DNA from: Dimorphilus gyrociliatus | Taxonomy: Eukaryota > Animalia > Annelida | Assembly (NCBI GenBank): GCA_904063045.1 | Contig: CAJFCJ010000029.1 | Coordinates: 248,001 to 312,000 of the forward strand | Direction of reading: 5' to 3' | Length of the DNA stretch: 64,000 nucleotides | Part shown: piece after piece, positions 1 through 64,000 of the stretch | Position numbering within the stretch: the stretch's first letter is position 1 | Layout: the number at the start of each line of letters is the position of its first letter | Translations under genes and position numbers: made by a program | Notes under the pieces: generated by a model | The model's database searches: none | The model's input: only the letters and a program-made list of their open reading frames with translations | What the model was told of the DNA's origin: nothing

Positions 1-108
1 AGCGTAAAATAAATGCTTGATTTCTTCCGAGTAAATAAATTTCAAAACTTCAGAGCCGGGTTCATTCCTTCCAGTTGAATGTTTTTTTACTGGAACCTTT
101 GACGCCAT
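1..108 (-). CDS. Possible 5' part of a small gene running off the window edge (MASKVPVKKHSTGRNEPGSEVLKFIYSEEIKHLFYA...)
   Basis: ATG at 108-106 with 36 open codons to the window edge. Shares an LKF.YS.E motif with the neighbouring ORF 361-927. Short and truncated, so weak. Confidence 0.3.
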   Translation of the reverse strand, partial: MASKVPVKKHSTGRNEPGSEVLKFIYSEEIKHLFYA

Positions 109-360
109 AGTATCTCGATGACTATATCATGAGCTTCAAATGTCTCCTCTTTCGTATCCTTTTTATACCTGTTTACTTTTAATACAACTAAAGGTAAGAG
201 TCGCTATTGCGTCTTTTTTGTATTAATAATATAACGTATTTATAAAAAATATATAAATTCATATATATATATATATATATACTAATATATATATATTTAT
301 AATGCTTTGTATATGTGATATTGATTGATTGTCAGTTTCATTCAAGTTTACTACTGGTAT

Positions 361-927
361 TCATTCAAGAAATCGAACCTTCGCCTTCTGTGATATGAAA
401 ACTGGCTCACGGGCAGAAGAACTTGTGTGGCAAGTACGAGCTGAAGAAGGGGGTTTGACTGAAGTTGTTGCAGGTCTCTGCTTTAGAATACTTGATATAG
501 ACTTTCTACTGGAAGAAGAGCGGCTAACAATCGATACGTTATCAAAACTCCTTGTCATCTTTGCCGTTTTACTCCGGCGTCTCGCATCGGCTAATCTTTC
601 ATTTATCATGGGCTCCCATGCGTTCTGAAATGTAGGTCTACGAACAACATCCGCATAAATATCCGGTAGACGATATAATTCCGCTTTTGGCTTTAATTTA
701 GCCAATCGCAAGACAACGAGAGAATCTTCTGGATCGTAATAACGACTTATATACATACTTGATACGGCTTTGTTCACTTCATTCGAATATACGAACTTTA
801 GATTTCCGTCAGAAGTTGTTCTATTGATTGCGTTCTTTCTATCCTGAAGAAATTTTAGTTGTGGATAGTTATATGATGATAAAAAATCTCTCTTATTCGC
901 TTGAAATTTTCTTTGGTAAGAGTACAT
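361..927 (-). CDS. Uncharacterised basic Ser/Arg/Lys-rich protein (188 aa)
   Basis: 188 stop-free codons starting at ATG in an AT-rich background, divergent from the gene at 1885. No recognisable domain. Confidence 0.6.
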   Translation of the reverse strand: MYSYQRKFQANKRDFLSSYNYPQLKFLQDRKNAINRTTSDGNLKFVYSNEVNKAVSSMYISRYYDPEDSLVVLRLAKLKPKAELYRLPDIYADVVRRPTFQNAWEPMINERLADARRRSKTAKMTRSFDNVSIVSRSSSSRKSISSILKQRPATTSVKPPSSARTCHTSSSAREPVFISQKAKVRFLE

Positions 928-1884
928 GATTTAAACTAATCTACAGCTCATTCCTCCACTACCTCAACACGTTAAAAGGATTACATTGAAAGCAGATTAT
1001 ATAAGATTAAAAAGGATTTTAATACAGTTATACTAGGGTATATTTATTTATCGCTTAATCAGTTTTTATCCGCTAGATGGATAAAATCGGATGATAAAAA
1101 CATGGATTGGTCTTTGGCTACTTAAAAAATTTTCGGTCAATGCTAATCCTTTTCTTATAAAATTCATTATAAAACGGCAATAAATCGGGTTTTACTGAAA
1201 TGAATAGAAAGGGAAAAATGGGACTAGAAAAGTATCAGCGAGAAAATTTACACTTTCTAGTAGAGGAGGCGGGATGTGACATATCTAGTTTTGAGAATTT
1301 ACACTACTGCTATAATTTCCAGATAGACTCTCAATTCTTAATAATAGCTTCTATATAAGAGTAATTTTATAGGCCTGCTCTAGAGAACAAAAATTTTATG
1401 GGAGGGGACACAGCGCCATCTGTCGTTTTTAACATGAAACGTTTATCATATTCGAAATGCAATACTAGAAAAATATTACTGCTATCTATCAACATGTGCG
1501 GGACAATTACGAAAACATATTCTTATTTTCCATCAATATCCGAAGAATTTCCCCCTTTTAAGTACGCCTAGTCGTTACATGATTACTAAGCAATATTTTT
1601 AAGCCTAGGAAAAAAGCGGTTATACAGCGCCGCCAAGTTTATTTTTAGACGAGATCGAGCAACGCATTCGGCACAGCAAAATCCCTGTACGAGCCTGTTC
1701 TAGGCCTATCGCCAACCGCCTAGCTTTGAACCGAATTGAATAGTGTTAGTATTGTATATATAAGCGAAAATCGGCCAGTCAACATTGAACGCCTGCGTGC
1801 GGTGATTTTCAAAAACGATTTTTCTTCTATCGGATAAATGCCAGCTTGTTCCAGCGATGCTTTTCTATAAAAAGTAAGGGAAGA

Positions 1885-4800
1885 ATGCGAAAGCTTTGCC
1901 CGTTTGTTCTCTCTTTCGTTCTCATCTACACTCCAGTTTATGGATTAACGGTGGCTGACGATAGGGAGGGATATATAGAATACGAAAATTGGCTAAGCTG
2001 CAAGAACAGCTCGATACAATTCGATTTCAATACGAGGAAGAGGGATTCCATGCTATTGTATACCGATGATGGCGCCAGGAAGGATTTCTTCTATTTATAT
2101 TTGAAGAACGGTAAACTCTTTCTTGATTTTAAGATAGCTGACGATCAATCTAAGATATCGTCCGGAAGTGAGTTGAACGACGGGAGATTTCATACAGTGA
2201 GTATAAAGCAAAAGAATGCACTTAGTAAGATATTCATATCGAATATCTTAAACAAACATAAACACTTACGAGCAATTAGCATCAAGAAGTCACACAAATA
2301 ATATTACTATGCGTTGACAATGCCTATATATTTATTATATAATTTTATTGATCAATTTAGACAATATCGTCTCTCATACTCTAGGAATGAATATACTTTC
2401 TCATACTCCTCTTGCACCCATACACACTCTCTTTCTCACACACAAACACACACACACAAACATTCATCTATATTCCATTATAAACTCGCGCTTTTCGTCA
2501 ATGAAACTAACTTTTTTTTTTAGTTTTTTTTTATCCCTAAATTCTTCAAAGAGAAATGCTAAATATGCTGAGAATAGGGACGTGATACGACTTCGACAGA
2601 GAAACTCTTATTTACTCGAATATTTTACTGTCTGAAGTGTTTTTTAATGCACTGTACCCAAGCTACTTATTCTTTTCTGTATACGCCTTGGGTTAAATAG
2701 TCAAGCAGCAAATTCTTGTTGGCTTGAAAAATATTAAAAAAATTCGAAAAGAAAGCCACAAGAATTAATTAAAAAGGCATTTCGATCATACAATGTTCAA
2801 ACAATCGAAACACCTATCATCTAGCAAGAAAGCATGAAGAATAAACTTTACATTGCGCTAAAAACATCTATTTATAGTTCATAGTATTTATATTCGTGTT
2901 TAAATCTAATATTATTCCTTATATATAGGCTACAATTTATCAAAAAAACTATATATCAGCGATCTTCTCTAACTAGCAGTCTGTACCGGTTTAGCAATGG
3001 TGTGGTACAACGTGCACGCCCCAAAATACTGCAATAGCTGTTTAAAGACGAATGAATCAAATAGCAATACTCAACGCCTTGGAAGCTACGTAGGCGGGTA
3101 GTTTTTTCCATCAGAAAGAGAGAGGAATGTGTTTGACCATTATGACTAATGAGAACGTAGATTTCTCCCTGCCCGCTGAAAGAGGAAAATTTTTGGATAG
3201 CGGAAAACGTGCGCATCCCATTCTACATTCCTCGCATAGCTGCTAAGCCGGTTGTACTTGAAAAAAAAAATAAGGAACGTGGGTGTGTTCCATTCTATAA
3301 GAATATTTTGACTCCTCAAACTTTTTTCTCTCTCATATTATTCCTTGCGGTTATTCGAAAAACATTACGATAAAATTAATCTGTCATTTAAATTTATATA
3401 TAAATATATATGTGATATTTATACAATTTAATATAAATTATAGCTTTAAACAATTGTAACTTCATATTATCTTTTACGTTAGGCCTAATAGCAATTAAGT
3501 ATGTTATTTATTGAAAGAAAAATAGAGGTGAATAATACACCCCGTTACCGTCTAGAATACATGTGTAATTTGCTTAAATTGTTCAAGTAAACACTGGATC
3601 ATTCAATATCGACATAACGGTCCTTGTTATACGATAAGAACTAATCGTCATTCTTAGGACTATAGGGAATAGTATTAATCTGAAATAGGACAATTCAAGA
3701 AGATATAAAATTCAAACAGGATCTAGCATTTTTTGATTTTGATGATATACTTTGATCATTTTAGAGTAAATAATGATCGAATAACAGGATAACTTGTCTT
3801 TTGAATAGGCTACTTATAATAAAAAGTTGAAAAGCTATTTATGCGGCTTTGTTAGTCACGTTAAAAACGGATCTTTAGGCTCCATCGGTTCAATTTGTAA
3901 ATAAAAGAAGCGCCATCTGTTAGTTTCGAATAAGAATATAAATATATTTTAGTTTCAAGTCATAGTAATCTTCTTCAAATATATAAATATCACTAAGTAA
4001 ATAAGTAGCTCTTAGAAAGTTATTGTACAAGGTTTCAATAGCTCAATGATAAAAAGACGACTATTGAAAAATGCCTATTCAATCGTTTACTTTATTAGGG
4101 ATAAAATAATAAACGCTTCTCATTCCCTTTTTCAGGTTAAAATCGTCCGACATCGTTATGAATTACAGTTAATTGTTGACTCAAGGATAAAATCATATCC
4201 ATTTTCAAGTTCCCCCCGACAATTGGAAAAATCAACAGCGTTCATAATATTTTTTGTTGCGGGTTTTGATCCATCATATAAGAACTTATACAAACAAAAC
4301 TCCTTGGCTAAAAAGGATGCCGTTTTTATGGAAAGGTTCGCTGGCAAGATTATGAATGTTATGTTTTATAGCTGTTCGAGTTGTCTACCAAGGAGACCTA
4401 GAGTTATAAACCAGAGAGGTGTTGTGGGCGTTAGGGAATCATGCTTGATTAAGAATCAGTGTAGGGATTCATGTATTTGTTTTAGCATGGAAAATTCTAT
4501 GCATAGATGCGATTGCTCTAATAGACATTGTAAAAGTGGGGCAAATCATTATAGACTACCTTTTGATGAGTTTAGAAGAGATCATTCATCTGAAATTGAT
4601 TCGTATGTAATATCAAATCCGTCCGGTCTCGATTCAAGATATTTTGGGGCCGAAGTATCCAAGACGCCTGGATTTAGTAAATCCGGTTTGAACTTGAATT
4701 GTAGAGATGCTTATGTCCGCATTTCCGGTGCTTTGTCAAGAGATGAATGCTTAGGAAATTTGAATTTGTGTTCTAGAGGATTTACACTCGGTTTCTGGCT

Positions 4801-7800
4801 AATTGTTCACAAAACACCAAATTCGAAACTTGTTTTTATGAGTAACGGAGGCCACAGCAGCTCCTCTCATGGAATAGCAGTCTACTTTGAGGATGATACA
4901 ATATTCGTTCAAGCCAGAACTTTAACTGGCAAATATTGGATTGCAAAATCTCGCGATTATATCAAGCACAGATGGACATACGTTACAATCACGTGGAGAA
5001 ATGATAGAGGACTTTCACTCTACTTGAACGGCCAGTTGAAGGACAAAAGGAGTTGGTTTGCTGACGTATCAGTAGTAGAAACGCCTACAAAAACTGACAT
5101 AAACGATGAACTTCTTCTCGGAAGGCCTAATGATAATTCCTGGACGAGAACCGAATGTGATATATCCATAGATGAATTTGAATTTTATTCGGAAGAGAAG
5201 GACAAAACTTTCATTCAGGAAAACGGACCAGTTTACAAGTACTTCTGCCCTTTTTCTAAAATAGCTAATCGAGAGTTAGTTGGGGGTAATTTAAGAGGAG
5301 TTTTAAACTATCAAACAGCCTTACCAGAAATAAAATTACATGATGGTTTCTACAAACTCTTACTTAGATATCGTTCGAATTTTAAACAATATATAGATTT
5401 TGGAAAATTTGAAAATAGTTGCCTTAGTGATCTCTCTAGATGTAAATATGGTGCTACTTTACGTATCTACGTGAGGTCTATTGACGTCCTCAGACCTCAT
5501 AGTTGCTTTGTTGATGGGTAATAAATAATACATACTTTTTTAAATTGCTATAAAATTTTCTTTTCACAATGACAACAGGGGTGCTAGATGGTTTCGGATT
5601 TGTGTAAATGAAAAGAATGCTTTATCGACAACAGCATATGTTGGCGATAAAAAATATTCAGCTTTATGGAATGGTATTCAAAGCGATGTTGAGTATAAAC
5701 TTCTTGCATCTTTCTCACCATCCGAAGGTTTGCAAGTTTATGCAAACAATAAATTAGTGGCTAATGATAATGCGCCCAAGATTATTCAAGAAGCTGCACC
5801 AATAGGCCATCTGCTGGTTGGCAGAAGAAACAAACCATCAGATAACTTTGCATATATGACAGCCTACTTCCGAAGTCTGGATATTTGGTTAGCTAGCAGA
5901 AAACATCTGATTAATATTGGTATTCTTAAGGGTGACGGTTATCATATTTTGATACCATTTGAAAATCCAATTCAAACTTCGCGTTACATTGACGTTGAAG
6001 CTCCTAAATCCTGTATTGCAAAGGGTATATACAATACGGAATCTAAAGACTGTAGAATTGGTAATTGCTTAAAGGTGCAGCAGATAGGAGAATACGCAAA
6101 GGCAACCAATTATGTCGGTTGCCTTAGAGATCTAGAATCTTGCAAAAAAGGTTTTACTATTTCCACCTGGGTTATGCCGATTACCTTAAAAGATGATCAA
6201 GTTTTTATCAGCTCTCCTCACTTTCTCTTGTTTTATAAGAATGGAAAATTAAGAGCCGATGTCCATGGTAAGAGAGACTCATGGACAATTTCATCAGACG
6301 CTTTGGTAACGGGGAAATGGCAACATGTTCATGTAACATGGAACAAGCTGGAGGGTCTTAATCTTTGGATTGACGGTCTCCGAGCTCATAAACGAAGAGA
6401 CCATCAAAGTCAATATACATCTCGGGTATTCGAAAATCACAAGATGTATTTTGGTAAACCAGGTCAAGGCCATGGATCTCTTCCAGGTCTAAAAACTATG
6501 GATGCCAAAATGGATGAATTTGAATATTGGAGTAATCAAATAATAAGAGATCCACTTAATTTCGAATATGAAATTATCGATTTGAGAAATAAAACAGGTG
6601 AAAAAGAAATAAGCGGAGAAAGAAGAACAGTCTCTTGTCATACAAAGCGAAACAGTGTTGTTATCCAAAACAAAAGAGGTCATCCTTCTCTAGTTCAGAA
6701 AGGTAGTTACAACGAATATTTAAACTTTGGTCATAATTTTATACCCTGCACGTGCGAGAATTGCCCTAGAGGATTTACTATAAAAATTGAACTTTTAACC
6801 TCTAGTTTGAAAAATAATGCAACGTTGATATCAAGTCCTATGCTAGATATGTGGTGGTACAAGCAAAAGCTATTTGCTAAAGTGAGACATAATAAGAAAA
6901 TTTGGGAAACCTTTGGAAAATTTTCAGATGAAAATCCTAACTGGAGAGAAGTTGTTTTGTCCTGGAGTGAATACGACGGGTTAATACTTTCTTCGGATAA
7001 TGTTGTGATTGGGGTGGGCGAATTGTCAAGAGAGATGACAAATGAAAAAGATAAATTTGGGATAATGGAAGAGGACAAATGTCACATAAGAGGTTTCTTT
7101 CTTATGGGAAAATCACACAATTCTGATTTTCCTTCTCATGGTACACACTACTTTGATTACAATGGTAAAAACGTGACTGTATGGGGAGTAAGAAAACGCT
7201 TCATTACCGATGGCGGTGAAAGTAAGTGATAAAGAGTTTTCTATTTCGTATGATGCTCATTAGCCAGCCCTCTTTCCTTTCCTTCTATACTTTTCAATCG
7301 TATTCTAAGAAAAGACTTACGTATTTTGCCTTAGAGTATTGTTATTGTAGGAAGGTGCGAAATGTTTATATTATTATAAATACTTCTTTAAGTATTAAAA
7401 GTCACAACAAAAGTATTTTTAGCATAATATCGACAAAGTTTATTTTAATATAGAACTAGCTAAATAACTAAATAAAACTTGTATTACACTACGTTATATA
7501 CTGTAATAATATACCAAACAAGATATAGTAGAAACGCAAATACGTCACTAATCCCTTATTTTCTTTTATAAAAATTTAGTAAAACCTGTTCCTGTGACAA
7601 CAACAACTGCTCCAACAACTACACCAACAATAGCAACAACTCAGTATCTTCCCACGAGAGAAACATACTTCAATGACGACTATTGGGTGTTATATAATAT
7701 CTCGGGTATGAAACCCAACTATGAAAATGATGGCGAGAAAGTTACGCTTGTGTTTAAAACAAAGAAAAGAGACGGATTATTGTTTTATTCCGGATTTCAC

Positions 7801-10800
7801 GGAAGAAATGTACAAATTGTTTTAAAAGTAGGTCAACTTTTTATTGAACGCTTGATAATGTCAATAAAATCCAAAATCTTTTATTATTGAAAATAATTTA
7901 CAGAATGGCTATCCAAGTCTACAAGTTTTTGAAGGTAGAAAGAGACAAAGAATTGAACTGACACAGATTCCATCCAAAATATACGATAATCAATGGCATA
8001 CAATAAGACTCCTTAAAAAGGGAGGTTACTTTACCGTCTTCATTGACAACACTGAATTCCCCTATGTATTGCAATACAATTATCCTCTGTTGTGGGAAAA
8101 AGGTTATGTTTTACTTGGTGGAGAAGCGGACGCCGGAAAAGTGTCGGAAAAATTTGTTGACACCAACTTCCAAGGATACATTAAGACTGTAAGTAGATAA
8201 ACAAATTAGACAAAACACTTCCATTAAATTGTATTTTTGTATCTTTAAGGCTTTATTTGATAACAAATATGGTTACTGGATAGATTTATTAAATTTACTA
8301 AATGAGCCTACTCCAAAATATGTTATCCCATATGGTAAACTTCCAAATGCTGATTGGAATTCAGGGCGACCAATCACTCTAATAGGAAGTGGGTTTGGTT
8401 TTGAATTTAAAGCTTGGAAAGCCCAGAAAGGCGATAAACTAAAATTAACATTTAAGACTTTGGAAAATAAGGCTGTTTTAATTTATCAGACAGGAGATAG
8501 TTCAAATTACCTTTTAATTGAGATTTATGACGAAAAATTATGGCTTGTAATTAAGGAAAAGTCAAGATTAACAAGATTATTATTTTCTGAAAGGCGTATT
8601 AGTGATGGAAATGTCCACAATATCACATTAGAGAAGAAGAGCAATCAATTATTTTATACGTTAGATTTTGAGCGGAAACAAGTTAATTATCCATCGCGAA
8701 TGAACCTTGTTAATTCATTGCACGTTGCACCGGGAATAAATATCGAGCTTCCCAGAGAATCATGGGCCAAGGGGAAGAGTAATCGCCGTTTTGTTGGATG
8801 TCTCATGCAGTTGAAGCTAAGTAAAGAGATAGGAATAGATTTGAATAAAGCTGCTACAAAACAAAGATTAACCGGCATTAAAGAAAATTGTACAGCTTTA
8901 AGGAAAGCTTGCGAGAATAATCCCTGTTTTAAAGGCACTTGCTCTGAGGTGACGAGCGAAGAAAGCACCCGGAAATACAAGTGCGATTGTATTGCTACGG
9001 GCTATTCAGGACCGAAATGTGAGGATAAAGCAGATATTTTATGTCTTCAAGGCAATATCGAAGTCTCCTATGCTCGATCAGATTATAAGTTGGTCCCAAC
9101 CAACGACCTTGGATTTAGATTTAAATCTTTTCAAAGAGACTCTTTCATCCTATCTGCTTTGAACGATAATTCAGAAATCATATCAATCAGAGTAGTTTCT
9201 GCCAGTCTAAAACTTAATTTTAATATAAATGGTCAACAAAAGGAAGTGAACATTGGAGAGAATCTTGTAGACAATAGATGGCACTCTTTAGTAATTCGTC
9301 GTAGAAGCAATAAGTTTTATGTAAAATTAGATGACAATTCACAAGTTACTACAGTTGGAGGTTTTCAAGAAGAAAGTGGCTTGTTAAATATTAGAAAATT
9401 GAAAATCGGCATGAATGGAGAGAAGGATAGTTTCATCGGTTACATTTCGTCTTTATATTTTGATGGACAAGATATCTTGGAATCATTAAAGACTGAAGGC
9501 CAAATTAGAAAGTTCCTTAGTAAAGATCAGTGCCCCTTGCCCTATAAACCTGTTACGTTTTCCGCTAGAAAGAGGTCTTTCGCTCAAATTAATTCTCCAT
9601 TGAAGGGTCATTTAACATTTAACTTTAAAACTGAGTTTGGAAATGGTCTTCTCTATTATCAACCCGGAAGTTTAGAGGATTCCTTCTTAGGTCTAGAACT
9701 ATACGAAGGCCAATTGTATATAGTGGGAAGAAATAAAGAAGGAGTTACTAAAACGAGATTAGGCACCCTATCCAAATATTCTGATAACCAATGGCATTCA
9801 GTTATTTTGAAGAAGAGAAGAAGAGGCGATTGGACTGTAAAAATTGACGATTACACTGAAATATTTGACAGAAAAATACCATTTTCTAACCATTTATATA
9901 TTGGAGGAGTTCAAGAATATGTAAAAATACCACCTGAGTTTAAATCCCAGCAGGGATTTGAAGGTTGCATATCTGGTGTTCAGTTGGACGGCGAGCATAT
10001 TGATTTATTTACTTCCACTATTAAAAAGAATATAGAAAGAGGTTGCCATAAATTAGGTTCTATATTTTGCTCAAAACCAGGAATATGCAAAAATGGCGGC
10101 ATTTGCTACGACGGTCTTACATCATTCATTTGCGATTGTAACATGACAGGTTGGGCGGGCAAGCAATGTTCAGAAGGTACGGTTTTTTTTATATTTAGTA
10201 TCAATTATATTATAAAAGTATTATTTTGTATGGATGAAAAAAATATATTCATTTACATCATTATAGAACCATTGGGCTATAGAATAGGGAAGTATAACAA
10301 ACGGGGTATTGTCTTCTATAAGTTCGACGAACCAATTGACACTATTAAGGACACTGTTGCGTTCGGTTTTATGACATGGTATGAAAATGGTACTCTTTTT
10401 AGAGCTGATAGCACTGACAATGGCGATTTTATACGTATTTTTATGGTTAGTTTTTTTATCTCCAAATAGATTTATGTTACATTTTCAATTAAAATTCTTT
10501 TAATTGTGGTTAGGAAAAGGGATACCTGAAAGCAGAGTACAATTTAGGAACAGAAAAGTCATCGATAATTACAATCAACAGAGAAAAATTAAATGATGGA
10601 AAATACCATGTTGTTAAATTTATTAGACATTTAAATTCTAGAAATGCTACCCTTACCGTTGACGATTATCCTTCCGCTTCGTTTAAGAGTAACAGTAAGT
10701 CAATTTTGAGCACTTTTTCTAACCAATTAGTTGTTTATTTACAGGATTTTATAACCTAGTTTTCATTCCTTATTTATGTATGCTTTTCCTTCCTTTTTGC

Positions 10801-13085
10801 TATCCTATATTCTATTATTGCGCAGAATTCGCCCACACAAAGGAATTGAATAGGCTGCAGATTTTGAAAATTGGTGGAAATTTAAGATCCAATGGTGAAA
10901 TTTATGAAACATTTAATGGAATTATCGCAGGTTTATATTGACAGGTAAAGGAAAGTGCAAGTTTTATTGTTTTCTTTTTTTTAGGTGTTTATTATCAAGG
11001 AGTAAGAGCTGGTTCGAGTGGCGGAGCAATTGGAGGCATTCGCATTATAGATTTAGGAAGAAAAGCCATTAGAGATATTAGGGTCTCTGTGAAAGATGAT
11101 GTAACGCCTGCCCCACATCCTTTTAGATTACCGAAGCCAGTGTAAGCTTTAGAACCTTAATTAAAGATAACATAGAGAGTTGACGATTTTTTCCACCATT
11201 ATTAGAATACCAATATTACCTCCTCGTGAGTTCACCGACGGAAGAGCGTTAGCTGCTGGTTCGGAACGACCGAGAGCAGGAGCAGTGGCTGGCGCTTTTC
11301 TCGGTATTTTACTGGCAGCATCCTCCATTATGTGGGCCGTCTATAAGTTGAAACCTGGGAAGATTTTATTGGGTAAAATAAAGGAGTCGAAAGGTAGTTC
11401 CGCTAAACCCTTGCCGTCTCTTTCGCTCTCCACCCAACCCAATCGTCTTAGCCAAGCCGCTTATTCTTCTTCGCAAAGATTAAACGGTCGTACATCAACG
11501 AATCTGAACGAATATTTTCCACCCGTAGGTGACAGTCAAATGGCTCAAACCGAATCCCTTCTAAATGACCTTGAGGCAATGGATAGCGCCAAAGCACCCC
11601 CAACCGCCCAGCGTTTAACGACTACAACAACAACTGATTCAAAGACCCGTTACGCAATGCAAACTATGAGTCCTGGAGCAGTTTCAAGTCCAGGTTTAAT
11701 GGCTGCTGAACAAATCCATGTGGATTGTATGCAAATAACGCGGGACGGAAAGCACGTAGTTACTGGCTCAATGAACAGTCCTCCTTTAATTTGGGATTTG
11801 AAGACGGGTGCTCTCGTTAGAAGTTTGCAAGGTGAAGAGGTTAGTTCTACAGATTTACATTTAGCTGCTGGAGATTCGCTTATTGTTGGCCAAGTTGCTG
11901 AATATACAAGTCTCGATCCAGTTGATGGGACCATGTCAGGTAATTTGTTGTCCCGGAAATTCCAGGTAATGAATTAATCTATTTTAGTTAAACTTGTTAT
12001 GTAAATAAAATAATCGAATTGTGTCAGATATGGGATATCAGCAGTGGTACACCCTTGTCAATGCCCTCGCCAAACGAAGCTTGTACTGCTACAGCTCTGT
12101 TGTCAGATGGTGAGACGGCAGTGCTCGGTAGAACTGAGAAGTTTGGCGGCGGTACAACACTCGTCATGTGGGATATAGCCGGCAATCAATCACTTAGGTC
12201 AATGAACTATACGGGATCAATGGGTGCTGCAGATCCCGTTACGCATCTATATGTCACAAAAGATGATCGCTTCGTCGCTGCCGCTTTCACAAATTCATAT
12301 GACGCCATGACAAATTTTGTCATTTTTGATTTAAGTGCATCGGATGAGGATGGAACGAAGGTCCTATCATTACATGCAAATGCTGATTGTACGGCTGTCT
12401 TGGATAACCAGGAAGCGGTTACTGGAACAAAAGATGGAAAATTAGTAGTGTGGTCATTCAGAACAGGGAAGACGCTTCGACAGGTTTCAAGTCCCTTAGA
12501 AAACTCTACGTTAGGTAGATCAGGTAAGATATTTAACCAGCTTTTAAAAATTCAATATGAATATTAGTAAGTGGAAAAAATTTCCAGCTGGACTTACAGA
12601 GTCTAGGGCTCATGATGATGAGGTATCTGCTGTAGTCGTAGATCATGGCGTAATTGTATCTGCCTCTCACGACCATACACTTAAAGTATGGGATTTAGAA
12701 ACAGAAAAGTTACTGCATACGTTGAATGGTCATACTGATCAGGTAAATAAACAGTTTCGTCAGAATATAAAAGAATAACTAAAAACTTTCATCTATGTTT
12801 TTTTTTCTTAATATTCTAAAGGTCTGGTGCTGTACAATATCAAGCGATGGTGACTGGATAGTGTCAGGAGGACGAGACGGAACGGTTAGACTATGGAAAT
12901 TAGCTACCGGAAATCCTATTTGCTTTTGGAAATGTGCCGTTGATGTTTTCTCAGTAAAGCTTAGTCCCGATAAACAAGTTTTGTGTGCTCTAGGTGATAA
13001 ATTCGGAGCCCGAAAGTTAGTCCTACTTCGAGTAGTTCATACGCGAACTATAAGTCGATCAACTACGCCGGCAGCTTTTGTTTGA
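1885..13085 (+). CDS. Alpha-neurexin-like single-pass membrane protein with ConA/pentraxin-like insert and cytoplasmic WD40 propeller (about 2697 aa, 14 exons)
   Basis: join(1885..2196,4136..5517,5579..7221,7580..7827,7904..8188,8250..10176,10267..10445,10514..10694,10826..10930,10985..11141,11206..11965,12028..12523,12588..12742,12822..13085). All 13 introns are GT-AG and phase-compatible; total 8094 nt = 2698 codons. Order: signal peptide MRKLCPFVLSFVLIYTPVYG, LNS1 (LNDGRFHT|VKIVR), EGF, four CxxxxxxCxxGFT-type modules, Thr-rich linker, LNS2, LNS3, EGF (CENNPC..CDCIATGYSGPKCE), LNS4, LNS5, EGF (CKNGGIC..CDCNMTGWAGKQC), LNS6 ([26 protein letters not shown], matching neurexin [22 protein letters not shown]), TM (AVAGAFLGILLAASSIMWAVYKL), Ser/Thr-rich linker, 7-8 WD40 repeats (e.g. 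GHTDQVWCCTISSDGDWIVSGGRDGTVRLWK). Confidence 0.85.
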
Positions 13086-14055
13086 TATTAACATAGGCTT
13101 TTAAAAAGTTATTCGGTTTATTGTGAGGTGCTTTTTTTAAGTTGTCGAGTGTCTTTCATTAACGAGAAATCAAAGGAAAATTCGAGTGCTCTGCTTAAAA
13201 GAACTTTTCGAATTTGTTTCTATCTATATATACATACACACATATATATATATATATATATAAATTCATATGTATATATATTTATATATGTAATACATTT
13301 ACCTGTACAAGAAATGACAGCTATAATGTATATTGCAAGACATAAATCAACGACTGCAAGAACCAATTTCATAATCAATAATTTAATAGCTATATAGTTA
13401 TCTTTTTTTAGATAATAGTCATATCTACCAATATCTTTTAAATTTTGTGGAACTCAGCAAATGAGATAATTTATTAGTAGTTAATCCTACAATATACATA
13501 TATACAGTATATAATTTAATTCATTCTGTTTCAATTTTTTCTGTCTCATCTATTAAATAACAATGGTTCAAAGTCCTAGTGTTAATTTTTTTTCAAAAAA
13601 AAAAAACTTTATTCCTGTTTTACTTTGTTGGAAAAAAAATAATTGGCAAGTAGATGATGTAGATTTGTCATTTTTCTGTTTTCTTTTTTTTGTCGCTTTT
13701 TAGAAGAAAAAAAAAAAAGGAAGATATTAAGAAAAAAAAATAATAATGCATGAACATCTTTTGTGTTGCGTTAGCTAACGAGAAAAACAGTCTATGTTTT
13801 TTTTGTGTATATAAGACATTTTATGTAATTTTTTTTTCTTTTTTTTTGCAAGTCTTTCGACAAGGCATAATATTTCTATGCTTACAATTTAAATAAGAGA
13901 AAATATACAAAAAAAAAAAAAAGGAAATTCGTCTATTATTGGCAAACATTTAGTCATTTTATGACTTAGGTAAACTATACGTAGATTAATTATATTGCAA
14001 TAAAAGGAGAAAGTAAGAGGTGACCATTTGGTACCGTAAAATCTTAGCAACGCTT

Positions 14056-15501
14056 ATGGAGACACATAAGAAACAGATTTCTTCCTTCTTTACTATTCCC
14101 GAACCGGATTCTAGACCTTTTAAGGAAAAAATCTCAGAGTTTTGCTCGACATCCACAATGCACGGATTAAAAATTGTAGGATGTCACACTACACATATTG
14201 TAAGAAGAATACTTTGGCTGATTGCTGTTACTGCCTGCTTCCTTTTCATACTTACCATGCTAATAGTCCTAATGATAAAAGTTCATAATCCAGGGACGCA
14301 AACGGATATATCCATCAACACCCTGGAAGTTGGGGAAGGTTTACAACTCCCGGCAATAACTATTTGTTCATACAACCAATACACCTTGGAATACTTGAAA
14401 ACTGCAGAAGGCATTAGGAATTGGCTATTCTTATCAAAATTGTATCCAGATATAATTCCATACACTGATTTTGAAAATTTAACAGGGCTAGAATTCAATG
14501 TGTCTTCTTACCGAGAAAATATATCTAACGTCCTTGAAGTAATTAGAGATGCTTCGTTCAACTTGACGTCAAGCTTAAAAGCATGTTCTTGGAATGGTCA
14601 AATACAACAATGCTCATCTCTCCCAGGAACAAGAACAGTTTTCACTGATTTTGGAGTGTGCTATTCTATCAATTATAGTAATGATAGTTCATACATAATT
14701 AAAGTTCCGGGAGCCAGACAAGGTATCATGATCTTTGCCTTTGATTCTTTTGAATCGTATATCTTTGGTGAAAATTTCGGTTCGTTAGGGTTTCGTATTC
14801 TGGTTCATGATCCCTTTGAGTATCCGTCCGTTAAACAGTTTGGTATATCTGTACAACCGTCAATTGATACAACAATAGCCCTTAAAAAAAACATTTATCA
14901 GTTTAGAGAAGGCAATGGATGCCAGAAAAGGGTCCCTCAACTAATAGGTTACAAACGTTATACGGAAAATGGTTGTATGGCCGAATGTGTGGCAAATTGT
15001 GTTTATCACAAGTGCAGTTGTAAATTATTTTTCCAGTCTGGCGATTATTTGATATGTAATTCACCAGAGAGTGTCCAATGCGCACGAAGAAGTGAAAAAT
15101 TATGCTGGACAAGAAGAGATTATCTTCAAAGTTGTAACTGTCCTTTGGAATGTGAGCACATAGAGTATGAGAATCGCATTTCCATAGCTAATTATCCTTC
15201 TCTTTCTTACAAAAATCTTTTTTCTGTACTAATTCCAAACACTTCTCTATCAGAGTTATCAAGAAACGCCATTAAGATGACTATTTATTACGAAGATTTA
15301 AATGTAGTTACTTTCATTCAGAGCGATTCTTATACTGCTGAGCAAATTTTTGGGGATATAGGAGGCCAAATGGGATTATTTTTAGGTGCTAGTGTATTAA
15401 CAATTGCAGAGTTTTGCGATTTTATCATATTTGCTCTTATTGATAAAATAAGATGTTATTTCAAGTCCAAAAAAATAGTAAATATATTCCAAATGTCTTA
15501 G
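14056..15501 (+). CDS. DEG/ENaC (ASIC/BASIC/HyNaC-like) amiloride-sensitive cation channel subunit, single exon, 481 aa
   Basis: Pre-TM1 HG motif (FCSTSTMHGL), TM1, LPAITICSYN, FTDFGVCYSIN, Cys-rich thumb (CNCPLEC), TM2 FGDIGGQMGLFLGASVLTIAEF with the GAS filter. First ATG at 14056; the ORF-track start at 14020 is a GTG. Confidence 0.95.
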   Translation: METHKKQISSFFTIPEPDSRPFKEKISEFCSTSTMHGLKIVGCHTTHIVRRILWLIAVTACFLFILTMLIVLMIKVHNPGTQTDISINTLEVGEGLQLPAITICSYNQYTLEYLKTAEGIRNWLFLSKLYPDIIPYTDFENLTGLEFNVSSYRENISNVLEVIRDASFNLTSSLKACSWNGQIQQCSSLPGTRTVFTDFGVCYSINYSNDSSYIIKVPGARQGIMIFAFDSFESYIFGENFGSLGFRILVHDPFEYPSVKQFGISVQPSIDTTIALKKNIYQFREGNGCQKRVPQLIGYKRYTENGCMAECVANCVYHKCSCKLFFQSGDYLICNSPESVQCARRSEKLCWTRRDYLQSCNCPLECEHIEYENRISIANYPSLSYKNLFSVLIPNTSLSELSRNAIKMTIYYEDLNVVTFIQSDSYTAEQIFGDIGGQMGLFLGASVLTIAEFCDFIIFALIDKIRCYFKSKKIVNIFQMS

Positions 15502-16651
15502 CTTATTCTAATATTGACTTGAGTACTATGCAAATGTGAAAAAGAAATATAAAACAAGAGACATTAACAAACAGTCTTACAACAAAAATCTCCGTCCAGT
15601 GCATCCATTATCTCAGCAAGAATTTTGTTGGTGGTCCTAATTATATTCACTGTTGTACTTCAATTAGCGATATTGCATGTCTGACAAAAAAATCGTGTAT
15701 TAAATGAAATTTTTCATCGTTTAAATATGTCAATATAAATATTAATATAAAAAAATGGACGGCACTATTCTGTTAATAATTCTACATTATACACTTATAT
15801 ACTTACATATAAATTCCATTTATTCAAGGCTATTATTTCTAACTTAACGTAAAGGGTTGTAAGTGAATATCAGAGAGATAGAATATTGGTCTTCATACTG
15901 TTTATCTTTCTGATAATAGAAGAAATTAATCAAATTCATCTTAAAGCTGACTTATACGAGTTGCTTTAGCTTGATAATTATTGTAAAATAAAATTATACA
16001 GTAGCAATTTTTTAGGTGAAGAATATTCCTTTTCTGGAATATTAAAGAGTTATTACTATTCCAAGATATTGTTAAATTAATTAAAGATCTTTATAAAAAA
16101 GAGAAGAGAGAAGAACTCTTTCTAAGACAGAGTTCATTGAAAAATAATAATTTGTCAAATACTTATTTACAATAAAATATTCAAATATACTTTATGACTA
16201 TTAATACATTTAGAATATTAAATAATCTGCAGTGTATTAAATTTAGCTATATTTGAAGAAGTACTTTTATTAATTAAGTAAAGAAATACTTTGGGGGAAA
16301 AAACCTACAATAAAATTTAATAGGTTCTATCTCCAAAATTAAATGGTTAGACAAATCCACCATAGCTAAACCTGACTAAGCTAAATTTGAGTGCTCTGTT
16401 TTAAGAAATAATCTGATAATATATACTGTGGAAAAGGAGACGTAGATGAAAGAAACACAATCTAGGTGTCGTTGCAATGAAGTCATACAAAGAATATGAA
16501 CTGAAGTTTGCAGTTTACAGTTTACTTCTTGTTACGTCGAACAAGAGAGAACTCTAGGATAACGAGATAAAGTACAGATTGCTCAAAGTATTAATGTGCG
16601 ATTTAAAGATAGTTTGAAGCAGAGAATTGGTTAAATTTACAATTTTTCATT

Positions 16652-17815
16652 ATGGATTGTATACCTCTAGCTGTTAATCAAACGTTAAACATGTCAAAGA
16701 ATTCTTCACATCGGAATAGTCAAGACTATTTTAACATTGAAAGGTTTATCTACTACAGGATTCTCTTTATTGCTAGCTTGTTTGGGATAGTTGGCAATGC
16801 TATCGCCTTTATAGTTGTTTGTAAAGGTAGAAAGAAAAGGCTAAGGGAAAGCGAAGAAGTTTTCAATAGGGGAGCAATTGGATTGACGGCTTCAAATTTT
16901 TGTTTATCTCTGGTTCTCTTGCCTCATGGTTGGATTAATGCTGCGATGTTTTCTTTTCCATCTTTTTCGTTTAATCTTATTTATCTTGTCTATTCAAATG
17001 CTTTTATAAATGCTTGTCTTATGACCAGTGCCAGTGCATGGTTGACTGTTTTTATTACAGTTTCTTTGTATATTTCAATAGTTTATCCCCTAAAGTCAAA
17101 AGTTATGTTAAGTAGTCATTTCGTTCAAAGATCTGTGCCTCCAATAGCTATATTCTGTATCATATTCAATCTTCCTCGGCTAACATTTGAGAAAATAGAA
17201 TCAGTAGACTGTAAAGGAGGAACAACTCACTACTATCGTGTGGAAGGATTTCTTAAAAGAAATAAGTTGATTGAAAAAATATATCTTTACATGTATTCAG
17301 TTTCAGCCTTAGCTCTTCCTTTCTTTAGTCTGGTGTACATGTCATATTCGCTATTGAAAGCCTTGAAGAAATCATTGAATTTGCAGAAGGAATTAAGAAC
17401 TAACTCATTAGAGGATCGTGACCGCAAACAGAGAAAGGCAACAGACAAACTTAACAAGTGTTCAATTATAGTAGTTTTCTGTTATTTAACAATGGTTTTC
17501 CCTGCTGACCTAATTAATTTTGTTAAAGAAGCTGTGCTAAGTGATACTGCTAAAACAGAAAGTTATAATTTGGCAACAACAATATTTAATATTAGTCAAG
17601 TAATTTATTTTACATTTCAGTTTTTTGTCTTTTTGTTTCTTTGTAAAAATTTGAAAGCCACATTATTTTTTGTGTGGTGTAGAGTTGGCAGAAGGAGATC
17701 TTCAGTTATATCGAATTCAACTATATTAATTAGATCCGGAGAAAATAGAAAAGGTCTGTCAGGAGTTCGTTATGCAGGGCTTAACCAGAGTGTTGAAATA
17801 ATTCATACTATTTAA
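16652..17815 (+). CDS. Class A GPCR, FMRFamide/sex-peptide-receptor-like family, divergent, single exon (387 aa)
   Basis: Seven hydrophobic segments, GIVGN in TM1, SASAWLTVFITVSLYISIVYPL at the end of TM3, FNLPRL in TM4, N-terminal glycosylation sequons (NQT, NMS, NSS). Confidence 0.85.
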   Translation: MDCIPLAVNQTLNMSKNSSHRNSQDYFNIERFIYYRILFIASLFGIVGNAIAFIVVCKGRKKRLRESEEVFNRGAIGLTASNFCLSLVLLPHGWINAAMFSFPSFSFNLIYLVYSNAFINACLMTSASAWLTVFITVSLYISIVYPLKSKVMLSSHFVQRSVPPIAIFCIIFNLPRLTFEKIESVDCKGGTTHYYRVEGFLKRNKLIEKIYLYMYSVSALALPFFSLVYMSYSLLKALKKSLNLQKELRTNSLEDRDRKQRKATDKLNKCSIIVVFCYLTMVFPADLINFVKEAVLSDTAKTESYNLATTIFNISQVIYFTFQFFVFLFLCKNLKATLFFVWCRVGRRRSSVISNSTILIRSGENRKGLSGVRYAGLNQSVEIIHTI

Positions 17816-20800
17816 CAAAAACAAAAAGAACGAAAGAAAGATAAAATCCAACCCCATTTTACTGACAAATTGAATGACGTATCACCTTCTTGGTATGTTA
17901 GTGCCAAATTGTCCATGTATATTCATTAAAAATGACATTTGATATATCCGTTGTTCTATATACTTTATATCTACTCTAATTTGATGTAGTTTATAATATT
18001 TTATTACCAACTATCCTTCTGTTATATTTTTCATCTAATAATCCGACCAATTGCTAATCAATAGCTAATGGTCTTTGTTAATTGTGATATAATTCGGTAA
18101 GATCTTACTTTGTCCTCTTGTTCAGCGAGTTTTTTTCCTATTTACTGTAACTTTATAAGTATATATTTCGAATTTTATACAAAAAACACTCTCTGAACCG
18201 AAAAATCGACTTAACCGAGTTTAGAACAGGTAAACAACATTATTACGATAATAAACTCTCAATAGTCTAGATGCTTCTCAAATGACCAGACTGGTAAATA
18301 CACAAAATCGTTGAAAAGTATCTTTCTGATTACCGGATGAAAAAGATATACCGTATACCCTTTACAATATTTTCGATTACTTCCAACATCTACTCAACTA
18401 TATGAGAAATTACTTAAAATATGCTTCCTTTTTAATATTAAATAGAAAAGAGGCGTTAAATATACTTTCAACCATTATAATTTTGTAGATGAATGGAAAA
18501 TTAATAAACAAATAGGGAGCCTTACTAAGACTTTGTAAACATTATGTCTTTTTTTTGAACATTTACATGCATATATAATGCTTCATCCGATTACCTTCAA
18601 CTTCTCCTACGTATCGAATGAATTAAAAGCTGAGGACAGCTTGGAAAAAGAGTAAACATTTATATAAACGGTTATATTCGATATATAATGTATAATGTTG
18701 TTTGTATTTAGGTTAATAGTAACTCGTACTTTGAAGGTTGGCGGGAACCTGCCACTTGTTTTTCGGTGGAAAAAATAGCCTTGTTACATAATTAAGCTAT
18801 AAGCTCAAAAAGAAAAATACAGTATATACGAAAGAAAAACGCAACGTGGCTTTTCCGTTTGATAATAACAGACAAAAAGCTTTAACATTTAATTCTTCAG
18901 ATTCTTTCCGTGGATAATATATATTTAGGCACGAAATAAATAAATAAACATATATATAAGGATATACGTAAGCTTAATAAAGCTGCTCTTTGCTTAAGCG
19001 CTTTCCTCTGAAATTAAGTTATATTTGTATCTATAAGAAATTTAACACGGTGTATTAAGAAATTTGAAGCGGCAATTTCCAGGAAACAATGTAATTTTGT
19101 TATGAAGTGGTCATTTCATTCTGTTTTATAAGGAATATCACTACGCTATAACTAGATTCTCTATCCTCTTTCAGACACGCATTTCGTTTTTTGTCACATG
19201 TAGTATAATTAATGCATAAATTGAGAGATCGGTCAAATTTTTCATTAGTATAGACTCTCTTTTTTACTTTGAGCTTTAAAAGAATTAGAAAAACGAAACA
19301 AACAATGAAATTAAAGATACAGACATCTGTTACAAACTGATGACAAAAAACAAGCTAATCTCGTCTTTTTAAATCAATTAAGTTTTAAATAGATTCTATT
19401 TATTTTGATCACGCGTTGAATTAATAAGTCTCTTTTAAGTGTCATTTACATCCTTTTCAAATACTAGTTAATTCTGCCAATATACATATGTGAAATGGAA
19501 ATTTTTACGTTTAACCCACGCTCTACACTTTCTAAGCCAATAGATGGCGTTACATTCATTTATTTTTTCCATAATCTAAACTGTAATCAGTTTATAAAGC
19601 CTAGGAATACTTTTACGGGTCTTAAAATTTCATTAATCAAGTGCAGGGGAAATTAATATAAGGGAGTATATTTTAGACGAAACGAAATTACTTTGTCATA
19701 TAATGCATATCATATTAGTCTTACTAGTAAAAAAGGTATTAAAAAAAATAGGATTTTACTTATGCAACACGTAAATATTTCAAGTAAATTATATTTTATA
19801 AGATAGCTTAGATGTATCAATGATTTATTTGTCTTCTAATAAATTAGCAATTCAAATTTATTATAATGACATTTAGACAAAACATACTATGCTCTGATAA
19901 CGTATCCTTTCTAAGAAGTATATACATTCTCATTTATTTTATATTTACTCTATTTATTTAATATAAATTTTTAGAAAGCCTATACATTTCATCTTTTCCT
20001 ATTAATAGAAACAAAATATTATTCAATTATACAATATTAACTAGATGTTTGTAAATATCTTAATATTGCAAATAGGCTTACTTTTCTATCTTACCTGGAT
20101 TGTTTATTGTGTACAAGTAATTAGCGACGACTTAATGATGATGTTTTGAAATTTATCCATTTCTAATTTAATTTTTTAGAGTAAATCAAATCGACGTTCC
20201 ATATCTTCGATAGATGGCGTCACCTTAAATAAATCGGGTATGCCTTCTATTAGATATATCAAGTAGAGCGCTCTTAGAAAAGGATGAGTTACATTAATAT
20301 TTTCATTTAAAATAGCTATATTAACAACTGTTGAAACAAAATAAGATATTTACAAAGATTTCTATTCAAATCTCATGAAAACTCGTTCGGAAGAGGCAAT
20401 TTTTAAGATTTCGTGTCAATTTTTTACGCTTCCTGATAGATTAAGTGAACAACTGAAAAAAAGGGGACTAATGATTATAAATTTATGAAAAGTACAATTA
20501 AGTGGTGAATATTTACAGCCCTTGAGATGACGAGCCTACTTACTGAATCAATTTATTGCGTTGCATACAATCTGTTTTTAATTTAGTTTATCGAATTGTG
20601 TAACTTATATTACGATAACAAAACTTTCAAGAGAAAAATATCATTGTTACTGATAAAAAAATGACTACGAAAGAAAATAAAAGTAACGACAACTTATCGT
20701 TTTCATCTTTTAAAGGAAAAAAAAGTTTCATAACAACTTTTGATAATTTTACGTAAACAGTAATTGAGTTATATAGCTTTTTTTGTAAATAAAAAGAAAA

Positions 20801-21384
20801 AGTTTCTAACTAATGTGAAAAAAAGAGAGTTAAATTGTAGGTAAATTGAAATGGATAGACTTGAAATAATCATTAGATTGTGGTTGTCATAGTGAAAAAC
20901 GAATAGTTCAATAGTTGAATTTGGTTTGATTAAATTTCCTTGAGTGACGCACAACTTTTTTTCTAATTGATAAGAACAAGCGTCCAAATGCGTTACGTAA
21001 GATAATCGTGGTTTTCTAATCAAACAATTGTTTTCAGCCCTCCTTAAGACTGTTTTTATAGTATTATATTTCTCGGTTGACAGTATTTTGATTGGTTAAC
21101 GAGCCGTTAAGCGGGTTAAGTTTACTGTAAACAAGTCATCGGATGGAAAGTAAGGCATCAAAAATGTGTCGCCTTTGAGAGTGATAACCATCAATAGAAA
21201 ACGATAAGGCAATGACAAGACATAAGGGAAAAAGTATGGCCAGGTGCGTTAGAAGACGTCGTGTCATTTGTCAGCCGATCAGAACAAAGGTGCACGTTAA
21301 TTAAAAGCAACATTCGTGCTTCCGTCACCAGTGCAGATGTTCGCCATTCGTAGTTTGCATGTCCCGCCGACTGCGAACACGTGG

Positions 21385-21398
21385 CGCCATCTGGTGCG
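21385..21398 (-). promoter_or_regulatory. CTCF-like binding site (best of at least 13 AGATGGCG cores in the window)
   Basis: Reverse complement of 21384-21397 reads GCACCAGATGGCGC, close to the CTCF consensus CCAC(C/T)AG(A/G)(T/G)GGCGC. Confidence 0.5.
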
Positions 21399-22397
21399 GC
21401 GTCTATGATGTGTGACAAGGGCGTCGCGCAAACAATGCATAATTTAGCGGAATTCATTAGAGGTGAGCGTCAATTAGCGTTCGCCAGAGAACCGGGCGTC
21501 ATCATGCATTGTGGACGGCGCGAGGTGAGCTGCCTGTCATTCATTAAGCCACGCCTACTTTACCGTCACTTGTCACCGCCTATCCAACGCACATCATGAC
21601 GTTACATCGGGTAAGTTATTTCCCTCTTTTCCCTTCTTGCTTTTGCGTCTTAGACACTCTTTTTCGTGGATCATTTTGACTGTAAGTAATGTGTTTGAAG
21701 ATTTATATTGTATCAATGTATAAACTATATATATATATATATGTTTTATAGCGTATCATAGTGTTTAGCTGTAGACAATACTAAGGGAATAGATAAAACG
21801 TAACACGTGTAAACACACAATTATTAGAGACGTAAGACGCCTTTATATACGTAATGCTGTGGAAAAAGGCTAGTTTATGTCCATTGCATTTCCTTCATAA
21901 GATGGCAGAGGTGAATGACAGAAGCAGAACTCACTCCTGCATACCAACTGCCTTCTGTACGATGCGTATGTGCTGCGTGTGGCGTGTGTTGAGAGACTGC
22001 AGCGGTAAAAGATAGTCGCGCATCTGCAATAAATGACTGTGCTTCTCTAGGCTCTCTGCAGCAAACAGTTATACGCAGTCCGTTCTTCTATCGCACGATA
22101 TTTTCACTCGCCCCCCATCTCTTTTTTTTTCTTTTCATTCCTCTATTTCTTTCTATCTTTACTTTTGGTTTTCGAATCTTGTTTTTTTCTTTCTCTCTCT
22201 TTCAATCTCTTTCTACTTTCTAAACTGTTTTTTTCGTAACTTTTTTACTCCCTGTTTCTAGCGTGTACTCTCTTTACTCATTTCGCAATCATCCTCTACC
22301 CTGCCCCCTCTCTGTTTTGCGCACTTTCCTTGTTTATTGAGTTCTCTTATGACTTTTTTACAATCACCTTCGACTATCAAGCTGCTTATAAGATTCC

Positions 22398-22405
22398 TAT
22401 AAATA
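22398..22405 (+). promoter_or_regulatory. TATA box upstream of a candidate alternative first exon of basonuclin
   Basis: TATAAATA about 175 nt upstream of ATG 22575; that exon ends at CAG|GTAGAG (22625/22626). Confidence 0.45.
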
Positions 22406-23311
22406 GAACAAAGTCAAGACGGCGGCGGCGGCGTGGCGTTCGCGTGCCGAAATTGTACATTTCGCTGTCTCTGTACACGCGTATACACACGTCCGTTAGG
22501 TGGCTCTGAGAAAGGCACAAGGTAGCACCGCGTTCCCAAAATAGTGACAGACCGAACGTTCGAGGAGAGAAAATATGTCCAGTAGATGCGGCCGTTCGTC
22601 GGCAGCCTTCGTACCGTGGCTACAGGTAGAGTTTCTACTACTAACTACTACTTTACTACGTCTACTAACAAATTTGCACGTCTACTAACAAACGAAACAA
22701 AAACAAACTGTGAAAAAGAGAGAGAATGAGACAACGAATTTGTCGAAAAAATGTATTCTTATCGGTGGCCCGCCCAAATCCCCTCTACGTGCTGTCCACG
22801 AGTGTTGGCGACGAGTCCAGGAAATTGAGACGGCGTTTCTTTTTTTCATGGTGCGTGCAATCTCCCACTAACCCCCCTCGTGCTCCTTTTCCACCCCTCT
22901 TTTCACTCCAACGAATCTATCTCCCGCTCTGCGCCGCTTATGTCACACAACTTGTTTCCAATCACCTCTAATTAATGTTGCCCTGGCGACTGGGTAAACA
23001 AACGCGGGACGCCGACTGTAAATTTCTTTTCAAGTACGCCGTGCTCTATTTTGAAATAAAATTATAATTCTTTTAAAACTCCAGCTCCATTTCCCTTAGT
23101 TTTCAACAAAAACAACAACAACAATATTTGCGCGGGCGTGATAACATGAATAAAATCAAAAAAAAATTAATATCAATGAAGTTATATACTATATATACAA
23201 AAATTCAATACATTCAGTTTAACGCCTATATGCAGTATGCGTATGAAGATATATTAGGAAAACATTTAAGCTAGGCCTTTCGAGACTTTATTTTTTAAAT
23301 GTATTTATATA

Positions 23312-23314
<3 letters not shown>

Positions 23315-23364
<50 letters not shown>
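23315..23364. repeat. (TA)n microsatellite
   Basis: About 25 uninterrupted TA units. Confidence 0.95.
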
Positions 23365-23367
<3 letters not shown>

Positions 23368-23587
23368 TTATATATAAACTTATATATATTATATATTGTG
23401 TGTATATTTTTATAAATGTAATATAACAAAATTCAAACATAGTGTGATAAATACGGAGATAAAGGCCCATACGTTAACTGATACATGTATGGACGCTTAT
23501 GTTTGAATTGCAAAAATATTACCCAAATGTAAAAGTATGTATGGATGTATGTATATAAGTATGTGTGTATGAATGCGTGTATGAATG

Positions 23588-23633
<46 letters not shown>

Positions 23634-23688
23634 CATGTGTATAAGAGAGAGAGAGAGAGAGAGAGAGGGGAGAGAGAGGGAGAGAGAG
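23588..23688. repeat. Compound (TA)n(GT)n(GA)n microsatellite
   Basis: Adjacent TA, GT and AG dinucleotide runs. Confidence 0.95.
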
Positions 23689-24127
23689 TATGTGTGTCTG
23701 TCTGCGCAGTATAAAAACAGAGTTTGCTTATAAAAGACTGTGATAATCTTAAGAATTGTGAATTAGAGAGAAAGGTTTAAAATGAATGTTATAAACTGTA
23801 AGTAGAAAATAATTTAGTGAATATATAATTGCATGGAATTTAACAATACAGTCATTTCTGAGCTCCACATACTGTATATTTAAATACGTATATATATATA
23901 TATGACGGTAACAGCATGCGTCTGTCGCGCGCCGGGCCTTCGATCAGTCAAACAGAGTCAGCGGTGCGACAGGTGCGTTGGAAGCTGTGAGTTTGTCACA
24001 GGTGTACACACGGGGAAATATTATAGAGGAAACATTTTTATAATATCGCCAAAGCGAACATAATAGTGCAAGAGAGGTAGAGAGAAACAGAGAGAGAGGG
24101 AGAGAGTGTGTGAGAGCAATTTAGTAT

Positions 24128-27100
24128 ATGGACTTCTACGACAACGGGGTAACGCCGCCGCTCTACAAGGTAAATCTTAATTAATCGACGTCGCTACTCG
24201 AGTTAGATTGAACAGCAATTAAGTCGGATTGCGACAGACGCTGGAAATATACAACAATTTGGAGTTAAATTAGCGGCCTAACTGTGTCGAGCGTCCGTCA
24301 TTTATTCATGAAGACGCCAAGAGACGCGACAATACGGACATAGCGTCGCAATCACACGCGCAGTTAAGCCAGGCGTCTATTTAATGCGTCCCCCGTTACT
24401 GTTGCAGGCCATTCGGTGTACGGCAATCGGCTGCCAGTGCGACTGCTTCTCTCCGTCCAAATCTGCTCGAATCTGTAATTCGTGCAAGCATACCTGGGTG
24501 ACCCACGGTAAGTGGACGCAGGTGAGACTCGTCGGCGACATCAAACGCTTATTTTCCTAACTGAAATTCGATTGACGACAAACTCGGGGGCGATGCCTAT
24601 CGGGGGACCGAATGCGGTGAGATGTGCGTTTTAGTGCGTCGGCTCGAGACCTGACGTAATTCACTCACATTCTAACGTTTGTCATGAATTATGCACCACT
24701 TTTGCCTACTGATGTAAAGTGACGCCCCGATTGCGTCGTTCTCCGAGGCTAATTATCAATCGAGGTCGCTGCGGTCTCCACCTAATTTCTAATCATTTCA
24801 TCCTTACTCCTCATTTCTATACAGCCGTCGACAAGCTACAATTGTCTGGTAGCCTCGTAGAGCCTGTTCAGGCATCGGTCGTCTTCGATTTAGCTTCTCT
24901 AATCCTCTACGGCGCCCACGCGACGCCTATACGGTCCAAAATTCTGCTTGATCGTCTTTTCTCCGTGCTCTCGCACGAAGAAGTCATCCGAATCCTAGCC
25001 AGATTCGGCTGGACTTATGAAGATTACGCCAGAGGCTACGTTCTACAGGTGAGAAATGCTTTTATATATATTTAAGTAGCAGTTTACTAGCAAAATGTAT
25101 ACTTTAATGTATTGTACTTAATACACAAAGCTATAGACACAGATGTAAAATATTAAGTATATCTTTAACTAAGCTAAATTGTTATCTGTAAAATTTTATG
25201 AAAGAAAAGCTCACGTCAACTGAAATAGTAAGAAAATATCTATTATTATAGCCAAAGCTTGCTTTCCAAAAATATCAATCCACAGAATACACTGACTAAG
25301 AATAATTATTTGGGCCATTTGTGCATAAAATGACTGTGCTGTTTAAATATATATGAATATGTATTATATGCTGTATATACAGCATATATATATATGTATA
25401 TTACCTATACATATGTAGTACATATAGTTATACAATATATCTTTACATATAGGTTTAGTAACTAAGTAATTTATATTATATTTTATATAATATATACTTT
25501 ATACACGATTTTATATGTGTATATGGTTTATATTGTATACACATACATTTATTTAATTGTTGTACACATATAAATGTATAAATGACCACGAGTGTGTTTA
25601 GTAGAGATACGTGTACGCCGTGTACACAAATGTGTCTGCTGTAAATAGAGAAATGATAAAGGCCAACGGCCATCGTATATGACGCCGGATGATTGCGGCC
25701 GTCAGCTCGTTTCCATCACTGTCAACCCTCCTAACCCGTTCTCGTTATAAGAAAGCGACGCCGTCACGCATACGCGCGTTCCGATGTATCAGCATATACA
25801 TAAACATTCCATAAAAATGGCACATGCTCAACAGATGTTATCGAAGTCGAATAGTTTCCTTAGGTGAAGTCGTTCGTCATTCAGAGCCAAACTCGCCTCA
25901 TATCTGCGAAAACATTCACCCCTGTCTACGCCCCCCACCCCTCCAACTACTAGGCCTATTAGCGTGCAGTCGCATTTAATTGCAGAAGGTCGATTTCCGT
26001 TCATACGGTGCGCTGTTCATCCTTACACCTGCTTAAGCGTCACGAGAAGAAGAAAAGAAAGGGTATAAGGATAAAAATTTAAAATAGAAGATAGGGGAGA
26101 GGGAAACGTATCCCGATGACACAAAGCTAATCACTGTCCTCACGACACTCAAGGGACATACAGAGGGTCGATCAAAGTGACGCCGCCGCTGAGGCGGCTA
26201 GTGTGGTCAAGCCTGCCTAAAACAATTGATTAGCGGCCTCTAACGCGACTCGCCTTTGTCCAACTCATCACATCAGCATCGATCGGTCGTCTGTGCCGGG
26301 GCGTCGCCATTCGCGTCACATCTCCTAGTCACTTTGTTGAGCCGACGAGGCAAAATTGAGATAAATACGACTGTATGAGCCTTGTCACCGCGCAAGTGTT
26401 TATATTTGGTACGTTTGGGACGCGATATGCTACTTGACATGCGACTTGTGTCGTCTCTTTTATGCTCATCTTTCGATGTCCCAAGTGATTTCAACCCTCT
26501 TTTTAAGCTTATTTCTTTTTACATTTTCTCCTTTGCGGACTGTTGGCGACTTTTAGACGCCTTATCATATTCTGTGAATAAGATATAAGACTTTGGATAC
26601 ATCTGTCCACTGTGCCTTGTACAAGTTTAATTGTTAAATTAATTGCGCTGCGAATTACTCGTTCATTCATTATTTACTCCGTACCAACAATTAACCGTAC
26701 GTATAATTGTTTTCTCCAAAGGATCAAAGCGGTCGCGTGCTCGATAAATGGACGATGGCTACAAGGGAGGAAGAGAATTCAATTTTGCAGCAGTTCCTTC
26801 GTTTCGGCGAAACAAAGTCGATAGCTCAAGACATCATAAACCAAGAAGCGAAAGATGCCCTTACACCCCAGGCATCGCCGAATAAGGCTAACGACGTAGA
26901 CATAAAACAGTTGATAGAGCGAACGAGTTTAGCACAGCATAACTTCTTCAGGCAATACGACCCGCGATTGTTCGCTGCCGCCCATCCTGCTCATTTTGCT
27001 GCCATGGCGGCAGCAAGATTTTTCCCGTTTGCGCAAAATAGCGAACAATTAAAAGAAGAGGTTAAAGTTTCTGACAAAGAGGTCGATCAGCATAGTACTT

Positions 27101-28389
27101 CTCCAACATCCTCTAGTTCTCCACTAAATAAGCTACAGACTATGCAGCCTTTTGATTTTAGACGAAATTCTTCCCCCGATACGGCAGCTAGCGATATGTC
27201 AATGAGTCCTGCCACTTCTCCTATATCTTTCCCAAAGCCTGTTGTTAGGCTGGCAGAACCGAGATACCCTCAAGTTCACGATCAGCCCAGTGAAGAGGCT
27301 TTAGATCTATCAGGTAAAGGGTCAGAAGATGGTAATAATAATGGACGAATTGATTTAAATGACAAGAGACATGCAAGGAAATCAGCAACTCCTATAAAGA
27401 GACAATGGAATCCTACCCCTGCTTTTGGTTCAACTCTAATTTCACCTTCTGGAAAGAAACGGGTACTATGTACTGCTTGTAATAAGACATTTTGCGATAA
27501 AGGAGCACTTAAGATTCATTATTCTGCTGTTCATTTAAAAGAAATGCACAAATGCACAGTTGAAGGTTGTAATATGATGTTCAGTTCGAGAAGGTCTAGA
27601 AATAGGCACTCAGCTAACCCAAATCCAAAACTACATTTACCCCAAAAGAAAAAAGAACTGCCTGATGGGGCAAGAATAGTAGACGATGGAACAACGAAGA
27701 CTTCTTTACCATCAAGTTTATTAACACCTCCTCCGACTCTCTCGTCTATTATGCCATTATCGGTTCGAACTGGTGAAGGAGTGACGCCTCCTTTAACCTA
27801 TTTAGAGGCTTCGGCGTTCGCGGCGCCTGCGGCAAAACTCGCTCGCCTATCGACAAATACCGATGAAGAAGTAAAAGAGGTTGAGAAAGAATCGAAAAAA
27901 CCTGAATCAAAACCAGAAAGGAGTTCTAATAAGCGAAAAGGCGTGCCAACGAGAGTTCCCAGAGCAGAGGAGCTCGAGGCAAAGCTTGTTGCTTTAATGG
28001 AAGAGGAGCAACGAAAGAATAACCCAGAATCAGAAGAAATAGAAGAAGCAAATTTCGAAGGTGTCTCTTCTGATTCGGACGGCGAAACGGCCAATTGGAA
28101 TTTGCATGGAAAGTTGCCCCCAACGGACGAAAACGGCACAACGGAGGCCGACGACGAACAGCTGGAAAATGCTCCAAAATCGGATCCGCAAGGGGAAGCG
28201 CTATGCCATGTTTGTAATGACAGGTTCCGCGATAATCTTGTTCTGAAGGAACATACAGAAAAGGTACACCCACGGGAGGTTTTTCACTGCACAGTTAGCG
28301 GTTGCGATAAGATATTTTCTACGAGGAAGAGTCGGAACAGGCATTCTCAGAATGATAACCTCCACCGGCACCTGGCCGCGGCCCTATAG
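24128..28389 (+). CDS. bnc: Basonuclin / disconnected-related C2H2 zinc-finger transcription factor
   Basis: join(24128..24169,24408..24507,24825..25048,26722..28389); the first exon is uncertain. Conserved N-terminal block [25 protein letters not shown]|[42 protein letters not shown]|[14 protein letters not shown]. Finger pair [56 protein letters not shown], plus a second C-terminal pair. Confidence 0.95.
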
Positions 28390-31300
28390 TTTGGACAAAT
28401 AAAATTAGCGGGCGTAGCACTTGACTGATTTTCTCTCATCTTATAAATCCACGTTGGCCCGCTCGCTGACAAGCATTGGCAGTGACGCGCGCGACGCCTC
28501 GCTAATGCGTCGCGCGATGAGCGGCGTCTCTAAATAAAGTACGGAGAAGATAACACACGTGGTCTCGCCCTCTCCAAGGCGTCATTGATAACAGACGGCT
28601 TCGAGGAATGCGTCTTGTCAAAACATGCCACACGCGTCTGTTCCACACTTTCTTTCTTCCCTTTTTTCTCTTTACACGGTTCCGTCTTCAATTAACTACT
28701 GTATATACGCCATATACACGTTTAAATATGTCAATAAAATTTAAATATATATATATAAATATATATGTATGTATATAACGCATATACAGCATATACCGTA
28801 TATACTTTGGTACTTACGGTATATACTGTATTTATATATATATATACATATGTATTTATATATAATTATATGAATTTTAAAATATACCAAGTATATCAAT
28901 GTATAATATATAAGTTAAATGTTATATATAATATGAAAATCATATAAATACGTATTTATTAATTTATTTATTTATAAATGTGTGTTCTGCAATTATGTTT
29001 TTTGTCCCTTTTATCTTTTCATTTCTTTATGATTTTTTTTACGAAAATCTTCCGTCTTCCGCACACGTGTAATTCGTTGAACAGCAATAAGAAAGCGTGT
29101 GTTTGTATATAGCTCTAGTTGCGTGTAACGTGAATGACGTCATTTGACTGGAGCTATTTTAGGTCTAGTCGCATGGTTTGCTGTGTATACATTTTTCTCT
29201 TCCTATCAAAAATTTCTTGCCATGTGTTCTTTTTGCAGTGCACGACGTAGTAATTTATTGGAATACAAGAAATCATAGACAAAAACAATTGAACTTTCTT
29301 TTTTTAAGTTAATGTAACTGAGAATGTAGTAGGACTAAACTCTTGCGCTAGAGAAGACAGGAAAAGATAGAGTTAGAGAGCAATAGAAGAGGAAAGGATA
29401 TTGAAAGGGAGCGAGGGGGAAAGGGGAGCAAGTAAGAGAGAGAGTGAGAGTATATACAGTGCGAAAGTCTATTTTTAGACCGAGTCCTCGCACAGCAGCA
29501 ACGGCAACCGCAATAAGAGAGAACAAACTTGGTACGATGCCAGACGTGTTGCGGGTGTTTGGTGCACGTCACGGAGCGGCCCTGATAGGCGCCGGCGCAC
29601 TCTGGTCCAACTGCAAAGGTCAGTGCGTGTACTGCAAGTCTTATAAGAAATGAGTCAACCGGGGAGTGATTATCCGATTGTATAGTGTCAAATCGTACTG
29701 CCAGCAAGGACTGTCCATGGCCACGCCGCGCATTGTTCACAGAGACGTTCGCCTAATTTAATGCTGTGAGACGCCCGCAGGCGTTGACCGTTCTTTGATA
29801 TTTAAACATTTTTCTCACTTTTCTTTTATTTTGTTTTAGTTAGTGGGCAGGAATGAGGGAGGAGAAAGACAAGCGTGTTGAACGCCTGCTTCAATCAATC
29901 GAATATCGATAGTCGCTTGAGAAAACCGGCTTGATTAAGCCGTCCGAGCACGTAATATCTTCTTGTTTGCATTATGTATGTCCGCGAACGGCATATGTTC
30001 GGGCGTTTTTTTATTTATTTGCGCCACCTAGCGGACATGCTTAATTATTGAGGAGGGCAATCGCCTAATAGCAAGATGAAGAAAAGAGGGACTGGATGTC
30101 GTCCGATTCGACGCCTTATCTTATTTGACCGCCGCCTCGGGACAGTCGTTTTTGGGTTATTTCCTTTTTCCTATACACTCTCTTCCCTGTCCATCTTCAT
30201 GCATCTCGATGTGGCCGTCATGACCTCCCTATGGATCGAGATTCTCATTATATCTTTTCTTCTCCTACTAAGATTTCTTTAGAGAACCGCCGCATTCCAT
30301 TACATTATTATCTCTTCAACAAATTGCCGCTTATACCGCCAGGCGGTAGAATCTTTTGAAGTCTTATCGGTCGGACGGCGGTCAACCCTTCGATGCATTT
30401 CAAATCGTTTTCGTCCTTACAATGGTATCCTATTTCCCTTTGTATGTAATAAATGGATTATCTCTACCTAAATTGGCTCTCCCTCTCCTAAAATATTATA
30501 TATAAAAAACCGATAGATGGCGTCAACAAACATTAACTTTTCAGAGAGGCTACTTTCTTTTTATTTTTATGAGGTATTTTTTTAAAGTAAAACTATCCAT
30601 TGATAATGCGTTAATTTTCTAATGATGTTGTTACGTTTATTCGAATATTGAAAGGAAGAAACATCTGCTTCCATTAAAAGTACGACATGTAAACGACTAT
30701 TACGTTCAAAAATAACAAACTTCCGAAACCAGTTTAACGAACCAAACCGTCTCACAGTGTCAAAATCGTTTAGTTTATTTTCATCGCAAACCTGACATGC
30801 TATTTGCTTTGGCATTTCGTCCGTTAAATACATTTATTACTACAAAGAGCTCCGTCACCACAAATAGTGTCCATACAAATGCTTGGTCATTAATTAATTA
30901 TCTGCATTAACTACAAGAAAAAGACTAACTAATAACTTAAAATACATTCCGATAATTCGTCATTCATTTCTATCGTATAATCTAATTAACTAAATTGATT
31001 GCAACGAATCGATGCGCTGCAAGAGTTACCGGGCCCATTATTAATTAATTCTATTATAGACTTCAATGACATTGTCACCCCAAAACGAACTTCGATACTT
31101 TACCCTCCGTATTATCACCTTTAATTACAGTTCAATTGTTTATAATTCTATTTGTTTGTTATAGGGTAACAATCAAGTCAAATCCTTCATTTATTTTCCC
31201 TATATAATTTAATTACTAGTGAGGCAGAAACGATCTTGTAGAAAGTCTTTTTTCCGAGTTTTATTGCATAATATTTGAATATCTCGGGGACTTTTATTTG

Positions 31301-33379
31301 TCCTATTCTCCCTGGGTATTTCCTCGATAATAAAGCAAAATGTATTATGTTGCTCGTTATGGGCATTGCCATTCACATTTCTTTGTAGTTAGGACTCTCA
31401 AAGGTTTTCTTAAAGCATCTCAAAGATGGCGCTGACGTTAGACGCTGAGGTGTCGATTAGTCTGCAAATATTTGTTAGTTTACCCAATAGATGGCTGCAA
31501 ATAAACCCCTACACAACCAACTCCCTCTATTACATTTTTCACGCAGAAATGGATAGGTGGCGCTAGTACTCAAGAGTTTGTGATCAACCGGGAAACGGGA
31601 TACATTTAAACAAAAAAAATTCCATGGAGAAATTATTTGCTTTATTCTCCTTAAAAGCAGATTATTCAAGGGAAGTTCCACAGTAATGTTTATCATAATG
31701 GTGGACCGCAAAATGAGCGGTTATTTAGACTAAATCAAGTGAAATCAACTGAAAATCGTTCCTTAATCATGACAGCAATTTTACTGTTCGATTAAAGACG
31801 CCAAAAAAACGTTGCTAACCACGAAATTATTTGCAAATAGTCGGGAGAGGCTAGCGTGCCAGAACGCAGTTAGAGTTTGCCAATACGTCGTCATTAGACG
31901 ACCTGTAAAGGAAATGAGGTAAAATTTGTGAGTGTAAAGGCAATCAGGGCGTCCATTTACGCTCGGCCCGCAGCTGCTTATTAATTGGACGTTACCGTTG
32001 GACGCTCTCTTTCCATCGCACGGCCACCCACCGACGTGTTACGGCGTCACTCTTTTGATCGGCATTGATCTGCTCTGCTAATGCCCGAACGACGTCTAGA
32101 GACGCCTTAAGGGCTGGTCGCAGCTGAGGGAACACCTTTCATCATAGCTGTGGGCAAGATGAAAGAAAGGCTTAGGTGCAGCTTTGAACATAAACAAACG
32201 ACTCATTAGTAACTCATTGGCGTTTACTTGTTACAGCACGTGATAGCCGGGGGCTAAATAGACGCTCAAGCCCGCCCAGGTAGGCGCCATCTACAGCCAA
32301 CAAAATGGAAAATGATGCACGTGTTAGGCGTTATTCCGCCCGAGTGACGCTTCAATATATTTGATCATTTGTGCCAAGTAGACGCCGATGGCTACCATAG
32401 TAGACGTCGATGCCACACGGTTGGGGACGTGACGCGTCACTGAATCACAAACACACATGACGTCAAGGTCTCATTTCCTGAATAAGAGACGCCGTAGCGT
32501 GACGCCTTTAGTTTGGTCGTCTGCATCGTTACTAATTAGTAAAAATTTCGCTGCAGTGCCGAAGTTTTGTACGCTCCAACGAACGACGTCGGTAAACGTA
32601 ATCAATGAATGATGAGGCGCTAACGGCTTCGCTTGAATAGCTAACTATTTAGCACGCTTCCGTTGTTGAATACTGCAACGGCAACGTGTGAAAACTACTT
32701 GACTGAGACTCTACATCTAAGCGAAGGGACAAGGGGCGTGGTGAAGTTTTTGGCAAATTCAATGCTTGACGCTGTTCTCTCACTGGGTGGTTTACATTCT
32801 TGCGGGCTTGAAACTTTTCTAAGCACAGACGGCGAGAGAATTCGAATGTAAACCGAAGCTAATAGACCGTTTTGCGTTGCTAGACGTTCATTGCTGGGCA
32901 GAACATCAAAAGAGAAAATTGCGTCTAACGAGGCTTCCCTTGCGATTCGTATAACTACAGAGCTTTGCCGCGCAATTCGCTACCGCTTTGCTTTTCTTTG
33001 TTTATACGTAAACTATCGTGAATTTTTTGGATTTAAAAAAGAAGCAGTGGGATGCTCGGAGACATCAATTGTCAAACAATATACACTACGTCTGTCAATC
33101 ACATACAATTAGTATGTCAGTAATTAAGCGCAGTTTGAAAGCGACCTATTCGCTAAAAGCTTTTTATACGGTAATTATACATTTTATTCGACTCGAAAGT
33201 ATACTCGCATCACGCGCTTGACACGTACGGACAACTTCAGCAATCAGGTCACTCAGGCTCGTACGGAAAGTAGCCAATCAGCTCTTAGAAACGCGATGAT
33301 TGACGCTCTGAGTTGACGCCCTCTTTCGAATAAAAGTATTTGTTATTGCTGCGACGCCGAGCGTCTGAGTAAATAGGTA

Positions 33380-34399
33380 ATGAAGATGTCGTCTTCTGAA
33401 ATGACGACGCCGTCGACGCCAGCCAATTTAACAACACATTTACATCCTTTTCTAAAGTTTATACCTCCTCCTATACCACCAGCTCATCTTATGTCTCAAG
33501 CAGCTTTTGAGTTACACAAAGCTCATTTAATGGACTTCTCAGCTCGACTTAGATACCCGTCGATTCCTCATCTTCCAACACCTCATCCTTTTCACGTCCA
33601 ATCACCTGAGCAGAACTTCCACAATATTTTCTATAAAGATCCGAGAAGGTTGCTTCATTTGCAACACGAAGAACCGAAACCGGCTCACTCCTATATCGGA
33701 TTAATTGCCATGGCCATTCTGTCATCTAAGGATAAGAAATTAGTCCTAAGCGATATTTATCAATGGATTTTAGATAACTACGCATACTTCAGAACTCGAG
33801 GACCAGGCTGGAGGAATTCAATCCGTCATAATTTAAGTTTGAATGATTGTTTCATAAAAGCCGGGAGATCAGCGAATGGTAAAGGTCATTACTGGGCAAT
33901 TCATCCAGCTAATGTCGATGACTTTTCGAAAGGGGATTTCAGACGACGACGTGCACAGCGTAAAGTTCGAAAACATATGGGATTAACGGTTCCAGAGGAA
34001 GAAGAATCTCCATCGCCTCCACCACCCCCCACAAATCCGGCAATTAACGAATGGAGATTGAGGATGCTCGCTCAGAATCAAACGGAAAATTCATCAAAAG
34101 CGGTTGCAGTCAATTTTCAAGCTCGGAAAAAGAGGTTATTCGATGTGGAAAGCCTTTTGGCACCGGATACTCCGCCTCAACACGGTCAAGAGAGCGATAT
34201 AGAAATAGACGTTACCGACAAGGACGCTAGTACGTTGATTAACAGCGACGACGAAAAGACGTCGTTGCGCGGTTCATCCCCTGAGGGAAATCAGGGATCA
34301 TCTCCAGCCATTTCACAATGGAGTCACTGGGATGAAAAGGTTCGATGGATTCAGGACGAAAAAAGATCTTCATCCGAATCGCCTATTCAACAAGTTTGA
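33380..34399 (+). CDS. foxQ2: Forkhead box Q2 transcription factor (C-terminal EH1-like motif type), single exon
   Basis: Forkhead domain KPAHSYIGLIAMAILSSKDKKLVLSDIYQWILDNYAYFRTRGPGWRNSIRHNLSLNDCFIKAGRSANGKGHYWAIHPAN..GDFRRRRAQRKVRKHMGL, very close to Drosophila fd102C/FoxQ2 as I recall it. FDVESLLAPD at 34139-34168. Confidence 0.93.
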   Translation: MKMSSSEMTTPSTPANLTTHLHPFLKFIPPPIPPAHLMSQAAFELHKAHLMDFSARLRYPSIPHLPTPHPFHVQSPEQNFHNIFYKDPRRLLHLQHEEPKPAHSYIGLIAMAILSSKDKKLVLSDIYQWILDNYAYFRTRGPGWRNSIRHNLSLNDCFIKAGRSANGKGHYWAIHPANVDDFSKGDFRRRRAQRKVRKHMGLTVPEEEESPSPPPPPTNPAINEWRLRMLAQNQTENSSKAVAVNFQARKKRLFDVESLLAPDTPPQHGQESDIEIDVTDKDASTLINSDDEKTSLRGSSPEGNQGSSPAISQWSHWDEKVRWIQDEKRSSSESPIQQV

Positions 34400-37300
34400 A
34401 TAATCGAACAGTTTTACAAGAAACACTAGCTTGGCAGTATTTTCTAGAAAAAATAAAGGAAAAATTAGACTATAAAAATATGTAATAAAAGAGAGAAGGG
34501 AATATTGGTTAAACGTTTTTTCAAGTCTTGTGCTAAAGTTAAAATTCTACCCGAAAAATATGAAGGTCTGTTTCATTAATGTAAATAACTTAAAGTGGAA
34601 AAAATTCTTTTTCGCACTTACTGTGCAATTCTTGTAAGTTTTTTTTGTATCAGTCTGTTTTCCAATTGATTTCGTAGAAATTTCAAATGTTGTGTGCCAC
34701 AAAAAAAAATACGTTGTAAAAATGCAGTTAAAACGAGCTTCAGAGGACTTCTTTTAATGCATACAGAATATACACGATATATGGTGTATATATTAGATAT
34801 TTAAAAAGTATAAATATTTTGAACTAATGAAATATACTATCGCATATTAATAACAACATATAAGGTAAAAACTGAATGGTATAAAAATAAATATATTCAT
34901 AAACCTTTATAAATACTTGCGTAGAGTGTTTTTTTTTAATACAAATACATGGGTAAAGAAGTAAATTGTTCTTTGATTATTAATTCTTTTTCTTTTTTTT
35001 TTTACCTATAAAGGGTGTGTAAAAAGGAGAGCATAACCATATACTTACACAGGAAATGCTACTTTTTTTATAGAGTAAAGTAGTTGCTATTAGTTCTTTG
35101 ATCAAAAAGAGACGCTGATAAAAGAACAGGATAAGCTCTCTTTTGAATTGTTTAATTGTTTGATTTTTTACCCTCTTTTCTCGTAAAGTCTCAACACTTG
35201 GTTAAATTAATATATATTTATACAAATTAGACATTTTCTATTTATCTTGATATTTATGAGAGTTTTTATTTTTATTTATTGTTTATTAGCGCTAATGCCA
35301 TTATCAAATATGAATGTTACAATGTATAGCATTTAGCTCGAGCGAAGGGTGTTCATACGTAGAGTTAAGCATCCATAGTGTTCGTTTCATGTATAAATAT
35401 TTGTTCATCAATTAAATTGTTATACGCTTTGACAACAAAACAAGCGTAAACTTGTTAAGCTGGGCATAAATACTTAAATAATTAAGAAATCCTATTGAAA
35501 CTATACAAGACTGCAATCATTCAGTGCGCTTGAATCTTTGAATATTGTATGACGGACACGATTCTGTTTAACAAAAAAATCCAAATTGTTTGTATATATA
35601 TATATATATTTATGGTGGGTGAACAGCTGCGTACGGTCGTTTTGTGTACATAGTCTCACGCACACTTTTTTGTGCGCCAATAATTTCTTGTTACGTCATC
35701 AAAAGTACACGCGACGCCCGTCATGGCCCATCTGTTCCGCTCCCAACTCGTTACTTTTTTATACGCACTATTACTATTTTAGGTCCTCACGATCTTTAGA
35801 AAATATTTGTAAAGCGTGCTTTCCTTCGTTACTTCCTCATCCACTGCTAATTATATCCCGCTGCATTTATACATAAGGACTCCGTGTCTACATTATGAAC
35901 GCGTCATGAGATCATGAAAAGTCATGCAATGACGTTTGCGTGCGTGCAGTTTTCATCAGCGTCATTTCTCCCTTGTTCTACGTATAATAATATTACATTT
36001 CGGTCAGAAACACGATCGGGCTTTTTTAGTGAATGGCTGCATTTAAAAGGGTAGGTCGAAGGGGTCGGCGAGTCCGCTCACAGCATTCCAGCATCGCTGT
36101 TACTTTCGCCAACAAACAATGACGACCAAAGTGACAGGCAGTGAAAAACTCCATTCGCGTAAAAGTGGATTAGAAGCGTTGAATAATTCAAATTGTTTAG
36201 CGAGCACCAACGTCACACCGAATTTGCCAACACCCTCTTGCCTTTAATCTCGTTTAGACCCCCCGTAGTAGTGACGTCAGAATGCCAATACACTTTGCTT
36301 GCTCTTATCTTCTTTGTAAATCGACTCTCGACGCCGCGGCGTTTCTCTAAGAAAAAATAGCAAAGTGTAATAATATTTGCTGTGACACATTAGCACGCCA
36401 CCTCGGGGCGATTTCTTTTTCCCTGCTACTTATAAGGGACGTCTTTTTCTTAAGTCTCCTTATGCATACGAGCCTATTCTCTAGCGATAACCGATTGCAA
36501 ACTGTATATAAACGACGTTTTGCATGACAATATGTTATTGTGCATTTGCAGTCAACAATTTGCGCGCGCATAATAGATACAAATGAGCGTAAATGGGCTG
36601 CGAAAATCTCGCGCTTATCCAATTAGAACCGGTGGCTCCTTCTGGTGACGCAAAAATTGTTTAGCGTGCTGAGTAATTCGATTAGCCATATCCATTTTGA
36701 TCGGAGGCCGCATTGATGGCGGAAATGAGGCCTTTTTGCGGTCGAACTCGGTGTCGTATTTGTAAATAACTCGGTCCAGATTCTTACAAGAAATTAAGCT
36801 AAGCGCATGCGCAGAATATAAATACGGCCTTAAAATTACCGTAATAACGCAGTGATTATAGAGTCTGGCGCCCTCCTATCTTGACGATCTGCCGCGCCAA
36901 TGACTGCGCTCAATAGTCGCGCAGCTGCCGTCTAATTGAGTGGCAAAACATTCGCAAATGTTTAGAGAAAAGCATTGAAAACTCGCGGCAATTAGCTGCC
37001 CTACTGACACGCTCCAATTGTCAACTTTTTTGTCACGCAACCGCAAGAAATGATGCAATTTCTTATAATGTTTGTATGGTTTTTAAAAAAGTTCAAGAGC
37101 AGTGAGCTATGGAAAAAAAACGCTTTACCGTTGCCTCCCAAGGACAAAAAACTGTTTTTTAAGTTGTCATTTACCCAATGTCCCTCCTACTTATCACGAG
37201 CTACTTTTTTCAAGATTGGTATGCTACGAATTGCTCAGATAAAGGTATTTATAGAGGGAAAGTTATGAGGTTGAAATTCCCAAAGGGCGTCAGCCACACT

Positions 37301-39318
37301 TAACGAAAATATTGTATGGCAGACGACATTTTCCATAAAACGTATCCGCTTAGAGAACGTCAACTTATCAACAGTTATTAAGCTTATTTCGATTTACCCT
37401 TAACACTGCATGCTTTTTGCAATATATGTTTGCAGTACTAACAAAAATGGCTAGAATTTGTAATTTGACACTGCATATGCAATATCTAAATAAGGATAAA
37501 AAGGCGATATATTCAACAATTAATCGTATTTGGTTCTCGTGATGCAAATCTCCCTAATATGCTATCTAATCACCCGAGCCGCTTATAATGAGCTGATATA
37601 AAGTAGATTATTCATGCTGACAAACTAAGCTTTGGTGTTTGTCAAAAACGTACATTGAATGGCTTTATTTCAATTTATAAATTTTTAAAGCTATCAATTG
37701 TTTTTCGCCTATTTAATAAACTATTAAAAAAAATATATCAACTTTTTTTTTACCTATTTCATATACAGGACACGTTTTTATTTTGCATTAGTAAAATTTT
37801 TTCAGGAATTATTCTCATTCTGTTTATTTGTATGCAACATAAATATGACAAAAAATTTGAATAATTTACTAAACATATTCAATCCTTTTTGACAACATGA
37901 TAAAACTCTAAAGTTATATTTATATGCTTAAAAATTTTCAATAAAGCCGAAGAAAGAGAAAACATAAAATTTTCATCATATTTCTAAAGGGAGAAATGCT
38001 ATAGTTTGTCCTTAAGGAGGGATCGTTAATTGTGCGAAAATTGTTTCTTAATATACTGTAAAGAAATATTATTAGTTTTTTTTTCTTTTTAAAAATAATA
38101 ATGAGGTATTGTGCAGATTGTGAAAAGATAAAATACAGCATATGTACAAGTATTTAAAAATTTCAGATATGCAGTAGAGTGTGCAGTATGTAGTATATAT
38201 ATATATAAATAATCATACAGATTTCATCTTACTTTATATAGAGACACATGTTAAAGAAGAGTATTGAGTGAAGCGAACCGTTATATAAGTCACAGGTGTT
38301 CCTGCAACAAACGATATTTGTAAGGCACCGCATTACGATAATTGACAGCGAAAAGATAATTAATGTAATTAATCACCGTCTCAATCATCGTCGTATAAGT
38401 ACAAGTAAACCGGAACTGTCAAATTTCGTAACTAATGTAAATAAACGCTTTGAATCTTATATCATCACTCCAGTATAAACTATTTTATTCGCATAAAAGA
38501 AAAACCAACGATATAAATGGAATAAAAACGTTTTTTTTTATATAGAAAAAGGAATTTTTTATTCATTCGAACTAAACTTTGCTGTTGGCCGAAATATTAC
38601 GGAGCAAACATTTAGATCACGCGATTATGGTACGTATTTCTCCTACTTAATAGTTAATATTTGCACACTAGAGGGAAGCACAATCTTTATTGTCTTTGTT
38701 TCAATTCTTAATTTAACGCATTTTTAATTTTACCAAAATAACGAGTGATTACGAATTTAGTAATTTTCAATTAGGGCTACTATCTTTAGACTTATTTCTA
38801 AATAGAGAATTTGGTTGTCTTCGTTTCTTGCTTGTTACGAAAGAGATGAGAGGTGAATGAGGAAGAGTGTTAAGTTTTAAGTATATTTGTATTAACGTGT
38901 TTAAACAGCTTTTTATCCCTATATGTAGAAATTATAATATATTATGGAGAGATAAGGCTTAAATATAAACTAGACCTGCGAAATTTAACCTAATCTACTC
39001 TAATCTGAGTAGAAATTGGCCTAGACGTGCAATTTTATATTGCTACATAGTTGTCTCTGATTCCATATAAATTTATTACAATGTAACAATGGCTACGAAT
39101 CTTCAAAGATTAGGACTTATACATTGAATTTTGTAACGCATTTCCTTCAATTCCTTTACAAGATTGTAATCGATTTGAATACAATTTCTTTGTTAATGCA
39201 AAAATTGAGATAGTTGCCTCCTGGCCTTTAGCATTATTTAAATAGTACCAACTGCTTCTGTTTAGAGTCTATTTTGTATAAAATTCTATACAAGATTTAA
39301 TTGAAAAGAGATCCTCTA

Positions 39319-41231
39319 ATGGGTAAGTTAAACATAATAATTATGTTCTTGTAAGCGACATTGTTCGTCTATTATTTAATCATTAATTATCATTCAAATA
39401 AAAAAAGCTAGTGATGAGGAGAATGCCACTGAGATAAATACCGTAAATATGGATTTGAGGGCAAGTGAACTCAATTCTTATCCTTCATTAAAATGCTCCT
39501 GCCATGCATTAGAATCAAAATATGATAACAAAACTGCAAGGAATCAACTAATAATTGTATCCATTTTATGCACAATATTTATGATTGGAGAGATTATAGG
39601 TATTAGTTAATTTATTATATATTAATCAACTACTCTACTAACAATCGTTCAGAGTTCAATAAGACAATTATTAACTATTCACAATTTTTCCGAAAGTTCC
39701 ATCTTTCAACAATCGATAAACATTTTTCTTTGCTTGTTAGGAGGAATAACAGCCAACAGTTTGGCTTTAATGTCAGATGCCCTTCACCTTGGGAGTGATT
39801 TGGCCGGTTTTCTCGTTAGCCTTTTCGCTCTATGGTTGGCCAAACGTCCGCCGAGTGCAACATTAACTTATGGGTATTATAGGGCAGGTAGAGACATTTA
39901 ATATTATAGTAAGAATTAGTATTTTAATTTTAAAACCATTAAACTACTTTATATTTCTTTAATAATTTATTAATTTGTTTTAAATCAACAGAAGTTGTTG
40001 GCGCTTTAATAAGTGTGCTAATTATATGGTTAATTACTGGGATCTTAATTTATGAAGGTGTACAAAGAATTATAAATCGAAATTACGAACTAAAACCACT
40101 ATGGATGCTAATTACGGCAATAGTTGGTGTCATTTTTAATTTAGTGTAGGTAAGTATAATAAACTCTTTATCTACTCTATTATGTTTGTATTTTAGCATG
40201 GGAACAGTATTACATTGCGGAATAGAGAGATGCAAAATTCCACATGGTCACTCCCATGGATCCGATACGGAAGTAATTATCGAAAACGATGTTCTTTCGT
40301 CGAACAATAATAACCATGATAATAATAATAGTGAAAACGAAAATCAAGAGCCTATAATCGTAGAGAATTCAAAAAAAAAGAACATTAATGTTAATGCAGC
40401 TTTAATTCATGTCATTGGAGATTTTGTACAGAGCTGTGGAGTCTTGATTGCATCTATTATTATTTTACTTAGGGTAAGTTTTTACTTTCTTCCCGTTACT
40501 GTATATTATATATTTAACCGTGTATTTCATATTTTGACTTAATTTCACTATGTTAACGTCTAACGAGTAATTATTTTAATAACTTTTCCCCTAATAAGAA
40601 CAATATATTAACAATGACATTGCGTAATAGGATTAATTGCCTATCGTAAAGAATTGTGTAATTTAATAATAAGGGAAAAAAGCAAAAAAAGAAAACTTTC
40701 CTTTGTCAATGAGATTTTCTCGAATATTTTATTTAATAAAACGAAATAAAAATAGGTCATCCTTGTCGAAAGACTTAATAATTTGTTTTATATTTGCAGC
40801 CAGAATATAAAATAGCCGACCCTATTTGCACGTTCATCTTTAGTATTATCGTCCTATTTACAACTATTACAGTTTTAAAGGATATTATCGTTGTATTTAT
40901 GGAAGGTTAGATGAGCTGATTAATGAAATATGATAGTTTAAATTTAACAATTTAATCCTATACAGGCTCACCTAACCGTAATCGAATTATTTTAATGGAA
41001 CGAGACCTTCGTTCTAATTCATCAGTTTTGTCTGTACATGATTTACATATATGGGCTTTAACTACAACAAGATTAGTCGCATCTGTGCACCTTGTTGTCG
41101 GATCAGAGCAGGATTATGTTTCTGTAGAGAAATTTGCCACTAAACTCTTGAAAGAGAAATACGGAATGTCTAAGACTACTGTTCAAATTGATGTTTTCAA
41201 TAGCGAATGTGATGTTTGCAGGACTCTATAG
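39319..41231 (+). CDS. SLC30/ZnT cation-diffusion-facilitator zinc transporter (ZnT2/3/8-like)
   Basis: join(39319..39322,39408..39599,39741..39887,39992..40145,40197..40473,40800..40905,40966..41231); the 4-nt first exon is uncertain. SLALMSDALHLGSD (TM2 H/D), His loop HGHSHG, NVNAALIHVIGD (TM5 H/D), PEYKIADPICTF, C-terminal VHDLHIWALT..ASVHL. Confidence 0.95.
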
Positions 41232-43777
41232 CCTATAATTTTAAAGTTAATTAATTAGAATATATGAATGAATATTTAATACTTTTTTAATTACATAGTA
41301 AAGAACGAGTTTTTCCTAAATGTCTTTTCTTCACCGAATATACGAGATAATTAAAATCTAAGCTTCTTTAAAGTAGAATCAAATTTCCTTGGAAAAAAAA
41401 ACTCTTTAAGTATAAACTGTGGTTCTTTATAGGTTCAATCCGATATCAAGACTGATAAATAGGCCTAGCAAAATGTTAATTGCGTGTTTGAAAATTGATA
41501 TTTGTTATTTTAGAAAGAAATATTTTAGTTGATTATTATCATAACATTTTATTTCATGTTGAACAACTCTTTCCAACACAAAGTTAACTCTGTTTCTTGT
41601 CCATGGCACATTACAAGAAAAAGGCCTTGACCTTAATTGATTATTAGACTGATAAAGTGTAACCTTTGTATGTAAAAAAGCTAATTTTTTTTTCATTTTG
41701 TCTTAGTTAGTTTTCACCCCATCTGGTGCTAAGTATCAAAGCTCACCTTTCGACACCTATTTAATCATAAGATGTTGCTCTTCCGTTCACTAATATATAC
41801 GGAGGTAGAATACTTAACATTTTCATCTATTTACCTATAGGACTTGACGCACTTGCAAATGAGTTTGTAGGATACTTGTTCACCTATACAACAATAGCTA
41901 ATAATGTTTTTGACAATCTTGCCATTATTTATTACTAGTATTACAACAAATTTATGAAAAATTTAAAGTGCATCTAAAGTTATTTAATTATTATTATATT
42001 CTTAATATCATATGTTATGCATAATACGATAGATATCAATAATAATCTAATAAAAAATTCGCCAGAGAATAAGGGAAAAAATTGATCAACTTATTCCTTC
42101 TCTCTTTATAGTTTTCTCATTCTTTCCTTTCATCCTGTCCAGTGTTTTTCTTTATAAGACCGCTGACCATAATAAGTGTGACGTAACTATTATTTTAGTA
42201 AAAGTTTATATTTATATTTAGAATCTATAAATAATTAATAAGCGATTATATTTTATTTATTAAATATACACAATGGAATAATCATGTTTCTATTTTTATT
42301 GTTTCAAATACCTATTTATAAATCAAACAAATATTATTTCTATGTATACTGTATATCAAGTATAAAAAGAATATTGAAAAAAATTGACACTATGGATAGC
42401 AGCTGCTTAATTAAGTCGTACACAATTATCTCTTCCTGCTTCTGATATTGATGTCACCACATTAAAAACTGTTTTATCAAATTAATTTGTATAATAGGAA
42501 ATAGAGCGTTTCAAAACCCTTCACTCACTCTCTTTCTCTCTTTCTCTCTATTTACGCTTTCATTTTCTCTTTCTTCACCTTATTCTAGGTAAAATTTTGT
42601 ATATTTCTATCAATTCTAGCGTCTTTTTCTTATAGGCTCCCTATTTGGACAATTATTCAGTCTTGACCTCTTATCTTTTTCTTTCGGAGCAATAGCCGAA
42701 ACTGTATAAATACATATGGCGTGTTTTCTCATTTAAATCAGAATAGCTTTAAAGAATGACTTGGTAAGTTTTTATCTAATCAACTGGTGTTTTAATGCCT
42801 TTAAGCAATAATTTATGATAGAAACTTAATATTTTTCTGCCTTATTTGAAGATAACATATCGTGTTATACAATATATACTGTATACGGTATGTTTATTTT
42901 TAGTGTATTAGGTATACTTATATACTGTTTGTATACATTATACAAGACAAGTAAGTGTTCAGTGAATATTATATAGAACTGGAAGAGACATCTATTGAGT
43001 AGCAATGTTTACTTTATCGCGTTAGATGGAGCCACGTGTTGATCTCAAGAAAAGATGCAATTTTTATTTTATATGTAATAAAATCGAGGAAATTTAATGA
43101 CAGGATTTGCGATGGGAATATTGATAATTTCCTCTCTTTTTATTAATAAATAAATCGATGGTTAATAGACGCTTATGGCGTAAACAAGTTATATATGTTA
43201 AATATTATATATCATAAACAATGAAGTATTGAAGTATCACTAATCTTTATAAATATAGCTGAAATTTAGCTTGTCTGTCGGAAAGTATATTAAAAGTGCA
43301 TCTTATAGGAAATAGAGTTTGGAATACTGTATATTACAGTATATGCTATATATAACAAGAAAAACAATAAGCTTTTTAGCGAGCGTCTAAGGGTAAAAGT
43401 AAAAATTACTGTTATTTGATATTGAACGATAGTTTTTTACAAACTGTAAAAATGTCAATTTTTACTTTTATGAAAAGACGATCACTTTTTCCAATAGATT
43501 TGATTCAACTTGAGAAGATTAACTATAGATTGACTTGCTCTCATTGGTAGAATTGCAATTTGTTTGTTATTATTATAATTATTAGACTTCCAAGTAAATC
43601 GTTAAATTTAATTGAATGAGTCAGAGAGAAATATTAATTTAAATAAATATAAATAATTTAGAAGTTTATCAATAATAATTTTCTATAGCTTACCTTTTAC
43701 ATTGTGTCTTTTGCATAATTTTCCTTTCAGTTTATCATTACCAACCAGCCCCTACGCCATATTGAATAAAGTCTATC

Positions 43778-43785
43778 TATATATA

Positions 43786-43825
<40 letters not shown>
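43778..43825. repeat. (TA)n microsatellite
   Basis: TA run with one interruption. Confidence 0.9.
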
Positions 43826-43827
<2 letters not shown>

Positions 43828-46630
43828 ATAAATATATAAGAAGAGAATATTGATTGTAATGATCCCTATTTATAAAATGTATATTTAATTTGGAATCTTT
43901 CCAAAAAATAGAAAGGATACAGAAAAAAGAGCAGAAATGCAGAAACCTATGCTAGAAGTTAATTAATTCCAGGTAACCTATATAAATTGATTATTGATAC
44001 CAACTAGTTTCATTACATCCTGTCTCATCATTTAAATTAACCGTACAAGAAAATATAATTTCATTTAATGTTTGACAAACCCGCCAGATGTCGTATTTAT
44101 CCTTTGGGTGAAGTTCCGACATAGTTTATTGGCATTTTAAAAGTCCTCGTAAACTCTCGTTAAATTATTTACAAAGTCTTTGTTTTATTAAAGAAAGTTG
44201 TAAATCTTACTTCCTTAACAGTATATATAATAAAAGAAGCCCTTCAGCGTCCTGTATCATGTTGTTTCTTCTAGAAGATAAAAATGATTACAGGCCTAAT
44301 TAGAGCCTCACCCAAAGTTGAAAAGAAATTACACGGCAGTCAACCTTTGCATAGAGTGTACAAGAACATAAAGACGGCTTCACAAATTACTGATTGCTGC
44401 TGTATAGCACATTCGAATGAAATCAATTCCCTCTTTTCTATCAATTCTGTGATAGTGTTATTGTATTTACATACCATAAATCTCATCGGTTTTTCTTTCA
44501 AATTTATCATATATTTCCAGTCTGTTTTACGCTTGAACTGATGAAAAAGCATGTTTATTTTACACTGAATGAAAACTATACTTTTAACAGATGATAAAAT
44601 CTGTAGGCTAATGAGAATTCCTTCAATCTTCGACAAAAACTGTGTAATTTTTATGCATTTTAAATTTAATCAACTTTTTTCTTCTTTCTAATAAAAGCAA
44701 AATCTTATTTTCTTTTCTTTTTCTCTATCTTTCTTTCTCTCAGTGTACAGGATGTGTTTTACAAAAGAGTATACTGTACTGTGAAATAAACATCAGCCAA
44801 CAGAAGACAGCAGGAAAATTTTATTGCTTTATTATACTTGTTCATTACTAAAGGAATACTATTTAATAAGGAGTAACAAATAACTTGATTAGAATTAGTC
44901 GAATAGTACTATTGATAGGATTTTAATTAAGATTAATATGCGAGAGATATGTTGGGCTCTTTCAATATCAAACAAATGAAGAGATTCATTAAAAAGCAAG
45001 ATAAAGTAATGCATTATCAAAATCTTTTTCAAATATGCTCGTATAGTTTCATAAAATAGCTCGGAAGAGCTCGTTTCTTACAGATGAAAAGGATTTTTTT
45101 AGTCTTCTCATTGCTTTAGTCGTTTTACTGTATCCCTCTAACAACGGTAGAGTATTACACAGCTGCAATCACAGTTGATTTATTACGTATTATAGTAAAA
45201 CAATAATCATTTATAGCAAAGTAATACAAGTATTCACAAGGTTTACATTAACTTGAAATATACAAGTAGCAGTTTTTATCGTTTGTATAGTCTCACTCTC
45301 TCAATCTCATTCTGCCCCCACCCTCGCCTCCCTTTCACGTTTTTAAGATAGCAGCTGAAACTGATCGAATTTTTTTCCTACACAAACGTGTGCTCTAAAT
45401 TGTTTACATATTTCTAAGAATCAACTTCTCAAGAAGTGGTATTATTTCATAATTTTTACTTTGTAAAGACTTTTTTGGCCAATAATTTCCAATTAAATAT
45501 TTATCTTTTTCTTCAATTTAAATAGAGCTTACAGTTGCAAGTCGTAACAAAGCTTAAATAATTAGCTTTAATGCCATGCTTTAATGGTAATACCATAAAA
45601 GAGGTAAAATAATTAGACTACATCGCACAAGTTCCACATCGTCTAATTACGTCTACACTACTCGTTTTTGTGAAAAAGGACTTTTGTTTAGGTTTATTTG
45701 ACCTTCTCTCCACCGAAAAAAAAAGGAAATGTTGACAGAAAATATTGGATTTGAACGACATCTAGTGATTTAATGGGCGTAGAGTTGTTTCTCGAGCTGA
45801 CATTTTTAAATACAAAGGTTACTCTTACTGGCAAACATAATTTTTTCTTCTATGATAGTTAACATTCAAAGAAAAGCGCATATAAATTAAACGTTCCTCT
45901 TAGTCTGTCTAAAATCGTTTTAGAATATTTACTTCTCCCTCAACTTCTTCATCTTTATCTTCATCTATTTCCCTCTTTAGTAAGCAGTCTGTAACATTCC
46001 CGACAAACTGAACTGTAAAAAAATGCATTGTAGACCAGAAGATGGCGCTATTTCGTCCCTCAACAATCAAGTTGTTCCAAATTTTACCAAGCTGATGATT
46101 AACCGATAATAAATATTGATTATAAAGTTATCGGTGCATAAAATTTTATGCAAGGGATTCTATCCTAATCGAAACTTTGTTACTTCACATAAAGAATGGG
46201 AATTGGGTTATAAAAAGTTTAAAATCAAAAAAAGGGAAACAAAATGCTTCACCTTTTCACCGCTCTCCCTCCCTTTGAAAGAAATTTTAGATATTCTTAT
46301 TCGAAGGTGAAAACGTAAGTTGAGTGATTATACTGTAGAGAATGATAGACTGGTTATTAAAAACATCTGTATAATGCGTATGGAACTGGTTTTTGATGAA
46401 TATAATGAGTATTAATATGTTAAAAGAATATCAAACATTCAGTAGGATGTAAATTTGATGCGATAGAAAGCATTGTATATTTTTTTAAAACTGCAAAATA
46501 ACTTCTTTATCTATATTTTACTTGGACTGAAGAGGTCGAATAGTTTAATTTGCGATCTTTCCACTTTTTTCTCTGATAGTAAAGCGTGTTGTTGTTAGAG
46601 CTGGGGAGGGAAGGAGCTAGCCAAGTAAAT

Positions 46631-46631
<1 letters not shown>

Positions 46632-46682
<51 letters not shown>

Positions 46683-46972
46683 CAGAAACAGACAGAAACG
46701 GACAGAGAGAGACAGACAGAGAAAGGGACAGAAACAGACAGAAACGGACAGGGAGAGACAGACATAGAAAGAGGGAGAAAGAGAGAGAAAGAGATAGACA
46801 AACAGGCAGAGAGAGAGAGAAAGAGAAACTGATAAAGTGAGTAGGAGAAGAGAGATAGATAGTAGATATGTATACTGTATACTGTATATATATATATTAG
46901 TATATACTGTATATATATATATATATATATATATAGTATATATATATATATATATATATAGTATATATAGAT
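46632..46972. repeat. (GA)n, GACAGAAAC-type purine-rich minisatellite, then an interrupted (TA)n
   Basis: About 24 AG units, a duplicated gggacagaaacagacagaaacggacag unit, then TA-rich repeats at about 46870-46972. Confidence 0.9.
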
Positions 46973-48092
46973 ATGCGTGTGCTTATGTGTGTCTAGAAAA
47001 GCCTATAGTTTTGTTTCTGTCAATGATTTATATACTTTGCTTTATAGAATAGACATTTTCTTGTTTGAAGTATAAATTTTATATATAAAAGAGCATACAG
47101 TAGTGAATATTATTTGAAATACGTGTATTAAATAAAACGGTTCTTCTTCTGTATATCTACATGATTAACATTTAGCAATTCCTTCCAACATTTAGACACT
47201 ATTTACCACAACAATTTACAATAAACACTATTTTACACCACTTTTACATTTACATCCCAACGTTCATTTACATTTAATGTATATATACTTAGTATACCTG
47301 TATATTTACGCATACTTATAATAATTTAAACAATATTATCAGTACGCATTTAGTACATTAACATAGATACAATTGGTAGCATTGATCACTTACTGAGAGA
47401 ATACACAATAAGTTTGATTATTTCAATTTTGACTGATATATAATTGCGCATGTAATGTTGTATACATATACATATATATGTAGTATATTTGTTATATGTA
47501 CATAGTACTATTATGTATAGACACATATAGTATATTGTATATATATTTAACAGACAGTGAACATCAATGTAGGCATATTTATATACATTAATTTTTCTTC
47601 ATGAATACCGAAAAGTGATTTTAAAATTATTCGATATGTTTATATTGTCAGAATATTCTTTCATGACAACTGATGGCGTGAGGGTATTTTGTCCCGGTTT
47701 TATATTTTGATTCTATTTCTTAGTTTGCAGATGCTTAAGAGCTTAACTGACATCTAGGTGTATTATATCTGTTTTCTTTTCGGCAGTAATTTAGATGCGG
47801 AAATATCGTTTTCAAGGATTTTGCACACGGACTACAAAATACTAATTGAATAAACAGTAATTATATCAGGAGAACTGAGGGGAAAGGGCGGAAAAATTCA
47901 ATAGGTATCAGCCTATGAATAAATATATATTTCCTTTCATATTTATGAGTCAAGATAATTGCCTGTTTAGACTAAAAGAAAGTGTTAAAGGGGTTAACTA
48001 AAAGCAAAGTTTAGTAGATCATTTATGTATGGGATGTGAACAAAAATTTGTTCAGGCGTGAACTCTTATAAAGCTAATTAAATGACGGTTAT

Positions 48093-49388
48093 CTAAGCTG
48101 GTTTGGGAGCCTCTTTTCCTTGTTTTTTCTCTACTAGTTGTAATGTTTCACCCATTATGTTACCTGTTGTCATCTCTGTTTGTACAACTGTTGAATCGTG
48201 AGTTGGTGGCTGTGTACTAGAAGATTTCTTCTCTGTTGTTGTCCGCCAAAACAGGAAAATACTCTCAAAGAATTGTCTGTTAGCATTGAACATTAGGACA
48301 ATGAAAGGATTCAGAGCAGAATTGGCTGGTGCCATTCCCCCAAGTATGGCAGCGGGAGCTTTAGAAAGGGAATTTCCATCGCCGAAGGTATGTATCATTT
48401 CGAAAATTGTATAAGGCATCCCACAAATTATATAAGTGGAAACAATTACTATCGCCATTTTCAAGGTTTTTATCTTTGCCTTCGACATTGTTGAAGAAGT
48501 TGTAGAAGTTAATTGAATTTTGTTCCTCTTCAATAATCTTCTGGATGAAGATGAAGATGACGAAGAGTGAGACACTGGCTTTTGGGTTTTTCTGTATATT
48601 TTTACAAAGATATGAACGTAGCAGACCAAAAGTATAATCATTGGCAGCCAATAGAAGCAGATGCAGTTAAAGGTCTGGTATATTTGCCTTTGAATCTTTG
48701 GAACACTTCGAAAGACGGATTCGCAAAGTGTCATATTTTCAAATTGCCCAGTAGTATTTGTGACGAAATTTACCCTGAAAACATAAAGTTGAGGCAGGTT
48801 TAGAAGTATAGAACTTGCCCATGCTCCAAAAACCAGCTTCCAAACCTGTTCATAAAACGAATATGCTAATTTAATCATACATGAGGCGTCACTATATATA
48901 AATTTTTTCGCCCATATAAATTACTTACGGCCACCGGTTGTCTGAGTGGCGAACAAATAGCATAGTGTCGATCGGCACTGAGAACGATTACCATATAGGA
49001 ACTAGCGACGATGAAAAGCGTCTGTAGGAATTTAAGGATTTTGCACATGACATTTCCGGCTCTCCATGTTCTGTCGTGATCAATAACTAATTGCATTAGG
49101 CAACTGTAGCAGATAACTGCCAAATCTGCTACGGCCACATTTAAGATTATCAAATTCACTCTAGATCTCCTGCGGCGATTCATCCACAACCAAAGAAAAA
49201 CCAACAGACCCCCAATAATTCCAACTATTATTAATACCCATAACACCGATATTCGCAGGGCCCAATTCCATTCGCTATCTAGCGAATTTTTAACTATAGA
49301 AAGAGAGAAATCTAATTAACTAACAGAATTTTTTATGCCGTTTTCAATTCGAACCTCTATCATCAGTTTTGTTAATAGAAGAAGTCAT
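48093..49388 (-). CDS. Class A neuropeptide GPCR of the vasopressin/GnRH/CCAP-NPS receptor superfamily
   Basis: complement(join(48093..48845,48929..49293,49355..49388)); introns of 83 and 61 bp; the first exon donor GTTCGA is weak. RRRSRVN..LNVAVADL, WRAGNVMCK, DRH, ICSPL, MSKAKIKTLKMAIVIV, NSALNPFI. Confidence 0.88.
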
Positions 49389-51037
49389 CTTTCTTAAATG
49401 ATATTATGAGAATTGGAAGACAATTTCTTCAAACACTTGACGTCTGTTTGCCGACGAGGAGAAAAGTAATTTGCACTATATGTTGCGTATAGGCCTGATT
49501 TTACGTCACGGTAACCCCGAATTTGCAGAGTGTTTCCGTTCTGCAACCAACGAGATTAGAAAGTGATAAGCGAAGGCGCCGTATTCGCAAATGTTTACGA
49601 ACTTTTATATGTTTATATATCGGATATATACAGTTAGAATAAAAAAAAATCTCTTAGACACCTCTTTCTTTATATTCTAATTTTGTAACAATTCATGCAA
49701 AAAGTATTTTGTTTAAAAGGATAACGCTCCTTTGCGTTGTAAAGGTAATAGTATTCTGCTTGGCATAGATGTGTGCGTCTATCAATAACTTTTCCAAATA
49801 TAAAATTACATGTTTGTAATATTTTTTTTAAACCTGAGGTCTTGGGCTAAAAGAAAGCTAATTTTTTTACTTGTTAATAATAATTTAAAAGAGAATGATT
49901 ACTTATTCTTCATAACGGAAATTTTCCTCTTTGAAAGCGACAAAAATCTCTCGTTTAAAGTAACTTTAATTATATAAATTTGTTGTTTAAATAAATAAAA
50001 TAAAACAGTTTCACATGTGTTTTAAATACAATTTAAGAACTTAAATATTAATAAACTTATTAAACAATGGTTTAACAACATCAAATATGTTTAGTGATTA
50101 CTCAATTTATCGTTTATTTATTTCAATTTATACTTATTATATGGAACGACAACAATGGAGTAATAATGTATCTGTATTAGATAAAAGATTACAAACAAAC
50201 TTACTAAAGTTTTTCGCACATGTTAAGTTTTAGTTTGTCTTCCTCCCTTGCCAACGTTTGAACTCACTTTCCCTAGTACTGTTCCACTATATAACAAACA
50301 TTGATAATTCACAATGGCGGATCTACGAACTATTAGCTACTTATAACAGTTGCCGGCCATTTTGAAAAAGAACGATAGTTGATGACAATCGTAACGTCGC
50401 TCTTCATTTCCAGTAGCTTAACGGCTCTGACGTCTCTGACTATTCGGTTCTAATGAACAGAGCAAAAGAAGAATCGCAAGTTTTCTATATAGCAAATATA
50501 GTCTTTTATTTACAAAAACTTTTGGCTACTATTCAATGAAATTGCATTATTCAACTTATAAAAGAACTTTTCCTTTCTCTTCCAAAAACATGTTATGCTA
50601 GTAACTTTATGTCCGTAGGGAGAAGAAATCAAGGGGAAAATAATTGCCTTAAGCGCCATCTGTTATCTATAAAGAAAAAAGTAAAGTGAAAGACAAGCTT
50701 TTTAGCTAATATATTTATTATTTTCAAGTACCTGTAGAGCAGTATAGAGTGGTAAATAAGTAAAATCTTAGCCGAGTAATAAACTAGGATGGAACCCATT
50801 AACAACAAGTCACGCTTAGCCTAATAGTATAACAAACAAGATCACGAAACCTGAAAGATATTAATATAAGAAAGAGGTAGGTGACAATCGATAGTCAGTT
50901 TAACAATAGCATAGCAAAGCATACTAAGCTCAATGGAATTTATAAATAGTATTGAAATCACCCAATAAACCGTACAGGTCGGTTTACGCCCAAAGTAAGA
51001 ATACATTCAGTTTAATAATATTTCTTCTCGAAAAAGG

Positions 51038-52556
51038 ATGGGTGTTAGCGTTTGTCTCGCTGTTTCGTGTTGTTTAAATATCGTGGCTCTAGTCTTGGTG
51101 GCCGTCTCATTTTCAACGGATGCTTGGTTAACTTATGACGTTGATACATCAAGTCTAAAGGATTCAAGGTGTGATCAACGACAACAGTCAGCAACATATT
51201 TATACGTTTCAAGAAAGAGAGGTCTCTTCCGAACATGTTTTGATGGCACGCCAAGTATACCTTAATTATTGACAATCATAAAGCTTTTTAACGACTCTCA
51301 ACATGTTTTCCTAACAAATTAACTGTTTATTATCTTTTCAAACAGACTTGGGTAAGTTCTTTTCTATTAAAAGAATTGTGGATGGAAACTGTCTTCCTGA
51401 GATGGGATACGATATTGGAGATTATAAATTTAATGACTCTGAAATAGCTGGCTATGGAAAAGATAACATTAAAAAAAGGACGAGTAAGCTTTCATATTCA
51501 TTCACAATGCGTTTATATATTTTCCATCTAATTATCTGTCCATTTTCCGTCGTATAGACTATCAAAAGGCTCAATGGATGTTAGCAGCATTAGGTGTTCT
51601 AATACTTCTAGTAGCAGCGAGTTTATGTCCGTGTGCATGTTGGCGACAAACACATTGTACTATCCTCTCAACAGCCATTGCTGCTCTAATCGGTTGTAAG
51701 TATATGAATCCTCTATTTGATACTTGTAACCACTGGTATCCCCTTCAATAGTACATTGGGATACCTCTTATTATTGGGACTTAATAAAAGGTATCTTGAT
51801 TGAGTTCTAGGGTGTATCAACTGAATCAATAGTACTATATAAAGAATTCGCTTATATATATGTTAGAATAGATGTCTCTTTAAGCCAATCGAATTGACTT
51901 TTGAATTCCCTAAAACATGATTCAATTTTGTAGCTGCTTGCTATCTGACGTCAGTTGGTTTATTTTTTTACATTTATAACACTATCGAGAAGGACATAAA
52001 TGAAATAAACGTGGATAAAAGAGTTCCTGAATGGTTTCCAGAAATGTGGGCTAATGATAACAGTGCAGAAGCAAAGGTATACACAAAATTCATATATATA
52101 TATATATACTAATATATGCATGTATAAGTATAGTATAAGAGAAATAAACATACGAAAATCATATTTCAGTGTCTAGGTGATGCAAATGGATACAATAAAG
52201 ATGTTACAAATATTAAACTTGGCTACTCTTTCATGATTGGAGCAGCAGGAGGTGGCCTTGCTTTCATTTCTTGTCTTGTCGCATTCTTAACGGCATTGTG
52301 TATGAAACCTTCAAGAAGTGAAGATTATGAAGAAGACGTGAAGAAAGAACCACAAACTAATGGCACTTCCCAAACACTTCCTCAAAAAACTCAACCTATG
52401 GCTGTTCCGGCAAACCAAGCTCTCATACAACCAACAACTTTCGTACCACAACCAATGTACGCTACAGCCACTCTTCCAGCACAGGCTTTTCATGCTCAAC
52501 CAGCACAAGCTGTACAATTACATCCCAGCAGTTATTTTACTAACGTGTATAATTAA
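51038..52556 (+). CDS. Claudin/PMP22-superfamily four-TM protein with Gln/Pro/Ala-rich C-terminal tail
   Basis: join(51038..51254,51346..51483,51558..51695,51934..52076,52170..52556), all GT-AG and in phase. TM1 followed by STDAW, RGLFRTCF (W-GLW-C-like), second Cys in GNCLP, LGYSFMIG before TM4. Confidence 0.85.
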
Positions 52557-53969
52557 TGCTAAAATATTATTTAATAACTTAAGCAGATTGTTTCAAAAGT
52601 TAGTTAATAAGAATCAATGTAATCTTGTTTGTTACACTTGTATGTAACATCAACTTTGTTCTACAAGACACATATCGAGTGAAATGTGTATTTTTTCCTT
52701 AAGCAAACTTCTTTAATGTTTTTATACGAAATTTTTTCTAGGTACCTATCTTTAATACACGTGAAAAGGTTGCTTTTCTTTTTAAACAGCGCCATCTGAA
52801 GAAGAGCATTTTCATTAACTAATGTGGCGCGCATTTATATGCAACGCACAATTGACGCGAGAAATTCGAGTAGTCATTGGCAAATTACAAACTCTCTTCT
52901 CTAGTATAAAACCACCGGGTATTGTGGAATAAGTCCCAACAAAAGAAACGGAAAGTGACAAGACTATGTATCAATATAGCCAAGACGGTTGGTCGAAATC
53001 TCCATAGGGAAACGGGACATTGACGGCTTTTCACCCTTAACAGGGTTTCCATATTTGAGCAGTTGCGAATCGATTGTTTGCCGGACAGGATATATACCGG
53101 TCTGGAATAAACAAATAAAGTTGGAAAAAAGAATAGGCCTGTCCCGCGCGTATATAGACAGATTGCCTCTCAATCGACGCCTGATTGCGAACGGTTCGAC
53201 TAGACGGTCGGATAATTAACGTCGAAGGAGACGCCGCCGTATTTTTATAGACGCGAAAGCGTTCGCCTGGAAAACTAGCCGGCGAACGCTGTTTTTTTTC
53301 TCCATTCGATAGGAAGATCGCAACGGAAACGGGAACAATGCAGTGAACAAGGCTAATGGATTCCTTTGAGAGAAAAGAGACGCAAAGTCGCCTTCGAACT
53401 ATAATAAACTGTATATACGGTAGTTTGTATATACTTTTTTTTGTACTGTACGTCATACCCCTATACATATAACGTATATATTACGTTTCACCGTCCAAGT
53501 GACGAACTTTACACGCAAAAGATATACGATCTGCAAAGCTGGATTATAGGCGTCTTTCCTATATAAAGACAGACATTAAAACGAATACAGATGGGAGTGA
53601 AGCTAGAACAGGGTTTATTATCCGTTTCCGAACCACCTTTCGGCGAGTCCGACAGTGATAAATGAGCGTTAGTAGACTTAATTGATTCTTTTACTGCAGA
53701 ATGATTCGCCTATCGCCTCATTCCAGTCTCGTTCCGCTTGATCTGGAAAAAAGCGCGAGGTTAGCGCACGCCATATGGCGTTTATCAAACTAATCAATTA
53801 TACTCTCTCCGAATTTACTAATGTTGCGTAAGCGAAGACGCAGACCAATATACCTGCCTGCACTTTATAATTGAATCGTAAGAAACGTCGCTATAGAGGT
53901 ACAGTTTATAATGCGTTTGATCCGTACCTAACTCCTTCCGACGCCGTATTTGCAGTCGGATCCTTTGAA

Positions 53970-54128
53970 GAAATCGTATTAGATGTTCTCTTTTGCATGT
54001 GAAGTTAGGAAAATCGCCGGACCACAAATCACGTGATTCGCGTCGGAAATATCACGGCATCACGTGACTCGCGTGATTTGCGGTCCGGACGAAATTCGAG
54101 TACCTAAAAGAGGCTAATCAACGATTTC
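53970..54128. repeat. Long imperfect inverted repeat / hairpin
   Basis: Core arms 54017-54043 and 54062-54088 (27 nt, 4 differences) around an 18-nt loop. Outer imperfect arms GAAATCGTATTAG (53970-53982) and CTAATCAACGATTTC (54114-54128). Confidence 0.8.
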
Positions 54129-54495
54129 ATAGCGAAAATAAATGTTAACAGACACCACTTCTTTCTCAACTATATATACAGCAAGCGCTGCAATTAGAAG
54201 CCAAGCGACGCGTATGATCGATTGGCAAACAATCGCAAACATGCCCCATGATTCGAGTGCTAATCACAGAACTCTCTCTCGACCTAATTCCTTTTAATGT
54301 CCTGAATTATTTACGCAGATTTCACCTGCCCGATTTTCGACGACACTCCAGCTATAAAGTACATGCTAGCCTGACGTACGAGAGTATTAGAGCGAGCGTC
54401 ACTTAGTAACGCTTTTGCGTTTGGCGGACGTCACAGGCACAAGGCGGCTTATGACGACTAATTTAATATTTTTTCATACTTACTCCGACGATTCT

Positions 54496-55965
54496 TTATA
54501 ATAGAGTTTGATTCGGGCCGTCGCATTCCATCTGACCGGCGGTCGTTTTTTCGACAACAGTCCCTTGGCAGGCTGTCTCTTCCATACCACCATTCTGTAG
54601 TCGGTTACAAACGCATTTTAGAAGAATCTTGCGGAAACGGACGTTGAAAAGGAAGTAGACTAGGAAATTAATGGACGAATTCAACATGACCATTGTGTTA
54701 CAGATACGAGAGAAGTAGAACTGAAAATAACCGCATTCGCGCCATTTGTTGTCTCTGAGAGACGTCCATAGTATTTGATTGACGAGTGCTGGAGTTTGGC
54801 AAATCGTGAAAATGAATACGACTATGATGAGTACCAAGGTTACGTTATCGTCTTGTTTTTGTCGCATCGTCACCATTTCTCGGCGCCGTCGCCTTAATTC
54901 ATTTAAAGCATTAACCAAGCGGATGTTAAGTACGGTCAGGACTAGTACCGGGAGGAGGAGAAGAAAAAACAAATAGAATACGTTCCTATAGATAATCTGG
55001 TAATAGGGTAGTTGGCCCAGGAATGACTTGTTTGCTTGAAATGCAGTTATGTTGGAACTGTCCACTGGTCCTAGTACGACGGTATTCTCGATGAAGTGAG
55101 GGAAGTTGTATAGAACCGAACAGATAATAATTAGCGCCAGTTGCTTCTTTGCCTGCTTAACCGTACAGAGGCGAGATGCCTGAGGGTGTCGGGGGCGTGA
55201 TTCGGAATCATTCCCTTTTTCCCACTCTTTTTTTATTGATATAAAATTTTCTTTTCGCCTCAAGATAAAGAGGCTTTATATAATTGAAAGAGATTTTTTT
55301 TAATAAACTACATACACACACGCTAATCTACGCCAAAATGGAAAATGAAATACTCTAATTGGTTCAAAGTTCAGACCTCTTATTGATTTCGCGTGCAGCA
55401 ATCACGTAACACTCGTTAGAAGGTTCTTCTAAAAGACAAGCCTGGTATTATATAATATTGCACATAAAGGGAATGAGTTTTTCCCCATTCTCTTTAATAA
55501 TTAACGAAGCGACCATTAAAAGAAAGTTGATATGAAATCTGAATCACGCCCCTGGTAAGGTCTACAGACGGCAATATATCGGTTCACTCCTACTAAAACG
55601 GTCGTCCAGATAGTTGCAGTCTGAGCGATGAATCCGAACGGTAGAAGGGAGACTTGGATGTAGGCATGACAATAATTTACATAAAATTTATTCAATTTAA
55701 GATAAGCGATAAGCGGCAAAACGGTGTAAAGAGGCAAGCCGAGGATTAAAAGGCAAGAGTCAATCACTGCCAAACCTTGCAATATGAACGTCGTTGACGT
55801 CTTGATCTTGTCACGTTTAAAAACGTAGTAGGCGACCGTATTACCGAATACGCCCAGGATGCATAAAGAACTCATAATTATCGTGTAGAGGATGAATTCG
55901 AAACGGGTACAACTATCTATCCTTAAATTCCGCTCTTGTTCCGATTCCGTTCCGTTCGCCCCCAT
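54496..55965 (-). CDS. FMRFamide-receptor-like class A peptide GPCR (365 aa, two coding exons)
   Basis: complement(join(54496..55179,55552..55965)). MGANGT start, GVFGN, LAVID, VNRYIAVCRPYQ|ASRLCTVKQAK, YNFPHF, FTICQTP, NSSINFLVY. The homology-implied junction is non-canonical (GG..AG); see findings. Confidence 0.85.
55192..55552. repeat. 12-bp perfect inverted repeat bracketing the GPCR intron (possible MITE/introner-like remnant)
   Basis: ggggcgtgattc at 55192-55203 and gaatcacgcccc at 55541-55552. Confidence 0.75.
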
Positions 55966-57467
55966 CGCCGCTCGTCTTTTCCTTCTTGGCGATCGACAGT
56001 AGCGCCCTCGATAGTTGCTGGGAAAAACAATACCGTTCAAAAACCCTAGTCTCAAATCGATATTCGATTTTTCGGGCGTTCTGGGGCCTTGAGGATAAAC
56101 AAGACTGACACGCAGCAGAATCTCGGGCATTAGGGCCGTTTTCACTAATGGAGCACGTCAAACAAGATCTTCGCAAGGTAGAAGAAGAGAAGGGTTTTAC
56201 AGAAACAGGGAGATGGTCGATGGGATAGTTTTAATAGTTTTCTTCAAGAATTTTAACATCCCTTTGGTCTAGGATAATTCTTTTTTTATGTCCTATTCCC
56301 TTTCGTTCTCTCACACACTCTCTTTCTTTCACTCTCTCTCTCTTTCGTTTAATTAGAAACGAGCTCCCAGTAATTAACCAACTCATTTCTTCCGCATTGA
56401 ACTTGGTGGGCTTTGATCATTCGCCGCGTTCGTGATTTTCGAATTTCCCTGTCACCCATAATACATTCATCGAGTCGACGAACGTGCCATAAATTCCATT
56501 AATATCGCTTAAAAAGCTAGAAGCTGTTAGAGTAGAAGATAAGGTGTTATAGAAAAAAAAGTAACGCGAAAGAACAGATTTTGTTCCCTTCAATTCCAAC
56601 CTGGTACAAACTAACTCGATCGATGTAAGAGAAAATTCGAATTCGAAAAGGGGCTTTGGGACGTCGGCTGCTTTCCGAGGGGAACTGCCCAGCATGTATT
56701 ATGTATAGAACGATTTTGGTTTTGTTTTCGGAAATTAACGAAGGGAAAAATAATGACTGTATTATGTGTTGAATTGATTATGAATAACGCGTAAATATTA
56801 CCTTTTTTCTTATGTCTATTTTGCTAAAAGTTTGCTAACCTTGTTCTCATTGATCAACTTTCTAGTACTTTTCGCGTCACTTTTAGTGTAAATTACAAAG
56901 TTGACACGTAAAAGGTACATATTACTTAGGAGAAAGTGTAGGAAAAGACACGTTTGTTAGCAAGCAGCAATTTCCAGAGTAAATTGCTGCGTAGTTTTGC
57001 GACCGGTAGATGGCGTAAAGAAAATTCTCCCAAAAAAATCGTAGCTAACGTCATCTGATTTGTCTAAAATCTATCCCCCATTAATTAACACGCAACAAAT
57101 AGGGTAATAAAGCTGAGAATACAATATAAATTAGATAGAAAAGAAAAACTAATGGATCAATTTAACTTTATTTTCTAAATTCATTCAATAAATGACTACG
57201 AGTCGTACTCTAGACTTCTACTGATCCGGAAGCTTTGTTATTGAACGAAACATTTGATAATTGGCTCTTCGTAATTGGCAAGCATTCGATTTTTCTTTCT
57301 TTTTTCGCATTAATTTAACGATTTTGAAACATGTCGCGTCGTAAATAGTTGTTAATGGAACTTTCGATTTATTGTACAAGTCCACTAAAGGCCACTTCTA
57401 TATATATCAATTTAGATGAAAAGGTGAAAATTAAAAGAGAAGGTGACAAAAATTAAGAAAAAATATT

Positions 57468-57561
57468 CGACCTTGATGGGACTCGAACCCACAATCTTTG
57501 GCTCGCACCTCAAAGCAGCCTTTACCGGAGGCCAACGCCTTGTCCATTAGGCCACAAGGTC
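57468..57561 (-). tRNA. tRNA-Arg(CCG): tRNA-Arg(CCG) with a 21-nt intron at canonical position 37/38
   Basis: Reverse complement: GACCTTG TG GCCT AATGGACA AGGC G TTGGC CT CCG G [TAAAGGCTGCTTTGAGGTGCG] A GCCAA AGATT GTGGG TTCGAGT CCCAT CAAGGTC G. Full cloverleaf, 73 nt mature, A and B boxes, T6 Pol III terminator just downstream. Intron 57504-57524. Confidence 0.95.
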
Positions 57562-59240
57562 GTTTATCGAGGGAGGGTTTTTAGAAGGCTTTATCAATAT
57601 TTGCTTGTGCATTCATACCGTTTGAACGCACTTCACGGTCTTTCCCCTCAACCATTGTAAAAGTCAACCGAAGAATAGCGTGAATTGCAAGGCGGCAACT
57701 CCCTTAATGTTACTGCATTTTAACGTAACAAAAGAAAAAAGTTCCAAGCCGTAATGTTTTTACTTTGTTAATTTGTAGGCACGTTTGCGTTTCTATGGTA
57801 ACTGTAAATAAAATTCTTAGAGCTCTTTTGGAGATATTTAGACGGTTATATAAGCTCTCCTACAGACTATAGAAAATGTTGAATTTATGAGACTCATCCT
57901 CTCAATATGTATCATATTTTACGTCAAGATCTCGTTAGATGCGTTTCTTCTATTTCATTTAAAACAGAATCTATGATTAAAATTGAGCTGATTAAGCTGT
58001 CCCTAAGCCGGATATTTATTGTTGTGTTTAGAGTGCCATCTACAGACTACGACGAAAACTACACATGCATAACGTTCCTAATATGATATATGAGAAGATG
58101 GAAGAGACGTTTTTATTTACTTACATCCTCAACTTAAGATCACACATTGGAAAGTTGATTTTATTGAACACGTCAATTTATACAATGTTTACACAACACA
58201 TATAAGAATGATGAATAATACATATATATATATATATAAATATATATATATACGTATGTATTTATCCAATAATATCCTATAAACATTTACTATATAATAA
58301 GACGTTTAAAGATAAAAAATATCTTAGATAATCAATAAACTAATAGCAATTAGAAATAAGAAGTACGAAACAAATTATAGTAAATTTTCAGTTTGTTTTA
58401 TTAATTATTTAAGCAGATGAAAAATGTTGATTCTTAAAGATTAAATTCGTGGAAAAACCATCTTTTTTTTGCAGTAGAATAACCATACGCTACTTTCATA
58501 GAATCCATCTATGTAACATTATTTCCGTACCATATGTTCTAATTTAATGATTTTAATCCTGAGATATTTTTATCTTAAATGACATCAAACTTGTTTATTC
58601 TGATGCGGATCGATAAATTTCTTACTTTAGTTCTCTGGATTAAATTAAATAGGCGGGAAATTATTTAAAATACCTTTGTATAATTAAGATAAACAGGCTG
58701 CTAATTATTTCTTTTTGTCCGATATCTAAGTACGTATTCTTCTAGCAAAATGTTTCTTGTAACACTATTTCATCAGCTAATAAATCAAAGGATAAAAGCC
58801 TATTGTAGTAGCTATAAACTAATGTACAGGAGTCTATAGATTTTTATATAACCTGCTTGTGAATACTTCTCACCTGCTTTTACGGATGATTTACGTAAAC
58901 AATCTTATGAAAACAAATTATATAACCTATAATGCTTTCAAAAAACATACATGAAAGGGATACGCATACACACGCCCGCTCAATATGGAGACGCCCTTAA
59001 AACGGTAGTCTCTAATAAAGTTAGCAAGACATTAGATAAGCTTTGTTCTTTTAAAGAGGGAAAAACGTGTGAGAATACACACATGGTTTACGCCAGCTTC
59101 TTAAATTTCAACTTAATAAACGAAATTGAATAATCACGACTAGAAAATTATCGGAGAAGATGCTAGCGATATGAACTGGTCGTCATGCAATATAAACTGA
59201 CGCGCCGGACACAATGGCGCCTGAGTAGGCGTTACTGCTC

Positions 59241-59441
59241 TCACCGTATTTTTCCACGGTTCGTTTCATTAAAGAAACCTTTCATTCTATGGTAGCCAGG
59301 AGCTGTTAAAAATGGATGAGACGGAGGTGGAGGCGGAGGAGGAGGAGGGCAAAGTTCAAAGTGGAAATGAGGAGTTTGTTGAAGACTTGATACGGTAGGA
59401 GGACGAACGGCTTCGAAGAAACTGTATTGTCTTCTTCGTAA
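59241..59441 (-). CDS. CBFB: Candidate alternative terminal exon of CBF-beta (66 aa, Pro9 tract)
   Basis: Strong acceptor TTTTTTTTTAACAG at 59442, phase 0. It is matched by an in-frame GTAAGT donor at 60143 inside CBF-beta exon 3, and the frame is open for 66 codons. Confidence 0.55.
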   Translation of the reverse strand, partial: LRRRQYSFFEAVRPPTVSSLQQTPHFHFELCPPPPPPPPPSHPFLTAPGYHRMKGFFNETNRGKIR

Positions 59442-60008
59442 CTGTTAAAAAAAAATATAATGTATATATATTATGAAAAGAATTAACTTAATTTATATTC
59501 TTTCTCGAATAAGTGTCAGATAATTAATATTAGAAAAATCATTAAATAATCCAGAAGCATCTTTCATCACGTCTACAATATTATCTGGGCCTCTTGGCAG
59601 CTGAATGACAAAGAACGATGCTATTCAAACCCGCCCACTCGTCGCCCCCACCATCTCCCACCCTACGCCTACGCGGCACGTGCTAGCCGATTGCGCAGTC
59701 TAATTGAACAAACTCTTGAAAGTACATTACATCTGAGAAAAAGACGTCAGATTAATTTCTCACGTGCACCCGACTGCAACGTCAAGTGAAGTGCAATCAT
59801 TTCATTTTAGATGGCAATCATCTCGTGTTTGCACTTCTAATTAGGCGTCTCCCGAAAACTGAAATTTCCGACCCGCTCAGGATAACCTAAGGATAAACCG
59901 TCTTGTCTTTTATCTGGTCAATACCATCTTGGAACATGTTGCGCAGGGTTAGAGTTCATGCATTTAAACGGTCATTCCGCTGTCGTGCCACCCGGCATTG
60001 ATACGCAT

Positions 60009-61375
60009 CTAAAAATCTATATTATGTACCTCCGCTTCCGCTTTTTTCGCTTTCTCTTCGTTTTGCTGTTGCTGTTGTTGTTGTAGAAAATAAAGACGCT
60101 CTTTTTCTTCAAATTCCTGCAGCCTTCGTCTATAACAACTTACTTCTTCGTCTAATAATCTTTCCTCTATTTTAGCTTTTTCAACATCAAATTCAAGACG
60201 CCCGCTACCATCTAATCGAGTTAAATCAACTGAGCCTTTCCAAATTACGCACACGCCATTAAATATGAATCGGGATTTTAAGAAAACCTGTTCAAGTTGA
60301 ATAAAAGACAGCTAAAAGAACTTTCATCATCTTATTTCATTTTATTTCATCTAGAAACTTTTATTAATTTGTAAAATATAAACTCTCTTCTTTTTAGTTA
60401 AAGCTAAATAAGGTAAGGTTATTAGCAAAAAATACCTCTGTCTTAATGACAAAATCATTATGCATTTTACTTGTTCAGTCACGATTTAAACTTTAACCTA
60501 AATTATATATCTTGGTATAATGTAAAGACTTTGCTCACAGTTAATCATGATGAAATATCTAGTTTGAAATTTAGGTCACGTAAGTGACAAATTTTTAAAT
60601 GCTTATTAAATAAATGAAAGAAATATATAGTTTAGTTTATTTTATGTTTTTTAAAGAAACGAATAACTTGTTCATCCAGAGTACGTTCAAGGTTAATTAA
60701 ACATTACCTAATTGGACGTTCAGTATTTTCCCCCAAACGATATTTTACGCTTCGTTAGCTTTCTATAAAATCATCGTATGTTTCAAGAGTAAAGTAAAGT
60801 GTTTGTTAAATATATTTTAGTTTTACTTGTGTGCTATATTCTTTATGAGAATAAAAAGATCACTATGGAAGGAAAAGAAAAACAAAGGGATATACATTAA
60901 CATTTCCCTATTTCGCTGTTTTTTTATCAATCTTCACCCTTCCATTCATATTTCGATTTTTTAACGCTCAGGGTAAAATATTTTAGTCTGATACGAGCAA
61001 TTAAGTGAAATATAGACCTGACCTTGTTAGGCTCCTTTTGGAAGTCGACATATTCCGACGGTGGAACTCTGCTAATATTATTATCATTTGGTGACGATGG
61101 TCGTAGATTGAGAAAGAAATTAATTCCGCAATTTACGTGAGACTTAAAATTGAAAAGTTTGCGTTAAAATCAGGCAAAAAATAGGATAAATTACATGAGA
61201 ATATGCTAACCACTTCTGTATATCCTTTTTCGCATCCTTCTCTAAACTTTTCTCTTCGATCTTCTACTTGGCGATCTCTGTAACTAGTGTAACGAATTTC
61301 TGTCTCTCTACTTAATCTTCTTAATAAATCGTCATTTTCAAACGTTTCTTTCTGGTTTGGAACTACTCTAGGCAT
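60009..61375 (-). CDS. CBFB: Core-binding factor beta subunit (Brother/Big brother orthologue), 187 aa
   Basis: complement(join(60009..60287,61023..61142,61211..61375)). MPRVVPNQKETFENDDLLRRLSRETEIRYTSYRDR, EYVDFQKEPNK|VFLKSRFIFNGVCVIWKGSVDLTRLDGSGRLEFD. Introns are phase 0 GT-AG. Confidence 0.96.
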
Positions 61376-63008
61376 CTTCGACTCAATAAGATGTAATAAG
61401 GTGCAGCCATCTTCCCTACATTATGCTAATTTTCTCATTTCATATGTGACAAGCGGCGTTTCTGATTGGTCGATCAGAAACGACATGAGCTCTTTAAGAG
61501 AGCACAAACAAAAGCGATCTTTTGTAAATGATTGGAGCTATAGGCGATTTGTTTTCAAAGATATTTTCCTGCTCATTTCGTACACGTGTTTTTGAGCACA
61601 TAGTTAGGTAACCCTTTCAATAATTATAGTACATGTTTTATACTTTTTCTTTCGTCTCTTCATTTCTGTTTTCTTTATGTCTACCGTGAGTCCCCTTTAT
61701 CCGCTTTGTATTCCCCCTCCCATCATTTTCTTGACTGACTGGTCTCTTTTCGTATCATATTGCGTTCTTGTTACTTAATAAATACAATTTCCATGGACAA
61801 GGAGAGAGGAGAGAGAAAGAGAGGGAAAGAAAAAGAGATATGTATCAATATCATCTTTTTCCATTCTAATCAGCATCTCAAAAAAGGTAAAAATCAGTTT
61901 AAACGTATTAGAATTAGGATTAATGAAAGAAATATTTACAGATCATTTTGATTAATAGAAAAATATCTAAAGAACAAAAAATGAAGTACAATTTTACATC
62001 AAAACAAAATTCCATTCTGACGAAAAGAACACGAATACGTATAAAATAAGAGCAATTTTTGCTCGACATTGCGTATTTCGTTTCTTACCTTGCAGGTGGA
62101 ATAATGTGTGACGCTATATAATTACGTATTCGTATTGAAATGTGCTCGTTGATGTGTTCCTGACATACCGATCGCAGGTCAATATTATACTTTTTATACT
62201 TATTAGAGACATTCTATTGAAATGAAATAGTAATGAATAATTTGTTTAGTCTTTTATTAAAGACCTTTGGTAAGTTTCCTTATTGTTAATTTATTTTTAT
62301 TTAACTAATTGATTACTTTGACTATTTAAATATTTAATATATTGTATATTGTATACTAACAGTTGAACTTGGAGGTTGCAATATACACTTTTGATTTCAA
62401 GTCCATATATACAGTATACACAGTATAGATATGTATTTATATATTAATATATATTTATATATAATGCATAAAATCACGCAAATAATACTTTTTAAATATT
62501 AGTATTCAATAAAATGGAGATATAACCTTTCTATTGTCTTACTATATAAAAAAAAGATTTTTTCCTTTAAAGCAATATTGAATAAAGTAATTAATAATTA
62601 AAAAGAAAAGTGTATAGTATTTAAAATTCTATTTAAATTTTGTAGGTAAGCCGTCAATTATTTAGTTTATTCTATTCAAAACCAACTTATAAATCTTATA
62701 CATCTATTATATCAAAATATTACGCCTTTAGTGTCTTATTAGAGACAAAATGGAATATAATTATGGTATTCTGTAATATTAATATAGACTTTGAAAAAAA
62801 CACCTTTCTGCTGGTGTTTTTATAACTTTCCCTTTTTTTTTATCAGAATTCTCAATTTAAAATATTGCTTAATAGAGGTTTTTACGTTTGAATAACCAAT
62901 TATTATTAGAGATATGGTAATAAATCATAAATGCAATAAAATTTCTATTTTGCTCGTGTAAATAAATATATCATTCAAGCTAACAATCAAGAATTGCTTA
63001 TCCGTGAT

Positions 63009-63018
63009 TATATATATA

Positions 63019-63067
<49 letters not shown>

Positions 63068-63070
63068 TTA
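63009..63070. repeat. Interrupted (TA)n microsatellite
   Basis: TA runs with A/T insertions. Confidence 0.85.
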
Positions 63071-64000
63071 TAATATATTTAGATATTTGTTTATTTATAC
63101 GGCGATTGTTCTAATATTTTTTAGAATTTAGAGTTTATTTAACTAATAAAACAATGCCCTTTAATTTATATATGTGATTTCTGATTCGTATTAAGATAAA
63201 GCCTGTTGGACTTAACCTCAAAACAGACTCTGAATCTGGGAGATCACGATTGTATATAGGGAATATATTATATATACAATATGTATATGTGTATATATAT
63301 GTTGTTCTGTATACAAACGTCCATATCATTGCTAATAAATATGCTGTAGGACATGACGATGAAATACACAAGGTTATCGATTAGAACTGTGTTTTTTTTT
63401 ACTATTCTCCTTCACAATCTGAATACGTAAATCCTGTGTGTTTTAAATTAAAGCAAAAGCTTTACACCTTGTCGAAACAGGATTACTGAACGACTACATT
63501 ACTGACTGGAGTACGTGACGGCTGATAAACCTTGATTTAATGCGCCATCTGCAGTACAAATATAAAGCCCCAAAATTTTTTATTGGCATCGTTGTAGTAG
63601 AGATGAAACTCCAGACGAATCATTCGTTCTCTTGCGGTCATTAGGATTATGTTCCCAAACTAAATCTCTCTTAAAATCTCGTTTAACCGTTAAGATAGGT
63701 AAGTCAGAACTATTAGTTTACGTTACTAAACTCGAAAGAAGGGATTACGAAAAAAGAAAAAACATTCAGTGAAGATTTAATACGCTTTAAATCAATGAAA
63801 ATCCGGCAGATAATCGTAAAACTTTAATGAAGCCAACTTAATAGAGATATTGTGAAATCAAACCATTAACGCAAGAACAATTTTCTAATTTGCATTCATT
63901 AGTTTAGTACATTTTAGGCGATTGATTACTGCGGCTCCTTTCTTTCTCTTATATCGATTACATAAAGTGTAGCAATCTATGAAATGGTTAAGCTAACTTG

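Follow-up and report, generated by a model that had tools for sequence, protein, structure and literature searches.

Introduction

PHRED-1 (Pharynx regeneration defective-1) defines a spiralian family of proteins combining LamG and EGF domains with a transmembrane (TM) segment and WD40, published in 2017 (Adler & Sanchez Alvarado, bioRxiv 10.1101/131789; Dev Biol 427:165). In planarians, muscle expresses the founding member, which is required for muscle fibres to be organised normally (PMC6453901). Proteins of the same architecture from Lottia, Octopus and Capitella are PHRED-1 homologues (bioRxiv 10.1101/131789). PHRED-1 from Schmidtea mediterranea consists of a signal peptide, a neurexin-like LamG/EGF ectodomain, a single TM segment and cytoplasmic WD40, for which the 2017 paper lists, using SMART, only LamG, EGF and WD40 and no Laminin_G_3 array (bioRxiv 10.1101/131789). 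The planarian protein comprises 2506–2536 residues, and its first ~247 residues carry no InterPro annotation; by eye only, the hallmarks of one module of the type described below can be seen right after its signal peptide.

The ectodomain order LNS1-EGF-LNS2-LNS3-EGF-LNS4-LNS5-EGF-LNS6-TM is known from the alpha-neurexins (vertebrate NRXN1-3 alpha and invertebrate Nrx-1), in which EGF1 and LNS2 are connected by a short linker and the TM segment is followed by a short syndecan/4.1-binding-type tail with a PDZ-binding end. Domains of the Laminin_G_3 type (PF13385) are found in the LG module of PAPP-A and in tandem arrays of invertebrate astacins, SRCR/EGF proteins and GAIN-domain receptors. Pentraxins and PTX-like domains (PTX3, NP1 and SAP; ADGRG4, ADGRG6 and ADGRD1) share the ConA-like jelly roll.

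Here we analysed a window of 64,000 nucleotides from the annelid Dimorphilus gyrociliatus (contig CAJFCJ010000029.1, positions 248,001 to 312,000 of the forward strand), in which the original prediction had described an alpha-neurexin with a newly gained array of ADGRD-type modules. The gene is very probably the single Dimorphilus member of the spiralian PHRED-1-type family, and its four-module array a reduced form of an ancestral array of six.

Four related modules between EGF1 and LNS2

Taken from just after the EGF1-like Cys cluster, which closes at 4540, up to the exon 3 boundary at 7221, the gap between LNS1-EGF1 and LNS2 covers window positions 4541–7221 on the forward strand and encodes 873 residues, in agreement with the predicted length of about 870. 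It is occupied by four related modules of ~212 residues. The exons and modules are as follows.

1789–2196, forward strand: exon 1 open reading frame, signal peptide (hydrophobic leader) and N-terminal half of LNS1; donor GTGAGT from 2197
4136–5517, forward strand: exon 2, one open reading frame, C-terminal half of LNS1, EGF1-like Cys cluster (4436–4540), M1 and M2a
4526–5233, forward strand: module 1 (M1), ancestral A; Cys motif 4748–4801; PF13385 48.1 bits
5234–5517, forward strand: first part of module 2 (M2a), N-terminal part of B; Cys motif 5420–5473
5518–5578, forward strand: intron 2, 61 nt, GT...AG, interrupting module 2 after two codon bases
5579–5936, forward strand: second part of module 2 (M2b), C-terminal part of B; B_C HMM 44.8 bits
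5937–6575, forward strand: module 3 (M3), most likely ancestral E; Cys motif 6120–6173; PF13385 49.4 bits
6579–7221, forward strand: module 4 (M4), ancestral F; shortened Cys motif CTCENC, 6747–6794; no DEF strand
7222–7579, forward strand: intron 3, 358 nt, GT at 7222 and AG at 7578–7579, with fitting phase (one base plus two bases)
7580–7887, forward strand: start of exon 4, Thr/Pro-rich linker (~7594–7640), then the N-terminal part of LNS2

All four Cys motifs quoted in the original prediction are present at the listed positions. The W..V..TW..GL and (M/I)DEF strands said to follow each of them are clear in M1 and M3, whereas they are degenerate in M2 and M4. The Thr-rich linker, thought to end every module, occurs only once, after M4, in exon 4.

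The similarity between the modules is far above chance, with local alignment z-scores (200 shuffles) of 17.1 for M1-M3, 13.1 for M3-M4, 5.7 for M2a-M3, 4.5 for M2a-M4 and 3.3 for M1-M4. M1 and M3 pass the gathering threshold of Pfam Laminin_G_3 (27.6 bits), and no Pfam match was reported for M2 and M4 taken alone, whose recognition required orthologue-based profiles. A generic HMM built from 36 orthologous modules scored 134 bits for M1, 122 for M3, 47 for M2b (profile positions 104–211), 44 for M4 and 27 for M2a (positions 51–82). With these module profiles for M2 and M4, the suggested Laminin_G_3 identity extends to the entire array. Comparison of the six module positions by hhalign gave 99.6–100% probability over ~200 columns, and within that same range B and F, the positions orthologous to M2 and M4, are alignable to A and E. 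Each module carries a C-x6-C pair directly ahead of a central strand; the pair is nearly invariant across the aligned module relatives, and many marine-invertebrate PF13385 domains likewise carry C-x6-C followed by a G-x-T-x-x-x-W strand.

Position-specific profiles and trees assign the modules individually. M1 scored 77.9 and 90.3 bits against the module-A HMMs and at most 50 against other positions, and its placement with A is supported at 100/100 and 99/97. The best position-specific HMM for M2a is B_N (34.6 bits); for M2b it is B_C among the six positions, and M2b groups with B modules at 91/87. M3 falls inside E at 85/91 in the tree of the C-terminal parts and into an open E/F group in that of the N-terminal parts, and the position HMMs do not separate E from F; M3 is thus most likely E, with moderate support. 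M4 scored 35.5 bits against F_N and no more than 13.7 against other positions, and is sister to the Owenia F module at 89/80; its branch in the C-part tree is very long. M4 is degenerate, having lost part of its motifs, and may be decaying.

Predicted fold of the modules

The AF2 model of M1 is all-beta, with a mean pLDDT of 87.8 and a pTM of 0.87. VIA-align comparison of this model gave Z-scores of 18–20 to lectin-like jelly rolls, the top value being that of 3rsj_A (Z 19.8, rmsd 2.9, 198 aligned residues). Lower scores were obtained for PTX3 (14.8), PAPP-A (14.4), NP1 (12.8), the PTX-like domain of ADGRG4 (11.9) and LG domains (11–12), and the structural neighbours of the modules include LNS domains, at Z 12–13. 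In the AF2 model of exon 3, the core of M3 has pLDDT values of 72–88 and matches PTX3 and the PAPP-A LG module with Z 14.3; the core of M4 reaches pLDDT values of only 58–73. The models support the view that the modules are Laminin_G_3-type ConA-like beta-sandwiches, as originally proposed, and M1 is predicted as a jelly roll at high confidence.

The best whole-length match for M1 is the lectin-like N-terminal jelly roll of clostridial neurotoxin receptor-binding and NTNH proteins (Z 19–20, rmsd ~3 over ~200 residues). The corresponding Pfam match, Toxin_R_bind_N, is weak (21.4 bits, below the 23.8-bit cut-off), and the likeness, at 13–19% identity, exists only at the level of the fold, implying no shared function, organism or context. 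Where pentraxins have the signature H-x-C-x-[ST]-W-x-[ST], M3 shows an H-V-H-V-T-W stretch, but M3 reads H-V-H-V-T-W-N-K, in which the Cys is absent, and the best score of the modules against Pfam Pentaxin (PF00354) is 17.2 bits, for M3, below the 25-bit cut-off. The modules also differ from pentraxins in ~50 additional N-terminal residues: the aligned ranges start at 28–51, whereas the best matches cover 5–236. The postulated origin from ADGRD-type receptors found no specific link, as the score of the ADGRG4 PTX-like domain lies below those of PTX3, PAPP-A and many bacterial lectin-like domains.

Conservation and evolution of the array

Sixteen proteins from molluscs, and likewise the long isoform of Owenia, have exactly six modules (A–F) at the same site, at approximately residues 245–1515, which contradicts the idea that the array is new to the Dimorphilus gene. 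The Owenia array region is 36–39% identical to those of five mollusc proteins over 96–98% of its length. A protein of the rotifer Seison contains about four weak modules, and the scallop paralogues of the PHRED-1 family have no array at all. We infer that the array predates the split between annelids and molluscs, since the modules group in trees by position and not by species. Judged from these sequences, the array is ancestral to both phyla with six modules, of which A, B and F, and probably E, persist in Dimorphilus, two modules most likely having been lost.

An internal duplication had been suggested from DNA similarity between modules 2 and 3. The match does exist (5418–5433 against 6118–6133, 15 of 16 nucleotides identical), but this stretch codes for the conserved CL(S/R)DL motif, and within 4400–7300 no repeat of greater length was found at the DNA level. 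The modules are, by their phylogeny, ancient paralogues with no sign of recent internal duplication.

Could the array of Dimorphilus be a decaying remnant, in which only module 1 (A) is constrained and modules 2–4 form a drifting spacer without a function of their own? The terminal branches of M2, M3 and M4 amount to 2.1–4.5 changes per column (4.2–4.5 for M4), against a median of 0.6–0.7. The reduction from six modules to four, the absence from M4 of the DEF strand and of some of the Cys motif, and the array-free scallop paralogues would also fit. However, open frames are intact in all four modules, as are the Cys pair and the Trp and Gly positions of the core, and M3 still scores highly against the generic module HMM. 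In addition, the branch of M1 is itself long (~1.25), so that fast evolution may be genome-wide in Dimorphilus. We consider such a remnant rather unlikely, and a retained, shortened array the better reading.

A PHRED-1-type gene architecture

The window gene appears to mirror the domain order of alpha-neurexins. Pfam Laminin_G_2 matches were found in exon 1 (48 bits, profile positions 1–65), at 7868–8197, three times within 8193–10466 and once within 10514–10756, amounting to about six LNS matches along the gene. An EGF match also lies within 8193–10466; the EGF1-like cluster has no Pfam match. Downstream, the open reading frame at 11171–11974 encodes a hydrophobic segment with 58% identity to Owenia residues 3009–3044, and those at 11992–12564 and 12783–12998 share 50–58% identity with residues 3434–3711 of Owenia, its WD40 region; Pfam WD40-type matches in the tail are weak. 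The pieces in the window are collinear with the 3736-residue Owenia protein (CAH1790210.1) from LNS1 to the WD40 tail. Joined across introns, the gene would encode a single TM segment followed by cytoplasmic WD40. Alpha-neurexins differ in two regions: an 873-residue array replaces their short EGF1-LNS2 linker, and a WD40 propeller their short tail. With its TM segment and WD40 tail, the gene is not the alpha-neurexin first proposed and corresponds to the architecture of PHRED-1. PF01034, the neurexin/syndecan-type tail, is found in the Dimorphilus genome on contigs C5, C3 and C20, with the C3 match adjoining LamG exons, and not on C29, the contig of the window.

The WD40 exon is single-copy in the Dimorphilus genome. 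All proteins with both LamG and WD40 retrieved in word- and length-limited searches were from molluscs, annelids or rotifers, which within that scope would fit a restriction of the family to Spiralia/Lophotrochozoa, and the word-limited searches for relatives returned no flatworm proteins. The link to planarian PHRED-1 is drawn because Lottia, Octopus and Capitella homologues of the same architecture have been named (bioRxiv 10.1101/131789). The Patella orthologue contains six LamG domains, six modules and a WD40 region. PHRED-1-type proteins are the only ones that combine a WD40 tail with the array inside an LNS/EGF scaffold; the Owenia tail was matched by none of the other long Laminin_G_3 relatives.

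That ADGRD-type pentraxin-like modules were recently inserted into an alpha-neurexin in this lineage alone, and duplicated there, is by contrast hardly credible. The modules do occupy the place at which alpha-neurexins have a short linker, and the relatives of exon 3 include a sea-urchin protein (P0010) that combines five Laminin_G_3 modules with a GAIN domain. Yet the conserved six-module array of molluscs and Owenia, the pairing of the Dimorphilus modules with specific positions in other phyla and not with each other, the WD40 tail and the low ADGRG4 score speak against it, and the 16-nt match between modules 2 and 3, which could be counted in its favour, is short and codes for a conserved motif.

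The assignment of exons 2 and 3 to the PHRED-1-type gene depends on its joins. Exon 1 is 47% identical to residues 36–112 of Owenia P0002. Exon 2 follows an acceptor AG at 4134–4135 and is 31% identical to P0002 residues 114–551 over 460 residues (E 4e-61), and its junction with exon 1 rebuilds the LNS1 strand ...FHT/VKIVRH. The junction across intron 2 completes the codon GG/G. Exon 3 ends at 7221 before a donor GTAAGT at 7222; as its length of 1643 nt is not divisible by three, skipping it would shift the frame. The start of exon 4 matches P0002 residues 1143–1201, and a Pro/Thr-rich stretch likewise lies between module F and LNS2 in the orthologues. We infer the exon 1–2 and exon 3–4 joins from splice signals, phase and collinearity with the orthologue. 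That exons 2 and 3 belong to the same gene as the LNS, EGF and WD40 exons, as the original prediction assumed, is supported by these features. The gene model is a prediction from sequence, multi-Laminin_G_3 proteins without LNS domains exist (P0006, P0009, P0010) and other genes of the Dimorphilus genome hold at least 39 PF13385 matches, but a separate or nested gene for a free multi-Laminin_G_3 protein, with coincidental in-frame joins, is just as implausible as a recent insertion: one unbroken frame in exon 2 spans the C-terminal half of LNS1, EGF1, M1 and M2a, the exon 1/2 junction restores a canonical LNS strand, both later junctions are in phase, independent gene models from 15 mollusc species and Owenia share the order LNS1-EGF-array-linker-LNS2, and the ENA fragment P0003 joins module-type Laminin_G_3 and LamG in one protein.

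Implications for the PHRED-1 family

Window positions 4541–7221 very probably encode the membrane-distal part of the ectodomain of a PHRED-1-type receptor, in which a signal peptide and a neurexin-like LNS/EGF ectodomain are followed by one TM segment and, in the cytoplasm, a WD40 propeller. Placed between LNS1-EGF1 and the Thr-rich linker that leads to LNS2, the array may face outward on an adhesion receptor, binding proteins or glycans and acting as a spacer. This putative binding role is deduced from fold and position.

We found no description of the array in the literature; databases hold automatic annotation of it. It is possible, and we propose it only tentatively, that the array is a defining, undescribed part of the PHRED-1 family. 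Before the divergence of annelids and molluscs, and probably of rotifers, six tandem modules would have entered a neurexin-type scaffold of six LNS domains at its EGF1-LNS2 linker. The number of copies would then have varied between lineages (molluscs and Owenia have six, Dimorphilus four, Seison about four, planarians perhaps one and a scallop paralogue none), and the array would be the ligand-binding end behind the role in the organisation of muscle and extracellular matrix.

The locus is best corrected from a neurexin with a newly gained binding array to a regular member of the spiralian receptor family published in 2017. To the description of this family, our analysis adds a conserved Laminin_G_3 array of ~1270 residues in mollusc and annelid proteins and 873 residues in Dimorphilus, in which each module position has its orthologues across phyla. 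For work on PHRED-1 in muscle patterning and regeneration, the array defines a candidate membrane-distal ligand-binding region, and it would represent a small case of a domain array shrinking in the compact genome of Dimorphilus.

Gene Structure of the Module Array

The window DNA is AT-rich and eukaryotic, with a GC content of about 0.26–0.45, and belongs to a 77.9-Mb genome assembly. It contains a large gene on the + strand, starting near 1.8 kb. We read the splice sites directly from the sequence and found the phases compatible at all exon junctions.

Exons and introns around the array (window positions)
ending at 2196, + strand: exon 1, donor GTGAGT
4136–5517, + strand: exon 2, acceptor AG at 4134–4135; the junction restores the canonical LNS strand ...FHT/VKIVRH
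5518–5578, + strand: intron 2, 61 nt, splitting module 2
5579–7221, + strand: exon 3, donor GTAAGT
starting at 7580, + strand: exon 4, opening with a Thr-rich linker

The uninterrupted frame of exon 2 runs from the C-terminal half of LNS1 through an EGF-like Cys cluster (4436–4540) and module 1 (M1) into module 2, of which it encodes the first third (M2a). Because it is a single open frame, the neurexin-like part is physically joined to the modules without any inference about splicing. Exon 3, with the rest of module 2 (M2b) and modules 3 and 4 (M3, M4), has 1643 nt, which is no multiple of three, and its skipping would therefore break the frame.

The original prediction had described an insertion of about 870 residues composed of four modules, each with a Cys motif. 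All four motifs are present (4748–4801, 5420–5473, 6120–6173, and 6747–6794), and the stretch between the EGF1-like cluster and the exon 3 donor comprises 873 codons. The Thr-rich linker, presumed to follow every module, exists only once, at the start of exon 4. A 115-aa open frame on the minus strand (6731–7078), antisense to module 4, was regarded as a chance occurrence on the strand facing a coding exon.

Domain Identity and Fold of the Modules

M1 and M3 match the Laminin_G_3 domain (PF13385) with 48.1 and 49.4 bits, above the cut-off of 27.6 bits. M2a, M2b, and M4, each searched alone, had no Pfam match even at E up to 10 and thus required HMMs derived from orthologues; the predicted Laminin_G_3 identity therefore holds by Pfam for M1 and M3, whereas M2 and M4 were matched by the orthologue-built module HMM only. 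Local alignments against 200 shuffles gave z values of 17.1 for M1–M3, 13.1 for M3–M4, 5.7 for M2a–M3, 4.5 for M2a–M4, and 3.3 for M1–M4; the same pairwise alignments revealed no significant similarity of M2b to the other modules. An internal duplication of modules 2 and 3 had been proposed from their DNA similarity, which we could not substantiate. The match covers just 16 nt (15/16 identical) and the longest direct repeats in 4400–7300 are 15–23 nt, so that the DNA shows no sign of a recent duplication.

We modeled M1 (4526–5233) from a 71-row alignment including 68 single-domain relatives. An alignment with full-length orthologues, in which the C-terminal third of M1 was scattered over distant columns, was left out. 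The model is all-beta, with a mean pLDDT of 87.8 and a pTM of 0.87, and was compared with structure representatives in an all-against-representatives search.

Structural neighbours of the module 1 model
Clostridial neurotoxin binding domain/NTNH lectin-like N-terminal jelly roll: Z 18–20 (3rsj_A: Z 19.8, rmsd 2.9, 198 aligned)
Bacterial arabinanase accessory domain: Z 18.5
Sialidase lectin/CBM40 domains: Z 14–15
PTX3: Z 14.8
PAPP-A: Z 14.4
Neuronal pentraxin 1: Z 12.8
ADGRG4 PTX-like domain: Z 11.9
Laminin, perlecan, and agrin LG domains: Z 11–12

The predicted model resembles these neighbours only in fold. The AF2 model of the whole exon 3 was poor (mean pLDDT 50.7; 14-row alignment of full-length orthologues), its usable part being the M3 core, with a pLDDT of 72–88 and a Z of 14.3 to both PTX3 and PAPP-A. 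Two-domain LG pairs align over M3 and M4 jointly in this model. As judged from the AF2 models and the structural search, the ConA-like sandwich expected for the modules is clear for M1 and M3 and weak for M4.

Relatives of the Window Gene

In a full HMMER scan of exon 3 against 1.84 billion representative proteins, two proteins reached E values of 1e-30 or lower. One, P0001, comes from the sea slug Plakobranchus and is a fragment of 761 aa bearing the name “neurexin-2-alpha”; the other is P0002 from Owenia fusiformis (CAH1790210.1, 3736 aa). By Pfam, P0002 contains ten LamG stretches, six Laminin_G_3 stretches from near residue 310, and a C-terminal WD40 region. The open frames of the window are collinear with it from end to end.

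Collinearity with Owenia P0002 (BLASTP)
Exon 1: residues 36–112
Exon 2: residues 114–551 (31% identity, E 4e-61)
Exon 3: residues 560–1040
Exon 4: residues 1143–1201
Later LNS/EGF frames: residues 1225–2871
TM segment: residues 3009–3044
WD40 frames: residues 3434–3711 (50–58% identity)

The WD40 exon has one copy in the Dimorphilus genome. The Owenia array region (residues 240–1130), used as query, retrieved a second, longer isoform from Owenia itself as well as five mollusc proteins, which share 36–39% identity with the query over 96–98% of its length, and the tail of the Patella protein brought in more mollusc members. LamG, PF13385, and WD40 occur in every precomputed Pfam list of the mollusc and Owenia members retrieved. 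A profile search additionally identified P0178 from the rotifer Seison nebaliae (4756 aa), in which LamG, PF13385, and WD40 are accompanied by Fz (PF01392). This protein extends the PHRED-1-type family beyond strict Lophotrochozoa, with an added Fz domain. No flatworm, Capitella, or Octopus member was among the proteins retrieved with the array, tail, and profile queries. The PHRED-type tail is absent from the other long exon 3 relatives checked (P0006, P0009, the sea-urchin multi-Laminin_G_3 and GAIN protein P0010, P0039, P0089, and others).

The Logan, ENA, and JGI assemblies contributed about 70 short proteins (P0004–P0102, 190–300 aa) that are single-domain relatives of module 3; in many of them the full module consensus is present together with the motif of the inter-module linker. 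Rather than free single-domain proteins, these are probably pieces of array-bearing genes, each about the size of an exon, in unassembled invertebrate data.

A PHRED-1 Gene, Not an Alpha-Neurexin

Neurexins carry a tail of the Syndecan type. The tail of the window gene is WD40, whereas Syndecan-type tails sit on other contigs, and the identification of the gene as an alpha-neurexin has to be abandoned. What stands is the neurexin-type topology with the array at the EGF1–LNS2 linker: with six LamG domains in its Patella member, the family looks like a six-LNS neurexin-type scaffold. The original observation is thus confirmed, and its interpretation partly supported.

On contig C3, at about 452–462 kb on the minus strand, a Syndecan-type tail adjoins LamG exons. 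Within this locus (L004, C3:452000–461999, minus), LamG exons at L004 7858–8244 and 9383–9673 lie upstream of the Syndecan-type TM and tail exon at L004 3043–3726; the locus is a candidate for a canonical neurexin or Neurexin-IV gene and is distinct from the window gene. PF13385 has at least 39 matches in the Dimorphilus genome; several of these form tandem clusters, with sites at C17:39.8–44.5 kb, C4:1.11–1.15 Mb, C6:4.70–4.72 Mb, and C12:679 kb. For the last of these (C12:678979–679590), similarity to module 1 amounts to 58 bits with 31% identity, exceeding the 30 bits between modules 1 and 3 of the window gene itself.

Adler & Sanchez Alvarado (2017) described the architecture of LamG/EGF, TM, and WD40 under the name PHRED-1. 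In planarians, the protein comprises 6 LamG and 9 EGF domains along with a TM segment and WD40; it is expressed in muscle, and muscle fibres need it to be organised normally. The only homologues named are those of Schistosoma, Lottia, Octopus, and Capitella (Adler & Sanchez Alvarado 2017). That study relied on SMART and makes no mention of Laminin_G_3 or pentraxin-like domains (Adler & Sanchez Alvarado 2017). Our full-text literature search for Laminin_G_3 combined with neurexin or WD40 did not find a description of the array. The window gene is a new member of the PHRED-1 family, a placement reached from the array end; the array is already annotated in databases, but we found no published description.

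A Probable Ancestral Six-Module Array

The Cys motif recurs six times in the orthologues, with a period of about 210 aa. For a generic module HMM of 212 positions, we used 36 modules taken from Owenia and from five molluscs.

Modules detected with the generic HMM
16 mollusc proteins and the long Owenia isoform: exactly six, about residues 245–1515
Short Owenia isoform: four, without E and F (412 aa)
Four scallop paralogues of about 2626 aa: none
Seison P0178: about four, weak, residues 233–1150

The Dimorphilus exons scored 134 (M1), 27 (M2a), 47 (M2b), 122 (M3), and 44 bits (M4). Since M2a and M2b cover HMM positions 51–82 and 104–211, they make up one whole module cut by the 61-nt intron. 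The profiles of the six ancestral positions (A–F) align with one another in hhalign at 99.6–100% probability over about 200 columns. The Cys pair is nearly invariant across modules, as are core Trp and Gly residues, and the inter-module linker is conserved in orthologues.

Position-specific HMMs assigned M1 to A (77.9 and 90.3 bits vs. at most 50 elsewhere), M2a and M2b to B (34.6 and 44.8 bits), M3 to E or F, and the N-terminal part of M4 to F (35.5 bits vs. at most 13.7 elsewhere). Maximum-likelihood trees were calculated separately for the N- and C-terminal parts, so that no exons had to be joined. The modules cluster by position, not by species, and each position is orthologous from phylum to phylum: M1 falls within A (support 100/100 and 99/97), M2b with B (91/87), the C-terminal part of M3 within E (85/91), and the N-terminal part of M4 as sister to Owenia F (89/80), while its C-terminal part forms a very long, unplaced branch. 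Placement by MAFFT --addfragments had suggested M2b to be module D, making module 2 a B/D chimera joined at the 61-nt intron; we rejected this on the tree position of M2b and its lower score with the C-terminal D profile (30.9 bits) than with that of B.

These sequence comparisons are most simply read as pointing to an ancestral array with six modules, from which Dimorphilus would retain A, B, E, and F, at 24–38% identity to their counterparts.

Variation of the Array in Other Lineages

The two Owenia isoforms (P0002, and P0152, the longer), both on one 39.8-Mb contig, share an identical sequence as far as residue 1102; beyond it they differ by 412 aa, corresponding exactly to modules E and F. 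These may be an alternatively spliced cassette or reflect an annotation difference. An equivalent skip is impossible in Dimorphilus without a frameshift.

In scallops (Pecten, Mizuhopecten, Argopecten, and Ylistrum; P0170–P0173, about 2626 aa), the family has a second member, which combines nine LamG domains with the WD40 tail and lacks the array. In Ylistrum, the array-less LOC132559438 has the number next to that of the array-bearing LOC132559439, with listed contigs equal in size. The LOC numbers and contigs point to a lineage-specific tandem duplicate in which the array was lost or never present.

For planarian PHRED-1, supplementary file 3 of PMC6453901 prints the first ~400 residues and the InterPro domains: ConA-like at 248–430, 466–634, 731–885, 930–1086, 1433–1601, and 1678–1809 with EGF in between, TM at 1877–1899, and WD40 at 2085–2469, leaving residues ~26–245 un-annotated. 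By eye, the hallmarks of a module can be recognised in them: H-L-P-L-D at the start, I-I-K-F-W after a C-x6-C, and D-D-F-K-F as a strand. The module-like stretch directly follows the signal peptide, and LNS1-EGF1 does not precede it. Judged from these motifs, planarian PHRED-1 may keep one array-type module right after the signal peptide.

Proposed Function

The array sits at the membrane-distal end of the ectodomain. It could serve to bind proteins or glycans and to act as a spacer in an adhesion receptor; the cytoplasmic WD40 propeller of this receptor would recruit intracellular partners. By analogy with planarian PHRED-1, the receptor may act in muscle-cell contact or matrix organisation.

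What the first reader, a model, noticed from the sequence alone, without database searches (positions are those of the whole stretch)
55180..55552. Non-canonical GG-AG intron whose 5' splice site is paired by a 12-nt complement near its 3' end (introner/MITE-like)
Seen: family homology requires RYIAVCRPYQ|ASRLCT, which makes the 372-nt intron GGGCGTGATTC...CCCTCAG. Sliding along the shared CAGG never gives GT-AG or GC-AG. The donor resembles GTGCGT with G at +2, and that G is matched by a perfect complement (GAATCACGCCCC, 55203-55192) ending 12 nt before the acceptor, which argues against a simple base-call error. The stem extends imperfectly to about 22 bp and puts the A of the Gln CAG codon opposite a C, the A-C mismatch preferred by ADAR. 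Retention hits a stop. The only canonical escape is GT at +5 with weak purine-rich acceptors, adding 13-25 aa to intracellular loop 2. Inference: a TIR element inserted at a CAG target duplication (Harbinger-like CWG) and spliced out precisely, or structure-assisted non-canonical splicing, possibly coupled to Q>R editing.
Basis: partly seen in the sequence, partly recalled or inferred. Interest (0 to 1): 0.75.

Follow-up and report, generated by a model that had tools for sequence, protein, structure and literature searches.

The report
Hairpin-closed GG-AG intron family
A neuropeptide-receptor gene of a tiny marine worm is split by an intron that starts with GG instead of the near-universal GT, and it is one of at least 13 such introns in this genome that share the same 15-base inverted ends, a kind of intron not described in annelids.

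Summary
A minus-strand FMRFamide-receptor-like GPCR gene has exon 1 at 55965-55552 and exon 2 at 55179-54496. The 372 nt between them (55551-55180) start with GG and end with AG. No slide gives GT-AG or GC-AG, and every in-frame canonical alternative deletes at least 6 or adds at least 13 residues. Eight homologues and Pfam 7tm_1 coordinates require the exact junction PYQ|ASRLCT.

The new result is that the 12-15 nt complement is a family signature. At least 13 unlinked introns in this 78-Mb genome carry GGGNCGTGATTCAGA...TCTGAATCACNNCCC, with unrelated interiors of 110 to about 2000 nt. All 13 lie between same-strand coding exons (UFD1, a DHHC enzyme, AHCY-like, iRhom, a Patched-like protein, two GPCRs and others). 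The exon always keeps the first G. The first AG past the 3' arm is in frame in 12 of 13 (P = 1.7e-5). The two arms covary, and the 5' arm is the better conserved. A relative keeps the 3' arm in UFD1.

No target-site duplication, autonomous element or variant U1 was found, and nothing supports editing.

The scan had already noted about 11 GG-AG hairpin introns elsewhere in this genome. Follow-up notes on three of them (ZDHHC21, dynein, AHCYL) report exact removal in RNA.

The parts
55552..55965 (-). GPCR exon 1 coding part, ATG 55965-55963 to CAG 55554-55552 (138 codons: N-terminus, TM1-TM3, NRY motif, ...RYIAVCRPYQ)
   Evidence: ORF. Pfam 7tm_1 positions 5-90. Alignment A2. Second HSP of P0003.
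55180..55551 (-). 372-nt GG-AG intron (GGGCGTGATTC...CGACACCCTCAG)
   Evidence: Single copy as a whole in the genome.
55538..55552 (-). 5' arm GGGGCGTGATTCAGA. Its first G (55552) is the last exon base; the 5' splice site is AG|GGGCGU.
   Evidence: Inverted repeat I1. Zero mismatches to the family consensus GGGNCGTGATTCAGA.
55192..55206 (-). 3' arm TCCGAATCACGCCCC, pairing 14/15 with the 5' arm. Its 3' half is pyrimidine-rich.
55180..55191 (-). 12-nt tail CGACACCCTCAG ending in the first AG past the 3' arm (the acceptor)
   Evidence: Including it in the mRNA would add RHPQ, which no homologue has.
55546..55547 (-). Cryptic GT inside the 5' arm (C|GTGATT), buried in the helix. Its use would add 13-25 aa.
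55516..55518 (-). In-frame TAA reached if the intron is retained
54496..55179 (-). GPCR exon 2 (227 codons plus stop: ASRLCTV..., TM4-TM7, C-terminal TLL)
   Evidence: Pfam 7tm_1 positions 95-260; homologues; A2.

Best explanation
The 372 nt at 55551-55180 are a real intron of an intact FMRFamide-receptor-like GPCR gene, removed exactly between G55552 and G55179. It belongs to a small family (at least 13 in this genome, which earlier notes of this scan name as Dimorphilus gyrociliatus) of introns with a fixed anatomy.

Anatomy (shown):
- The exon ends in (A)G, and that G is the first base of a 15-nt 5' arm, GGGNCGTGATTCAGA.
- The intron therefore starts GGRCGU.
- An unrelated AT-rich interior follows.
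- A 3' arm, TCTGAATCACNNCCC, pairs with the 5' arm.
- The intron ends at the first (once the second) AG 1-27 nt downstream.

Mechanism (inferred): removal by the major spliceosome.
- The 5' site keeps the canonical contacts at -2, -1, +1, +5 and +6, and mostly R at +3. It has G at +2.
- The pyrimidine-rich 3' arm plus the next AG serves as the 3' splice region.
- The terminal helix brings the two sites together and buries the competing GT at +5/+6, which compensates for the poor +2 base.

Origin (inferred, weaker): an old burst of an inverted-repeat element, or of a transposing intron. Only the copies that work as introns in coding exons have kept their ends.
For: Junction:
- A2 shows no gap against 8 homologues.
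- Pfam positions run on across the junction: 7tm_1 at about position 92|93 (inferred from the matched ranges), UFD1_N2 28|29, and DHHC 47-(Q)-49.
- The AHCY-like gene reads ...HVTAQ|TAVLIETL.
- Canonical alternatives all change the length of a length-invariant loop.

Family:
- The shared 15-mer termini were found.
- All 13 members lie between long same-strand ORFs.
- With the donor fixed as G|GG, the first AG is in frame with a long ORF in 12 of 13, binomial 1.7e-5.
- Interiors are unrelated.

RNA-level constraint (12 members, before the AHCY-like one was added):
- 163 of 180 arm positions pair (154 Watson-Crick, 9 G.U).
- Own-arm pairing beats all 20,000 partner permutations, with double changes at positions 4, 5, 8, 14 and 15. 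The AHCY-like member adds one at position 7.
- The 5' arm shows 12 mismatches to consensus against 28 for the 3' arm, and is never the worse arm, although the search was strand-blind.
- The helix is in the MFE fold of all 12.
- G1-G3 and G6 of the 5' arm are invariant.
- No GT version of the arm with a partner exists.

Other:
- A relative's genomic ORF (83% identical UFD1 exon) translates the 3' arm and tail identically (YESNLLD) while the sequence upstream differs.
- All U1 genes inspected have a canonical, or in one variant near-canonical, 5' end.
- The closest paralogues are single-exon across this site, so the intron is a gain.
- Earlier notes of the scan report exact removal in RNA for the ZDHHC21, dynein and AHCYL members. 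I did not verify these.
Against:
- A 5' splice site locked in a 15-bp helix is normally inhibitory for U1.
- G at +2 is normally very poorly spliced.
- The branch point is not identified.
- Strong sequence conservation of the arms, not only of their pairing, is not explained by a helix-only role.
- The iRhom member has its first AG 27 nt past the arm, and using it would skip an SHRP motif that matches iRhom2.
- Transposon origin lacks a target-site duplication, an autonomous element and internal similarity.
Confidence: 0.7

Rival explanations
1. Structure-guided, non-spliceosomal (or specialised-machinery) excision, as proposed for euglenid nonconventional introns. The conserved terminal helix and arm sequence would be the recognition signal for another enzyme or RNP, and the GG/AG ends would be incidental.
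For: - Arms are conserved in sequence over 15 nt, far beyond a normal 5' splice site.
- The helix is present in every member.
- The family has no GT variant.
- Euglenid introns with terminal helices and unknown excision machinery are a precedent (PMC11282704).
Against: - The 5' site keeps the canonical -2A, -1G, +1G, +5G and +6U.
- The 3' end is always YAG at a variable distance from the helix, which is the behaviour of spliceosomal 3' site scanning.
- No RNA gene carrying the complement of the arm was found among the genome's exact matches.
Confidence: 0.1
2. The sequence is not removed. This GPCR copy is a disrupted allele or pseudogene carrying an inserted element.
For: - Retention gives a stop after 11 codons.
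- No transcript-derived full-length protein of this gene was found in the protein collection.
Against: - Both exons are intact over 138 and 227 codons, with the family's near-invariant residues.
- A close relative keeps exon 2 at 97% identity.
- Twelve other genes, including UFD1, AHCY-like and a DHHC enzyme, carry the same kind of element at positions that preserve frame and Pfam continuity. That cannot all be gene death.
Confidence: 0.07
3. Canonical splicing from the GT at +5 (55547) to a purine-rich AG at 55215, 55227 or 55251, giving a receptor with 13-25 extra residues in intracellular loop 2.
For: These pairs are in frame and free of stops. C|GTGATT is a fair donor.
Against: - Loop 2 length is invariant in 8 homologues.
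- The acceptors lack a pyrimidine tract.
- At the other loci the same GT is out of frame with the first AG in most members (hand frame arithmetic from the phases and offsets), whereas G|GG is in frame in 13 of 13.
- The GT lies inside the helix.
Confidence: 0.05
4. Sequencing or assembly error at +2 (true base T), or DNA-level excision of the element in expressing cells.
For: None found here. Neither can be formally excluded without reads.
Against: - The G at +2 pairs with a C in the 3' arm.
- It recurs at 13 loci and is invariant.
- The arm is kept in a relative.
- The element is present in the assembly of whole animals.
Confidence: 0.02

Closest known systems
MITE-derived non-canonical introns of the tunicate Fritillaria borealis (Henriet et al. 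2019, as summarised in PMC11282704; see also PMC13326754)
   Same: - Animal nuclear introns with non-GT starts and terminal inverted repeats.
- They sit at lineage-specific positions.
- They are removed exactly, by a U2-type spliceosome.
   Different: In Fritillaria:
- most introns are non-canonical (AG-AC, AG-AT);
- target-site duplications are present;
- the spliceosome itself (U2AF, snRNA modification) has changed.

Here:
- about 13-15 introns occur in a genome that otherwise reads as canonical;
- the ends are uniformly GG-AG;
- there is no target-site duplication;
- the U1 5' ends are canonical.
Euglenid nonconventional introns (PMC11282704; PMC12501133)
   Same: - Ends pair into a helix that brings the intron termini together.
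- Interiors are unrelated and of very variable length.
- Only short terminal motifs are shared.
   Different: Euglenid borders are variable and lack a pyrimidine tract. They are excised as circles by an unknown, probably non-spliceosomal route, and their shared motif is 3 nt. Here a 15-nt consensus is shared, a canonical exon AG| and +5G/+6U are kept, and a YAG acceptor lies at a variable distance.
Introners / introner-like elements (Micromonas, fungi, dinoflagellates such as Amoebophrya and Polarella; PMC9860276, PMC7789003)
   Same: A family of related intron-generating sequences spread over unrelated genes. Some have inverted terminal repeats and non-canonical borders.
   Different: Introners are recognised by similarity along their whole length, occur in hundreds to thousands of copies, and usually show target-site duplications. 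Here only the 15-nt ends are shared, about 13 copies were found and there is no duplication. Introners were found in only two animal groups in a survey of 3,325 genomes (PMC9860276).
Sporadic GG-AG introns in human and Drosophila annotation (PMC4176328, PMC4528330, seen only in the result list, not read)
   Same: Same terminal dinucleotides.
   Different: From general knowledge, those are isolated cases. I did not open the papers to check whether they show a shared consensus or a terminal helix.

Membership tests
Canonical U2-type intron (GT-AG / GC-AG) | GT or GC at +1/+2 and AG at the 3' end, at a junction that keeps the protein intact | tested here: not met
   The intron starts GG. No slide gives GT or GC. 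All in-frame GT/GC-AG pairs delete 6 or more aa or add 1-32 aa, against a gap-free homologue alignment.
Canonical U2-type intron (GT-AG / GC-AG) | Remaining 5' site contacts (-2A, -1G, +1G, +5G, +6U) and a YAG acceptor after a pyrimidine-rich stretch | tested here: met
   The site is CAG|GGGCGU. In the family, -1G, +1G and +5G are 13/13, +6U is 12/13 and -2A is 11/13. The acceptor is always YAG.
U12-type (minor) intron | 5' site [AG]TATCCTT and branch site TCCTTAAC 10-15 nt from the 3' end | tested here: not met
   The 5' end is GGGCGTGA. The nearest branch-like string, TTCCGAATC, matches 6/9 and is not the family consensus TCTGAATC.
Introner / MITE-derived intron | Terminal inverted repeats | tested here: met
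   15-nt arms, 14/15 complementary here and 12-15 of 15 across the first 12 members.
Introner / MITE-derived intron | Many copies similar along their length | tested here: not met
   The whole 372 nt has no other copy in the genome. There is no internal similarity among 12 members. Only the ends are shared.
Introner / MITE-derived intron | Target-site duplication of fixed length flanking the repeats | tested here: not met
   Flanks show no duplication. The arm-to-AG distances are 12, 2, 1, 15, 19, 27, 2, 2, 5, 8, 4, 3 and 2 nt, which fit no fixed length.
Introner / MITE-derived intron | Lineage-specific intron position | tested here: met
   The closest paralogues in the genome are single-exon across this site. 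One paralogue has a canonical GT-AG intron 8 codons upstream instead. Orthologous loci of other annelids could not be fetched.
   The CAG lies 9 nt away from the 3' arm here. Other members have different flanks. No inward-facing pair of arms kilobases apart appears among the 113 arm matches.
Euglenid-type nonconventional intron | Terminal helix juxtaposing the ends | tested here: met
Euglenid-type nonconventional intron | Variable non-canonical borders, no pyrimidine tract, excision as a full-length circle independent of the spliceosome | not testable with these tools
   Borders here are uniform GG-AG, which argues against membership. The excision product cannot be examined without RNA data.

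The most novel reading that the evidence does not exclude
The 15-nt arms may be more than a clamp. They could be a sequence-specific splicing signal read by a dedicated factor (protein or RNA), defining a third, rare class of animal intron (GG-AG, hairpin-closed). That class would have persisted since before the split of D. gyrociliatus from a relative with 83% UFD1 identity. Its members would be the only surviving copies of an ancient intron-generating element.
Probability: 0.2. Interest if true: 0.85.

Novelty: new variant of a known kind. Interest (0 to 1): 0.72.

Why it matters
GT at the start of introns is among the most invariant signals in eukaryotic genes. Animals in which another dinucleotide is used systematically are so far essentially limited to some tunicates. 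Here a slowly evolving, otherwise conventional annelid genome carries a discrete, countable family of GG-AG introns with one shared terminal helix.

That makes a clean natural experiment on several questions:
- how RNA structure can substitute for a splice-site base;
- how new introns arise in coding exons;
- why standard gene predictors, which allow only GT/GC-AG, will split or truncate these genes (UFD1, AHCY-like, iRhom, receptors).

The 13 loci with natural compensatory changes give ready-made test material for minigene assays.

Tried and rejected
1. Multi-copy MITE. BLAST of the 372 nt against the genome found only itself. Pairwise blastn of the 12 interiors found only chance AT-rich words.
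2. Target-site duplication. Flanks were compared by eye and by arithmetic on tail lengths, and none fits. An 11-nt imperfect repeat here (GACCTTACCAG / GACACCCTCAG, 6/11) is not significant and has no counterpart at other loci.
3. Autonomous element. No inward-facing pair of arms lies kilobases apart among the arm matches.
4. Variant U1 complementary to GGRCGU. Of the 13 U1 genes found, the 12 inspected have ACUUACCUG, or in one variant ACUUACUUG.
5. A trans RNA carrying the arm complement. The nine non-family exact 11-mer loci have no Rfam RNA gene.
6. GT versions of the arm. The two GGT variants have no partner arm and no coding context.
7. Stwintron or recursive splicing. The base after +1 is not the start of an internal GT intron.
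8. 'GG...CC' excision exactly at the helix. It looked possible for four members until the downstream frame of L006 was corrected. It remains conceivable only for iRhom.
9. Wider searches for members. AGGGNNGTNATTCA gave 23 hits against 17 in the control and no new member.
The exon 1 ORF found no relative. The representative search for iRhom did not return the species' own protein.

The spliced (joined) protein model was never built or searched. Exons were searched separately, by reference.

Full report
**What is in the window**

The window is G000:C29:248001-312000 of a 78-Mb, 349-contig genome. Earlier notes of this scan name the organism as the miniature annelid Dimorphilus gyrociliatus. I did not identify the species independently.

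On the minus strand lies a rhodopsin-type GPCR gene. Its best relatives are annelid FMRFamide-receptor-like proteins, 50-58% identical over exon 2.
- Exon 1 runs from ATG 55965-55963 to CAG 55554-55552.
- Exon 2 runs from 55179 to the stop at 54498-54496.
- The 372 nt in between start GGGCGTGATTC and end CGACACCCTCAG.
- The predicted protein has 138 + 227 = 365 residues. Homologues have 347-398.

**Is the junction forced?**

Yes.
- Aligned separately with eight full-length homologues, exon 1 ends in the column of PYQ and exon 2 begins in the next column, A[SPT]RLCTV. There is no gap in a loop whose length is invariant (A2).
- Pfam 7tm_1 positions run on from exon 1 (to 90 at the penultimate residue of the fragment used) into exon 2 (95 at residue 3). 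That leaves exactly the residues present.
- An enumeration of all GT/GC...AG pairs that keep the frame shows that each deletes at least 6 residues of the NRYIAVCRPYQ block or adds residues (1-32 aa).
- Retention stops after 11 codons.
- Sliding over the shared CAGG never produces GT or GC.

**The inverted repeat is a family signature**

- The arms 55552-55538 and 55206-55192 pair 14/15. They close the MFE and centroid structures.
- The exact 12-mer occurs only three times in the genome.
- The 11-mer core CGTGATTCAGA and the 15-mer GGGNCGTGATTCAGA with up to 2 mismatches revealed inverted pairs at other loci.
- I hold 13 members. Their lengths from arm to arm are 140, 173, 184, 187, 192, 198, 200, 208, 217, 311, 322, 361 and 2047 nt.
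- Every one lies between two long ORFs on the same strand.
- Recognisable hosts are this GPCR, UFD1, a DHHC palmitoyltransferase, an aminergic GPCR, iRhom, a Patched/Dispatched-like protein and an AHCY-like protein. The rest have no Pfam match.
- Their interiors share nothing, and the 372 nt as a whole is single-copy.
- A second, differently weighted pattern found no further member. At this sensitivity the family has roughly 13-15 members.

**The splice rule**

In all 13 the exon keeps the first G of the arm, so the intron starts GG.
- With that donor, the first AG downstream of the 3' arm (1-27 nt away) is in frame with a long downstream ORF in 12 of 13. In UFD1 it is the second AG, 4 nt further on.
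- By chance each would be in frame one time in three. The binomial probability is 1.7e-5.
- Where a domain model spans the site, the profile positions are contiguous: UFD1_N2 28|29 and DHHC 47-Q-49. In the AHCY-like gene the junction reads HVTAQ|TAVLIETL.
- The 5' site is (A)G|GGRCGU. Here -1G, +1G, +2G and +5G are invariant, +6U is present in 12 of 13, -2A in 11 of 13 and +3 is a purine in 12 of 13.
- Compared with AG|GURAGU, only +2 and +4 deviate.
- The acceptor is always YAG.
- The 12 U1 genes inspected (of 13 found) have a canonical 5' end, or a one-base variant in one copy.
- This is the pattern of a spliceosomal intron with one bad base, not of an unrelated excision system.

**Evidence that the helix matters as RNA**

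These counts cover the first 12 members; the AHCY-like member was added later.
- Of 180 arm positions, 154 are Watson-Crick, 9 are G.U, 4 are A.C and 13 are other mismatches.
- Each 5' arm pairs better with its own 3' arm than with the others'. None of 20,000 partner permutations reached the observed total.
- Double changes that keep pairing occur at positions 4, 5, 8, 14 and 15. The AHCY-like member adds one at position 7.
- The pattern search was blind to strand. Even so, the better-conserved arm is the 5' arm in the gene's orientation in 10 of 12, with two ties and never the reverse. The mismatch sums are 12 against 28.
- Part of this asymmetry is what sense-strand RNA pairing predicts: C to U changes in the 3' arm keep a G.U pair.
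- The helix is in the MFE fold of all 12 members folded.
- No member has GT. The two GGT look-alikes in the genome have no partner arm.

**Age**

- The closest paralogues of this GPCR are single-exon across the site. One has a canonical GT-AG intron 8 codons upstream. This intron is therefore a gain.
- For UFD1, a relative's genomic ORF (P0032, 83% identical, from a 38-kb contig) reads ...EYFYESNLLDRHFACL.
- YESNLLD is exactly the translation of the D. gyrociliatus 3' arm and tail (TAT GAA TCA AAC CTC TTA GAC), while the residues before it differ.
- The arm is therefore kept in another lineage although it is non-coding.

**Origin**

Transposon origin is plausible by analogy but is not shown.
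- There is no target-site duplication, and the tail lengths fit no fixed duplication.
- There is no autonomous element and no internal similarity.
- The genome paper reports only Mariner and MULE DNA transposons and does not mention non-canonical splicing (PMC7854359).
- All recognisable copies sit in coding exons. The simplest explanation is survivorship: only copies that must be spliced keep their ends.

**Comparison with what is known**

- Inverted-repeat-bearing non-canonical introns are described in Fritillaria borealis, Amoebophrya and euglenids (PMC11282704; PMC7789003).
- Introners were found in only two animal groups (PMC9860276).
- My searches found no description of GG-AG hairpin introns, in annelids or elsewhere.
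- Within this scan the phenomenon has been seen before on other DNA of the same genome. About 11 notes exist, and follow-up agents report exact removal in RNA for the ZDHHC21, dynein and AHCYL introns.
- I relocated the first and the last of those three (L016, L084) and show that they carry the same consensus as the present intron. I did not see the RNA evidence myself.

**Limits**

- No RNA and no raw reads were available for this locus.
- The branch point is unknown.
- The iRhom member is unresolved at its 3' end.
- The joined protein model was not built or searched. Exons were handled separately, by reference.

**Verdict**

Noticed in passing
L034:1255-1465 (G000:C19:1040254-1040465): The iRhom family member has no AG until 27 nt past the 3' arm. 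Using that AG is in frame but would skip codons reading EIYSHRPLI, and the SHRP there aligns with the SHRPYFTYW motif of human iRhom2. Either the motif is now intronic or this intron ends without AG.
   Followed up: partly
L035:928-1135 (G000:C16, UFD1): The UFD1 member skips the first AG (4 nt past the arm, out of frame) and uses the second, 4 nt further on. A relative's genomic ORF (P0032) translates the 3' arm and tail identically, so the non-coding arm is conserved between lineages.
   Followed up: partly
L084 (G000:C3:151300-154000, minus strand): The AHCY-like gene carries a 2,047-nt member of the same family (arms GGGACGAGATTCAAA / TGTGAATCTCGATCC). The class is therefore not limited to short introns.
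   Followed up: partly
L041:1290-1560 (G000:C19:~125116-125386): A paralogous GPCR has an ordinary GT-AG intron inside the R codon of the NRY motif, 8 codons upstream of the GG-AG site of the window gene. The two are independent intron gains in an otherwise intronless family.
   Followed up: no
window:57467-57562 (minus strand): A tRNA gene of 94-96 nt lies 1.5 kb upstream of the GPCR (Rfam 58.7 bits; ARAGORN calls Thr-GGT with the anticodon at position 37). It is long enough to contain an intron.
   Followed up: no
L074 (G000:C3:2401789-2401954) and L075-L077 (C65, C133): Among the 13 U1 snRNA genes found are divergent copies. One has the 5' end AAACUUACUUGG, and three identical copies start GUACUUACCUGG with a degenerate 3' end (91 bits).
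   Followed up: no
L058:861-1123 (G000:C19) and L057:506-1051 (G000:C16): Two further inverted pairs have family-like arms (15 and 14 of 15 pairs counting G.U) but no clear coding context. They could be UTR introns or decayed copies.
   Followed up: no
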